Positions 1-64,000 of a DNA stretch of 64,000 nucleotides are shown here, one piece after another (positions within the stretch are counted from its first letter, which is position 1; every line of letters begins with the position of its first letter). This DNA comes from Anthoceros angustus (lineage: Eukaryota; Plantae; Anthocerotophyta). Both the position numbers and the translations under genes were made by a program. The stretch spans positions 558,001 to 622,000 of the forward strand of contig MU008191.1 of the NCBI GenBank assembly GCA_010909165.1. Reading direction: 5' to 3'. The notes below the pieces were generated by a model, which ran no database searches, was not told the DNA's origin, and saw only the letters and a list, made by a program, of their open reading frames with translations.

Positions 1-3000
1 GGGATGAATGTGCCCGAAAGTATCAGCTGGAGGTGCTGGGACAAGCTCAGGAGAAGAACACTATCGCCTTTCTTGAGACGGGGGCGGGTAAGACTCTCAT
101 AGCAGTTATGCTGATGAAGAGCAAGTATGAAATGATGCGACAGAATGGGGAGAAGATGCTGGCGGTGTTTCTCGTGCCGAAGGTGCCGTTGGTTTACCAG
201 GTACTGACTCTATGTGGAGGTGACGGAAGCTCGTAGAAAGGCTATGGATTAAGTTTGTTTTGCAGTTCTGGCCTGTTCAGGCAGAGGTGGTAACCAGATC
301 CGCGCACTTTTGTGTGCAGCAAGCAGAAGTGATTCGAGAAGGGACAGGTTTCAATGTGGGACACTACTGTGGAGAGATGGGTCAAGATTTCTGGGATCCA
401 AGAAGGTGGCAGCGGGAGTTTGAGACTAATGAAGTATGTAGATAATGGCGTTACTTACAATGTTGACTTTGATCTATTTCATGGCTTCTGTGTGTCTCAC
501 ACTTTCTTGTCATGACTTCAGGTCCTTGTAATGACTGCCCAAATTCTGCTGAACATCTTGAGGCATAGCATTGTCAGAATGGAATCCATCGATCTCCTTA
601 TCCTGGACGAGTGTCATCATGCTGTCAAAAAGCATCCTTACTCGTTGGTGATGTCTGAGTTCTACCACATGACCAGCAAAACGAAGAGGCCTGCAGTTTT
701 CGGCATGACAGCATCCCCAGTCAATTTGAAGGGTATGTGCATTTAACTTTGTACAGGTAACCATGTATAAGCAGAGGCCCTTTGACGACAGCGACATTTG
801 TCAATGCAGGCGTGTCCAACCAGGAAGATTGTGCTGTGAAGATTCGGAATCTGGAGAGCAAGCTTGATTCTATTGTGTGCACAATTAAGGACAGGAAGGA
901 ATTGGAGATGTACGTGCCAACACCGTCAGAAACTGTGGTAGAGTATGACAAGGCTGCTGTGTTATGGTCCTTACGTGAGCAGATTAAGAGTATGGAGTCT
1001 ACCGTTGAACAAGCAGCCAGTCAAAGCTCCAAACGAAGTAAGTGGAGATTCATGGGTGCTAGAGATGCTGGGTCAAAAGAGGAACTTCGTCTGGTGTATG
1101 GAGTTTCAGAGAGGACCGAGAGTGATGGTGCTGCGAGCTTGGGACAGAAGTTACGCGCTATCGTTTACGCTCTTGATGAGCTTGGCCAGTGGTGTGCATA
1201 CAAGGTAGATATTCTCAGGATTTCATTTTTGGATCATTAGCCTATGATCCTGTTGACCTCTCCCGATTGAAGTTGTTTCATCTATGCATGGCAGGTAGCC
1301 TTGTCATTTCTCACCGCCCTAAGAAATGATGAACGTGCGAATCATCAGCTCGATGTGAAATTCCAAGAGTCCTACCTGAAGAAGGTAGTTGACATCCTCA
1401 GATGCCGCCTTGCTGAAGGAGCTGTCGGGAGTAAACATGCAGGAGAACCAGAGGACGAGGATAAGGATAAGGGCTATGTTTTTGGTGAAGTTGAGGATGG
1501 CGAGCTTCCAGACATCCAAGGTTGGCAGCTTGGACGGTATCCAGTGTTACGATGACCCAGTGGACGTAGGTCATTCAGTTTGGTTCATGTGCTAACTTTT
1601 GTCCACAAAATTTGCAGCTGTTTCTGGGGGCGAGCATGTGGATGAGATTCTTGGAGCAGCCGTGGCAGGTGGCAGGGTAACACCAAAGGTGCAGGCCCTG
1701 ATTAAGATACTGCTAAGTTATCAACACACTGATGATTTTCGAGCTATCATATTTGTGGAGCGGGTCGTTGCTGCTTTGGTCCTTCCTAAGGTACAGGTCA
1801 AGCTGTGGCAGAATTATTGATCAACTGGGAAGTGGGAAGTGGCGTTATCTGTGTTTTTCTCTGTCTGAACGCTGTTCTGGTTGCAAAATCTCTTCTACAG
1901 GTTTTCGCTGAGTTGCCATCCTTGAAATTTGTCAAGTGCGCAAGTCTAATTGGGCACAACAATAATCAGGATATGAGGACGCGGCAAATGCAGGAGACAA
2001 TTTCGAAGTTTCGTGATGGAAGGGTGTGTGGTTTCTTATTTTCACTTCGTAGCGTTCCGTGTTTTATTTTGGGGATTGTTGCATGTTGTTTTAAGTATAA
2101 TTGCTCAGAGCATCGTGATGGGATACTAGTAACCCGTGACGGTGCCTGGTGGGTTGTTGCATGATGTTGCATGATGGGTTGTTGCATGATGGGGTTGTTG
2201 CATGACGTCGCAAGGACCTATCATGAAACATGACGGTGCAGTAACCCATAATGGCTGATTCCGTAACCCATCATGGTACCTGGTGGGTTGTTGCATGATG
2301 TTGCATGATGGGGTTGTTGCATGTTGTCGCAAGGACCCATCATGAAACATGAAGTTGCAATGACTCATTATGGGTTATTGCAACCCTTATCGGAGTACAA
2401 GTTTCTTTTGTTGACGCAGGAGACTCCTTTCTTGCTCTCAGCCCGCATCTGGCTGCCACGACTGTTGCCAGAGGGATGGACTCTGTCGAAGAAGTGAAAA
2501 TCTATGTATATTTTGGATGTACACCCAAATGTTCATCTGGGTGTATTGCCAAAATTAATGTAGATTTTCTACTGGCTGACGTCAAATGGAAGAAGTGCAA
2601 CCCACATCTCTGCTGATATCAAGGTGGCTATGTCATTTATAGGTTACGCTGCTCGTGGCCACAAGTGTTGCTGAAGAAGGTTTGGATATTCGGCAGTGCA
2701 ATGTGGTTATTCGGTTTGATCTAGCGAAGACTGTGCTTGCGTACATTCAGTCACGAGGTCGTGCCCGCAAGCCGGGTTCAGATTACATTCTGATGTTGGA
2801 GAAGTAAGCAAGAAGTTGAATGTTGTGGGAGTAATATCGCGTAGCATGTCATTATTTCACTCAAAGTGTTGGTACTTAAATGGTTGTTGGATGTCACAGA
2901 GGCAACTTGACTCACGAGGCTTTCCTGCGAAATGCTCGGAATAGTGAGGAAACCCTTCGCAAGGAAGCTGTTGAGAGGACAAGTCTTGACTTTAAAGCAT

Positions 3001-6000
3001 TTGAACCATCGGAACCGGATGGTGGTGATGTGTATCAAGTTCCTTCAACAGGTGCTACAGTCAGCCGGAATTCTGCGGTGGGGCTGATTCATTTCTATTG
3101 CTCGCAGCTGCCAAGTGACAGGTATTTGCTATCACTGTCCTGTGATGTCTTCCGACATGGTCATTTGGCAATCTTTTGGATCCGTTAGTCCTGTGCTTAG
3201 CTTACTTGTCTTTATTATTAGATACTCGATTCTGCGACCGGATTTTTTTATGACCCAAATTGACAAAGAAAATGGGGCTCCAAAATACTCCTGCAAGTTG
3301 CAGCTACCATGTAATGCGCCTATTGGAGTTATTGAGGGCCCAGTGTGCTCATCTATTCGAGGTGCTCAGCAGGTTGGACTGTGATGCACAACTGATTCTT
3401 CATGCTTCTCTGTTGTGTGACATAGCTCCCAGGTTCCAACTAACTCTGTGCTGCGGCAGGCCGTATGCCTTGAAGCATGTAAGAAGCTGCATGAGATGGG
3501 AGCATTTACAGACATGCTTTTACCGGATAAGGGGAGTGGTGGAGAAGCTGAAAAAATGGAAGAGGCGGAGGAAGGCGAACCTCTACCTGGAACGGCTCGT
3601 CACAGGGAATATTATCCTGAGGGAATTGCTGAGGTTCTAAGGGTGGGTGGCTAATGTGTTTGGTGTGCAATTGAGTGCGGAAGTCATGCGTGGTTTGCCA
3701 GTTTCAAGTGTTTATCATTATTGTTCTGTTTTAGGGGGATTGGATTCTTGGTGGGAAAGACCCTACAGAGACATGGTCACTATCTTTCTACAAGGTATCT
3801 TGCAAGAACATGGGTTTTTCTAGAGATCCTCTACTGACGGAAACATGTGACTTTGCGCTGCTGTTTGATAAAGAAGTGGATCCTGAGGTCAGTGTTACAA
3901 TTTTATAGTTGCATAGTTTTGTATGCTGGCGTCATGTCCTTAATGTCCAAGAAAGCCTTGAAGGGTAGTCTTGGCCACTATGCTTGATGCATTGGGCGAT
4001 GCTCTTTCCTTCGCTGAACTTGATGCATGTGAATGTCTTCCAGGTTTTGGCAATGTCAATGGATTTGTTTGTCTCGAGAACTATGACCACAAGGGCATCT
4101 CTCCATCACTGTGGTTCGCTGGAAGTTGATGCATCTCAGGTGATTGTCACCATTCCTTGCACCATATGTGATAGTGTTTTGAGTTCTGCCGTAAATCAAT
4201 TATTGGCCTTCATCTCTCCTCGGTGCACCTCTAGTTGGCCCCTGTTCAATGTACTAAGTTCAGATGTCTGTTTATGCTGTGTGCAGCTAGACAAGCTAAA
4301 GAGCTTTCATGTAAGGCTGATGAGTATTGTGCTCGACGTTGACGTTGAACCTGCAACAACCCCTTGGGATCCTGTGAAGGCCTATCTTTTTGTCCCCATT
4401 GTTCAAGGCACATCAGATGCAGATACTCTTGTCGATTGGAAATGTGTTGAGGAAACTCTTGACACGAAAGCCTGGTCCAATCCTTTACAAAGAGCCCGTC
4501 CAGATGTCTATCTTGGAACAGATGAGCGTGCCCTTGGTGGTGATCGCAGGGAATATGGATTCGGAAAACTGCGCCATGGCTATTCCCTTGGCCAGAAAGC
4601 CCATCCCACGTATGGAATACGTGGAGCTGTTGCAAAGTATGATACTGTAAAGGCATCAGGTCTTGTTCCTGGTCGAGATTCTGCGTCCATCATAGAGGAG
4701 TTAATTCCTGAGCCTGGCAAGCTGTGGATGGCAGACGGTGTGGCTGACATTGATTGCCTAGCTGGGAGAATTGTTACTGCGGTGCATTCTGGAAAGAGGT
4801 TTTATGTTGATTCTGTGAGGGTTGAGATGAATGCTAACAGTTCATTCCCAAGGAAGGAAGGATACTTGGGTCCTCTAGAATACAGCACTTACGGGGATTA
4901 TTACAAGCAAAAGTAACCATTTCTCTCCAGATGTTTGTGTTGTGCATTCCTACCCAGGCTTTATGCTTAGCTAGTTGCTCACTTTTCTTGCATCTGTAAT
5001 ACAGGTATGGTGTTGATCTTCGCTACAAAACTCAGGCTCTACTCAGGGGCAGAGGTGTTTCACATTGCAAGAACCTGCTGTCCCCTCGATTTGAGTCCAC
5101 CGATGGTAGGTTCTGGTCCCTGGAGATAGTTAAAAATATTTAAGCAAAAGTCTGTGTTGTTGATGCAACTAGTCTTTGTTAGAAATTGTTCTCTAACCAG
5201 ATACCCATGTACTGATGTTGTAAATTGACATCCAGGCAATGCTAACGGTGCTGATGAGCAGCTGGACAAGACATACTTCGTCATGTTGCCGCCAGAGTTG
5301 TGCCTTGTACACCCTTTGCCAGGTCCCTTAGTACGAGGTGCTCAGCGTCTGCCCTCCGTAATGAGAAGGGTCGAGAGTATGTTGCTGGCCATTCAGCTTA
5401 AGCACCAGATTGCCTACCCTATTCCAGCAGCCAAGGTGATAGTCCATTCCATTTTCTATAGGCTTGATGACTGTAAGACTGCTTGCATAGGTTAAGATCT
5501 TCATGGGCATGGAAGCTTGCTCCAAGTATTCGTCTGCTTCGGTTATGTGCAACTCTCTCATCATTTTACCACTTGCATATGCTCTCCTGTCATCAAGGTC
5601 TACCCAGGTTGAAAAGTTGAATTATTTGAGGTGACTCATGATGTATTACAGGTGTTGGAGGCGTTAACTGCAGCTTCATGCCAGGAGACTTTCTGTTATG
5701 AACGTGCTGAATTGTTGGGCGATGCATACCTGAAGTGGGTGGTCAGTCGTAGGCTGTTTCTGAAGTTTCCAAGTAAGCACGAGGGACAGCTCACACGTAT
5801 GCGACAGCAAACAGTTAGTAATTCAGTACTATATCAATTTGCCCTCGAGAAGGGGTTGCAGAGTTACATTCAGGCTGACCGTTTTGCTCCATCCCGTTGG
5901 GCTGCACCTGGGGTGCTCCCTGTCTTTGATGAGGACACTAAAGACCCAGATTGGTCGGCTCCTCCGGTTCCTGAGGAGGTGCAAGAGGTTGACAAGATGG

Positions 6001-7650
6001 AGACAGAGGATGGTGAAATGGTTCATCATCAGCAAAAAGATACGATCAAGGTGGTCGGTGTGGAGAATGGTGACATTCAGGAAATTGAGGACGATTCAGA
6101 AGCTATGGAGGATGGAGAGATAGAGGGGGATTCTAGTTCATATCGGGTGCTTTCAAGCAAAACACTGGCTGATGTTGTAGAGGCGCTTATTGGGATCTAT
6201 TATGTTGAGGGTGGCCAACAAGCTGCAACACATGTGATGAACTGGATTGGGATACCAGTGGATTTTGATGAAACTGATAGCCAGAAAGCAAGGGCTGGTT
6301 CTATTGTACCAGAGACGGTGGCCCGAAGCATAGACTTTGATGGGCTACAGGCTGCCATCGGTTACCCATTCCGCGAGAAGAGTCTCCTCGTCGAAGCAAT
6401 AACACATGCCTCTCGGCCATCCTCAGGGGTGCCATGTTATCAGCGATTAGAGTTTGTCGGGGATGCTGTATTAGACCATCTGATCACTCGTCATCTCTTC
6501 TTCAGCTATACAGACCTTCCCCCAGGTCGGCTGACAGACCTGCGAGCGGCTGCGGTCAATAATGAGAATTTTGCCCGTGTCACCGTAAAGAACAAGCTTC
6601 ACGTGCATTTACGGCATGGGTCCAGTGCTTTGGAGACTCAGGTGAACTCATGTTGCTTTCTATATTGCCTGATGCATTTTCTGACAGAATGTTTGAAATC
6701 CTTGTCCGCCCTGCACTTAAAATTGCGAGGTAATCTTGTTTCCATATGTGTGCTTGTTTCTGCTTCAGATCCGAGATTTTGTTAAGGATATCCAAAGTGA
6801 ATTAGACAAGCCCGGAGTTAATTCATTTGGGCTGGGTGACTTCAAAGCGCCGAAGGTACTTGGGGATATTCTGGAGTCAGTCGCCGGAGCAATCTTCCTT
6901 GACAATGGCCTTGACACAGACGTTGTGTGGAAGGTGTCCCTCTTACCTGTTGGTATTGTTATCTGCCTTCAGCTCTGTTTTCCCTCTTGCTAACTGCCTT
7001 TTGTACAGGTTTTTGAACCCCTCCTACAACCCATGGTGACTCCGGAGACACTACCCATGCACCCTGTCCGAGAGCTGCAGGAACGTTGCCAGCAACAAGC
7101 CGAGGGTCTGGAGTACAAGGCAACCCGTGAAGGTAATGTGGCCACAGTTGAGGTGTATGTGGATGGAGTGCAAATCGGCATAGCACAGAACCCTCAGAAG
7201 AAAATGGCCCAAAAGCTGGCTGCAAGAAATGCCTTGGCCATACTGAAGGAAAAGGAACTGAACGAGGCGGAAGCGGAGAAGGCTGCTGCCGCCGAATCAG
7301 GGAAGACAACGAAAACCCCTGTTTTCACCAGGCAGACGTTGAACGACATCTGCCTCCGACGGCAGTGGCCCATGCCTCAGTACAAGTAAGCATCACAACT
7401 CCCGAACTTCTCCTTCGACTGACTGCTCTTAGTACACTCCACATCTCCTAATGCCGCCTATGATAACGCGCTGTGCAGATGCGTGACTGAAGGTGGTCCG
7501 GCACACGCCAAGAGGTTCACTTACTCTGTTCGTGTGCACACAACTGAGCAAGGGTGGACTGAAGAGTACGTGGGCGAGCCCATGCCCAGTGTGAAGAAGG
7601 CGAAGGATTCAGCCGCGGTCATCTTGTTGCAGCATTTGAAACGGCGGTGA
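1..7650 (+). CDS. DCL1: DICER-LIKE 1, multi-exon, 5' part outside window. Domains: DExH helicase, dimerisation/DUF283, PAZ, 2x RNase III, 2x dsRBD
   Basis: Helicase motifs LETGAGKT and LILDECHH; [16 protein letters not shown] in exon 2643-2802; PAZ-region [33 protein letters not shown]; RNase IIIa [13 protein letters not shown]; RNase IIIb [13 protein letters not shown]; dsRBDs [12 protein letters not shown] and [22 protein letters not shown] introns join in frame; stop TGA at 7648-7650. Two dsRBDs plus the DCL1-specific segments identify the DCL1 clade. Confidence 0.97.
2129..2386. repeat. Diverged tandem duplication (period ~134 bp) built from GGGTTGTTGCATGAT sub-repeats, inside DCL1 intron 2024-2642
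   Basis: Units start GTAACCC at 2129 and 2263. Both contain CCTGGTGGGTTGTTGCATGATGTTGCATGATGGG and GTCGCAAGGACC(T/C)ATCATGAAACATGA. Confidence 0.9.
2493..2573 (+). ncRNA. Candidate intronic pre-miRNA hairpin in DCL1 intron 7
   Basis: Positions 2496-2530 pair with 2535-2569 with no bulge: 30 of 35 paired (3 G:U), 5 mismatches, 4-nt loop. A 21/21-nt duplex (2511-2531 / 2536-2556) with 2-nt 3' overhangs sits 15 nt above the stem base. Confidence 0.7.
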
Positions 7651-8171
7651 TCGGACTCACATTTATCAACCCTATCCATTTTTCCTGCATTCTTGTGCTC
7701 TACAGCTAATCCAGCTGTCGACGTCGAAAATTTTCTTAGGCTAGGTAATGAGATGCCTCAAAGCTGGAGCATCGGATCGATCATTTTGGTCTTCGACAGC
7801 CCCAAATTGGTGCGACTTTAAACGACTTAATATTACTTGCTGGACGCGTCGAGGACCATTGCGACTACGTATCTTTGTTGTCTTATGGTAATAAAGAAAC
7901 CCTGGTTGAAATCTCAGTAGGATGACGCTCCAGGCAATGCTGGCCAGACAAAAGCCTATCCACTTAGAAGGTAAAACCCAACCCCCGAAGTGCCAGGATG
8001 TCAGCTGAAGCTTGAAACCCTGGCACTTGGATCGGCGTACTCGCGGCAATCCATCCATCTGCGGTTCGATCTTGCGTCGTTGCCGTTTTGGAACAGGTGT
8101 CCTTGATGCAGGTTGGAATTGTGGGAGCAGCTCTGGCGTAGCTGCAGTGGAAGGATCTTGGCCGTGTGGGG

Positions 8172-9051
8172 ATGGCAGGCGTGGTGGCCGCTCAGCCGTG
8201 CGTGGCCCTTGCGCGCGGGAGCCTTCAGTCTTCGTCCGCAGGCATTCAGCAGCGCGGGCAACTTTGCGGCCAGGGTTTGGCAATAGGTGCGTCTGAGGGG
8301 AGCAGCAGGGGCCGGAGATGGCAGCCGCTGAAGGTCAGGGCGGAGGGGTCCGGACTGTCCAAGCAGCAGGGAGGGCGGTGGCTTAGCTGCACCACCAGGC
8401 ATGTGCGCCTATTTGCCGGTGAGCTTAATCCCGAGACCAGAATACTGGACCAGTCCGATGAGAAACTCGGCAAGCTGTCCCTCATCCTGGATCCCGACAA
8501 CGAGTTCGTCTGGCCCGAGGATAAGGAGCAACAGGTGTACGCGTACTTCACAGAGCTGGTGGACAACTATGCTGTGAGTCACCTGCTCCGAAAAACCCTG
8601 TTGCTTTGCTTCCGTATCCTAAACTACATGTCTACAGGGTCGTGTGCTGTCAACGGTGATTGTGTTTCACTTGTCCTCCCCCGTTGAGTATCCTGCTTCC
8701 TTGTATCGGTTCCCCAGCAACCTTACTTCTGTTTCATGTATTTCCGTTTGTCCCAAACAGGGAGAGTGATCATGAAAGGAGCTGTGTGCCCCCTCAAGTC
8801 GTCCTTGATTTTTCTTGATCCCTAACTTGCCGTGGAGATCCCAAGTATCTCCAACTCACGACTCCCTGATTTTCTTGCAGGGTGCGGATCTGACGGAGTA
8901 CACTCTCCGGCTGATAGGCTCAGACATCGAGCACTACATCCGCGGCATGCTGCTCAAGAACGAGATCAAGTACAACCTAAACTGCCGAGTGCTTAACTTC
9001 AGCATGGGCCGGCCCCGCATCGAAGGCCTGGATGTGGAGGACGAGGAGTGA
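8172..9051 (+). CDS. NDHM: Chloroplast NAD(P)H-quinone oxidoreductase (NDH) subunit M; 2 exons (8172-8573, 8881-9051)
   Basis: Transit-peptide-like N-terminus, then CTTRHVRLF...LDPDNEFVW...ELVDNYA|GADLTEYTLRLIGSDIEHYIR...YNLNCRVLNFSMGRPRI, matching NdhM. Phase-0 GT-AG intron 8574-8880. Confidence 0.95.
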
Positions 9052-11073
9052 CAAGACAGTCCACTCCGCCTCCGGTTTGTTCCACCTTGAAACAAGAAGA
9101 ACCACCCTTGCAACCTTCCTAAGCAGGTGGTCCCTTCAGCCACGGTGTATGTAACACATTCTTCCCTTTGTACAGTACTTGCACAGTAAAACCATGCCGA
9201 AGGACGCAAGCTTTGCTCAAACCCTAGCCCTAAGCGCTCCGCCCGGGAAGTTCACGTTGCATCTCTCCGTGACCAACCTCCTTTTCCACCCGCACGGCGG
9301 AGAGTACTGCTAACCTCGAACTCCCTCCAACCTCCCAAGACGAATCCTTTTCCATCTCCCTCGTTCCTCCTAAGAGGGCGCAGCAATATCACAGCAAATA
9401 CGGCAAATACGCACTGTCGTCTCCATCCCCGCCCGGCAGCAAGCAACAGACGACGAAGCACCACCTGAGAACGCACCGAGCCGGTCCAGAAGCTTCCCGA
9501 CTGCAACTGCGGGATCAACCTCGCCAACACCAAGACGGACTGTGCCTAAGCAGGATCAAGGAAAGCACAGGCTTGCTATTGCGGTACACTGGGAGTCGGC
9601 CGGGCCCAGAGGCTGAGAGGCTGGCTGTGGATGCAAGTGGCAGGCCCGGAAGCCGGAAGCGGGGCCTCATGTATCACGGGCCGCAGGTACCGCCTGCCCA
9701 GTAGAGTTGGAGCCGGGCGGTCGGCGACAGGCATTGGCTGGCATACCGGGCGGGCGTGTCGGCACCAGGGGACGGTGGCTCGCTGCTTGCCGCTCTGCCG
9801 TACTTTCGTGCCACAGCGTACCGACTTTTATTACTCCTGCTGTCCTGCAGTTCATCAAGTTGCTGCCACGCCATTCCTATCTGCAGGCAACTACAACTGC
9901 TACCGTCACGCCTCCACTCACACCTCCACTTGGAAGGAAAGGGAAGTGTGCATGTTGCATGTAAATAATATGTATGTCCATTCCCTGCTCCCTGCTCCCT
10001 GCTTCCTGCTTTGCATCTCTTCACATGAGGAAGACCCATGTCTCAAGTTGTACCACATGTTTTTTTGTTTGGTGTGATGCAATTGATAATATGGGGTCTG
10101 GTCTGATTTGGGGGGGATGGGAGGAGAAGAGGAGGGTGGTGAAGGGAAAGAGAGCATCGAGCGTATGAGTCAAAAGCAGCATTCCCAAGAATGAAGTATT
10201 GGATACCGCGTACAAAATGCTTGATTCAAAGGATTGCATGCTTTCCATGCCCGTCGTGCAGCTCACAGCCCGCGGTGGAGTAGAGGGTCACGGTGGGCAA
10301 ATATAGGCAACCCCAGCCACATGCCCGGGCTGGGCTGGGTTTAGGGAATCGAGGTTCGAGGAAGGAGAGGAGACGAGAAGCGAAGAGAAGAGAAGAAAAT
10401 CGAGTCGGCTTCGTGGAAGAAGGTCCCCGCCCGCCGCCTTCTGAAATCCCTGCGCGCGCCACACTCTCTCTGCGTGTCTGTAGCGGGACATCGGGGGAAA
10501 AAGGAATTTCACTCTCTCCTGGCTTCCGTTGGCTTTCCGTTCCCCATCTTCCCCTTCTGGCCTTGGGTGGCGGGATTGTCGTTGGTTCGTTCCTTCTTCT
10601 GCCATCCTTCCTCTCCTTTCTCCCGCGCCTCCCACTGTGCATGTCGGTTGCCTCGCTCTTTTGGGTTCCTTCCGTTCCCTTCCCTTCCCTGCCCCTCAGT
10701 TTCTTCCTTCACTTCCCGGCTCTGTTATAAGGTCTCGGGCGCGAGGCAGAGCTCGGGCAATCGCTTGGTGTGAGTGGGAGCAGCTGTGCATTCTGCGACC
10801 CCGCTGTCGCTGCTGTTGTTGGGCTTTGATGGTAAGGCATTGCAGGAGACCTTGTCTGCTGGGACACGGCCTGGTGCGGCTAAGATTGAGGCTCATGAAT
10901 TGAGAGGAGCAGAGCAGAAAGGGGCGGCTAAGATTGAGCCTCATGAATTGAGAGAGGAGGAGAGGCAGTAAGGGGCAAGGGAGGAGGAAGGTTCTGTGGA
11001 TGTCTTGCTGCGAAAATTGAGCCTGGGAGAGGAAGGGAAGGGGAGCGCCAATCTGCGACAGCGGGAGTTCAGC

Positions 11074-11478
11074 ATGGGTGCGGGCGGGGACGGTAAGAAA
11101 TACGGCGAGACGGAGGAGTTTCAAGACTTCCTGCCCATCATGGCGCAGAAGCTGAGCGAGCAGGAGTTCTTGGAGGAGCTCTGCAACGGCTTCCGCCTGC
11201 TGGCGGATCCCCGCTCCGGGACCATCACCTTCTCCAGCTTGAAGAAGAACGCCAAATGGCTGGGGCTGGAGGGAATGACGGATGCGGAGCTCAAGACTAT
11301 GATTCAGGAGGGGGATACGGACGGGGACGGCGCGCTCAACGAGCACGAATTCTGCGTGTTGATGATCAGGACCAGCCCCACGCTCCTGTCCCAGGCGCAG
11401 GACCTGCTGGACGATGCTCTGCAAGAAGAGCTGGCGGACTTCATGGACTTGGATGACTCCTCCTACAGGCTCTCGTGA
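11074..11478 (+). CDS. KIC/PBP1-like calcium-binding EF-hand protein, intronless
   Basis: FQDFLPIMAQKL...EELCNGFRLLADP...TITFSSLKKN...MIQEGDTDGDGALNEHEFCVLMIRTSP, typical of the KIC/PBP1 family. First ATG at 11074; the open frame extends to 10996. Confidence 0.9.
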   Translation: MGAGGDGKKYGETEEFQDFLPIMAQKLSEQEFLEELCNGFRLLADPRSGTITFSSLKKNAKWLGLEGMTDAELKTMIQEGDTDGDGALNEHEFCVLMIRTSPTLLSQAQDLLDDALQEELADFMDLDDSSYRLS

Positions 11479-12699
11479 GCGCTGCTTGGCAGTGCCTGTT
11501 GCTGCTTTCTTTTACCTTGCATGAGTGCTGTATTTCATTGTAGCTATACCATATCAGTGATCTCGCGAGAGGAGAGTGTTGTAGGAGCTGGGCTCGTGGG
11601 GAAGCCCCGCGCTTGCAAGCCGCCTTATGAAGGACAGCAAGGCCGGCGATGGCAGAATGGGATCGTCACCGGCTCTTGCGCTACCCGTAGCTGAAGGCTG
11701 TAGTGCTGGGAAGTGAGAAGAGTGGATCACATTGATGGGTTCTTCACTGTGAAGAACACATCAGGCGGAGGAAATGCTGCGTGAGAGTAGATCTTGATCC
11801 GAGTGCGTTTGTTGGGTGAGATCTTTTTTTGCTCGTCATCAAGAAGAACGCTGCATCGCTATTTTCTCGTAACCGCTCTCTTTTGTTGCTGGAGATGCCG
11901 TTTCTCGCTTATAACGTAAATGGTCTTAACAATTGGGGTGATTCCCATGTGACAAGCCAATTGTACGACGTCGCACTTTATTCTCCCAATTCTTCACGTC
12001 ACACAAGAGCAGTGGATACACAAACACGTCTAGCCCTCTTTTGCGCCTGCGGAATCGTCCTTAAGTCGTCGTCACCACCAGTAGCAAGGCTTGCCCGAGT
12101 GAAGTGATGGCAGCGACAGAAAGTGTACCTAAGCTATGATGAAGCTCGTCTGGAAAGCACCTCGCGAGCGGTCATGAATGCCGCCCACCTTCCCCTGGCA
12201 TGCAGCACACATGCACAAAGTAATTTGTACCGTCCTCTCTTCCATTTGCCTTCAGTCTCCCACAATTTCCTCCTGTCAATCCCTTTCCACCACTGGACAC
12301 AGTTGAGGTGCTAGATGATATGGAAATTGTCTTTGCTTGACATCTTGGTCATTTCCCCGTCGTCTGCCACAAAGGGGAGGTAAGAATCACAGATGGATTC
12401 CGCACCCGTCCAAGCCGTAGAGTCCTGTCACCACGCCTGGAGCGTGTCTTATGGTGGGACCCTGCTGCCATTGCACCCTGCTTCACGCCAATCTGCTACT
12501 TCCCGGTACAGACTACAGTCCGTAGTACAACACTAGATCTCACCTTTTATCTCTTTCCCATGTTGGTAGCAAGTATATTACTATCAGAGGGAGAGCATGC
12601 TGGGGTGCAAGCCTAAAGCAGGAGCGGCTCGCCATTACCCGTGTCATACATCTGCTTCCGCAGCAGATGACATCAATTATGGCGTGACCCTTCGAAGTT

Positions 12700-13610
12700 C
12701 TGTGCCATCAATTACACACACTTGCCTTCTTACACACACTTGCCACCTCCCAAACTTGAGAGGTTGTCTGTTGACGAGAACTCTGAGGAAACTGATACAA
12801 TCACGAAAGCATGGAAGTTAGTCTGCCTGACATCTAGTATAACCTTAGCGCTAGAAACGATAGCCACACCAAAAATTCCTGCACCCCTTACTTGTCCGCC
12901 TCTTTCTCTCTGGCAAAAGTGAGAAATGCAGTCCCTTTCCAAGTTGTTTCTCTTCTCTTGTCGTCTCCTAGAATAATGGGGGGAATGTGCAGAAGGCCTT
13001 GCACACCTCGAAGAGCTGTACGCAAATCCCTCTCCACATCCCTTTTCATAGGCAAATTGCTCACCTTAACCACAAATCCAGGGGATGGCTCACCAACTGC
13101 ATACAGTGCAACAGCAGCTCCGTCGCTATCTCTCTTACCACACACATCCTGCACTGAAGTTCCACCACGCGTCCCAAGCCTGCTTTTGTTGGATCCTTAG
13201 CAAGCTTCTCACTGCCGCCTCTCCTCCTATTTTTTCCAGCTGCCTCCGCTATTTTGTCTCGCTCAATCCCCTCAACCAGCTTGGATTCCAAGAACAGGTC
13301 GTAAGTGACTCCTGCACCGAACCCCGCAGGCTTGTTCTGCATCCATTCTTGCATGGACTCCAATTCCTCTCCTTCATCCTCCTCCTCCTCTTCTCCATCC
13401 TTCTTCATCAACCGCAAAATCCAGACTATACAAGGCGTACACTTATTCCCCCTTCACAGCCAGACAAATCCGCCGCCGTACATCCAGCGGCCACTTGGAA
13501 GCTGCAATTCCTCCCGCACAAGAGATCTTCCACGGGAAGTGCGGCAGCACCTCTGGATTGGCACAAACTTGGCGCAATCCAGCTACACAAGCAATGGCTA
13601 AAGCCGCCAT
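12700..13610 (-). CDS. RBD1-like chloroplast RRM RNA-binding protein; exon boundaries and 3' end uncertain
   Basis: Transit-peptide-like start MAALAIACV (ATG 13610); acidic tract then EWMQNKPAGFGAGVTYDLFLESKLVEGIE; RRM GFVVKVSNLPMKRDVERDLRTAL...KGTAFLTF. Recalled similarity to Arabidopsis RBD1 (At1g70200). The segments lie in different frames, so introns or indels are needed. Confidence 0.7.
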
Positions 13611-14285
13611 CGCCGAACCTCCACCACCTCCAACCACGCAGTTACAGTTATTAGGGATCTCCCGTTTCAAACCTCTTCCCAGGAAGGCGGAGCAGGTATT
13701 AAGGAAAGCCTGTTCAAAGTGAGATGGCCTCGAGCGCCCCACTCGGCACGCCAGGCATCCGCTCCACAAATTTCTACTGAGAGGCTTATAAAGGTGGCTT
13801 CACACATACTGTCCGGTCACATATCATTCTCGTGATTGGTATTCTGACAACAAGATTGGGGGCAACCCCCTTTGGCTCTTGGCCCCTCAATGGGTTGTCC
13901 CCTCGGTTTGGGGAAGATGGGTTTTCTATCTCTTCTATTTAATAAAGTCTTCATATATATATGATATGACTCCAGTGTGAGAGTTTACATCCACCAAAAG
14001 GTTAGGTGCAAACCGTAGACCGAGAAGTGTTAGAATACTTCTAATAAGCTTATATTGCATATCTTAAATATTTTACTTTATTTTAAAAATACATCTTAAA
14101 TTTATGACACTGGTTTTCAAAGTGTCTAGGATTTAGATATGTGAAACTTCAAGTTGGTCATGTTTTTTACGACCTGGAATAAACTTGACTAGAGAGCATG
14201 ATTGAGCAAACATGTATCAATCGACCGTAAGACCACCAGGTTCGTTCATTCTAATCATGGCACAAACTATGCCCTAAATCAACAA

Positions 14286-14374
14286 CCCTCTTTCTCCCTC
14301 TGTGTTGGTGAAGTTACAACGACTACTAAGTCCCTCTTTCTCCCTTTGTGTTGGTGAAGTTACAACGACTGCCA
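14286..14374. repeat. 46-bp direct duplication in a TE-like region
   Basis: CCCTCTTTCTCCCT(C/T)TGTGTTGGTGAAGTTACAACGACT at 14286 and 14332. Confidence 0.85.
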
Positions 14375-15384
14375 AGGGCGTGGGGTCTGCGAGTGGGACA
14401 AAGTGAGCACCTAGCAGTGATCCCACGTCCTTCTCGGAAAGTAATTGTTGGACTCTGTTTGATGGATCCGTCCGGGAGCCCGCGACGAGTTTTAAATAGA
14501 GTTGTTGCGAACCGCCCTTATCTGCAGCAAGGGGCATATGTTCCTTGGTACACTAGCGTTTGAGTTTGCGGATTCTTCAACAAATCTAGGTTGCTTGCGT
14601 CGTTGTTGTGGTCATTTCAGTTGCAGTAGGATCCATCCACTGCATCACGCGTTGCTGTTGTTAGAGTTGTTTAACTCGGTTCCTGTGATGCTGAGAATTT
14701 TGCTGAATTTGTGAGCGTAGTTGGAGGCGAAATTTGGGTGCTCCTCCTTCCCCACAATTTGGCATGCTTGCAATTCAATGTGGATGGAGCAAGCTTGGAC
14801 TCATAAACTCTACAACAAACTAATGGTCAGTTCAGATTATTAGTAGGCATTTTGGAGTCCAAGGTAAGCTCTTTGCCTGGTAGCGCAAAGTTTCCTGCTA
14901 TGACTATGGGTGCTTCGGGAATGTAAGGTAATAAGGTTGGAGTGAACGTTTATGAGCCTCGCACTAATACAAATTGAGTATGTGTTCTATCAACATGCAC
15001 GTGCGATTTATGCTATGGCGTTCAACTAACCGGAGACTCGCTCTACGGGTGGTGGGGCGCTATTAGCACGCGGCAACATTTCAATGAGTGATTACATTGT
15101 TTTGTTTGCTGTATTTGTCTAGGATCTCCCTATGAGTTCTGAAAGGAGTTGTTTGTTGCTTTCCTCATGTCCACCATAACACAAGGATGGCCCAACACCT
15201 CTTGGTCCCAAGCTAGTCAGCCTAAGGGTATATGACAACTTTGCCAAGTTAATTACGTGCAATGCAGTTTTATTCATATATATCCTCAACAACTTGTACC
15301 TGTGGGTATGGAGAAGAGGTTGCACAAGAGTATGAAGGGGTTGCCTAGTGGCGGTATATGTTTAAATCAAAAGTCAAGTATCAC

Positions 15385-15430
15385 CACTAGAAAAACATGT
15401 ATTTTACTACAGATTTTACTACAAAATTTA
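15385..15430 (+). mobile_element. Possible CACTA (En/Spm) left terminus
   Basis: CACTAGAAAAA followed by repeated TTTTACTAC subterminal motifs in AT-rich DNA. No matching right end found. Confidence 0.4.
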
Positions 15431-16152
15431 CCACATTTTGACAACAAGTGTTGTAAAAGAGGGTGTAGCAAACACATAGATAATATAACAAGATATTACA
15501 ATAATATTTATTACTAGATATTTACTACTATACTTTACAATAGAACTTTTACTTTTATTTAGTACAATAGGCCATTTTTAACTAGATATCACAACCTTAA
15601 ACATTACACTCCTACACCGAGCAATGTGCTCATTTTAAACACCTTGATGAAAATACAAGGAAACTATGTTGAATATGCTGAAGTGGCGGGTGAAATAATT
15701 TCTAAAGAGATGCCTTGAATGTGAGGATTTGAGGTTAAAGTAGTAAATAAAACTCAGACATTGAGGATTACAGTTTGGGATCTTGTAAGGCAGTTGCTTC
15801 AATTTTATGTTCACTTTATTTATTTGGTGGTTTCGTATGGAAGACCTTGGAGTTCGGTCTCCCATCAAAGAGTTGACAACAATTAGCCCACTCGAGCATT
15901 GAAAAGGTTGCAATAAATTAAACGAACGTTGGTCCAAGAGCTCTTTTTGATGGACAACCCTTTGAGAATGACATGAAAATGTGAAGGAGTCCTATGTTGT
16001 GCTGAATATGTCCACCCCCAATTGTGTTGTTCTAGAGCAGCCAACAGCCGTAATTTGTTTATTGTTGAGATCTAGGGAGGATGTCCATCGCACTATGAGT
16101 GCCTTGACTTAATGGATGATAAAATTTCTTTCTAGGGAGGACGCCCATCCCA

Positions 16153-16506
16153 TTATCGATGGAATAACATGATTTTTTATACGTAAGGAGGATGTGTGTC
16201 CATTTGGCCCAAGCCATTTGGACACACATTTATAAGAACGCTGTGATTAAGCATCCTGAGCGTAAGGAGGATGTGTGTCCATTTGGCCTAAGCTATTTGG
16301 ACACACGTTTATAAGAAAGCTATGATTAAGAAAGCTATGATTAAGCATCTTGAGCTTAGATGGGTACTTAGATAGGGTGCCTAAAGGGAGTGGATGCCCT
16401 TGGTGCAAATAGCTTAGGCACACCATGGAACAAGTTGTTAAGTACCAAGTCCCACGAGGGAAATCCGTCCTTAGTGGACTTAAATAAAATTCTTCTTCTT
16501 CTTCTT
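16153..16506 (+). mobile_element. Non-LTR retroposed element (SINE or 3' end of an RTE-like LINE) with (TTC)n tail, copy 1
   Basis: Ends ...GTGGACTTAAATAAAA(TTC)6. Flanked by CATCCCA at 16146-16152 and 16507-16513 (7-bp TSD). Internal ~80-bp duplication. Homologous to 31340-31555 and 54025-54113. Confidence 0.75.
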
Positions 16507-16745
16507 CATCCCACTCTGCATTCGCGCGTGGGCCATTTAACGGAAACTTCATGCATGACTTTCCACCCCAATTGGCTTGGGTGCCATTGAAAGCTCGAGG
16601 CCCAATCTCCGGGGTGCAACTCATGGCTGATGCGAACTCATGTAGTATTTGTACTCACCTCTTCTCGATCAACAAAACAGGGTATGCAGATACAACGTTA
16701 TTATGTACATGTAATACATTGTTGATGATCTGTGACATAATTTTG

Positions 16746-17437
16746 TCAGCATCTGTGGAGCCGCATATGTGGAGCCGCACCTGTTCTGCCAAGCAAGATG
16801 ACCAGAAGTTCCGCTGCATACGGATCAAAAACAGCAATGGCACCTGCCAGGACTCTTGCTCCGAGTCCAACTATGTCCCATCTGTCCAGCAGCTTAGCAA
16901 ATGCCTCTGCATCTCTCACAGCCTGCCGTAATAACACGAAATTGCAGTGTCACGAGATCCGTCTGTCCCGCCCCAAGCCCTGTTAGGCTATTCTTTATGT
17001 CAGCGCTCACCGCATCAAGATCCGATATGAAACCCTGGCTCTGGATACTTATAGCTGCCGACTTGAATCTTTGCAACACCCTGCGGGTTCGCGCTGGCAC
17101 TGCAGAACCTAACCACGCTCGGCTGGCATAGGATTGTCACAAATATCAGCCTCCAATTGTCGTCTCCTTTCTTTAGCCTACCGCAAGCATAAACGCCGAT
17201 GAGCATTGCAGATGCCGATTGAGCCAGGGTAACCTCCAATTAACCACGCCACACTCAGAACCCTGACAGGGTTCCAGCCTTCCCGTCTTCCAGCCTTCCA
17301 GGATCAGATGCTTCCACCCGATGCTCCATAAAGAAACACATTGATGATGCCGCCTGTTCGTTAGCTCGCTCGCAACAGCGCACACGCGTCAGTATCACCC
17401 GCCGCTGGATCCAAGGCGTCCCAGCTGCAGGCAGCAT
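16746..17437 (-). other. Unassigned, possibly spliced small gene
   Basis: Plausible minus-strand splice sites join ...RRLCLR|VLQRFKSAAISIQSQGFISDLDA|AVRDAEAFAKLLDRWDIVGLGARVLAG. No family recognised and the 5' part is unresolved. Confidence 0.25.
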
Positions 17438-19692
17438 GGCTGCAGCAAACTCTTGTCCCTTCCGAAAACCCTGGTCTGGTTCGAACCCGGGTCCCGAACC
17501 CGAGGCCCCAGCCCGAGCCCCGAGGTTCGAACCAGCCCCCGACGATCCCGGCCACCGTCACCGGTACGCCACGTCGTGCCTGCACTTCACCGCAATTCCG
17601 GTACCGTTTTTAGGCCGGCGGACGGGAGCCCATTAATGGTACCGAACCGAAAAAAGCGGCGTCGGAGTCAAAACAGGCTCCCCAAGTTACTCCCCGACTT
17701 ACAGCCCCCACTCTACTCCACAGCCCTCTCGCCCTAGCCGAGTGGTCACCACTTTCTCTGCGTGCCAAGTGGTGTCCGGCTCGAATCCCAGTCCCGTCTC
17801 CACTGCAAAGCACGATGATTGTCGCTCGGGGAAGCGACGCAGCGTCGTCGGAAACGTTGTTGCCCTTCCAGAATAGAAACGTTCATCCTTGTTAGCCTCA
17901 ACCGTCAGCCAACCGGGTGCCCGCGCCGATGCAGTACTGCTCCAGAGTAGAATACTATGGAGAGGTTGCCCAAACCCGTACTCTCGTTCGTCCTGTCTGA
18001 ACACCAAGTGCCCGCATTGCCTGCCCTGCATGTGCGCCCGGTCAGACCCAGTGCGGCCAGCTACGGCGTCCCCAAAACCGAGATGGTTTTTCTTGGTTTT
18101 TTAAAATCTCGCTCCTCCTCCTTCTATGCGACAAAGCGGATCAAATGCATCTCTTGCTGCTGGATGCGACATATGTTTGTGCCCGGGAAGACGCAAATTT
18201 CATCAACTGGTTGTCCAAGTCGTAGGCTTACAGAGAGGCCGTACGAGGGGAAAACACCGGAAACGATGGGTGGCCAGACGGTGGTTAGCCAGTCCGTGAG
18301 AAACAGCCTATGGGCAAGCGGAAAGTCTTTTTTCAACAATATCGCGGGTGGAGGATTTGTTGGAGGCGGTACGGGCTTTCTTTGGCTACAGCACCCCTAC
18401 AGCTGGGGTGGTTAAGGATAACCGGGGTTAGTTTGGGGTTCCGGTTGCGGGTTACGGGTTGCGGCCCGGTCGTGAATGCACTAACCCCGCTTTTCGCGCC
18501 CCGAGAAGCTCCGCCTTCGCCTTCGGGACAGTCTCGAAATGCTCCCCGTCTCATCCGCGCTTGCCACTTTCACGATCGCTCTCGATCTGCCTCTTCCGCT
18601 TCGCCCGCTGCTGCTGCCGCCGCCGGCGCTGCTTTTTGGGCTCTGCTCATCTTGGGAAATTGCGCTGCGCACTGCGGCGGGATCGATTGTCGCAAGGCAG
18701 GAGCTGCGGAATGCGCTCAGCCGGCGGCGCGGTGAGTGACGGAGTGGAGGTTGCTGTGAAGGCTGCTGCCTGCAGCTGAGTTGAAATTCGGTGCTTTTGT
18801 TGCGTTGCGGATTGGTGATGTGTTGAGGCGGCGGAGAGTGGATTTGGAAACCGTGCGATGTGGAGTTCGGAGGTTTGAGTCTGCTTGCTGGAGTCTTGGT
18901 TGCGTGACGTGAACTGGGAGTGATTCGTGTCCTGGTTTGGATCCGTTTTTTTCCGAATTTCGGGCGGGGAGAGGGCTGGATTCTTGCTTTGGAGAGGTTT
19001 GTTCGTTGCTTATGGTGCGGCTACATGTGCGGGCTCTGCGTGAGTGAGGGGAACGGACGTTGAGGAATTAGGTGGATGTTGTAGTGCCTGTCGCTGGGGA
19101 GTGGCAATGTGTTGCGGTTTAAAAGGAGAGGACAGGCGGTTTTGTGGGAAATTTGGTGTGGAGAACCCCTAAAGTGTGTTTGCGCAGCTGGAGTTGCCGT
19201 GATGTGAGAAATTCTCGTTCTGCAGCCTTGCAATGGCGGGGACAAGGATAACCTATTCGATCTTTTTTCTTGCAGGATGTCATCGCGGGGTGGAGGAGGC
19301 TTTTGCGGTGTATGGGAGCTTCGTTGCGCGCGTGCTGCAGATTTTAGAGGAATGAGGGGGTTGAGTTATGGGATAGTGACTGCTGACGGTTGTCCTTCTG
19401 CTTTTCCCGCTGCTGCGCCCCAATGTCAGCTCAAGGACTCTGCTTACCCGCTGTTTTCCGGCATGGTGGATGCTTCTCAGCATGGTTAAGGACAGGCGTT
19501 GTGCGGGAAGCGGCCTTCTCACAAGCACGGACTGTTGATTGAGGCCTTTGCAGTAGTTGTACGCAAGGACACGGAAGTGTGACGGCAAGGCGTTCGGGAA
19601 GGATTTCTCACCGCCTCACGGCGGTGTGAAGGATGTTGCTGAGGAGGTGGTAGAGGTGGAGGATTGGTGTCTTTGGTGCGCATTCGTTCAGG

Positions 19693-22011
19693 ATGGCGAA
19701 AACCGCCTCTGAGAGGGATTACCAGCAGCAGATTGTGAACTCCAGCTATGCCGAGTCGGAACGGATCAAGGATGTTCGGTGCTGGACCTCCTTCTGCTCC
19801 TTCTTCTCACATCTTTTGTCGTCGGGGAATTGCTGCAGCTGCCAGGAGCAGGCCAGGGTGGAGAACAGCAGCGATGTGCTTCAATCCAGTGTCGGCGTCG
19901 CCTCCGCTCCGCACAAGGCCCTGCTCACGGCTGGCTCTGTCAACTCCACAAGGCCATTGCAGTCCAGTGCCTCGTCCAAATCTCATTCAACCACTCCAAC
20001 AGGGAAGGCCCTGGGCCGCACTGTAACAGGCACCATCTTCGGCTATCGCAAGGGCAAAGTCACTTTCTGTGTTCAGGAAGATCCCAAGGCTTCCCCGTCT
20101 CTGCTGCTGGAGCTGGCCATGCCTACTGATATTCTGGTCAGGGAGATGGCCTCGGGCCTGCTCAGAATCGCTCTGGAATGTGAGACCAAGGGCAGGGACA
20201 AGATGCAGGATGACATAGGCGGGAATGACGGATCCGTGAAGCCCGGCCCCCATAAACCATCTCCGCTCATTCTGGAGCCCGTCTGGAGCATGTATTGCAA
20301 TGGCAGGAAGGTGGGATTTGCCATTCGCCGCATTTGCTCCGAGACGGACCGTTCGGTCCTGGCTGTGATCGAGCAGGTGTGCAGTGATCTCGGCATGGAC
20401 CCTTTCACTTCCGGTCTTCTTCTGCCTGTGATGCTTCAGTCTGTGATTCTTTGTTGCTGTCCTGCTCTGCTGGTAATGCTGAGGCCGGGAATCCAGCCGG
20501 TGTTCTCGTGTTCCTTCACGAGACCATTATATCGGCGTCCGGCAGCTCTGACAAGTTTTATGCATGATGGCAATGGACAAGCATGTAGTAGACACGACGA
20601 ACAGGGTGCTGTTGAGCCACGAGGCGCGTCAGAAGACCCCGTCAGACTGGGCTCTTGACGCGAATGACGCATATATATGGACTGACGGATCGTTATGTGT
20701 CTCCTTGTGCCTTGCGTCAGGTTTCCATGGGCGCGGGCGTCATCCCCGTGGACGAGCAGCATCGGCCTGTGGTGCTGTCTCCCGACGGCCGTTCACGCTC
20801 CAAGCAGTCGTCACGGCGGACGTCCCCGGAGCGGCACCAGCGGACGGAGGGCCACCGCTGGTTTCCGTCCGTCTCCAGGTCTGCCCGGACCAGTCCGGAG
20901 CGGGAGCGCCGGATGGGAGGCCCGGGCTCCCGCGACCAGTCCTACCGCTCCTCCCCCGACCACCGGTACCAGCACGTGAACCGCGATCGTTCCTCGTACC
21001 GGTCTTCCCCGGAGCATATCCCGGTCGTCGGTCGGGAGCGACGATCGTCCCTGGACATGCGACGGGTCTCTGATGACCGTGACCTGACGCCTGTCAAGAC
21101 GCGGTCCTTCGATCGCTCTGTGCAGCATGAGCGGTAAGCTTCGTTTGCTTCCACTTTGGATGCTGATGGTTGGCTCTCGCGACATTTTCTTACTGTTTGT
21201 TGGCATGCGTGTGTCGGTGTTTGCAGTTTTGAGGATAGATTGAAAGGAGGGCACGAACGCTCCAAGAGTGGGGACAGAGCCATCTTCGAGGCTACTGACA
21301 AGTCCCCACGCCGGTCTCCCAGGTCTGGACTTGGGTGGGCTGCAACTCGGTGCTCTGAGCATTTGATTCTGCTGTGCCCACGAGGCTCATCTCTGTGTTG
21401 CTTGTCTTTTCAGGCGTGCACTTGGGTTCGAGTCTGACGGGACCACACAATTTGCCACTCCTCCGTCGAATTCCAAGTCGGACGCAAGGACCAATTCTAA
21501 GTCGGACTACGGAACTCCCGTGTCTGATGACGCCAGGAGATCGCTAGAGAGTGAGGAGGACGATGACACTGCTACCTCCCATCTACGGAGTGCTGGCAAA
21601 GCCTCTAGCAACGGGATCGGGGTCAGGGCCGTGTCCAATGGAGATTCTGCTGAAGGAGAGGTGGCCAGTGGTGTTCATGGCCCACGGTTCACCAAGATGC
21701 ACAAGGAGGACGATCATATTCCGATCAACTACCACCGCATCGACGAGCATCTGCCATTGGATAACGGGAAGGAATTTCCTATAAGGCCCTCCAAGACGGA
21801 TGTGTACAACGATCTGGATGATGATCAGTTCGGCCATCGCTTAGCGGATGGTCATATGCACAAGCCCAGTCAGGTGCCTAGCGAGGAGCTGATGTATATG
21901 AGAGCCCGGTATGAGCATGTGGTCGGCTCAGCTGATGCGGAGTCGTTTCACATGATCAACCCAGATGGAACTCCGGGCCAAGAGCTTAGCGTCTTCTTCC
22001 TCCGCATATGA
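19693..22011 (+). CDS. MIZ1: MIZU-KUSSEI 1-like (DUF617) protein with a large internal Ser/Arg/Asp-rich insertion
   Basis: GRTVTGTIFGYRKGKV...LLLELAMPT..LVREMASGLLRIALECE...EPVWSMYCNGRKVGFAIRR, then VSMGAGVIP, and the conserved C-terminus ELMYMRARYEHVVGSADAESFHMINPDGTPGQELSVFFLRI*. Introns 20377-20720 and 21134-21413, with a possible 96-nt exon at 21227-21322. Confidence 0.92.
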
Positions 22012-22745
22012 AGCCTTGTGAGGTAAGTTCTTCAACTCTTTGTTTATTTGTCGAATGCAGTGCCGCTTTGGTTTGCTTGACAAGAGCAGGCAAGGACGTC
22101 AATGTTCAAAACATGACATGATGAGAAAGGGGACTGCGTACTGATCTTTAGGTGTTGCTGTCTGTCATGTTCAGATCCTGAAATATAAGTCTGTGCAATC
22201 GTGGAGGGCTCCCGATGGTGGAAAAACAGTCGGGACATCTTTCTCCCATGACACAGATATTCTAACAGCTTCTTTGTCCCTCATCCTCGTTCCTATTGAG
22301 GGTGCAATTAGGATCCAACAACAATTTGTCCACGGAGACATGTGTATCTAGAGACCTGACCTGTTCCATAGGGTGTACACTATCATCTGCTTGGCTTACT
22401 CACCGTTGTAAGCATTTCATCCTCTTGTGCAACTTAAATGGGCATTTGACAGTCTGAGGTTGTCGTCACACCTTTGGAGCGTTCCGGCTCCCCCTCTTTG
22501 GGTCCAAATCTTATGGTGCTTTTGTCTCTCTGTTCATTTATTTACAAACGCTCTCAATAATAACTTACCCAAATTTGATTGGTTTAAGCACTGAACTCAT
22601 GCAGTGGAAGCAACCAGCTGCGAAGCGCACGAGCTAGCAGGTGTGGCATTCCCCTTCGCAGTTGTGGGAAGTAACTTAGCCCTTTCCGGTAATTGCGTTG
22701 GCATGTCGGCGGCAGTCTGTAGCCGGACACGTAATTGCTGAGTTC

Positions 22746-24320
22746 TCAGTACCCTTGATATCCTCCTTGTTGAGGGCCATATCCCGGTTGCTGAGGCTGA
22801 GGACCATAGCCTTGCGGAGGACCGTAGCCTTGTGGAGGACCGTAGCCTTGTTCAGGGCCGTACCCTTGTTGCTGTAGTTGTGGGGCACCATAACCTGCTT
22901 GAGCCGCTTGAGCGTCGTATGCTTGTTGAGGAGCAGCGTACCCCTGTTGTGCATAGGCAGCAGCCTGAGGATCCTCCAGGACCTGCGCAGCGGCATTAGG
23001 ATCTTGTTCATATGCATTCGGATCTTGAGCAGAAGCTTGTCCATAAGAGCTAGCGCCTGCTGCACTTGCAGCACCTTGACCATAGGCGCCGTAATTCTGT
23101 CCGTAACCGCCTCCTTGTCTCTGAGGAGCACCGAAATTGGAAGGCCCTGCTCCAAACATGTTGCTGCCTCTGTTGCCAGCCCCCCCTTTCCCTGCATCTA
23201 TGAACCCTCGACCTACATTTATGGTTGCTGCCGCCAGCCCCTGGCTCCTCATATCTCTCACTGTCCCCTTGGCAAACCCTCTCACACTGTCCGCTTGTCC
23301 CTTGAGCTTGTTGATGGCTCCCCGCAACATCCCTCCCTGTTTCTTCTCAGTCATACCGTCGATCTGCCACTCCGCTTCCTGTCCCGGGTCCTCACCAGCA
23401 AAAAGGGGAGTATATCTCGGAGCCTTGGCTCGCACTCTCCCTTGCCGATCTTGAATCGCACCTAACGACTCCTCCACAAATGAACGCAGGGAGGCCCTGG
23501 ACGGCCCGTCCAATCCCTCCACTCCCAAGCCTTGCATGAAATTCACCTTATTCAGCAGATGCTCGTGCAACTCCTGTACCACGTCCGCCTCCGCCTTCAG
23601 CTTCCCGATCACGTACGTGGCGTTGGATCCGTTGGCTCCCGCCAGGTTCCTGGACAAGAGGTCAAAGTGCACCAGCGCACGAGTCCTGGCCGAGTCCTGC
23701 GCCATAGCCTCGTTCTCCAGCCTTGCCATCTCCGGCTTCATCGCCTCTATTTGCTGCGTCGCATTTGCGATCTCCTGGCGCATGTTAGCCGCGTCCTGCC
23801 CCGGCGCCGACGCCAGAAGCTGCGCGGAAGCTGGGGAGGACGCCAGGGCCGCCCGCAGTTCCCCTCCCCTCTGCCTCACTCTACGGAGCTCGGCATACAG
23901 AGCCTTCCGGGACTCGGCCGAGTTCTGCAGCTTCTTCAGCCACTCGTCCAGCGCCTGCTTGGAGGGAGCAGCAAGTACGTACTCGCTGCGCTTGGAGATG
24001 CTGGCCACCGTGGAAGCCAGAGCCACGCAGAAGCAGTACTTGTGGTTGCCGGCAGTCTTCTCATCGGTCACAGGAACTACCTTGGATCCCTCCACAGGCA
24101 CCACTCCCAGCGGCGCCGCGGACTCCACGTTGAAGTCCGATGCAAAGTAGAAGAGAAATGCTCCCTGCAGCAAGAAGAAGCGCCTCTTCCATGATTGGAA
24201 GTGTCCGCCTCGCTTCTCCAGCCAGCCAGCGAGATCCGGCTGCAACCACAGCACGGACTGGTTCTCCATTGCCATCAGGTTCGGCATCACCTGATTCAAC
24301 TCCTTGATTGCGGCCTGCAT
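22746..24320 (-). CDS. Intronless PH-domain protein with coiled coil and Gln/Gly/Tyr/Pro-rich tail (~524 aa)
   Basis: Single ORF with a canonical PH pattern AGWLEKRGGHFQSWKRRFFLLQGAFLFYF...YCFCV...YVLAAPSKQALDEWLKKL, a helical middle region, and C-terminal QGYGP repeats. Confidence 0.85.
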   Translation of the reverse strand: MQAAIKELNQVMPNLMAMENQSVLWLQPDLAGWLEKRGGHFQSWKRRFFLLQGAFLFYFASDFNVESAAPLGVVPVEGSKVVPVTDEKTAGNHKYCFCVALASTVASISKRSEYVLAAPSKQALDEWLKKLQNSAESRKALYAELRRVRQRGGELRAALASSPASAQLLASAPGQDAANMRQEIANATQQIEAMKPEMARLENEAMAQDSARTRALVHFDLLSRNLAGANGSNATYVIGKLKAEADVVQELHEHLLNKVNFMQGLGVEGLDGPSRASLRSFVEESLGAIQDRQGRVRAKAPRYTPLFAGEDPGQEAEWQIDGMTEKKQGGMLRGAINKLKGQADSVRGFAKGTVRDMRSQGLAAATINVGRGFIDAGKGGAGNRGSNMFGAGPSNFGAPQRQGGGYGQNYGAYGQGAASAAGASSYGQASAQDPNAYEQDPNAAAQVLEDPQAAAYAQQGYAAPQQAYDAQAAQAGYGAPQLQQQGYGPEQGYGPPQGYGPPQGYGPQPQQPGYGPQQGGYQGY

Positions 24321-25034
24321 CTTGTTCAAATTTCTGCACCCGAGGACTTCTGTTTTGTGAAATGGAGACCGGCGTGTTGCTCATTCCGCTCAGAATCCTA
24401 AACCTTAGCCTTGCCTCCATACTCGTACTCCCTGGGGAACATTCGGTATGCTTCTGTCTCTTCCATTTCACTCTTTCATCCAAATCCTTCTCACGCGATT
24501 CCAATTCGCTTTTCTCACCCTTGCTGACTCCAAGATCAAGCGTTCAACAGTCCGGAGTTCCACAAAACCTTCTGCCTGTTTCCAAAGATTGTGAAATTGA
24601 ATACCCTTGAGAATTCTCTCCTCTTTTATCTAGGCCTGGTCATCCGTGTCGTGGAGGCCGATATCGCTAGCTGCTCTCGTTTCTTGTTGAACAGCGATGC
24701 CATGTATGCCTACTCTTTCAAGAAAGACTCCTGCTTTTACTCAGCGTTCTTGCAAATATGTGCCCAAAAATTGTGGTTTTCTTTACATGCCTTTGTGCTT
24801 TGGAATTTTCATTTCGCTAAGCGTCGGGCATGTTGCATCTTGGGAGAACTTGGTACCGTGTTGCAAGTCGCAAAAATCTTTGGAGTTGAGCAACATCCAA
24901 CACTTCATATCTTCGAGCTCGGAGAAAATATATAGGTGAATAATTATTTTAAAAAAGTGAAAACTATTATAGCTATAGGAATGTTAAGGACATGAGAGGT
25001 ACTTGGATTTGGAGAGAGTATTAATGAAACAAAT

Positions 25035-25811
25035 ATGGGACATCAAGTTGCCAGAGTCTTGTACAGAACATTGTTGTCTAAAGTTAGAAAAGAAGGTTTA
25101 GCATCAGCATGGGTGGCAATAGCACACAAACGCACTGCAGATCTTTGTGGGTTGTCATCTAGCAAAAAGCTTCCACCTTTTGATCTGGCTTCAATTGGAG
25201 GTGCTTCAACTTTGCTCAGATGGGTTTTCCAAAAAGATTCTACACTTCCAATAAAATCCAAAGCGGCAGAAGCCGCTCTGGATAGAGGGTTTGAGGCTAT
25301 ACGTTTATTCAATATCTTGAAACTTGCACAAATGCGTAGGGCGATGCGGGAAGATAGAACAGGTGTTCACTTTTCCCTTGGTCATGTGGTTCGACATCGA
25401 TACTTTGGATACACAGGTGTGATTTATGGATGGGATCCTGAATGCACAATGCCAATTGAAATGATTGTGAAAAATCGTTTGTTGAATATAACAAAACAAC
25501 CTTACTACTATCTCCTTCCTAATGAGCAAGATGGAAGATCGAGTAATGCAAAGTACGTAGCACAAGAAAATGTAGAGATTTTGGTTGGTGGTAGAGTAGA
25601 AAATCGTAGTATTTCTAGATTCTTTGTAGGATATAATTCAAAACTAGGTAGATATATACCAATTTTATATCTAAGATATCTTTATCCTGATGTGTATACC
25701 TATGATCAAGATCGCCAGCATGAGGGTGGTGACCTTGTCTCTAAATCAAGAAAATCACAAAAAATAAAGACTACTAAAGAAATTAGAGGAATGGATGATA
25801 CAGAACAATAA
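25035..25811 (+). CDS. YccV/HspQ-like (hemimethylated DNA-binding) domain protein, intronless, AT-rich
   Basis: 258-aa ORF with VHFSLGHVVRHRYFGYTGVIYGWDP...QPYYYLL...KYVAQENVEIL...VENRSISRFF, the YccV-like domain also found in HspQ, ClpF and FBXO21. Confidence 0.85.
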   Translation: MGHQVARVLYRTLLSKVRKEGLASAWVAIAHKRTADLCGLSSSKKLPPFDLASIGGASTLLRWVFQKDSTLPIKSKAAEAALDRGFEAIRLFNILKLAQMRRAMREDRTGVHFSLGHVVRHRYFGYTGVIYGWDPECTMPIEMIVKNRLLNITKQPYYYLLPNEQDGRSSNAKYVAQENVEILVGGRVENRSISRFFVGYNSKLGRYIPILYLRYLYPDVYTYDQDRQHEGGDLVSKSRKSQKIKTTKEIRGMDDTEQ

Positions 25812-26820
25812 CTTAGCTCACAAAGGATAGTTAGTGTCAACCAGCAGCTAACCAATTTGATGCTTTGAGTCTAACCTAAAGCATGACTGATTTTTTTTTT
25901 TGTAAAAATACTCTATTTTCTAAATTTTGAAGTGTAGAATAATTTTCACGCACAATGCATCAAATCCAGCCCACAAAGTTTTATACCTCCATGGTTGGTT
26001 TATAGCTCGAAACGAAATTCAATATCTAGATAATCAAGAAGGTTAAAAGTTGAACGAAGAATCAGTGGAAAATAGTATTACCTACTAAGATCCATTTAAA
26101 TTAGATCTATTCATTCAACAAAAAGTTTGACATGGAACATTTGAAACATATTTGTACATACAAATTCAAAAGAGGAGGCAAATGGCTCCATACATGTTCC
26201 AATACTTACAAAGACTATGCCCTAAACCCTAAACATCCCTTGTGGTATCCGTGATGGCGTGAAAGCATAGCTTAGAGTAGTCAAGAAAGAGTGTAAGAGA
26301 TGGAGAGCATGATCTTAATAGCAACCAATACACAAGTGGATTGCTATTGGAGAGGAGAACCCTTGACCCTCGACTTGCAAAGACAAGTTTTAGTATGAGC
26401 TTGATGTTTGTGCAGTTTTTAAGTGAAATAGAACATGTAAAAATAGCAAATCAACCACAAATTTAAATGCAAAAGCGCGTGTATGAACATGAGATACGCA
26501 AGGAACAAAGTGCCGCTAGAGAATCAATTACGCATGGCTTAGGTTATACATTGAAGACAATCTCCTGGAAGGCTAAGTCACAGCAGCAAGATCCTTTATG
26601 AGATTTGAATCTTGTAGACACTCTCATATTATGCATTTTCATAGCATTAAAAAATAGAGTATAAATTATATGAATTGCCTTGGATTTCTACTGATTGAAT
26701 GAAGGCAATGAAGGATTAAAAAATAGAAAATAAATAAAATCTTTATATAAAATACAATAAATAACCAAGTAAGTACCTACCTAGATATGTATGGGAGCAC
26801 TATGAATGATACTTAGGAAT

Positions 26821-26935
26821 GTACAATACAGGGGAGTTGAACTTAGGTATGTACAATACATGGGAGTTAACTTAGGTATCAATGTAGAGGAGTTGAACTT
26901 AAGTATCTACAATACATGGGAGTTAAACTTAGGTA
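26821..26935. repeat. ~29-30 bp minisatellite, ~4 units
   Basis: Repeated T(G/C)TACAATACA(G/T)GGGAGTT(G)AACTTAGGTA units. Confidence 0.85.
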
Positions 26936-26970
26936 TGAATGTGCTTGCAACAAACATATTAACTATAGCA

Positions 26971-27072
26971 GGGGCAGCACTGGGACTTTCCGAGAATCAC
27001 CAATCCCAGTACTAATCCGGCCTGAGGATACTTAACTACGGATTTCTAAAGGGATCTGGTGTAGTAGCCCTT
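26971..27072 (-). pseudogene. 5S rRNA-derived copy, 5'-truncated
   Basis: The minus strand reads AGGGCTACTACACCAGATCCCTTTAGAAATCCGTAGTTAAGTATCCTCAGGCCGGATTAGTACTGGGATTGGTGATTCTCGGAAAGTCCCAGTGCTGCCCC, collinear with plant 5S rRNA from about nt 16 to the end. Confidence 0.85.
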
Positions 27073-27190
27073 GGATGCAGCACCGGGACTTCCCGAGAAT
27101 CACCCATCCCAGTAGTAATCCAGCTTGAGGGCACTTAATTGCGGAGTTCTAATGGGATCCGGTGTAATCACCCAGGTATATAACCACACT
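27073..27190 (-). pseudogene. 5S rRNA-derived copy, near full length, diverged
   Basis: The minus strand includes ACACCGGATCCCATTAGAACTCCGCAATTAAG...TACTGGGATGGGTGATTCTCGGGAAGTCCCGGTGCTGCATCC, matching the 5S core and 3' end. Confidence 0.9.
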
Positions 27191-28740
27191 GCGTGCGTAG
27201 TGGTATCCCACAGACAGTTGTACCTGTCTTGCTATGTCGCCCATCCACCAATTCTCCCCACTTAGCCGCCCGAGCGGTCCTAGGGGGAGCTTGTGGTTGT
27301 GTGTGTGTCGCTTTTGTACATTAGCACGAGCTTGTGATTATTTGCCTGAGCATAACTGTGAATTGTCTTTCCTTTGCTGCTCATTTGAGCTTGTGATTTG
27401 CTTTTGCCTTGTGAGTTGAGTACCTGGTAGGCTCTAAAGACAAGTTGATTTTGTGACTATCGAACGTAAATAAGGGGCCTAGTATGAACCTTTTTCTTTT
27501 CCCACAAGAGTCTAGGGCACATCTATACCTCTTTCCCCTCTCCTCCTAATCTAGATCTCTAAAATAAATAAATAAAATAATGGAAGAGGGAGGAGGATTG
27601 GACTCAATGGGATTAAACAATTGATACATATATGTCTCGCTCTTTATACTAACAAAACATTGATACAATAACAATATCTTTACAATTGTCACAATGACTC
27701 TGGGCTCACAAATTTACAGGAATGATACAATAACAACACGACCATGACACGAACTAAGGTTACAGCATACTCAAATTTCTTACGATGTATCCAATTCAAA
27801 ATGCAGCATCGCGAGTGCGGGATCAATATAGGTGTAAAACAACCAAGGTGTAAAAGTCTGCACCAATTCGTACATCATGCGTCATTGTTCTAAGCTTCAA
27901 AAAATGCAACTTGCCTATTCTAGATTAGCCCATATTTGATATTCCTTCCCACATATTCACATGACCCTCATGATATAGGAGAGGGGATTTTGCACGGGTC
28001 AAAATCCCTTACCACCGTAGTTGATATATTTGTCGGCTAAAAATAAGTATTTTTTCTTTTTTCCTGATAATATGGATATTATCGCGGCCCGTACCCAAAT
28101 TCTCAAAAACATATGGCGTTGGAAATCATGTCTTTAGGTATATGTCCGATACATGATTATATAGGATATATATGTACAAGACATAATTTAATTATTTTAT
28201 TTTATCTAATGATCTATCTTAAAAAATATAATTCATTAGGCAGTGGGCCGCCTAAGATAGTTAAAGGAACAATAGGAGATTTTTGGCCCAATAGTTATTT
28301 AATTTAGATCTCTTTTTTACAAAACTTCTAGAGTCTTTCTCCATACTTTTCTCGGATAAGATGAGATTTTTTTATTTATGTGAATTACATAAAACTTTTT
28401 TGTGCAATTAAGCTGAACTTCTGTCTATTCTTTTTTCTTCAACCCTAAATTCATCTCTAGCATGGGTTTTTGCTTCCTAGACGTAGAAGGAATTAGTAAG
28501 TAGTGGTGTCAATGGAACCTTGGGTTTGGTTTTCCCATCCCCTACACACGTACTGAATTGAACTAGGTGAGAAAGATGAAATAAGGTTTAGTTATGTTTA
28601 TCTAACATATATGGCAGTATGTACATAGGTATCTACGTAGTAAGTACGAAATGTGAGAGGAATGACCTTGAAGTTTGAGAAACCAAATGCATTGTATGCC
28701 CGCCAAAATGTGGAATTGAGACGGAGCGTAAGTGGAGGCC

Positions 28741-30542
28741 ATGGAAGAAGACAAAGCTGCTGCCTACTATGACGAGCTGGTGCTCAAGGGAGGGGGTGCT
28801 GCACGGTTCAAGCAGGGCCTCGGCTATGGCTCCAAGCCCTCTGAGCCGCGCACTGAGCGCTCTATTCCGACCTCCATGAGCAATTTCGTCAGGGAGTTGA
28901 GCCCAAGCAAAGCTGGGCTTCTGCGAAAGGAAATCAGGATCGATAACATCAGGGACAAGCTCAAGAAAAGGGACAATGTTCCAAGAAATTCGGGGAAATC
29001 GGATAAGCGCAGCAGGAGCTCCTCGCCAGAGCTAGCTAGGTCGTCGGCAGCGGAGGAAGCCAAGAAGGTGCATGGGAAGGATGGGAGTCGGAGCCCTCAG
29101 AGGGGAAGGAGAAAGTGTGAGCGAAGGGATGGAAGTAGGTCTCCCGGACCGCGGTCCAGGAGCAGGTCTCGTGACCGTGGAAGGCACCGCCGGAGTAGGT
29201 CAAGGAGCAGGTCTCGTGAGCGAGGCAGGCATCGCCGGAGTAGGTCAAGGAGCAGCTCCAGGGAGCACAGAAAGGAAAGCAGGAGAGGATCCCATGAGAG
29301 TAGGCGAAGCCGGTCTCCTCGTCGTTCGGGCAGGAGGGAGATTTCGTACCATAGCCACCGGAGGAGGGAGAGAAGTAGGTCGTTGGACAGAAAGCGGGGT
29401 AACCGGAGCAAGTCTCCTGGGTGCAGGGACAGGAGAACGAAGACTGAACGGGGAAGTAATGGTGCCGCGGATACCAGAGACTATTCCTCGCTCATTCCAG
29501 GCTTTGATTATATGGTTCGTGGCTTTCTTCGTGTGATGCATTTGCCAAGTGCAATGTTAGGCTTTGCAGATGCAGGGAAGTAGTGGGTCTAAACCCCGTG
29601 GTTTGCAGACTCCAGCTCAGAAAGTGAAAGCCAAGATGAGGCTTCAGCTTTCAGAAACTGGTATGCCTTCAAGCTCTGTCTATGCACGTCTGTCAACTGT
29701 TGGTTGAAATTGTTCCTTTGCTGAACTGCGTAGGCGACTTTGACAGAAGAATTTCTTTTAATGCAGTTGTGAAAGATAACGCCAAGGGAGTGACTGGAGA
29801 GTGGGAACGATTTGATTTCGACAAGACAGCACCATTGGATGACGATGCCAAGCTTGACGGGTTGGGAGGTTAGCTAGCCTGTTTCATGGCAATTCAATTA
29901 TATTTGGACGAAGAGTATGTGATGCGTTCGGAACTGTTTGGAGTGGATATCATCTGACTATGGTATGTACTCTTGGCAGATGACACTGGGGCCCCTGATG
30001 ATACCGTGTTTTTGAAACACACCGGAAGTACTTTCTATGCCTCTGTGAATCAAGTAAGTCTTGGCTTCATTGTGGGATTTCATGTTGTCAGTCTCTTCCC
30101 ACTGCTTGTCACTTTTCGAACGAGGTTACATAGTGGTGCTGTTATCTTTTTGTCCTATTAATTTCTGGTTTGTTGATGCAGGCTAAAAGAGAGGCTGACA
30201 TTCAGTCCGCTCACGAAGCTGCGATGTTTGGAGTGCCCACCCGTACTGAGCCCGAGATGATGAAACATCAAACCTCCCGTTGTGATAATATTACCACCAA
30301 CAGAACAGAAGATAAGAGTGCAGAGGGCAAAGCGCCTGGAAGTTCTGTTCTCAGTGACGAGGTCTGCCTGGGCTTCTTCGATGGACATCATGTATGCTTG
30401 TGTACTTGCCTCCCGTGTATAATCTGACAGGTATTGCACCTTTATATGTCCTTGGCAGGTCCTGAAAATGCAGCAGCAGAGCTCATGGCAGGAGCGTGCA
30501 AGAAGGCTGAGGGAGGAACGAGCAGCTTCTGGAAAATCTTGA
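28741..30542 (+). CDS. Conserved plant Arg/Ser-rich (RS-domain) protein, multi-exon, probably splicing-related
   Basis: N-terminus MEEDKAAAYYDELVLKGGGAARFKQGLGY; RSRSRSR tracts; later exons QKVKAKMRLQLSET, KGVTGEWERFDFDKTAPLDDD, AHEAAMFG, SSWQERARRLREE; stop at 30540-30542. Confidence 0.85.
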
Positions 30543-31339
30543 CCTCCAGCGCAGACAACTCACCCATCTCGTAGAGCTGAGCTCGACGGACATAAAGAGG
30601 ATTCGTTATCAAAAGTATTGCATGCAGTGATTCTGAACCAAGTGCTGTTTCTCTAGGACTTTTGGGTCTGGTGAGGTAGCTTGTGGTTATCCAGAATCAT
30701 GCTTCTGCAAGTATGTGGGGTGATTTAGAACCGTGGTCTTTTCAACGAAGGGAGTGTGGGTTTTTGCAGGACTCAGCCGATCATTTGCCGGACAGGAGAG
30801 TAACGGAGTGGCACTGCCTCCAGAAGTCACGGTGAGGCCCTTGCATCCTGACTAGAAAAAAGCAGGTTTCATGATGGCAATTTCTTGAAGGGCTGAAGTT
30901 ATGAAAAGTCAATATTTACCGCCACTGTCCAGATTGTCCTGTGGCTAACGATCATGTTTCTGGCGTTGGACACAGCACCACGGGCGTAGAATATTCAAAT
31001 CGTGGATGCTTCCTAGTACCTGCACAACTTTTTAAGTCTCACATCCTGCTTACGAAGAGTACCGGAGCCGTAGAGTCTCTGGGTATACATATATTGACAA
31101 AATAGCCGTTCGCTCAGCTGATTGTCGTTCTTTTTTGATAAAACTTTGTACTTACACCTTTATCAGTTTACTTTTGAAAGTCATTGTCCGACGTTCACTT
31201 TCCTGTCTGTCAAGAAGTGCAAGCGGTGGTTTCACGTGGTGCGTCCTGTAAAAGAGGTGAAGTTGCCCTGGTTGGTAGCTGGTTTCCATCGGCAAGCACA
31301 TGCACGGGTGGCTCATCCTTGCACCCAAAAGCACAGTAG

Positions 31340-31555
31340 AAGAAGAAGAAGAAGAAGAATTTTATTTGAGTCCACTAAGGACGGATTTCCGTCATGGGAC
31401 TTGGTACTTGACAACTTGTACCATGGTGTGCCTAAGCTACTTGCACCAAGGGCATCCACTCCCTTTAGGCACCCCATCTAAGTACCGATCTAGGCTCAGG
31501 ATGCTTAATCACGGCGTTCTTATAAATGTGTGTCCATTTGGCCTAAGCCATTTGG
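31340..31555 (-). mobile_element. (TTC)n-tailed retroposed element, copy 2
   Basis: Reverse complement of the 16.2-16.5 kb element with (GAA)n at its left end. Flanked by ACAGTAG at 31333-31339 and 31556-31562 (7-bp TSD). Confidence 0.85.
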
Positions 31556-34500
31556 ACAGTAGCTTGAACGGCTATGCGTGTGCTGCCGAAGCTTGCTTTC
31601 GGTTCTGGGTTTGAAGACTTGAAGAAGGGACGACAACAACGCAGGTTTGTCAAACCGGACTGATTTTAGTATGCATCTGAGCTGGTCGACACATGGCTCT
31701 GGAAACCTTTTTGGCAAAGTTGCAAAGAGGGACATAACCTGCAGGCGGTGAGGTAATAACCCGTGCTGCAAATCACAAACTTCTCCATCTGGGGCAGGTT
31801 GAGAGAGATGCAACATGTCATTGCGGACAGTTTGCCATCAGCGCCAACAGATGTCAGTGGTCCAGAGAACGACACTGGAGAGCCCACGTGGAGAAAGCAG
31901 GTCACATTTCCTCACTGTCCAATAGATGTCATTCTTGCACTGGATGTGCCACGTCGAACTACGGTGCCGTCCTGAATGGTACTCTCATGCCTCCAACGTG
32001 CCATCAGTTTCTGCATCCCAGCTTACGTGTCTCGTGCTCATGCCCACCATGCTGAAAGCACGATTACGGCCATGCTAAATGTTCTGTTCCACACTGCACG
32101 TGATTCTTCTGTTGCTCTGACATTCCCAAGTTGATTGATGAACTCGCAGTGCCAGGGCGGAGCGGCAGTTGCGTTCCATGTCTGCAGTACTGCAGACTCC
32201 GAGGCCGCGCAATCCCAGTGCGTGATTGGCTCCTGGAACCCCAAGCGCGGAGTGGCTGCTGTGTGGCACAGGCACAGGATTCTGACTCTCAGATGCTGCT
32301 GTCTGGACCAAGCAACCGCTATCTACTATGCATCTATATATCTACCCTCGAGGTCGTGCTTATCTCAAGGCTGTAGAATGGAAGCCCCGATTCCCAATCC
32401 CGCGCTCACAGCGAGCTGCCGCTCAGAACCTTCGTCGATGAGGTCTGGTGGACGTGACAAAGTGCGGGATCACGCCATTGGGCATGTTGATTCCGCCAAG
32501 CATCCCCTTGCCCACTTGCGTCACGCATCCTGATCCCCCGGGCCTCCCACACTTCTACCAGGCACATCGTGACTTCAGATTCTTCTGCGCCTGCGACCGA
32601 CCATCATGCCCACGACATCACATTGTTCCTCCACTTCCAAGATACTTTTCTCTCTCAACAAGTGTTTTGATCCTGCAAGATTTCACACGGACAAACTACG
32701 TAGGTACCTATTTTAAAATTTTACATACGTCCGGTATACACCTAAATAGGTCACTTTAATATTTATTAAGAATTATTTATATCTTGAATATTCTAATACC
32801 TGAGTATTAGGTATGAAAAATTCATTATTGATCAAATTAGATTCAACATGTTTTACACTCATGTTATACGACTTTGTCATCCCAATTGAGGCCAGCTACC
32901 CAAGCAAGAGGTGCATTTGAGATGCTCCCACCCATATGTGGACTCTCATCTTTGTGCCCATGGCATTATAATATGTGGACCTTCTCATCTTTTTGCGCGT
33001 GATATTATAAATGTTATACATAGTTGTCTATAGGTTCAGAGCATAGCTACTCCACACTACTGTTGTGGAACACCTTGTTGGTACGCACCACAACCCTATT
33101 AGTTTCTAATAATGCGGAAGCTCAGGAGGAATCCGAAGCTTACCTCGTATGTCTGTAAATTGCTTGCCAAGAAGGTCTCGAGTTTCCTGCGGAATAGGAC
33201 ACCTGTTAGGATAACACCTCTAGTAACCCTGTTTGGGATCCAACATGCACCACTTGCACTTAGAAAGCTCTGGATGGATGAGACTATTGTTAAGACCTAC
33301 TTGTAGCAAACTTGCTGACCTTGTTCCCCTTTCCCCCTAAGCTACCTGCCCTAGAATGAAGAATAGGCCAAAGGTTGGACTAAATCCAAGTCAAACGCAA
33401 CGCGATAGAAAGGTTGCTGGTTCGATGCGGAACGCCTGAATACTAGGATGAGCCAAAAGCCAAAAACATGTTCCCTTCCCCGAGCCAGGAACCTGTTCCC
33501 TTCCCCGAGCAAGAGCGAAGCCGAGCACGGATTGGCTTGGGAATGGAGGTTATGAAAGTATTGTTCAATTTAGTGCATTGTCAAATTATTTCGATACCAA
33601 GTCTAAAGTCCAAGCTAATCCTATATTGCAATCCATAACTTGAAGGGTGTGTAATCCACCTAACCTGTTTGAAAGAATGGTAACACATCTTAGTGGACTT
33701 CAATAGAGTAAAATCCATGTCATACTAGCTGAGTTGAAAGGGAAAGGAAGAGTTTTTCAATGAGACCTATTAGCTCCATTGTTAGAGCGTCATGCTAATA
33801 ACGCGTTATAGGTTATAGGAGGTCGGGTTATAGGTTCTTCTTCTTATATGGGCCAGGTTATAGCTTCGAATCCTATATGGGCCACAACACATAAGGACTT
33901 AGGCATTAGAACTTTAAAATATACTTTTACTTCTATGCCAACCCACTCTGCACTAAACCTTTGCAATAAAAAAGTTGAAGCATGGACTCTTCCGTATTGC
34001 CCTATCGTAAGACTGTTCATACCATCTCTACTTAATCAATACAATTCCTATTTAAATTTTTCTTTCTAGATTTAAAGATGGAGTATGGTATACCTGGTTT
34101 CTTAGTTTCTAGAGCTCGAGGAATATTTTCACAAATGATAAAATAGTTTATTTAAATATTTATTGAGATATATTATGATATTATGAAAAACCTTAGAGTA
34201 GCATTTAAAAATTGGGCCTATCATATTATTTCAAATTCCAATTGGTCCTCATAGGATTGGGTTTTTTTTTAAATGATAAAAGTTGTCTTTCAAAGGTGTA
34301 ACACTTAGAATATTGTAATACAAACCTGAAACTAATATATGCAATAAAGTAGGTTGGAGTATTATTCATTATATGAATGATAGAAATAATACTCCAAAAC
34401 ATATTAGCTCTTCCAGTTTACACCAAATATTTCATATATAGAACAAAAACACAATTAGAATTACTAGGTGCCAATGGAATAAAAATAATAAAAAATCATT

Positions 34501-34583
34501 AAATATTTTCACGATACAATCTAGGACAACCTACCATTTACTCAAGCTTGTGATCATTCTCCATGTACACAAATCTATTGCTT

Positions 34584-34880
34584 TCATCCAAAAAATCCTT
34601 TCTTTTTCTTCTTAGGATCCTCAACTCTAACTGGATTGTGTTTCATCTTTTCTATAGGAAGTTTTTCATCATCAATATTAAGTGTCTCTTGGGTAGGTTG
34701 AATTTGCTTCAAGTGCTCTTCTACTTGGATGGGCTTATCAGGATCTTTAGGAGGAACTATAATAGGCTTGTTTTGTTTTTTAAGCTCCTCATTATACTTA
34801 ATGAGATCCTTATCTCTTTGGATAGATTCGGGTGCTTCATAAAATAGAAAAAATGGATTTTTGAGCATAGGATTTTTCAT
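34584..34880 (-). CDS. Lys/Pro/Glu-rich ORF of unknown function (possible exon or captured fragment)
   Basis: Stop-free 98-codon frame in very AT-rich DNA, with protein-like composition ending VEDPKKKKKGFFG*. Confidence 0.35.
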   Translation of the reverse strand: MKNPMLKNPFFLFYEAPESIQRDKDLIKYNEELKKQNKPIIVPPKDPDKPIQVEEHLKQIQPTQETLNIDDEKLPIEKMKHNPVRVEDPKKKKKGFFG

Positions 34881-34950
34881 TTTTTAAGGTCATACACTAT
34901 GTAATAAATAATGAGAAAGATCCACTAAATTATTAAACATAGTATATCAC

Positions 34951-34962
34951 TTTCTTGTAGTG
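34951..34962. mobile_element. CACTA (En/Spm) terminal inverted repeat, right end
   Basis: TTTCTTGTAGTG is the reverse complement of the canonical En/Spm TIR start CACTACAAGAAA. The partner end was not found. Confidence 0.5.
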
Positions 34963-35398
34963 TCACTCTAATATTAATATAAAAAATAAATTAATATATA
35001 CTTGAAATAGGTAGTATAGGAATATAAGTGAAAAACATGTCGTGATTTATTACAACAGCCTCCATAGCAACTTCCTCTTAAATTCATACATTGTGCCTAT
35101 ATAACTAATTAAACTCCTCCACTACCGTTAGTATCCTAGAGAGATATAAATTAACGGTTGCCTATGATTTGTTTACTTAATATAATATATATTTATATTA
35201 AGAAGTTTTAATAATAATCCTATTTTCATCACTTTAAATTTTTAGAACATAATTAATAATTTATTCATAATTTAGATAGCATAGTTAATATCATTAAAAA
35301 AAACCAAAACTATTTGCATGTGGAATTGTGGAACCCTTGTTGTGTGACCGTCTTTCTGTGCAATACACTTGGATATCTGGGCATTTGATCTTATCATA

Positions 35399-36531
35399 AT
35401 GGCTCCCAAAAAAGAGGTAGCATCATATGCTCATGGAGGAATGTGGTCTAAGGAGTTAGATGAAGTTGGAGTAAACAAAATTTGGTCTGAACATGTGGAG
35501 AAAGAGAATGCAATCTATAATAATGTAGGAGGCCCTTTTATGATGAATCCTCTTACATGTAGGACATTACATGTGCATGAGGCTATACACGTAGTAATAT
35601 CTTTGGTGGTCAACAAGTTATTGATTTATCTACATAAGATTTGATACCTTTTAATCATAGCATGATTGTGTCTTACAGTAATTAATATTCCGGATAGACC
35701 ACAATACTGTAATCCTAAGACAAGAGGTATGCATCTGTTTCAACAAGTAAATTCTCATATTGTCATTTCAGCTCTAATTCACGAAGTTCTAGAACTACAA
35801 AGATGTAATGCCTATATATCTTTGCATTGAAGATGTAAAGTTACTAAGGAAGAGTATGAAGCCGCCTTGAAAGTATTAGGAATGGTCTCTATTCTTAAAA
35901 GGCCAGATGCAACTCCGACAGAGAAATGGGATTGTCCTCAGACTTCATCTCATGAATATGGTTGGGTGTCTAAACCACTGGTGCGTTATTCATATTACAT
36001 ATCCTTATTGATATATATAGAAAATTTTTAATGAAAAATTGGACCAACATGTTTGTTTGTTTGCTGTAGATTCCTCGCAACCCTGAGTTTTGTTATCCTA
36101 AAAATTCATGTGCGGAGACGTTATATGCCACAAAATACTACAGCTTAATGCATACTACACCCTTCACGGCAAAAGAACCTATTGCAAAAGATTATGGAAA
36201 ATCTCCAAAATCAGCAGGTAAGGCTCCTCATGTTGTTGCCACCAGCAATCCACCCACAACTGCATCAAATGAGCAAGTGATTGTGCCGTCAAATGGTAAT
36301 CCTACCATTTCGACATTGGATCCCACACCGTCAAATGGTAATCCTACCATTTCGACACTGGATCCCACAACTGCCTCTTCTATTCCTATTGCACGTGCCC
36401 TCTCTAGTATTGTTGGACCCACTGCCACTTCTGTTCCGTCGATACCTATTACTAATGGTGAATCTAGCTTAATACCTGGGCCACCTTTAATTCTACCTAT
36501 AACAGCTAGTCCTATAATAGCCACTACTTAA
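35399..36531 (+). CDS. FAM183/CFAP144-like flagellar microtubule inner protein, 4 exons, with possible Thr/Pro/Ser-rich tail
   Basis: Exons 35399-35558, 35679-35726, ~35841-35980 and 36070-36531 give VNKIWSEHVEKEN...FMMNPLTLINIPDRP...TPTEKWDCPQTSSHEYGWVSKPLIPRNPEFCYPKNSCAETLYATKYY. This follows the recalled FAM183 pattern (N..W.E...KE, NP, P.EK...P.T...E.GW...PL, C..T.Y). Confidence 0.6.
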
Positions 36532-37479
36532 TTTGCCGTTCCTTCCTGTATTGCTCATACACCACCACATATCACTTTTTGTTTGAGTTTTATTTGTCTT
36601 TTCCTTTTTTTTTTTCCCACTTTTCTAAAAGTGATGTTTGGTTCTTAGCACTTGAGCTTCTCTTCATCTTATTTCATGGTACCAATAGACTTCACATTCA
36701 AGTCACATGATTGATAGCCATATAATAGACCTTACATTCAAAGTCATGTTTTTACTACCCATGTGATTTTGACATTGATTTTATTATGGGGAATGCCAGT
36801 CCTTACATAAGTAAGGACAATAGCCACACACGTTCTTGTAATAAAGAATAGACAATTTTCTTGCACAGTCTACAAATAAAGTTTTGAGGCACTTTTCTTG
36901 GACATATCTACAAATAAATTATAGAAAATTTTTGTTGCAAATGCATACAAATAAATAGGCACAAACCCCACTAGTATTGTCTAATTCCATATATGAAACC
37001 ACACCAATTATTAATAATAAATATACACAACTAACTTCAATTTAATCAAATATATTGAAAGTGGATTAGTTAGCAAAGAAAGTCGTTTTATACTCATAAT
37101 CTACACCACGTCAAACACAAAGTATCTTTGATGACTTGAGATCATATAAGTTTGTATTCTAACATGGATACAAACAATTATGAATTTAGATAACTGTATA
37201 TCACTTACTATATTTATTTTATGCAGGTTAAAATCAAGTATCAAATAACTTGGTTTGATGTATGATAAGATTCATTCTCTTAACTCCAACTTGACAGTAA
37301 AAAAATTAATTTTTTTATAAAATATATTATATATTAGGTAAAATATTAAAATTATATTAATTTAATATATTTAATAATGTTAATGAGTAGGTATGGTTTT
37401 TTCTATACCTATCTATTTATCTATTTAGGTAGACTGGGATGCATGAAAATTTAACTCTATAAGTAAGAAGCCTTGCATG

Positions 37480-38095
37480 AGAAGCATGTAGCCCTGGATC
37501 TAGTTAGTAAGTTGTAAGTAGTGGTGGTAAGACTTAGCTTAGGGCTTAAAGAAGAAAGACTTAGCTTAGGGCTTAAAGAAGAAAGTCTGCTTTAAGCACT
37601 TACTTTGGAAATGTTGTAAGCCTCCCTATAAAAGGAGATGAGGCTAGCCTTAGAGAAGCATCTTGTGATCCTAGCATGGGGAGCTACACTCTTGAGGATA
37701 GGACTTTGGTGCCTAGAGGCCTTGGGAGCCTAGAGTGTGAGCATGTCTAGAAGGATCCTAGCACTTGGGAGCTACACTTCTGTGAGGAGTGTGAGCATGT
37801 CTAGAAGGATCCTAGCACTTGGGAGCTACACTTCTGTGAGGATAGGAATGTGGTGCCTAGAGGCCTTGGGAGCCTAGAGTGTGAGCATGCTAGAGGAGAG
37901 CTGTTGAGGAGGAGATCGAGGGGAGAGAGCTAAGCTCCTAGCTTAGGCAAAGATGGGGAGCTCTCGTGCTAGAGGAGAGCTGTTGAGGAGGAGATTGAGG
38001 GGAGAGAGCTAAGCTCCTAGCTTAGGCAAAGATGGGGAGCTCTCTCTGATCTCTCATGTATTCTTGTTGACTCTTCTTTGGAATAAGCAGTGACA
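37480..38095 (+). mobile_element. LTR-like remnant with several nested direct duplications
   Basis: TATA-like CTATAAAAGG at ~37627, AATAAG near 38081, and tandem duplications of ~28, ~53 and ~77 bp. Termini and TSD not established. Confidence 0.55.
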
Positions 38096-38181
38096 GACGT
38101 CTTGTTGCGAGTCATCCCGTGGAAGGACGGCGGGCTACTTGGAGGCCTCGTGCTGGTGTCTGATGATGTTTTTGTTGCTAT

Positions 38182-38304
38182 CTGCGTGACTGCCCCACCT
38201 CGCTGAAAGCTAACTGCGTGACTGCTCCACCTCGCTGAAAGCTAGCTGCGTGACTGCCTCACCTCGCTGAAAGCTAACTGTGTGACTCCCCCACCTCGCT
38301 GAAA
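38182..38304. repeat. 32-bp tandem repeat, ~4 units
   Basis: CTG(C/T)GTGACT..C.CACCTCGCTGAAAGCTA units starting at 38182, 38214, 38246 and 38278. Confidence 0.9.
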
Positions 38305-38560
38305 AGGGGGTGTTATTTTATAGGTCATTTCTCTTTGGAAAAAACTTTGTAGGTCATACCCCGTGGGGGACCCTTTTTGATGGACATGAGATAGCATCAG
38401 ATAGTTCCAAGCTCCCTTTTTGATGTTCATGAGATAGCATGAGATAGTTCCAAGCTCCAACCACAACATGTGATCGCTAGAGTCCAGTGTTGCATGTGTC
38501 CGTGGTGTAGCGGTACCGACCATCCATTATTCCACTGCCGTTTCCAGTAGCTGTGTGGCA

Positions 38561-39150
38561 TACAGCCATCTCCTTCATCCAAGCTTTATGAAGGCCGTGC
38601 TCTGCAGTACACTCCGCTGTGGTCCCTGCAGACTTTGTGTGGACGAACTCGCAAGGGGTTTCCAGAGTGCGTGCGTGTGTGTGTCTTGAGCTCAGATTTT
38701 GCATGAGTGCGGCAGCCGGGGAGCTCCAATGGCCGCCTTGCTGCAGACTGTCCACAACCCGCTGAGTCATCACCGCACTGGGGCCAGATCTGGTCTCTGT
38801 GCGATTCGCGAGCTGCTTCTGCTCCGGCCCCTCCATAGGAGATGGTACAGCCATCTCCTTTGTCCAAGCTTCCAGAGAGCATATCAAGCCCGGGCACTGC
38901 AGTACATTCCGCTGTGATCCCTGCAGACTTTGTGTGGACAAACTCGCAAGGCGTTTCCAAAGTGCGTGTGTGTGTGTGTGTGTGTGTCTTGAGCTCAGAT
39001 CTCAGATGAGTGCGGCAGCCAGGAAGCTCTGATGGCCGCCTTGCGGCAGACTGTTCACAAAACAAGTGTAAACCTGTGAATGGTTAAGGACTCCGCTGAG
39101 GTCATCACCGCAAAGGGGCCCGATCTGGCCAGCTGCTTCTTCCCCGGTCC
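38561..39150. repeat. Diverged ~300-bp direct repeats (two full units, one partial) containing a (GT)n tract
   Basis: ACAGCCATCTCCTT...CTGCAGTACA.TCCGCTGTG.TCCCTGCAGACTTTGTGTGGAC.AACTCGCAAGG occurs twice; GTCATCACCGCA...GATCTGG occurs twice (38765, 39101). Confidence 0.8.
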
Positions 39151-42041
39151 CGCTCTCCCCCCGTACACTCCATACCCTTCCGGGACCACGGATAACGTAA
39201 AAGCTGGCCGCGCCCCGGTCCCCTGTGCGCGCCCTGGCTGTGGAGGAGCGGCCAGCCTCGCCTGACATTCCCAAGAAGATCTCCAAATCCGCGAAAACAG
39301 CTTCTGTACTCCGCCGACACCAGCTGCTTATAGAATTATCCACGGCTAACCTCGTCGTCACACAAGGGCTCCAGTCCATACCAAAGATGAAGCCGCTCCA
39401 AATGTCAGGTTAGGTTATTCCGCGCTTTCCTGTACACGCAAGGACGGCTCATGCATTCCAGCCTTTAGCGGCAACGCTCCCGCACACCTCACCCTTCCCA
39501 TGTCCGTACGTGCTGTGTCGTCCATGGAATTGCTATGCATACATTACAGTATTCCAGGCTGTGCCGTGCTCCTTTTGTCCATTCCTCCCAAACACAAAGC
39601 TGAATGTGCACACTCGCAGAGCACAGCCAGCGGTTCCATCTCCCCGCGCGGCTCGTGAGCGTCGAGCATCAGGACAGCAGCAGGCCGCGAAGCTGCCTCG
39701 GCATCCATGCGGCATGCCGCCCGCGGCTCTTGCATCTTCAAATATTAATTTTCATGTTTCAAAATCGTTTGTTTAATGTGTGTCAATGCAGGTGTGACAT
39801 ACGTGGGAGCCATCTAGTGTTGCGGCACGTCGCGAGCCATTCGGTGTGACTGCGACTGACATGCTCCCATCGCGGTGGCCTCCACGATGGGTGGGAGCCT
39901 TCATCCGGCGGTGACGGGTCGCCCAGGGGACCAGCCGCGGCCGGGGCCGGGGCCGTGATTTCGGAAGGTAAACCAGTTACCAAACCAGCAGAAACTGTTC
40001 CTGTTCGGTAGAGTAAATACTGGCCTATATGTGTGGGAACGGGGCGAGTCACATTTAGAGGTCGAGTTTGTGCGCGTAGTGCCTGCCACCTTCTGCTTCC
40101 CTTGCTCCCTTGCCTTTGCCTTTTTGCCTCTCCTTTTCCGTTCTCGGGCGCTCGGCTTTGCTCGGCCCGGCTCTGCTGTTTGCTTTCTGCGCTGGCTCGC
40201 GCGCGCGCGCTCGCTCGCTGGCTCCCTGCCGTCTTGAATTCTCCCTTCTCTGCTGCGCCGTTCGCGGGCGCTGTGAGATTGCGATCGTGTGAGGCATCTG
40301 TGTGGGGCGAGGCGGCACAATTCGGCGCAATTCTGGGGCCGCGCAAGAGTTGCGATGCAGGCTGTGGCGTTGCTGTCGTTCTGTGACATTGGCTTACCGT
40401 CCTGTAGTGTGAACGTCGTGGTACCGCCGGATCTGCTGCGCTGATGCATGTGGAATTGGTGTAGCCATTTCTGCGGTGGCTGAATCCTGGAGTGCGGCGC
40501 GTTTTGGTTTGGCTGGCTGGCTGGCTGGGAGGAGGCTGTGGATGCTGCGGTCGCGTGCCGGGGGGTTCGAGAGTGGTTGGATCGCGGCTTTGGTGTAGGG
40601 GTGTGTGCGGAGCGGCTGCGTCGCAAGATTTGCTTGGTTGTAGCGCGCTCTGGCGGCAGCTGCAGGCAGACGGTCTCTTCGTATCAGAGGAGCTGCGTGC
40701 CGGTTTGCCTGGGCTTGTGTGGCTGTGAGGAGCGTGCCTCGCTCTCTTCTGTCGGTGATCTCGTTTGTCTTCGATTTCGGCATCCGGAACACGACTGCTT
40801 GGTGAGTGGAGGTTGCGGTTTGTTCTGTTTCGGGCTGGCTGTGTGTGGGGTTTTGGTTGGTGAGGAGGCGGAGGGCCGTGGACCGGCCATGTAGGTAGCT
40901 AGGTTGGGGGAGGGAGGGGGGGGCGGTGTGAGGGCGCGGCGCTATTGCGTTTTACTTGCTGTGAGCTGTCGCGATGCGCCGGCGCTAGTTTGGTTCAAGT
41001 TTGGAAGGTCGAGGACCGTGTGCTTTGGGGTATTCGGTGTGTCTGCGGTGAAGGACTTGCAAGACTGTGGAACTAAATTGAACTCCAGGTTTTCGGGAGA
41101 GAATGTGGAGAGTGGAGAGTTCTCATTTAGGGTTTTGGTTGTAGTACATGGTATATCCATTTGGAGTATAGATGGTTGTAGGCACAACATGTTTGTAGCT
41201 GCTTCTGGCCTGGGGCTTGTTCTCTATGGCTGGGTGCCCTTGCGCTTATGTTTGTTATCTTTAACTGAGCAACTGCTTGCCGCGCTGGGCTCAGCTTAGG
41301 TTGCGTTCTCTAACTCGTTCTGATGTGTGTTTGTGTTCCAGGTTCCAGTGTTGGCGAGCTCTTTCGTTGGTTGGGTACCCGATTGCTTTGAGGTTTGATA
41401 CATCACTCTGGCAGCCTCTTTAGCCCCTCGTGTCCGCACCTCTTCGCAGGTGTGGGGGAGAGCTGGAGTGTGTCCAGCTCTGAGTGCCCCTCAGAAAGCG
41501 AGGCACTCCCAGGTTTGGAGGGCCTGCCGCATGGTACAGGGTGTAGCAGTGGACTACGGCTAAAATAAGGTGGTTCAAGATGTAAGCTCATGTGTGTGGA
41601 AATGTAAGAGATAAAACTCACTTAGACTGTTGCTACTAGCAGAGTCTATCGATGTAGATATCTTATACCCTGGAGAGGAGGGTGCAAGCTATGTCACTGC
41701 AGCCGGGGCTGTCATCCTTTGAGTCTGTTCATCTGTGCTGGTGGTGAATCCTAGTGAGCTGTCACGTGGGGATGGTTTGTGCAACCCTTGTTACTCCAGC
41801 TATGATAGTGGCTCCCTGTGGGTTCTTCCGGCGCTCCTGAGTGGAACAGGGCGAGGTGAATACTGATGCTGGTCATGTTTCTCACTCTCAGCCAAGCACT
41901 CCCTCTGCGATTTGGAAAATTGTCAGTAGGTTTGGAGTTCTGTGCACGTTTGATTTGTTTGTGCTAGCTGGGTCCTCCTAGGCTGTCTCAAAACACGGGG
42001 AAGTGAAGCTCTGCAACCTCGGAACTGAGGATCCAAGTGAG

Positions 42042-44812
42042 ATGGCTAGGATGTCTTGTCTACCTATATTTGGGTGGAAGCATAAAGGAAAGGTATGCAA
42101 TTCTTAATGCTTTTGATACCTCATCAGCATTCCTAGACGGAGGAGTTTATTGCTCAGCAGGATTCTTCGTTTTCCGTTTTCCATGCAGGTTGTTGAGGCA
42201 GTCCCGATGAGGGTCATGTCACAGTGGGAGGCATGCAGTCCTATCACTTCTCCAGCAAGTGAGGATGCAAGCGCAGATGCAAGTATGGGCGTTCAGGAGA
42301 ATTTATCACAGGTGTTGTCCGCCATCGAGCTGCCCACCCAAGGGAACAGGGTGCTTGCATCAATGGAGGCCAGCATGGATGAACCAGAGGTACATGGGCT
42401 TGACGCTCTTGCCGGACCGCTTGCATCAATGGAGGCCAGCATGGATGAACCAAAGGTACATGGGCTTGACATTCTTGCTGGAAAAGCAGACTATGAAGGT
42501 GAACTGCTGGATGACACAGCTGCCAGCGTGGATAATCATATTAAAGAGGCTTACCCATGTTCTGGTTCCACTCACCTTGCTCGTGGTAGTGGGCAAGATT
42601 ATGGTGGAAGTTTGCAAGGTTATCCATCTTGCCTGACCGAAGGAAGCCCTTCTGAAGCGGGTCACTTGACGGTTAGTGATCCAGGAACTATGCCAGGTGC
42701 CAGACAGCAGTTACAGGATTTTGGGCGTAGTTGCTCAGGTGCATTTTCAGAGATGAAGCCATCTGAAGAGAATGAGAGCTGTGGACATCGTCTCAGCGAT
42801 TACAGCCTTAACTCGGGATTGGTTGATGGGTCTTATGCACCAACTGAAGCCCTGCTCCAAGCTCATGAAAAATTCTCATTTGCGGTCAGGACTTCCACAT
42901 CAAGAAGACTTGCGCAACAAGGATTTGCTACTACTAGGTCTGAGGGTTCTGCTCGGAGTGTGGATGATGGAGTCATGTTTGGTATGGGGCCTGTAGGTCG
43001 TGGAATGTCCGCACCACCGAAAAAGCCTTGGTGGAAGGTAACTTTGAGAGCCCATCGTAGTGTTGCTCTTTCTGCCAGCAACCAAGCATCAAAGTCGCTG
43101 TGTGTTTCACAAGCACCTGAGAAGACTACTGCTCCTTTGCACCAACTTGGTTTTTATGGATCGGACGGGGATGACTGTGGAGGTATTGTTTCCCCACCGT
43201 CTGGGAATGATGCTGGCCTGTGTCGGAGTGGAGGAAGTGTAACAAGCTCTGGAGATGTTTCACCGGTGCAAACTGCTCATGTTGAGGATGTCATTGAGCA
43301 AGTCCCTGCTGGGATAGCTGATGGGGTTGCCATGGACGCTGGAACCATCAATCGTGCTTGGCCTTATTCTCCCTCTCATCTTGACGGTCTTCAAACTAAC
43401 AGCTCTTTCGTGTTTCCTGGAAAGAAGCGGGTGGAGGAATGGTTTGCAACTGTTGATCTCAGTGTTCCTTCTGAAGAGGAACTGCCGTTCACAGATGTCA
43501 TTTCCCCTAAAAAGCAGCCAGACTGCACTGAAGATCTTGCAGGAAGACAAGTTAAGGAGAGTACTGTACGGTCGTCAGGTCAGTCAGAGGGTCCTCTCGA
43601 CGTGGACATGGCATTGGCTGTGGCTGCAGCCCGGGCCCTTCATTCGTTGGCCACAGTGGCACACTATTCTGGTACTGGGCTGAGGATTGTTCCCCCTTTT
43701 GGGCAGTTCACCTTACTGAAGACAATCAACTTGTCTTCTAATTCCCTAGGTAAAGTTTCCGACTGGTGCGCTTTTTTCTTTTTGACTTGTTATAGTTTTT
43801 ATGCAATGGTGGAATTAAATACATGCTATTGAATCGATTATTGCAGTTCGCATTCCTTCTGGTAGTTTTCCCAAAAGCGTCCACTGCCTGGATTTGTCTC
43901 GCAACAAGATCGTTGCCATCGAAGGGCTGCGCGAGTTGACAAAACTTCGAACTTTGAACTTGTCATCGAATCGCATAACTCGGATTGGGCATGGTGAGTT
44001 CTGACCCGCTATTGTGTAACTGCAATCCATCATCCAAAGTTGCTTTACTTCATTGCAAAAGGCTCAAGACCGTTGTACTTCTCTTCTCAGGTTTGGCGCA
44101 TTGCACTTCACTCCGGGAGCTTTATCTAGGAGCAAACAAGATCAGCGAAGTCGAAGGCCTCCATCGTTTGTTGAAGCTGACTATATTGGATGTGAGCTAT
44201 AACAAGGTGGCAGAAGTTGCGGGACTTAATCAGCTTGCAGCTAATTATCTCTCTCTTCAAGAGCTGAATGTGTCTGGGAATGGGCTGTGCAAGAATATGG
44301 GGGAAGAGCAGCTGAGAAAATTCATCGGTGGTCTTTGCCCGAGTGTTATCTACTTGAACAAGCAACCCCTGAAGTCTTTCACTAGGGGAGAAGGTGTGAC
44401 GAAAGTAGGTTCTTCCACTGGGCATCATGTCCAACGGGGAATGAAGTCAAGCAACAAGGTGGCAAAGAAAGGAGGTAGCGTGCAGATCGCCCCCGGACAC
44501 AAGAGAACTGGCAGTGGGGAACCCTCGAAGACATCCAGCCATGGCGGTATCATGCCTAGCCAGGTGGGTCAAAACGGTAAGAGTCATGGGATCCTGACCT
44601 CATCGCGTCATCGACAGGGCCACGGCCATGGCCATGGCCACGGTCACGGCCACGGCCACCACCACAACCATCATCGAGACAAGCGCGGGAGACGGTCAGT
44701 GGAGTCAAGCCCGGTCGTCCACCTCGAGGCTTTCGATCCTCGAGATCCTGTTCCTCGAATACAGAGCGACGGTGCCCTGAATCATCAGGATGTGACTGCG
44801 GAAGCTTCTTAG
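42042..44812 (+). CDS. SDS22-type LRR protein of the MASP1/At1g78230 family, multi-exon
   Basis: Short first exon MARMSCLPIFGWKHKGK (42042-42092); KKPWWK and RVEEWF motifs; LRRs LKTINLSSNSL, CLDLSRNKIVAIEGLRELTKLRTLNLSSNRITRIGHGLAHCTSLRELYLGANKISEVEGLHRLLKLTILDVSYNK; stop at 44812. Confidence 0.9.
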
Positions 44813-45330
44813 GAAGTAGATGGGAGTTTATCATTAGTGTGGCAGTTCTGTGTGGGTGGATTTGCTTTTAGAGGTTGCGGCCTTCGTGTGCCGCTTTACT
44901 GTCAAGCGCATCAAAGGCCTTTAGTCTGTTTTACAATTAGTGGTTATACATCTATGTTATTACCGGTATAGATAGGAAAGTGTGTTATTTCTACCAGTCG
45001 AAAATCAGTCATCCCCCTGGATTGACTAAAACCCTAAAAACCCTGGATTTCGATATCTACAAGGCCCCCTGAAGTCAATCTTGCCGCAATTTTACCTTCT
45101 CGATCAAGCCCTGACCTTGCCCTAACCCGGATTTGCCTGTCCCAGATTAGCCTGCACATGCAACAGAGAACGGTAAATCCGGGTTTGATCTTGATGGACG
45201 TCAGTTACGTCTATGGAAGGTCGATCCAATTACCAATTATCTAATGTGTATTCAAGGCCATTTGATTAGATGAGGGCATCTGTACCCTCTATAGTTTGTT
45301 ATATGAGGGCATCTGTACCCTCTCCATTGA

Positions 45331-45584
45331 TTTTAGTCCGGAACTCATTGCTGGACTAGTATCACAAACTGGTTGTGGTACTCTTCTTCTTCTCTCTGTT
45401 GCAGGTCTTAGGTTCTTGTCCCAGATCTCTGTTGCAGGTCTTAGGTTCCTGTTCCTGTCCCAGATTAGCTTGTACTGCACCTGCAACTGAAAATGTAATT
45501 TCATCTCTACCGCAAAAGAAGAAGAGAGTTCACCACAACCAGTTTGTTTGTGATTCTAGTCCAGCAATGTGTTGAGGACTAAAG
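45331..45584. repeat. Fold-back: two ~60-bp inverted arms around a ~130-bp spacer
   Basis: The left arm TTTAGTCCGGAACTCATTGCTGGACTAGTATCACAAACTGGTTGTGGT recurs on the minus strand at ~45530-45584 as TTTAGTCCTCAACACATTGCTGGACTAGAATCACAAACAAACTGGTTGTGGT. Confidence 0.85.
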
Positions 45585-46154
45585 TTAGTGTAGGACAGTG
45601 TGGATACCCTCAGATGGCCTTGGATAGACATATACTTGGATTGACCTTCCATAGACCTTAAATACTGTACTCTCACGGCCACTAGCCAAGCTGATCAACA
45701 AATTTGCACGGACATGACCAAGCTGATCAATTTGTTGGTTAATCGTATCCATCAGTCCACCCGCTCCTCTCAGGAACAAAGTTGGCTGACCAGATTTGCC
45801 GGCACAAAGTTGGCTGACCAAGTTAGCTTGCACCTCAGATATGAAGTTGCCTTTACACAACAGCTGCCTCTGCCTCAAATCTGAAGGGCATGAAGTTACC
45901 TCTGCACAACATCTATAAAGGTCACCGTCGATTCCCTTACCAAGAAACACCATTCTAGGCATCAATGCCTGCAGTCCCACAGCAATTGTTAAACCAACCA
46001 TCATGCCACATCGCTCACTCACTCTCTTCATCTCCGTGCCCTTCTCTCCTGCACCCAAAAACACTAGACTTCCTGGCATGAATGCCGCCCCTGCAGGAAA
46101 CCGACCCACCTTAAACTCCCATCCCATCCCATTCCAGCACCAAGAACCGACCAC
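45585..46154 (-). mobile_element. Possible degenerate LINE ORF1-like remnant
   Basis: The segment LGHVRANLLISLASGRESTVFKVYGRSIQVYVYP loosely resembles the ARVLVEIDL...V.V.YE region of plant L1 ORF1. Weak evidence. Confidence 0.25.
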
Positions 46155-47279
46155 CGCCTACCAGGATAGGGGGAAATGGCTGCGCTCTCTGCGAGTGGGC
46201 TGAAAGCAGATGTGGAACTCTAGTCGAGCGTGCAAGAAGGAGATGATCACCTTGGCTGGCAGGGAGGAGGTGAGTCGCCCAAGGCGTTGAAGGGGATCAT
46301 TTCCCTCTCATGAAACTCGTCCACCCAAAAAGATCACCCAGAAAGTTGTGGCTACATGACATCGAACAGAAACCCGCAACCCAACCAAGATAACATCTTT
46401 AGGCCAGAAACCACCTGAAACAGATCTGAGGTACTGCTGTCTTCTCTTCTCTTCAGCGTGAGCAACTGATGACCAGCCAGCCAAGAAACGTTCAGATTTG
46501 TCAACAGACTGCTACGAAGCACAAGCGTTGAGGTGCTTACCAAGCGCACCGACGAAGTGTTGGGACCCAAGAAGCCACTCGAGAGCTCTGGAGTACACCT
46601 GCCACAATCCCAAACCCTAAATCCTCAAGAGCCCAAAGTTTAGTTTCCGTGTGGTGGTCCAGGTCCCTCTCTCTCCCGACTTCGCCGCGCCACTCCAGCG
46701 AGGTGGTGGGAACATGTGGAACACTTTTGACAGCTTGCCAGGTGACCCGGTTTCATGGAAGCGTTCGGTAAATGCGCAGATGCCACTCGTTCTTTTGGGT
46801 CACTCAGTGGCGTATTCGATAACTAGCTTCATAATACCTCTAATTCGCAATCTTTTCTGACGGGATTCTTGCGGGGAAGATTCATCAAAGTAGTAATCAA
46901 ATGATGGATAAATAAGCGGTGTTTGTCATTCCAATGACTCAAATGTTAGATGTCAGACGAAGGACAAAAATGGCTGGAGGCGTTAAGATCAAAGGTGAAC
47001 CAGCTCACGCGGCCTGTGTGCAGCGGAGGATGCGAAGAGGCCGTCCGGGATTAAGCACGACGTACGTACCTTGGGTGAAAACGAGAAGACACAGGCAACA
47101 ACAAGCACGGGCTGCACGCAAGGTTCATGCACATTGCTGCATCCGGGATCTCAACTACAGGGTTGGTTGATCCGATCCTGTAACCCTCCAAAATGCAGCA
47201 AGAGAGCAGGGGCAATGCCCTTCTTAGCTCCTCTACCGGGACCGGCAGCATTCACGACCGGTTTGCATCGAAGCAATTC

Positions 47280-49443
47280 ATGGGCGGCGGGTACAAGCGG
47301 GAGAGCGTGGTGGTGATAGTGGATGCGGCGGAGGAGGTGCTCACCTTGGATGGTCTGGAGTGGGCCTTGTTGAACGTGGTGCATCCTGGGAGGAACGAGC
47401 TGATTGTCCTGGGAATTCTCCACGAGACTCAAGATTTCTCCTTCCTATGGGGAGGCCTGCTCAAAGGTAAGCTTGCAACTGCAAAAAGGGCGTTGGAAAA
47501 GTTGAGCTCGCTTCCCGACTCCTCCTTCTCACTTGCCAGATTCGCTTGTCTCGGGCACGCGTGTGACAGTGACCTGCTGCGCATCACGGAGTGCCAAGGC
47601 CAAACAGCTGAACCAAAAGATCAACCAGAAGCTGGAGGCCTACCATTTGACTCTGCAGCAGTCCGAGGTGCTGCGGGAAAAGGATGGGGTGAGTGTCCTT
47701 TCGCCTTCGGCCAAAGGCACGGCTCTACTTTCTCCTCGAGTACTTTCTCCCAGTTGCTGAGTTGCTGTTTCGAGTTGCGTCAGGTTGGTGTTCTCCAGGC
47801 TTCTGATGTGCTTGGGATTGTGGGTGCTGTCAGGTGAAAGTGCATATCCGGATCACAGCTGGATTCAGTCCACTCCACTCCATCGCCGTGCAAGAGACCA
47901 CGGCATTAGCTGCATCGTGGGTGATTCTCGACAGGTGAGTCCGTTGGTTCCCTGGCTCCACCCGCGCAGACTAGCAGCTGAGACCTCACTGCAGAGCCCT
48001 CACTGCAGAGCCTGATCCAGGACCCTGAAGACGCACCGGAGGTACTTCTCGGAGCAGATGACCTGCAATGTCGTGCTCATGAAGAACAAGGTGGACGCTG
48101 AAGTGCTCCGGATCCATCAGCAGCAGCAAGACTTGGGCAAGAGCCCGATGTCCATGGGGGACATCTCCCTCGAGTCCATCCTCCTGGCGGACACCGGATT
48201 CCACACCAACGACGGACTCCCCACGCCGGCCAGGGCCAGCCCAGTCTCCACCCGCGCCAGTAGCGGGCCAAGGAATTCCAATGTGCAGAATCCCGGGTAC
48301 CCAGTATTCAAGGGGGAGGCCGCGCCAGTCCTGGCTCCTGGGCTCCTGGCCAACGCCTTGAGCTTCCACACCGTGGACCCGTCCTTCGAGGTGTCCTGGA
48401 TGGACCCGGGCCCCGACCACCACGGACCCCTGTCCAAGACCATGGAAAGAATGGACTCCGACATAGATTGCAGCTTCGCCTCCATATCCCCCGCTTCGAG
48501 ACCCGCCACTCTGGCGCAAGCTGTGAAAAAGAGGTTCACCACGGGACCCGTGAGAGTGGCCGACGAGCCTTACGACGCCTCCGCCACCGACCTCCACTCG
48601 GAATACGAGGAAGAAGCAACGGACATGGAGGAAGGCCACGACCCCACCACCCCCCGGCCTTTCAAAGCAGCGCAGGCCCCGGCACCGACAACTCCATCTC
48701 CCACAGTCCCGCGACCAGCAACCACCAGTCCGGACGACGGCTACGCCTCAGATCTCTCCTCCCATTCCGACTTCAGCAGCGACTTCGGAGGCAGAACTCC
48801 CCGCGCCCTCAGCAAGCTGGTGCAAGATCAGCGCCAACCGGGACTCGAGAGCCGCATCACCAGCAGATTCAGAAGCGACTGGATTCAGGACGCGCATCAT
48901 AGCGAAGAGGACGACGACAACGACAACAAGTCCTCCTTTCCTCCCAGCCTTGACCACGGCGCCATCGCAGCGACATCAGCTATGGAGCGTCACCAACGAC
49001 GAACTGCAAACCCTAACCCTAACCCTAGGGGGGCTCCCACCTCGCCCGGTTCCAGCTCCTCGTCCGCCAGCTTCGCCAGGTCCACCAGCTTCCCGCCGAG
49101 TCCCTTGGTCCCGACCCACGCCCCGAGTTCCTCCAACAACTCGCCCAAGCCGAGGCTGGTGACCGGTTACCCGCACCTGTCGCAGAGTCCGGGGTCCAGG
49201 GCGGGCAGTCGCCTGTCCGCCAAGCCCAGCCCTGCTGTTTCCCACATGTCTCGCCACTCCTCGCATTTGCCGTCGTCGTCGCCCGCCTCCTCGACCCGGT
49301 CCAGCCGGTTGTACCAGTCACCAAATCAGTGGAAACGGGACCAAAGCCAAAGCGGAGGTACTTCTGGAGACCGGGAAGCTTACCCCAAGATGCCAGCCCC
49401 CCCGCTTCTGAGCCCTCCCCGGTTTGAGCAATTTGAATTCTAG
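47280..49443 (+). CDS. USP-like (adenine nucleotide alpha-hydrolase-like) N-terminal domain of the RLCK type plus a long Ser/Pro-rich disordered tail; no kinase domain
   Basis: Exons 47280-47466, 47540-~47688, ~47834-47934 and ~48022-49443 join in frame: VVVIVDA...LEWALLNVVHPG...VKVHIRITAG...ASWVILDRTLK...EQMTCNVVLMKNK. This is the N-terminal module of At3g13690-type kinases. Confidence 0.85.
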
Positions 49444-50817
49444 CTGCAATCCTCACTTCCATGCGCAATCTGCCATATTACCCAGCTTCGAACCCCTTCC
49501 AACAAGATCTTCATACATACCTCTTCAATCGGCCCATCTCCGCCTTTGGATCCCTACCCATCAGTATCATACCCACCATTTCCGTAAGAGTGTTCAGCTT
49601 GAACCCAATGTATCTTATTAGTGTTAAAGCCCCACATACATGTAGTTGCTTATGTTTCAGTAGCATGCAATCTTGATATCGACAGATAGTCCAGTCTTTA
49701 TGAAGGGTAAACATCCTATGATTTGTGTCCGGAGGTACATACGTACATATTTGGAAAAATTGTGCAAAACAACATGACAAGCTGATGGAGGAGGGCTGTA
49801 GCATTGCGGGAAATATCATGGCTTTGTACCGTTTTCATCCATAATCACACGACATAGCGTGCTTCGTGGCTGATCGGAGCTTCCACTTTGCCGGAGTTTG
49901 AGAGTATTTGCTGTGGTTGCTTGTTTTGGAGGTTGGGGGTGAACCTTACGACGAGGTGAAAGGACACGACACCGTCATAAGTTCGAGAAAGGATAGGCCT
50001 ATGGCATGGCAGGAAACATAGAATATCGAGACACCCGGGAAGAACTTTCATGTCCAGCATACACGTGGGAGGAGCCAAGTGGCATGATTATCCAAGGGCC
50101 ACCCGAGAAGGTGCAGGTGCCCAAGAAGCCCGGGGATCAGGAGCCCGTGTATTTCAGCCGTTCCAGCCCGACTTGTGTTGCCTGTCCTGTTGCTTGCAGG
50201 CGTGTTGCTGCATCAGCAGAGGCAATTTGGAGTGGATGGAATTCTCGGTACTGTTCTGGTTCATCTATATATGCGGGCATGCCGGTGGGGTATGCTCAGC
50301 GCCTGCTGATTCAGCCTCTGCCTTTGCCTGTGCCTCTGCCTCTGCCTGTACCTCCGCTTCTGCCTCTGCCCGTGCTGCCAGCTTCGCCTGGGGACGTGCT
50401 CCACCGTTGGAACGCGTGGGCTGCCGCCGGAGGTGTTTGAGAAGTGAGCCTGCTGCCTGTGACCGGCCTTTCTGGGGCTTGACGCTGCTTGGGGTTCGCT
50501 TCGCTTCGCCTCGCCTCGCCCTCCCCTTTCTGCTCCCCTTTGAGCTGCTCTGTGCTGCTGCCCTGCCTTTATGGGGACCCGATTGATGCTGAGGGCCCGG
50601 GGTGCTGTTGGGGATTCGCCAAGCTCGTGCTGTGTGCGCTTGCCTGAAATAAGTGCACCTGCCTGATAGCGTGTGAGCCACATTCTGGGTCCTGTTGGTG
50701 TGTGAGAGAATTTCATTGCTTGTTGCAGCACCTGGCTTGTGCACTGGTTGTGGGCACTGTTTGTGGGTGGGGGATTTGCTGCCGGGGAGGTGAGCGAAGT
50801 TGGGTCAGCTGTTCTGA

Positions 50818-52830
<2,013 letters not shown>

Positions 52831-54024
52831 CTGCGTTTGCAGCTTCCAGAACGCACGTCCACGGCTGTCCGAAACTCGCCCGGTCACCAATTTTGACGTG
52901 ACAGACACCAATGGGGAAAGGATGATATGATTCATCAGCCTTCGACGATGCAGTAGCAGGGCCACTTTCTGGATTCCTACCTTGCTTCTACGTTTTGTCG
53001 AATTCTTGCCAAGGTAGTGATTCTGGAACAAGGTTCCTGTCATTAGTCGCCGTTTGTCTGAAAACTCGAATTCGAAGAAGTCCATCAGTTCGTCGTGTAA
53101 TGAGAAAAAAAACTTTGCGTGCACTACTCACTGCAAGCTTCGGCTTCGTTTTACTGCTCCTCGATTTGAAGGCGAGGAGCTTAAAGAAGCTCTTGTCTCT
53201 TGATCCCAACGATGATGCTGTAGATCAGGTCTGCATCTCTTAGAATAGATATCAAGGAAGAGAACGTGATTTCTTTTCATATTGGAGTGAATTTCGCTTG
53301 CCTGTGTTCTAGTTGAGGAATGTGTGTAATCTAGCCCAGCGTGGAAAAGCTTGCAACTCCACAACCTACTTTTGTGGGTGACCACGGCTCCAGCCTTTCA
53401 TCCAGACAAACCCTCTGTAGAAACACTTCTCATTTCATGTTTTTGGTCTAAAGCAGGTTCCATTTAGCATCAATTGAAGATCCACGGAAGGCAATTACAT
53501 GGTACGATGAGTAGCCAACGCTATGATGTGGCAAAGCAATCTTGATCCACCAAATGAGATTACCTATCAATGCTACGTTTTTCTTAATTATTCTTCCTAG
53601 TTCACTGGAATCCTGCACACCGGGCATCGGTGTAGACGGGAGCTTGATTACCTTCTAGTGGGAAGTTGTACCCCTCCACTGGGAGGAGACTAGACATGCA
53701 AGTCGACCGAGCATTATCTGCAAGAGGAGGCGGAGAATTCTCTGCACCTCCTCTGGATGGGCACTCAGCATGATATCGATAACTATCTACAGGAGAAGGC
53801 TGAGGATTGTCTGCAGCAGGATGTAGAGGATGCTCTGCATTCTCTGCAAGAGGCAGTGCCTGAGGCTGAGGATTTTAGGAGGGAAGAGGCTGAAGATAAT
53901 ATTGTCTCCAAGAGGCTGAGGATTGCCTAAAAAATAAAGAGCAAGGAAGAGGATGAGCATGATTTATCCGCCGAAGGCCATACGTGCAGTGGAGGAATCT
54001 CCGCACAATCACATCTACCTTAGA

Positions 54025-54113
54025 AGAAGAAGAATTTATTGAAGTCCACCGACGACAACTTACGTCACGGGACAGAACTTTGATGACCATAACATGGATG
54101 TCATACAAACTTT
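54025..54113 (-). mobile_element. Diverged short copy of the (TTC)n-tailed retroposed family, copy 3
   Basis: The minus strand ends GTCCCGTGACG...GTGGACTTCAATAAA(TTC)n, like copies 1 and 2. Possible TSD CTTAGA at 54019-54024 and 54114-54119. Confidence 0.65.
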
Positions 54114-54178
54114 CTTAGAGGACACTTTGGGCGGATGAAGCTCTCAAGCCCTCCTGCTCCTGGCGTCCGTGGCGCAAC

Positions 54179-55991
54179 TCAGACATCAGGAAATGGTGGA
54201 AAAATATCATCCATCGGTCCAGCCGGAGCAACATCACCTGCTGGCACCAAACGCGCTGGAGGTAGAACAATCGGCGGCAGAGAATTCAGAGGAGGCAGCA
54301 TTGGAGTCGGTGCCCGCGCTCTACCACGGGGAGATGGTGGAAAAATATCATCCATCGGTCCAGCCGGAGCAACATCACCTGCTGGCACCAAACGCGCTGG
54401 AGGTAGAACAATCGGCGGCAGAGAATTCAAAGGAGGCAGCATCGGAGTCGGTGCCCGCGCTCTACCATGGTGAGATGGTGGAAAAATATCATCCATCGGT
54501 CCAGCCGGAGCAACATCACCTGCTGGCACCAAACGCGCTGGAGGTAGAACAATCGGCGGCAGAGAATTCAGAGGAGGCAGCATTGGAGTCGGTGCCCGCG
54601 CTCTACCATGGGGAGATGGTGGAAAAATATCTATAGGTCCAGCCGGAGCAACATCACCTGCTGGCACAAAACCCGCTGGAGGTAGAACAATCGGCGGCAG
54701 AGAATTCAAAGGAGGCAGCATCGGAGTCGGTGCCCGCGCTCTACCATGGGGAGATGGTGGAAAAAGATCATCTATAGGTCCAGCCGGAGCAACATCACCT
54801 GCTGGCACAAAACCCGCTGGAGGTAGAACAATCGGCGGCAGAGAATTCAGAGGAGGCAGCATCGGAGTCGGTGCCCGCGCTCTACCACGGGGAGATGGTG
54901 GAAAAATATCTATAGGTCCAGCTGGAGCAACATCACCTGCTGGCACAAAACCTGCTGGAGGTAGAACAATAGGCGGCAGAGAATTCAGAGGAGGCAGCAT
55001 TGGAGTCGGTGCCGGTGCTCTACCACGGGGAGATGGCGGAAAAAGATCATATATAGGTCCAGCCGGAGCAACATCACCCCATGGCACCAATTCCGCTGGA
55101 GGTAGAACAATTGGCGGCAGAGAATCCAATGGTGGCAGCATTGGAGGTGGTGTGCGGGCCTTCATACCTCCTGGACTTGGGGGACTGGGTGGGGATTCGA
55201 CAGGAGCCCCTGGCGTTCCTGGACCAGGCTTCCCCCTTCCTCCACACTGCTGAACGCTTTGAAACACAAAGTCGTTCTTAAAGCCGTCATCTCTGACGTA
55301 GTAGAACACCACGTTGGAGTCCGGTGATATAACCTTCCCTGAATGAACCAGCCATTGATCTGTCTTCCCGGGCACCTCAGATATATCTCCATTTGGATCT
55401 TGCAGCGCCTTGAAATTGTCACAGCCCAAGATCACCTCTGACGGCCCGCATGTTGCGTTTGCGTTTGCACATGGATTCGTCACATTTACCATGTACCTGT
55501 AGCCCTTGGTGCTTTGCTCTAGCGTTGTCTGGATGAGAATAAGGCTGTTTGGACACTCTTGTTCATCTGGCAGCAAAATTAAATATTGCAGGTCAATAAG
55601 ATTCGACAGGCTGAAAGACGTATCTAACTTGATCAATCAAAATAGAAACCTTCAACGGCTTCAAGCTTCGCTAGCAATAGACGTCCATGTGGCATTTCAA
55701 TTCGAACTTGGTGATATGTAGGTAACATTGCAAGACTGCCGCCGTCTTGTAAAGCTATTTGAAAAAACAATTTTGATTAAAATTATAAATATTCACTTTA
55801 GGTATTCAACTGATAAAACATGCACTTTATGTATTGAAATAATAAAATAGAAGTACTATAGTTCTAACGAGTTTGAACAGAAAATACATACTTCCATGAC
55901 CCAGATCGAAAATACATAATAGATTATATATGCTGAAGGAGAAGATAATAGTAGCAATTAATAGCAATTCCTTAGTTGTCCGACTTTTCAT
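54179..55991 (-). CDS. TPD1-like (TAPETUM DETERMINANT 1 family) domain fused to Pro-rich tandem repeats; 5' exons uncertain
   Basis: The exon from 55566 encodes ECPNSLILIQ...RYMVNVTNPC...TCGPSEVILGCDNF...QWLVHSGKVI....VVFYY...SVQQC, with TPD1 family spacing and 5 of 6 Cys, followed by 7 repeats. A signal-peptide-like start MKSRTTKELLLIATIIFSFS lies at 55991 but I could not splice it cleanly. Confidence 0.75.
54194..55160. repeat. Coding tandem array, 7 units of 138-141 bp (46-47 aa)
   Basis: Unit RARAPTPMLPPLNSLPPIVLPPA(GF/RL)VPAGDVAPAGP(I/M)D(D)(I/L)FPPSP(R/H)G; period 141 bp measured between 54194 and 54335. Confidence 0.97.
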
Positions 55992-57152
55992 CTTGAATTA
56001 TCCTACAAGAATGGAAGTAAAGAAATTAAAATAATTACAATACCTTTATAATTTTTTTCATCCACAACTAGATGAACAATCCTTTCCATCCAAATTAGAA
56101 ATGAATACACATATTAAAATCAAAGAGTCAATTTTTTTTTAAAAAAACACAAAAACATGATTAGACTTACTACACGTGCATACTCCAATCAAAAATCTTG
56201 TTTGGTATGACTCTACTCATACATATATAAACTATGAAGATATTGCTTATGCATAAGCGAGATAGATGTCTCATATTAAAATTCATCAATTAAAAATATA
56301 CATGTAACTAATAAATTTAAAATCTCAATCAATGAATAACAAAATCCATATAAAGAAGAAATCTCCCAAGAAACGAACAATCAACAACCTTGTTCGTTGT
56401 TCTATAAGTACATATGTTTTCAAAAACACGTGAGACTGGGTCGAGGAAAGTCACGAGTACTCGCAATACTCGCAAACCATACAAGGGACCCACCTATTTC
56501 TTGCATGCAAGATTGTGAGCTACAAAATCTTAAAATCAATCCACGTCGAAAACCTCCCTTGAGTTGTGAATGAAAACACTCACTAATATTTATAGGTTTG
56601 CCAATAGTCAATTGAAGTCAAGAAGAAATTATGACAAGAGAGCAATAATTAAAAACTGAAGAAGGAGATATTCATATATAAGAAAGCAATGGAAAGAAAC
56701 TCGATATAATCTTAGGGAACAATCATTTAATCGAAATGATTGAATTTACTTATTTTTAATCCCAAGAGTAATCAACTAGTGCAATTTTTAATCTCAAGAA
56801 TAATAACTAGTGTACCACTTGGAAGGAGTGGCTAATATATAAATCGTAATGATGGAATTGTCTTCCACAGATGGTGCTTATTCTATAATTGGACCAGGTT
56901 AGATGTATATCATCATCATTATCTAGGAACATATACAAATTGCGTAACTTTGATTAGCGAGGGAACCATTATCAAAGGCAAAAGATTACAAGTCTGCAAG
57001 AGAGAAATTACCTCTTGCTACTTCTTTAAATTCAAAGGATCCATACACAATTTGTAGTTAGCCTAACTGGCAAAGCATGTCATCTACAAGTCATTGCTGC
57101 ATAGAGTAGTGCTCCATAGATATATGATCCTAAACTTGCTTCGGCCAGCTGC

Positions 57153-57320
57153 CGAATTGTAACCAAGGATCCAAGCGGTGAAAGCTCTTGGACGCGAATT
57201 GTAACCAAGGATCCAGGCAGTGAAAGCTCTTAGATGCGAATTGTAACCAAGGATCCAGGCGGTGAAAGCTCTTGGACGTGAATTGTAACCAAGGATCCAG
57301 GCGGTGAAAGCTCTTGTACG
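57153..57320. repeat. 42-bp tandem repeat, 4 units
   Basis: GAATTGTAACCAAGGATCCA(A/G)GC(G/A)GTGAAAGCTCTT units at 57153, 57195, 57237 and 57279. A single related copy lies at ~62517-62560. Confidence 0.92.
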
Positions 57321-57739
57321 TAAACTGTTTGTTGGAGCAAGGGGTAAACCACCTCCAAACTGGAAGTATAGTTAAGTTGGTCGTGTGATGCGTTCTTTTG
57401 TCAGGCCTGTTGGTTCCTGCGGGTGGTGCAAAGGGAGGGTGCCGGCCGGCCGGTGCCCTCCTCTTTCACCACCCTATTGGTGCCCATTGACTCCACAGCG
57501 GCGCTCCCGCATAATTCCACAGCTGGTTCCTCTGAGCCACACACTCAACATCATGAAATCTAAAGCTTGGTGGAGAAGAGACCCATGCTCTTCCCGTGGT
57601 TTGCACTCCACCCCTCCACAATTATTGCAAGCCTCCACACACACCGTCCCTCGCCCAATATTTTCAGCAACGAGCTCATACTCCAAGCTACCACCAACCC
57701 CTTCAATTACCTCCGCTGGCGCCCACCGTGCCGCACCTG

Positions 57740-58965
57740 TGATCCTACGGATGTAGGGCCACCTCTACACCTCCCTACGGACGTAGGGTCAACTGCATGG
57801 CCCTACCGCCTCCACACTCTCCAGCAAGAAGGTCTCCCGTGGCGGATCTTGCTCCATGCCTTCCTCTTCCTCCTCCGAGTCATCCTCTACGGCCTTCCAT
57901 ATACCTGTCGGATGTGTTGGGCTGTCCAGCACCCTGGATCAGTCCTTGCATCCCTATTCTCCAGTTCCTCAAGTTCCTGCCGTGGCATAGTGAAGTTTAT
58001 AAATCATTCCTCTATCATCTCCAAGTTGACATAGGCCCAATGGCAGCCATACACCCATTGCAATTGTACGTTGGGCTCTCCAGCAAACCATCTGAATGCC
58101 ACCAAGTGCCTAGCCTCCACTTCCTCTTCACTCCACAGTCCCACCTAGCTCAAACTTGATGTCCTCACAGCATATAGCTCCTCATGCGCCCAAATCCCTC
58201 ACTTGCAAGGTCCTAGGCATAAGGAGCCCAAATCCCTCACTTGCAAGGTCCTAGGCACAAAAATTCAGCGCCGCTGCCCTCTTCACAGTTGTGCTTCAAA
58301 TCCCTTCACACACAACTCCTTATGCATGCATACCTTCTTCTCCTTGCACACACATGGGCACCGCGTTCTCACCAAGTCCTTGCCCTAGCTTTCCCTTGCA
58401 TGCACAAGCTCTTCCGTGCGATTCCTCGCAGGCTTCCTAGGTGTCACTCCCTACACACCCCCCTTGCATGGCCCTTTGGTAGTGATAGTGAAACTTCTTG
58501 ATATAGGCCGTCGATTCCTTGCCATGTGGCACCATTTCCACCATCCTCTGCCTACGTAGGGAGACCTTACCGCTCCCTACGGTAGGGAGACACTCTCATC
58601 CTACCTATCTACCTACCTAACTATCCTACATGTAGGGAGCCCTTGCTGCCCTACATCCTACCCATGTAGGGCCACCCCGATCACCCTACATCTCTGTCAC
58701 GCACTGCGTCACGCACTACCCTACCCACATACATACATGTATGTATGTCCTACCCATATACATACACGCATTGTCCTACCCACATACATACATGTAGGGA
58801 TCCCTGCCCTACCTATGTAGGGTCACCCTTGTCACCCTACGTACTACCTTAACCTGTCCGAGATCCCTCCGCCCTACACCTACTCCACGTGGGGTGCACC
58901 TCCCTACAGTAGGGAGTGCCATGCCCTACGTCCACTACCACCCTACACCTCCTCCGCGTAGGGTG
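57740..58965. repeat. TE-derived region with many short CCCTAC-n-GTAGGG hairpin motifs
   Basis: Examples: CCTACGGATGTAGGG, CCCTACGGACGTAGGG, CCTACGTAGG, CCCTACGGTAGGG, CCTACATGTAGGG, CCTACCCATGTAGGG, CCTACCTATGTAGGG, CCCTACAGTAGGG. Confidence 0.75.
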
Positions 58966-59144
58966 CACCACTCAAACACTCTCCCAATTAGCTCTCATGT
59001 GACTTCTGCAAATATAATAAGCTGAAACACCTCACACAAAAAGCACCCCATCCCTACGCACCACTCAAACACTCTCCCAATTAGCTCTCATGTGACTTCT
59101 GCAAATATAATAAGCTAAAACACCTCACACAAAAAGCACCCCAT
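58965..59144. repeat. Near-perfect direct duplication, period 93 bp
   Basis: GCACCACTCAAACACTCTCCCAATTAGCTCTCATGTGACTTCTGCAAATATAATAAGCT at 58965 and 59058. Confidence 0.92.
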
Positions 59145-59199
59145 CTCAGCATTGATTTGCCCCTAAGGGGCTTGACTTTGGAGTTCTTACACTTCACTA

Positions 59200-60050
59200 T
59201 CCAACACACCAAATTGGCTTGCACGTGGTATTTGCCATGAATAAATTGGCCTTATTCTCTGGTGAACTCCTCACGCCTCAACATCATCTCGTATCAACCC
59301 TCCTTGCTGCCCATTTTTCCTCGCGGCCACCACAACGGCCTCCCTTCACTTTGACTTGCAGCCCCACTGCAAATTCTGCCGTCATGATGCACATCCCGTT
59401 GTGATCCCTTCACCATGTTGCAGCCCACCTGCAACACTGCCTTCCTATGGTTTTGCCACACCTCCATCTTGCAGCCCAGCTACAAATTCAGCCTGCTGTG
59501 AGTGCTCTACCCTGGCCTTTCCTAGTTCAACACAGGGCCATCCTCACATCGTGACTCCATTGAGAGCTCTTCCATGTGCCTCGGCACCGCCATGGCCTCC
59601 TCTTACAACCCTTGTGGCTGCCCACCCTGAACATGAGCTCCTCGCTCCCATCCTTGCACCCATTGCTGCTCCTCTCTCGCATGCTGAGCTCCCAGCCTAG
59701 AGCCACCCAGGATCCCTGAATTCCACCATTACGCACTTGGCCCATCTACCAGCGCCCTCCCATCGCAAAATCTCAGCAACATGAGCACCTACCCATGTCT
59801 CACTTCTTCCACACGTGTGGCAAATTACTTTTGCCTTAGGTGGTGGCCCCCAATAATCAGGCCTTTGCCTCTGCAAGCCTATCAGCATTGCTTGTGCAAA
59901 GAACCTCAAGCTACTTCCTTGGCTTAATTGCCTTCACCCTCTACTCCTCATTCTCCAACAAATTGCCTCAAGATCTTCTCGATACCTCTTCCACTTCACT
60001 TCAATTCTCTCGATTCGCTTGACTCTGCTCAGTTTGCTCTAGTTTGATCC
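59200..60050 (-). mobile_element. Degenerate gag-like retrotransposon remnant
   Basis: The minus frame is broken by stops but contains a helical/basic segment and the knuckle-like KVICHTCGR. Weak evidence. Confidence 0.3.
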
Positions 60051-60556
60051 CTTTTGATCCAAAAAGTAGGAGTGCCCAAACTTTCATGTTCCACATGGTG
60101 CAGAGGGAGGGCGCCGGCCGGTCGGCGCCCTCCTCAAGCACTACCCGTAGGGTGCTTTGATGCGGGGACTATGGACCGCGTCCGAAATTTGGCGGTGGTC
60201 CTTGACTCAGTATCGGCGTAAGGCATGGACGAGTCGCCAGGCCGCCCTCTTGAATGGCTATTGTTGATGCTGATGACCACTTCCTCCTTTAGCAGTTGTT
60301 TGTTGCAAGTTTTTCACGAGTATTGAAATAAGACTCTCACAAGTACATGCATGATTTTTATTGTGTTCCACCACTTGAAAAGTAATATTTTTGGTTGTAA
60401 TAAACAGATGAAAATGGCAGCCCACTATGCTTTCTACAAAAATGCAGACAGGCCCGCATCCTACAGTGCTCTACTTCTGGGGTATAGAATTGAAAGTGCG
60501 TCTTTCATCAAAGGTATGGACTCCCAAAGGGTGTGCCCATTATCATAGCTTGGCAG

Positions 60557-61850
60557 TGTAAGGGTATTAAAGCCCAATGTACTTAGACTAATATGCTTAG
60601 TCTAAGTTAGGTGTCAATTTAGTATCATTAGTTTAGCTAACGCTAATCACTAGGAAGCTTCTTGCGCGGTTTCCTAGGGTCTTCTTGTGGACCTTCCTAA
60701 GGAGCCCTGCTGGAGGGTATATATACCCCCAGAGCCCTCATTTCAATGAGAGAGATACATTTGCTTCCTCCTCTCCTCTCCTCTTTCCACCATCATGGGC
60801 TGCCACACGATCCTTCAACTGGTATCAGAGCTTTGGTCTGGTTGTGTTGTGATGCTAGACGATTCTAGCTTCTAGCGGCGCAGCCGTGGAATGCGGTGAT
60901 CCATATCGCGGCAGCGCAACGCCGCGGAGGCCGTGAGCGGGCGAGGCCGTGAGCGGGCGAGGCCGTGAGCGGGCGAGGCCGCGAACGCGCAAGGCCTCCC
61001 GGGCGCCTGCAGAGCCTGCGGACGCTGCACGGCGGAGGCCGTGAGCGGGCGAGGCCGTGAGCGGGCGAGGCCGCGGCGTCAGCGGACACGGCGGCGGCGT
61101 CAGCGGACACGGCGGCGGCCGTGAGCGGGCGAGGCCGCGGCGGCGTCAGCGGACACGGCGGCGGCCGTGGCGGGGCAGGCCGTGGCGGGGCAGGCCGTGG
61201 CGGGGCAGGCCGTGAGCGGGCGAGGCCGTGAGCGGGCGAGGCCGTGAGCGGGCGAGGCCGTGAGCGGGCGAGGCCGTGAGCGGGCGAGGCCGTGGCGGGG
61301 CAGGCCGTGAGCGGGCGAGGCCGTGAGCGGGCGAGGCCGTGGCGGGGCAGGCCGTGGCGGGGCAGGCCGTGAGCGGGCGAGGCCGTGAGCGGGCGAGGCC
61401 GTGAGCGGGCGAGGCCGTGAGCGGGCGAGGCCGTGGCGCCCAAGAACCCAGTACCAAAATAATCGCGGTGCCGGGCGGCGAAGTAAAATTCGCCAAAATA
61501 TTCTAATACTAAGGGAATGTAACTAATACACTCAGTCAGATGACTTTATTTCTTTTTTTAACTTTTCTGACAAGGCGAGTCGAGTGTTTTATCTGTATTG
61601 TTTTTTGAATCATGATGTTTTCATCATCAAAAAACGTCATGTTCAATATTGAGAAGTTAGATGGTACTAACTTCCCGTTTTGGAAAGAACAAGTGTATAA
61701 TGTTCTAGTGCAGAAAAAGTAGATCAAGCCCATAAAGCTGTTACGCGTCAAACCAGATAGTATGACACAGGATGAGTGGCAGGACCTGGATGAGCTTGCT
61801 AGATCTATTATCATGCTAACATTGTCAAAATTGTACTTCAATGTGAGATA
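60557..61850 (+). mobile_element. Decayed Ty1/copia (Tnt1-like) element: 5' LTR, PBS, leader and gag remnant
   Basis: LTR TG...CA at ~60557-60817 with TATATATA; iMet-tRNA PBS TGGTATCAGAGC at 60820-60831; gag MFNIEKLDGTNFPFWKEQVYNVLVQKK*IKP...KPDSMTQDEWQDLDELARSIIMLTLS from 61639 with an internal stop. No pol or 3' LTR seen. Confidence 0.9.
60929..61437. repeat. GC-rich minisatellite of 16-bp and 15-bp variant units in the copia leader
   Basis: Units GGCCGTGAGCGGGCGA (16 bp) and GGCCGTGGCGGGGCA (15 bp) interspersed, plus GGCGTCAGCGGACACGGCGGC variants. Confidence 0.97.
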
Positions 61851-62149
61851 AAACCACGAGTTACTGATTTGTGGGGAAGGTGTGACTTTGAGAACTGTTG
61901 TTTCGACCAAAGGGGTGACTATATTCCCCTTTAGAAATTATGGTGTTACCTCTTTGAGGTAAATTGTCATAAAACATGCAGGATAATTCAATGTCTTTAG
62001 GTGGTTCGCCACATTTCATCTCACAATTCTCGATGCGAGATGCCTTTGTGGTATGCATGAAGTTGATACGCAATCGCATGCCATTGGAAAGCTCGTCGTT
62101 GCATGAGGCGGGCTGATGTTTTTAGATTCATTAAGCACGCCTTAAAAAT

Positions 62150-62400
62150 GAAAGAGTGAAGCTCGTGAATCATTGAAAAAATAGGCCAACAAAGACCCGT
62201 TCATTACGGTGGTGGTCTCACATAGTGTGAGTGCTCGAGGAGTGTGGCATGCCCTACATGAAGCACGACAAAAACAAAAGCAGACAATGATTTCCCGAAA
62301 ACTGCAATTCCCTAAATGATGTGAGACGGTCGAACATGAAGTAGATATATGTATGTTCCTAGACATTTTTGGTAGTGAAATTTTACTTCAAAAGAAGCGA
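62150..62400 (+). mobile_element. Second degenerate copia gag-like fragment
   Basis: One frame reads SARGVWHALHE...MISRKLQFPK*CE, resembling the retrotransposon gag 'AKEVWD.L...L.RKL..LKM.E' pattern, with stops. Confidence 0.3.
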
Positions 62401-64000
62401 GAACATGTCAAGTGAGCGTGTTCAAAGTAATGTAAAGACTACTTTCCTAGCCACAACAGCCCAAACTGTCGCAAGGGGTTGGGCGTATGTTCCTCAACTT
62501 GCTTTCGGTGTCGAGTTCCAACCAAGGATCCAAAGTGAAAGCTCTTGTACACAAAGTGTTTGTTGGGATAGGCGGAAGGCACCTCCAAGTCATGAGCTTT
62601 TGTCGCAAATCGAGACACGATCGGCTCCACTGCTCATGCATCACGATACTTGGAAATCCGCCCGCCACAATCACAGTGCGTCCATGACTCAAATTTTTCC
62701 ATAATTGAGTGAACATGGCGGGGGCATGGCCTCCACCATCGCCCACGTCATGGACGCGAAATCCAGCTCCCAAATCTCCAAACTCACTTCACTCACGGGA
62801 ATTCCAACACTTGGTCACGCATGGCCCCTGCACGCTCACGAGGTTGGAGTAGAAGATGAAGCGGCGGCGCCGGGCGCGCACAGCCCACCGGCCTCCTCTA
62901 GGTCATAGGCCAGCAGTCGCATCCTAGTGTGGCCAAGCGGTGAGCACGGTGCCACAAAGACTCCATGATCGGACTTGTTGCTGAAACGCGTCCACAGGAA
63001 ACCTTGAGGTTGTCATGCTCCACCTCCGAGCGTGGAATCGAAGACAAACGCGTCGGGACGGGTTGGCCCATATCCTCGGACAGCCTCGAGTTGCGTAGTG
63101 CCACAAGCTTGAAGCATTTTGCCGTGGCGCCCACCAACACGCCCTCCACATCGCCGACCCGCACACCACGTGCCGGAGCGAGCCCAAGAGCCCGCCGCCG
63201 GGTTGCGCATGTGGGATGACCATCCGCCTTGCCGCCATCCGGCATATGTATTCGCGACTATCGGCCAGCAAGGCGTCGCCGCCGACACCGTGGGAGCTCC
63301 ACATCCCGCGTCGAATCCATGGCGGAGTTGGAGTTGGTACCCGGTGGGAGGCGGGTTGTAGACGCATGAGGCCATGCTCATGTTGTGGAGGCGGCCTACT
63401 ACGAACGATGCAATCCGCACTCCGCTTGTGATTCCATGCGCTCCTTCAACAACCACGCGACTCCACGGCCGCATTCCATGCCCTACACACCGCGGGATCG
63501 TAGAAGACTCACCAATGGCAGCCGAGCTCGGATCAAGGCCACCATGGTGCCACACAACTCGCTACACGCAACATCCTCGCACCATCCATCCGGAACCTTC
63601 ATTCTCCGTCTCCATCCCGCAACCTCGAGCTCGTTTTGCTTGAACGCTTGAACGAAAGACGACGTACATGATATTTAATGTCCCAAATCACTACATATAT
63701 AGCCTTTGAGTTCAATGGTTCGATGGTATAATCTCGAGAAATAAGAATCGATCTCGTTGATTGCAAAGTAGCTTTCCCAATTAACACTATACCACCGGAT
63801 GTACATGTGCGGGCACTCCGCTTTGGGAAAGGCAAGCTTCATACACAACTAGAAAACGAGGGCTTGATCTATTGTGTCGCAACCAACAGTTGATCGGTAA
63901 TAAACATGTACACAAAATGTGGCGGGTTGGAAAGCGTTAACACAAATCTGTCCAAAACGATATGCGATGTCTTGACTCACCGCAGTATTCGAGGGTCACA

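What the first reader, a model, noticed from the sequence alone, without database searches (positions are those of the whole stretch)
2493..2573. Pre-miRNA-like hairpin inside intron 7 of DCL1: candidate Dicer autoregulatory intronic MIRNA
Seen: intron 2024-2642 (619 nt) is the seventh and by far the longest visible DCL1 intron. Its 3' part folds into an unbulged stem in which 2496-2530 pairs with 2535-2569 (30/35 paired, 3 G:U, two 2-nt and one 1-nt symmetric mismatches, GUUC loop). A duplex of UUUUGGAUGUACACCCAAAUG (2511-2531) and UCUGGGUGUAUUGCCAAAAUU (2536-2556) would have 2-nt 3' overhangs, both strands starting with U, 15 nt above the stem base. Established: DCL1 base-to-loop processing cuts ~15-17 nt above the lower-stem base; Arabidopsis DCL1 carries MIR838 in intron 14 and Physcomitrium DCL1a carries MIR1047 in intron 7, where hairpin cleavage competes with splicing. 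Inference: this is a lineage-specific (not a sequence I recognise) DCL1 feedback hairpin, in a gene that also lacks the miR162 site. The intron number assumes no intron upstream of the window.
Basis: partly seen in the sequence, partly recalled or inferred. Interest (0 to 1): 0.9.

Follow-up and report, generated by a model that had tools for sequence, protein, structure and literature searches.

The report
Conserved hairpin in Dicer gene intron
The plant gene for the enzyme that makes microRNAs (DCL1) carries, in one oversized intron, a stable hairpin shaped like a microRNA precursor and conserved in related species; it probably lets the enzyme cut its own unfinished message, as already shown in a moss and in Arabidopsis, but no small-RNA data could be reached to prove it.

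Summary
Positions 2493-2573 form an imperfect 35-38 bp stem (-39.6 kcal/mol, z -6.8). It lies in the sense strand of a GT..AG intron (2024-2642, 619 nt; the other 18 introns are 75-216 nt) of a DCL1-type Dicer gene.

- **Intron number:** all 19 visible introns match the 19 introns of an angiosperm DCL1, so this is ancestral intron 7. That is the intron number reported for ppt-MIR1047 in Physcomitrium DCL1a.
- **Splicing:** RNA-run contigs confirm the splice.
- **Intron RNA:** intron-7 RNA is present in four RNA runs.
- **Conservation:** close relatives keep 2479-2671 at no more than 2.6-3.6% divergence, against about 11% just upstream.
- **Copies and families:** there is no second copy in the window and no Rfam match.
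- **Further hairpins:** two more sense-strand hairpins lie in the same intron. The three are the top three of a GC-normalised fold scan of all 64 kb.

Not shown: small RNAs, cleavage, and homology to MIR1047. No miRNA-Seq run was listed and no MIR1047 sequence could be reached.

The organism is probably a hornwort. That is a lead from other notes and is only circumstantially supported here.

Verdict: a credible but unproven new member of the known class of DCL1 intronic feedback hairpins. The scan had not noted this locus before.

The parts
3..7650 (+). DCL1-type Dicer gene; the N-terminus lies upstream of the window. 20 visible exons, 1678 aa read without a stop.
   Evidence: Exon model; Pfam RNase III x2, PAZ, dsrm, DND1_DSRM; 72% identical to Erythranthe DCL1, with all 19 intron positions shared.
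1901..2023 (+). Exon 7 (ends ...KFRDGR)
   Evidence: spliced to 2643 in RNA contigs.
2024..2642 (+). Intron 7: GT..AG, phase 0, 619 nt (other introns 75-216 nt).
   Evidence: The joint 2022/2023 to 2642/2643 is seen in runs X1, X2 and X6; intron contigs are present in all four runs.
2149..2250 (+). Hairpin A, built of GGGTTGTTGCATGATG units paired with CCCATCATGAAACATGA.
   Evidence: In the 2140-2260 fold: -52.7 kcal/mol on + against -32.9 on -. Scan rank 2, z -4.56.
2276..2400 (+). Hairpin B, a tandem duplicate of A, with sub-hairpins 2296-2350 and 2354-2385.
   Evidence: -55.4 kcal/mol on + against -36.4 on -. Scan rank 1, z -4.96. Direct repeats D2 and D3.
2484..2581 (+). Hairpin C with its basal 5-bp helix and 4x3 internal loop.
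   Evidence: -39.4 kcal/mol.
2493..2573 (+). Hairpin C core (the finding): 33 bp in the fold, 10-nt loop that can close to GUUC.
   Evidence: The minus strand folds 5.8 kcal/mol worse.
2511..2531 (+). Candidate 5p small RNA (structural proposal only).
   Evidence: Duplex with 2536-2556 has 2-nt 3' overhangs, 3 symmetric mismatches and no bulge. No reads were available.
2536..2556 (+). Candidate 3p small RNA (structural proposal only).
   Evidence: As above. No complementary site elsewhere in the window or in the visible coding sequence.
2643..2803 (+). Exon 8 ([15 protein letters not shown]..., helicase C)

Best explanation
Hairpin C (2493-2573) is a microRNA-precursor-like substrate embedded in the sense strand of intron 7 of the plant's own DCL1 gene. 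On the unspliced transcript the DCL1 complex can cut the stem about 15-18 nt above its base, releasing a ~21-nt duplex (candidates 2511-2531 and 2536-2556). That cut severs the pre-mRNA before exons 7 and 8 are joined, so high DCL1 activity lowers the output of full-length DCL1 mRNA. This is a cis-acting negative feedback of the kind described for ath-MIR838 (intron 14) and shown experimentally for ppt-MIR1047 (intron 7). Shown here: the structure, its strand, its place in ancestral intron 7, the size of the intron, the presence of intron-containing RNA, and sequence conservation in relatives. Inferred: dicing, the small RNAs, and the feedback.
For: - Strong imperfect stem, z -6.83, kept in the whole-intron fold; MFEI 1.38.
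- The duplex geometry meets the structural MIRNA criteria: 3 symmetric mismatches, no bulge, 2-nt overhangs, foldback under 300 nt.
- The sense strand folds better than the antisense strand (-39.6 against -33.8).
- The host is DCL1 and the intron is ancestral intron 7; all 19 of 19 intron positions are shared with Erythranthe DCL1.
- It is the one oversized intron: 619 nt against 75-216 nt.
- Contigs of related organisms differ from the window at 19 of 168 positions in 2311-2478, but at no more than 5 (X2) or 7 (X6) of 193 positions in 2479-2671, with no indel there (Fisher p 0.001 and 0.01).
- Intron-7 contigs occur in all four RNA runs at roughly 10-50% of the exon or junction depth, while the part of intron 6 that was laid (1800-1900) has none.
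- No other copy in 64 kb.
- Method control: a Logan genomic contig of another plant's DCL1 (L083) has a z -8.4 hairpin in an enlarged intron 14 that matches Rfam MIR838 at E 9e-5, below that family's gathering score.
- Literature: PMC11799827, PMC10721683, PMC3565333, PMC4429486.
Against: - No small-RNA evidence at all: no miRNA-Seq run was listed, and Logan contigs cannot show 21-nt RNAs or cleavage ends.
- The terminal loop left between the proposed strands is only 4 nt, which is unusually tight.
- The positions of the few substitutions inside the hairpin were not reported, so no compensatory change could be scored. That the unlisted differences lie beyond 2478 is itself an inference from table order and k-mer share.
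- Conservation of 2574-2671 could partly reflect splice signals and the exon.
- Genome-wide copy number is unknown.
Confidence: 0.42

Rival explanations
1. A structured intron element that tunes splicing or intron retention without being diced. Hairpins A, B and C, together with the eight UGCAUG motifs, would slow or regulate removal of intron 7. Retention gives an early stop codon, so DCL1 output is tuned by retention and decay rather than by Dicer cleavage.
For: All three top-ranked folds of the 64 kb lie in this one intron, and all on the sense strand. There are 8 UGCAUG against 0.37 expected. Intron-7 contigs are present at a sizeable fraction of exon depth in four runs, while the laid part of intron 6 has none. 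Reading into the intron hits a stop by about 2160.
Against: No known plant factor is tied to these motifs here. The A/B repeat region is the fast-evolving, indel-prone part in relatives, while C is the conserved part. C has the specific size and mismatch pattern of a DCL1 substrate. Contig depth is a poor measure of retention.
Confidence: 0.2
2. A neutral inverted repeat: a relic of a small foldback or MITE-like insertion, or of a local inverted duplication, that inflated the intron and has no function.
For: The 5p arm is itself partly palindromic. The same intron holds unstable minisatellite repeats. Other strong palindromic hairpins exist in the window, for example 16190-16310. The conservation contrast rests on few substitutions between close relatives.
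Against: No second copy at up to 3 mismatches or by blastn in 64 kb. No flanking direct duplication is visible. It is unrelated to the 16.2-kb palindrome. It is 3-4 times less diverged than the adjacent intron and free of indels in relatives. G:U pairs favour the sense strand.
Confidence: 0.2
3. A hairpin-derived siRNA source processed imprecisely, possibly by DCL4 or DCL3 type enzymes rather than DCL1. It would give heterogeneous small RNAs with no dedicated feedback role.
For: Young plant hairpins often start this way. Hairpins A and B are long, repeat-derived stems.
Against: Stem C is only about 38 nt per arm, room for a single 21-nt duplex above a ~15-18 nt lower stem, which is the DCL1 base-to-loop layout. 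No read data either way.
Confidence: 0.1

Closest known systems
ppt-MIR1047 in intron 7 of Physcomitrium patens DCL1a (Axtell 2007; Arif 2022, as cited in PMC11799827, PMC10721683, PMC3565333)
   Same: A sense-strand hairpin inside a DCL1 intron with the same reported intron number (7). Because the window's 19 introns match an angiosperm's one for one, the moss intron 7 is very probably the same ancestral intron. The proposed mechanism is also the same: hairpin processing competes with splicing.
   Different: Sequence relationship is untested, because no MIR1047 sequence could be reached. Reviews list miR1047 neither among families shared by Anthoceros and Physcomitrium (PMC9291395) nor among the conserved miRNAs of A. 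angustus (PMC7027989). Small RNAs and a deletion phenotype are shown for MIR1047; nothing of that kind is shown here.
ath-MIR838 in intron 14 of Arabidopsis DCL1 (Rfam RF03974)
   Same: An intronic DCL1 hairpin in an enlarged intron. A relative was recovered here as a control (L083 intron 14: 284 nt, z -8.4, MIR838 E 9e-5).
   Different: A different intron: the window's intron 14 is 92 nt with no hairpin. No Rfam MIR838 match in the window. The MIR838 stem is longer, about 55 bp.
miR162 targeting of DCL1 mRNA (angiosperms)
   Same: Negative feedback on DCL1 by the miRNA pathway.
   Different: miR162 acts in trans on a site at the exon 12/13 junction. No such site exists in the visible coding sequence (best penalty score 10, miR162 sequence from memory). 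The candidate small RNAs here have no site in the visible DCL1 exons.
Drosha cleavage of hairpins in the DGCR8 mRNA (animal Microprocessor autoregulation; from general knowledge)
   Same: The processing enzyme cuts a hairpin in the transcript of its own complex and so limits its own production.
   Different: That case involves animal proteins and hairpins in the 5' UTR and coding region rather than an intron. It is evolutionarily unrelated.

Membership tests
Plant MIRNA locus (Axtell & Meyers 2018 criteria, from general knowledge) | Single foldback under 300 nt, with no secondary stems or large loops inside the miR/miR* duplex | tested here: met
   81-nt single stem-loop; the duplex region has only symmetric 1-2 nt mismatches.
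Plant MIRNA locus (Axtell & Meyers 2018 criteria, from general knowledge) | miR/miR* duplex with at most 5 mismatched positions, at most 3 of them in asymmetric bulges, and 2-nt 3' overhangs | tested here: met
   For 2511-2531 with 2536-2556: 3 mismatched positions (2517, 2518, 2528), none asymmetric, 2-nt overhangs. This is structural only; the strands are proposals.
Plant MIRNA locus (Axtell & Meyers 2018 criteria, from general knowledge) | Both miR and miR* seen in small-RNA sequencing with at least 75% precision, in replicated libraries, 20-24 nt | not testable with these tools
   No miRNA-Seq run was listed. All listed runs are Logan contigs, which cannot hold 21-nt reads.
DCL1 intronic feedback hairpin (MIR838 / MIR1047 class) | Hairpin lies in an intron of the DCL1 orthologue, in sense orientation | tested here: met
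   the sense strand folds better.
DCL1 intronic feedback hairpin (MIR838 / MIR1047 class) | Truncated DCL1 transcripts ending or starting at the hairpin cut sites | tested here: inconclusive
   Contigs show intron-containing RNA but carry no end information. No 'begin/end' pile-ups were reported (table 6).
DCL1 intronic feedback hairpin (MIR838 / MIR1047 class) | Removing the hairpin raises DCL1 mRNA or alters miRNA levels | not testable with these tools
   Needs an experiment.
MIR1047 family (sequence homology) | Recognisable similarity of the mature or precursor sequence to ppt-MIR1047 | not tested
   No MIR1047 sequence was obtainable: full-text sequence search blank, supplements blank or not held, no Rfam hit of any kind. 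Only the intron number coincides (plus the literature).
MIR838 family (Rfam RF03974) | Match to the covariance model | tested here: not met
   No MIR838 hit in window 1-12000 at E up to 10, whereas L083 intron 14 hits at E 9e-5.
MITE / foldback transposon | Multiple dispersed copies, terminal inverted repeats flanked by a target-site duplication | tested here: inconclusive
   No other copy in 64 kb, no flanking direct repeat seen, and the orthologous position is conserved in relatives. Genome-wide copy number could not be checked.

The most novel reading that the evidence does not exclude
DCL1 intron 7 has carried a Dicer-substrate hairpin since the common ancestor of mosses and hornworts. On this reading the hairpin is the hornwort counterpart of ppt-MIR1047: the same ancestral intron and the same job, with the sequence turned over beyond recognition. 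Splicing-versus-dicing autoregulation of DCL1 would then be an ancient bryophyte trait rather than a moss novelty. A weaker form is also notable: independent lineages repeatedly recruit the very same one of 19 introns.
Probability: 0.12. Interest if true: 0.8.

Novelty: new member of a known kind. Interest (0 to 1): 0.55.

Why it matters
DCL1 dosage sets the output of the whole microRNA pathway. Two lineages are known to place a DCL1 substrate inside a DCL1 intron: Arabidopsis (MIR838, intron 14) and Physcomitrium (MIR1047, intron 7; deleting it causes salt hypersensitivity). A third case in a probable hornwort, in the same ancestral intron as the moss, would have one of two meanings. Either the circuit is much older than thought, or it evolves again and again at a favoured site. 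It would also give a directly testable target in a transformable hornwort model. The published reviews I could read list no miRNA-based DCL1 control for hornworts.

Tried and rejected
- **Rfam, window 1-12000 at E up to 10:** only chance-level hits (mir-2012 at E 5.9 over the stem; mir-592 over hairpin A).
- **Small-RNA runs:** none was listed.
- **MIR1047 sequence:** full-text search with arm sequences and supplement searches were blank or not held. Arif 2022 and Axtell 2007 are not held.
- **Hornwort miRNA lists:** the arms are absent from the held supplements of PMC7027989 and PMC8075897. The A. angustus novel-miRNA file is on DRYAD.
- **Orthologous introns through proteins:** the only full-length DCL1 representative was a Lamiaceae-type protein, so the follow-up search listed only flowering-plant DCL1 proteins. 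A mixed alignment of exon pieces was scrambled by MAFFT and was not used. Translating the intron ORF 2353-2613 as a handle found nothing.
- **Metagenome scan with the exon 8 peptide:** it gave only distant plants. L004 has an 88-nt intron 7. L003 is cut 135 nt upstream of exon 8.
- **Organism identity:** two ORFs are not on record. A YccV-like ORF has its best named hit at 50% identity, in a lycophyte, so the plant is not close to Physcomitrium. 'Hornwort' rests on other agents' notes plus circumstantial fit.
- **Targets of the candidate small RNAs:** none in the window or in the visible coding sequence.
- **Similarity to the palindrome at 16.2 kb:** none.
- **The search of earlier findings by sequence:** blank.

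Full report
**1.

Folded as RNA, 2480-2585 gives one stem-loop of -39.6 kcal/mol. Shuffles average -18.3, z is -6.83, and none of 200 shuffles folds as well.

Pair by pair, 2496-2530 faces 2535-2569 with 30 of 35 positions paired. Three are G:U. Symmetric mismatches lie at 2508-2509, 2517-2518 and 2528.

The fold adds three base pairs at the bottom (2493-2495 with 2571-2573, one bulged U). After a 4x3 internal loop it adds a 5-bp helix, 2484-2488 with 2577-2581. The 81-nt core has MFEI 1.38.

The stem is kept when the whole 619-nt intron is folded. The antisense strand folds 5.8 kcal/mol worse, because the G:U pairs become A-C mismatches there.

**2. The host gene and the intron**

I built a 20-exon model for 3-7650, corrected at exons 17 and 18. 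It reads 1678 aa without a stop and is 72% identical to Erythranthe guttata DCL1. Pfam finds two RNase III domains, PAZ, dsrm and the DCL1-type second dsRBD.

All 19 introns are GT..AG. Intron 7 (2024-2642) is 619 nt; the rest are 75-216 nt.

I mapped the Erythranthe protein onto its own genomic locus (L002) and compared it with my model. All 19 window introns sit at the same protein positions as the 19 Erythranthe introns. Erythranthe exon 1 runs from residue 1 to the point where the window's first visible intron lies.

This is ancestral land-plant intron 7, between ...KFRDGR and VTLLVATS.... In Erythranthe that intron is under 80 nt. In two other plant DCL1 contigs it is 88 nt (L004) and 92 nt (L083).

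**3. Not a repeat within reach, not a known RNA family**

Neither arm recurs in the 64 kb at up to 3 mismatches. A sensitive blastn of the whole intron against the window finds only chance-sized matches. No target-site-like direct repeat flanks the stem.

Rfam 15 gives nothing meaningful at E up to 10. Rfam does contain MIR838, so a relationship to that family is excluded at this sensitivity. I could not establish whether Rfam holds a MIR1047 model.

**4. The intron holds three exceptional hairpins, not one**

I folded every 100-nt window of the 64 kb on both strands (12,782 folds) and normalised for GC content. The three best non-overlapping windows are 2291-2390, 2151-2250 and 2481-2580, all on the + strand and all in this intron.

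The first two (A, about 2149-2250; B, about 2276-2400) are tandem duplicates built from a GGGTTGTTGCATGATG minisatellite pairing with CCCATCATGAAACATGA. They fold at -52.7 and -55.4 kcal/mol in the sense strand, against -32.9 and -36.4 in the antisense strand. They carry 8 UGCAUG motifs where 0.37 are expected. Their meaning is open.

**5. Evidence from public RNA runs (one call allowed, contigs only)**

*Same organism (X1).*
- Run X1 matches the window perfectly and shows the spliced joint 2022/2023 to 2642/2643.
- It also has intron contigs at 2028-2246 and 2351-2671, at about 10-16% of exon depth.

*Close relatives (X2, X6, X10; other organism labels).*
- X2 and X6 show the same splice, and they hold intron contigs at depths comparable to their junction contigs.
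- The part of intron 6 that was laid (1800-1900) has zero depth in all four runs. This argues against plain DNA contamination, although the tool warns that holes prove nothing.
- The relatives differ from the window at 19 (X2) or 17 (X6) listed positions between 2311 and 2478. They have indels of 16, 11 and 2 nt in the repeat part.
- From 2479 to 2671 the contig totals leave room for at most 5 (X2) or 7 (X6) substitutions, and no indel is reported there.
- The X10 contig (2427-2592) has three differences before 2479 and at most one after.
- Fisher tests on the worst case give p = 0.001 and p = 0.01.

*Caveat.* The difference table was cut at 40 rows and ends at 2478. That the nine unlisted rows lie beyond 2478 is my inference, from the ordering, from the per-type counts, and from the low shared-word fraction (0.15-0.17). 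If it is wrong, the hairpin is even better conserved. Because the positions are hidden, I could not look for compensatory changes.

**6. What could not be shown**

No miRNA-Seq run was listed for the hairpin. Assembled contigs cannot reveal 21-nt RNAs or cleavage ends. So dicing, the identity of the mature strands, and any feedback all remain inference.

The candidate strands have no complementary site elsewhere in the window or in the visible DCL1 coding sequence. Any feedback would therefore act in cis, by cutting the pre-mRNA, not by targeting the mRNA. There is also no miR162-type site (miR162 sequence from memory).

**7. A control for the approach**

A fragment returned by the protein search led to a 12-kb Logan genomic contig of another plant's DCL1 (L083). 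Its intron 7 is 92 nt. Its intron 14 is enlarged to 284 nt and holds a -60.3 kcal/mol hairpin, z -8.4. That hairpin matches Rfam MIR838 at E 9e-5, below that family's gathering score.

So the same procedure recovers what looks like a diverged relative of the known DCL1 intronic MIRNA, in the intron where it is expected. The signature is the same: one swollen intron and one outstanding sense-strand stem.

**8. Which organism**

The tools hide it. Two window ORFs are not on record. A YccV-like ORF finds its best named relative at only 50% identity, in a lycophyte, so this is not a close relative of Physcomitrium.

Notes by other agents on the same genome call it a probable hornwort, citing hornwort-type DYW:KP editing factors. 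I did not verify that.

It does fit the short introns and the roughly 50% GC. It also fits the Anthoceros angustus paper, which deposited one transcriptome run in 2019 (PMC7027989), and run X1 is dated 2019. That paper reports 180 novel miRNAs whose list I could not reach. The arms are not in the held supplements of either Anthoceros genome paper.

**9. Comparison with what is known**

The literature I could read says the following.
- MIR1047 lies in intron 7 of PpDCL1a.
- Its processing competes with splicing, and its deletion raises PpDCL1a expression and causes salt hypersensitivity (PMC11799827, PMC10721683, citing Arif 2022).
- MIR838 lies in AtDCL1 intron 14.
- The two are regarded as independent inventions (PMC3565333, PMC4429486).
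- Reviews do not list miR1047 among families shared by Anthoceros and Physcomitrium (PMC9291395).

The present hairpin is therefore best filed as a candidate third member of this functional class. The coincidence of intron number with the moss is striking, given 19 introns to choose from. It could mean deep homology with sequence turnover, or convergence on a favoured intron. I rate deep homology at about 0.12.

**10. Verdict**

I put 0.42 on the dicing-feedback mechanism. The rest is split between a splicing or retention element, a neutral inverted repeat, and an imprecise siRNA hairpin.

Noticed in passing
window 2149-2250 and 2276-2400 (+): Two further very stable sense-strand hairpins in the same intron. 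They are built from a GGGTTGTTGCATGATG minisatellite, carry 8 UGCAUG motifs, and fold about 20 kcal/mol better in sense than in antisense. Relatives show 16-nt and 11-nt indels here.
   Followed up: partly
window 3-7650 vs L002: All 19 visible introns of this DCL1 lie at the same protein positions as the 19 introns of Erythranthe guttata DCL1. The gene structure appears frozen since the land-plant ancestor.
   Followed up: yes
L083:8094-8377 (Logan SRR33705257 contig): Another plant's DCL1 has an enlarged intron 14 with a -60.3 kcal/mol hairpin (z -8.4). It matches Rfam MIR838 at E 9e-5, far below the gathering score, so it is probably a diverged MIR838 orthologue.
   Followed up: partly
window 16190-16310 (-): A nested palindromic hairpin (-56.9 kcal/mol, z -10.3) made of repeated GTGTGTCCAAATGGC-type units. 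It is unrelated in sequence to the DCL1 hairpin.
   Followed up: partly
window 60920-61440: A GC-rich (80-87%) 16-nt minisatellite, (GGCCGTGAGCGGGCGA)n with variants. It dominates the raw folding-energy ranking.
   Followed up: no
window 1985-2025 (run X10): Run X10 also holds a 3.8-kb contig of a clearly diverged DCL1 spliced at the same exon 7/8 junction. It is either a second organism in that sample or a paralogue.
   Followed up: no
window 6230-6301 (+): A weak snoR118 (C/D box) hit, E 0.83, well below the gathering score and inside coding exon 17. Probably chance.
   Followed up: no
window 2672-2900: All laid contigs stop at 2671 and depth is zero beyond it, even over exon 8.
   Followed up: no
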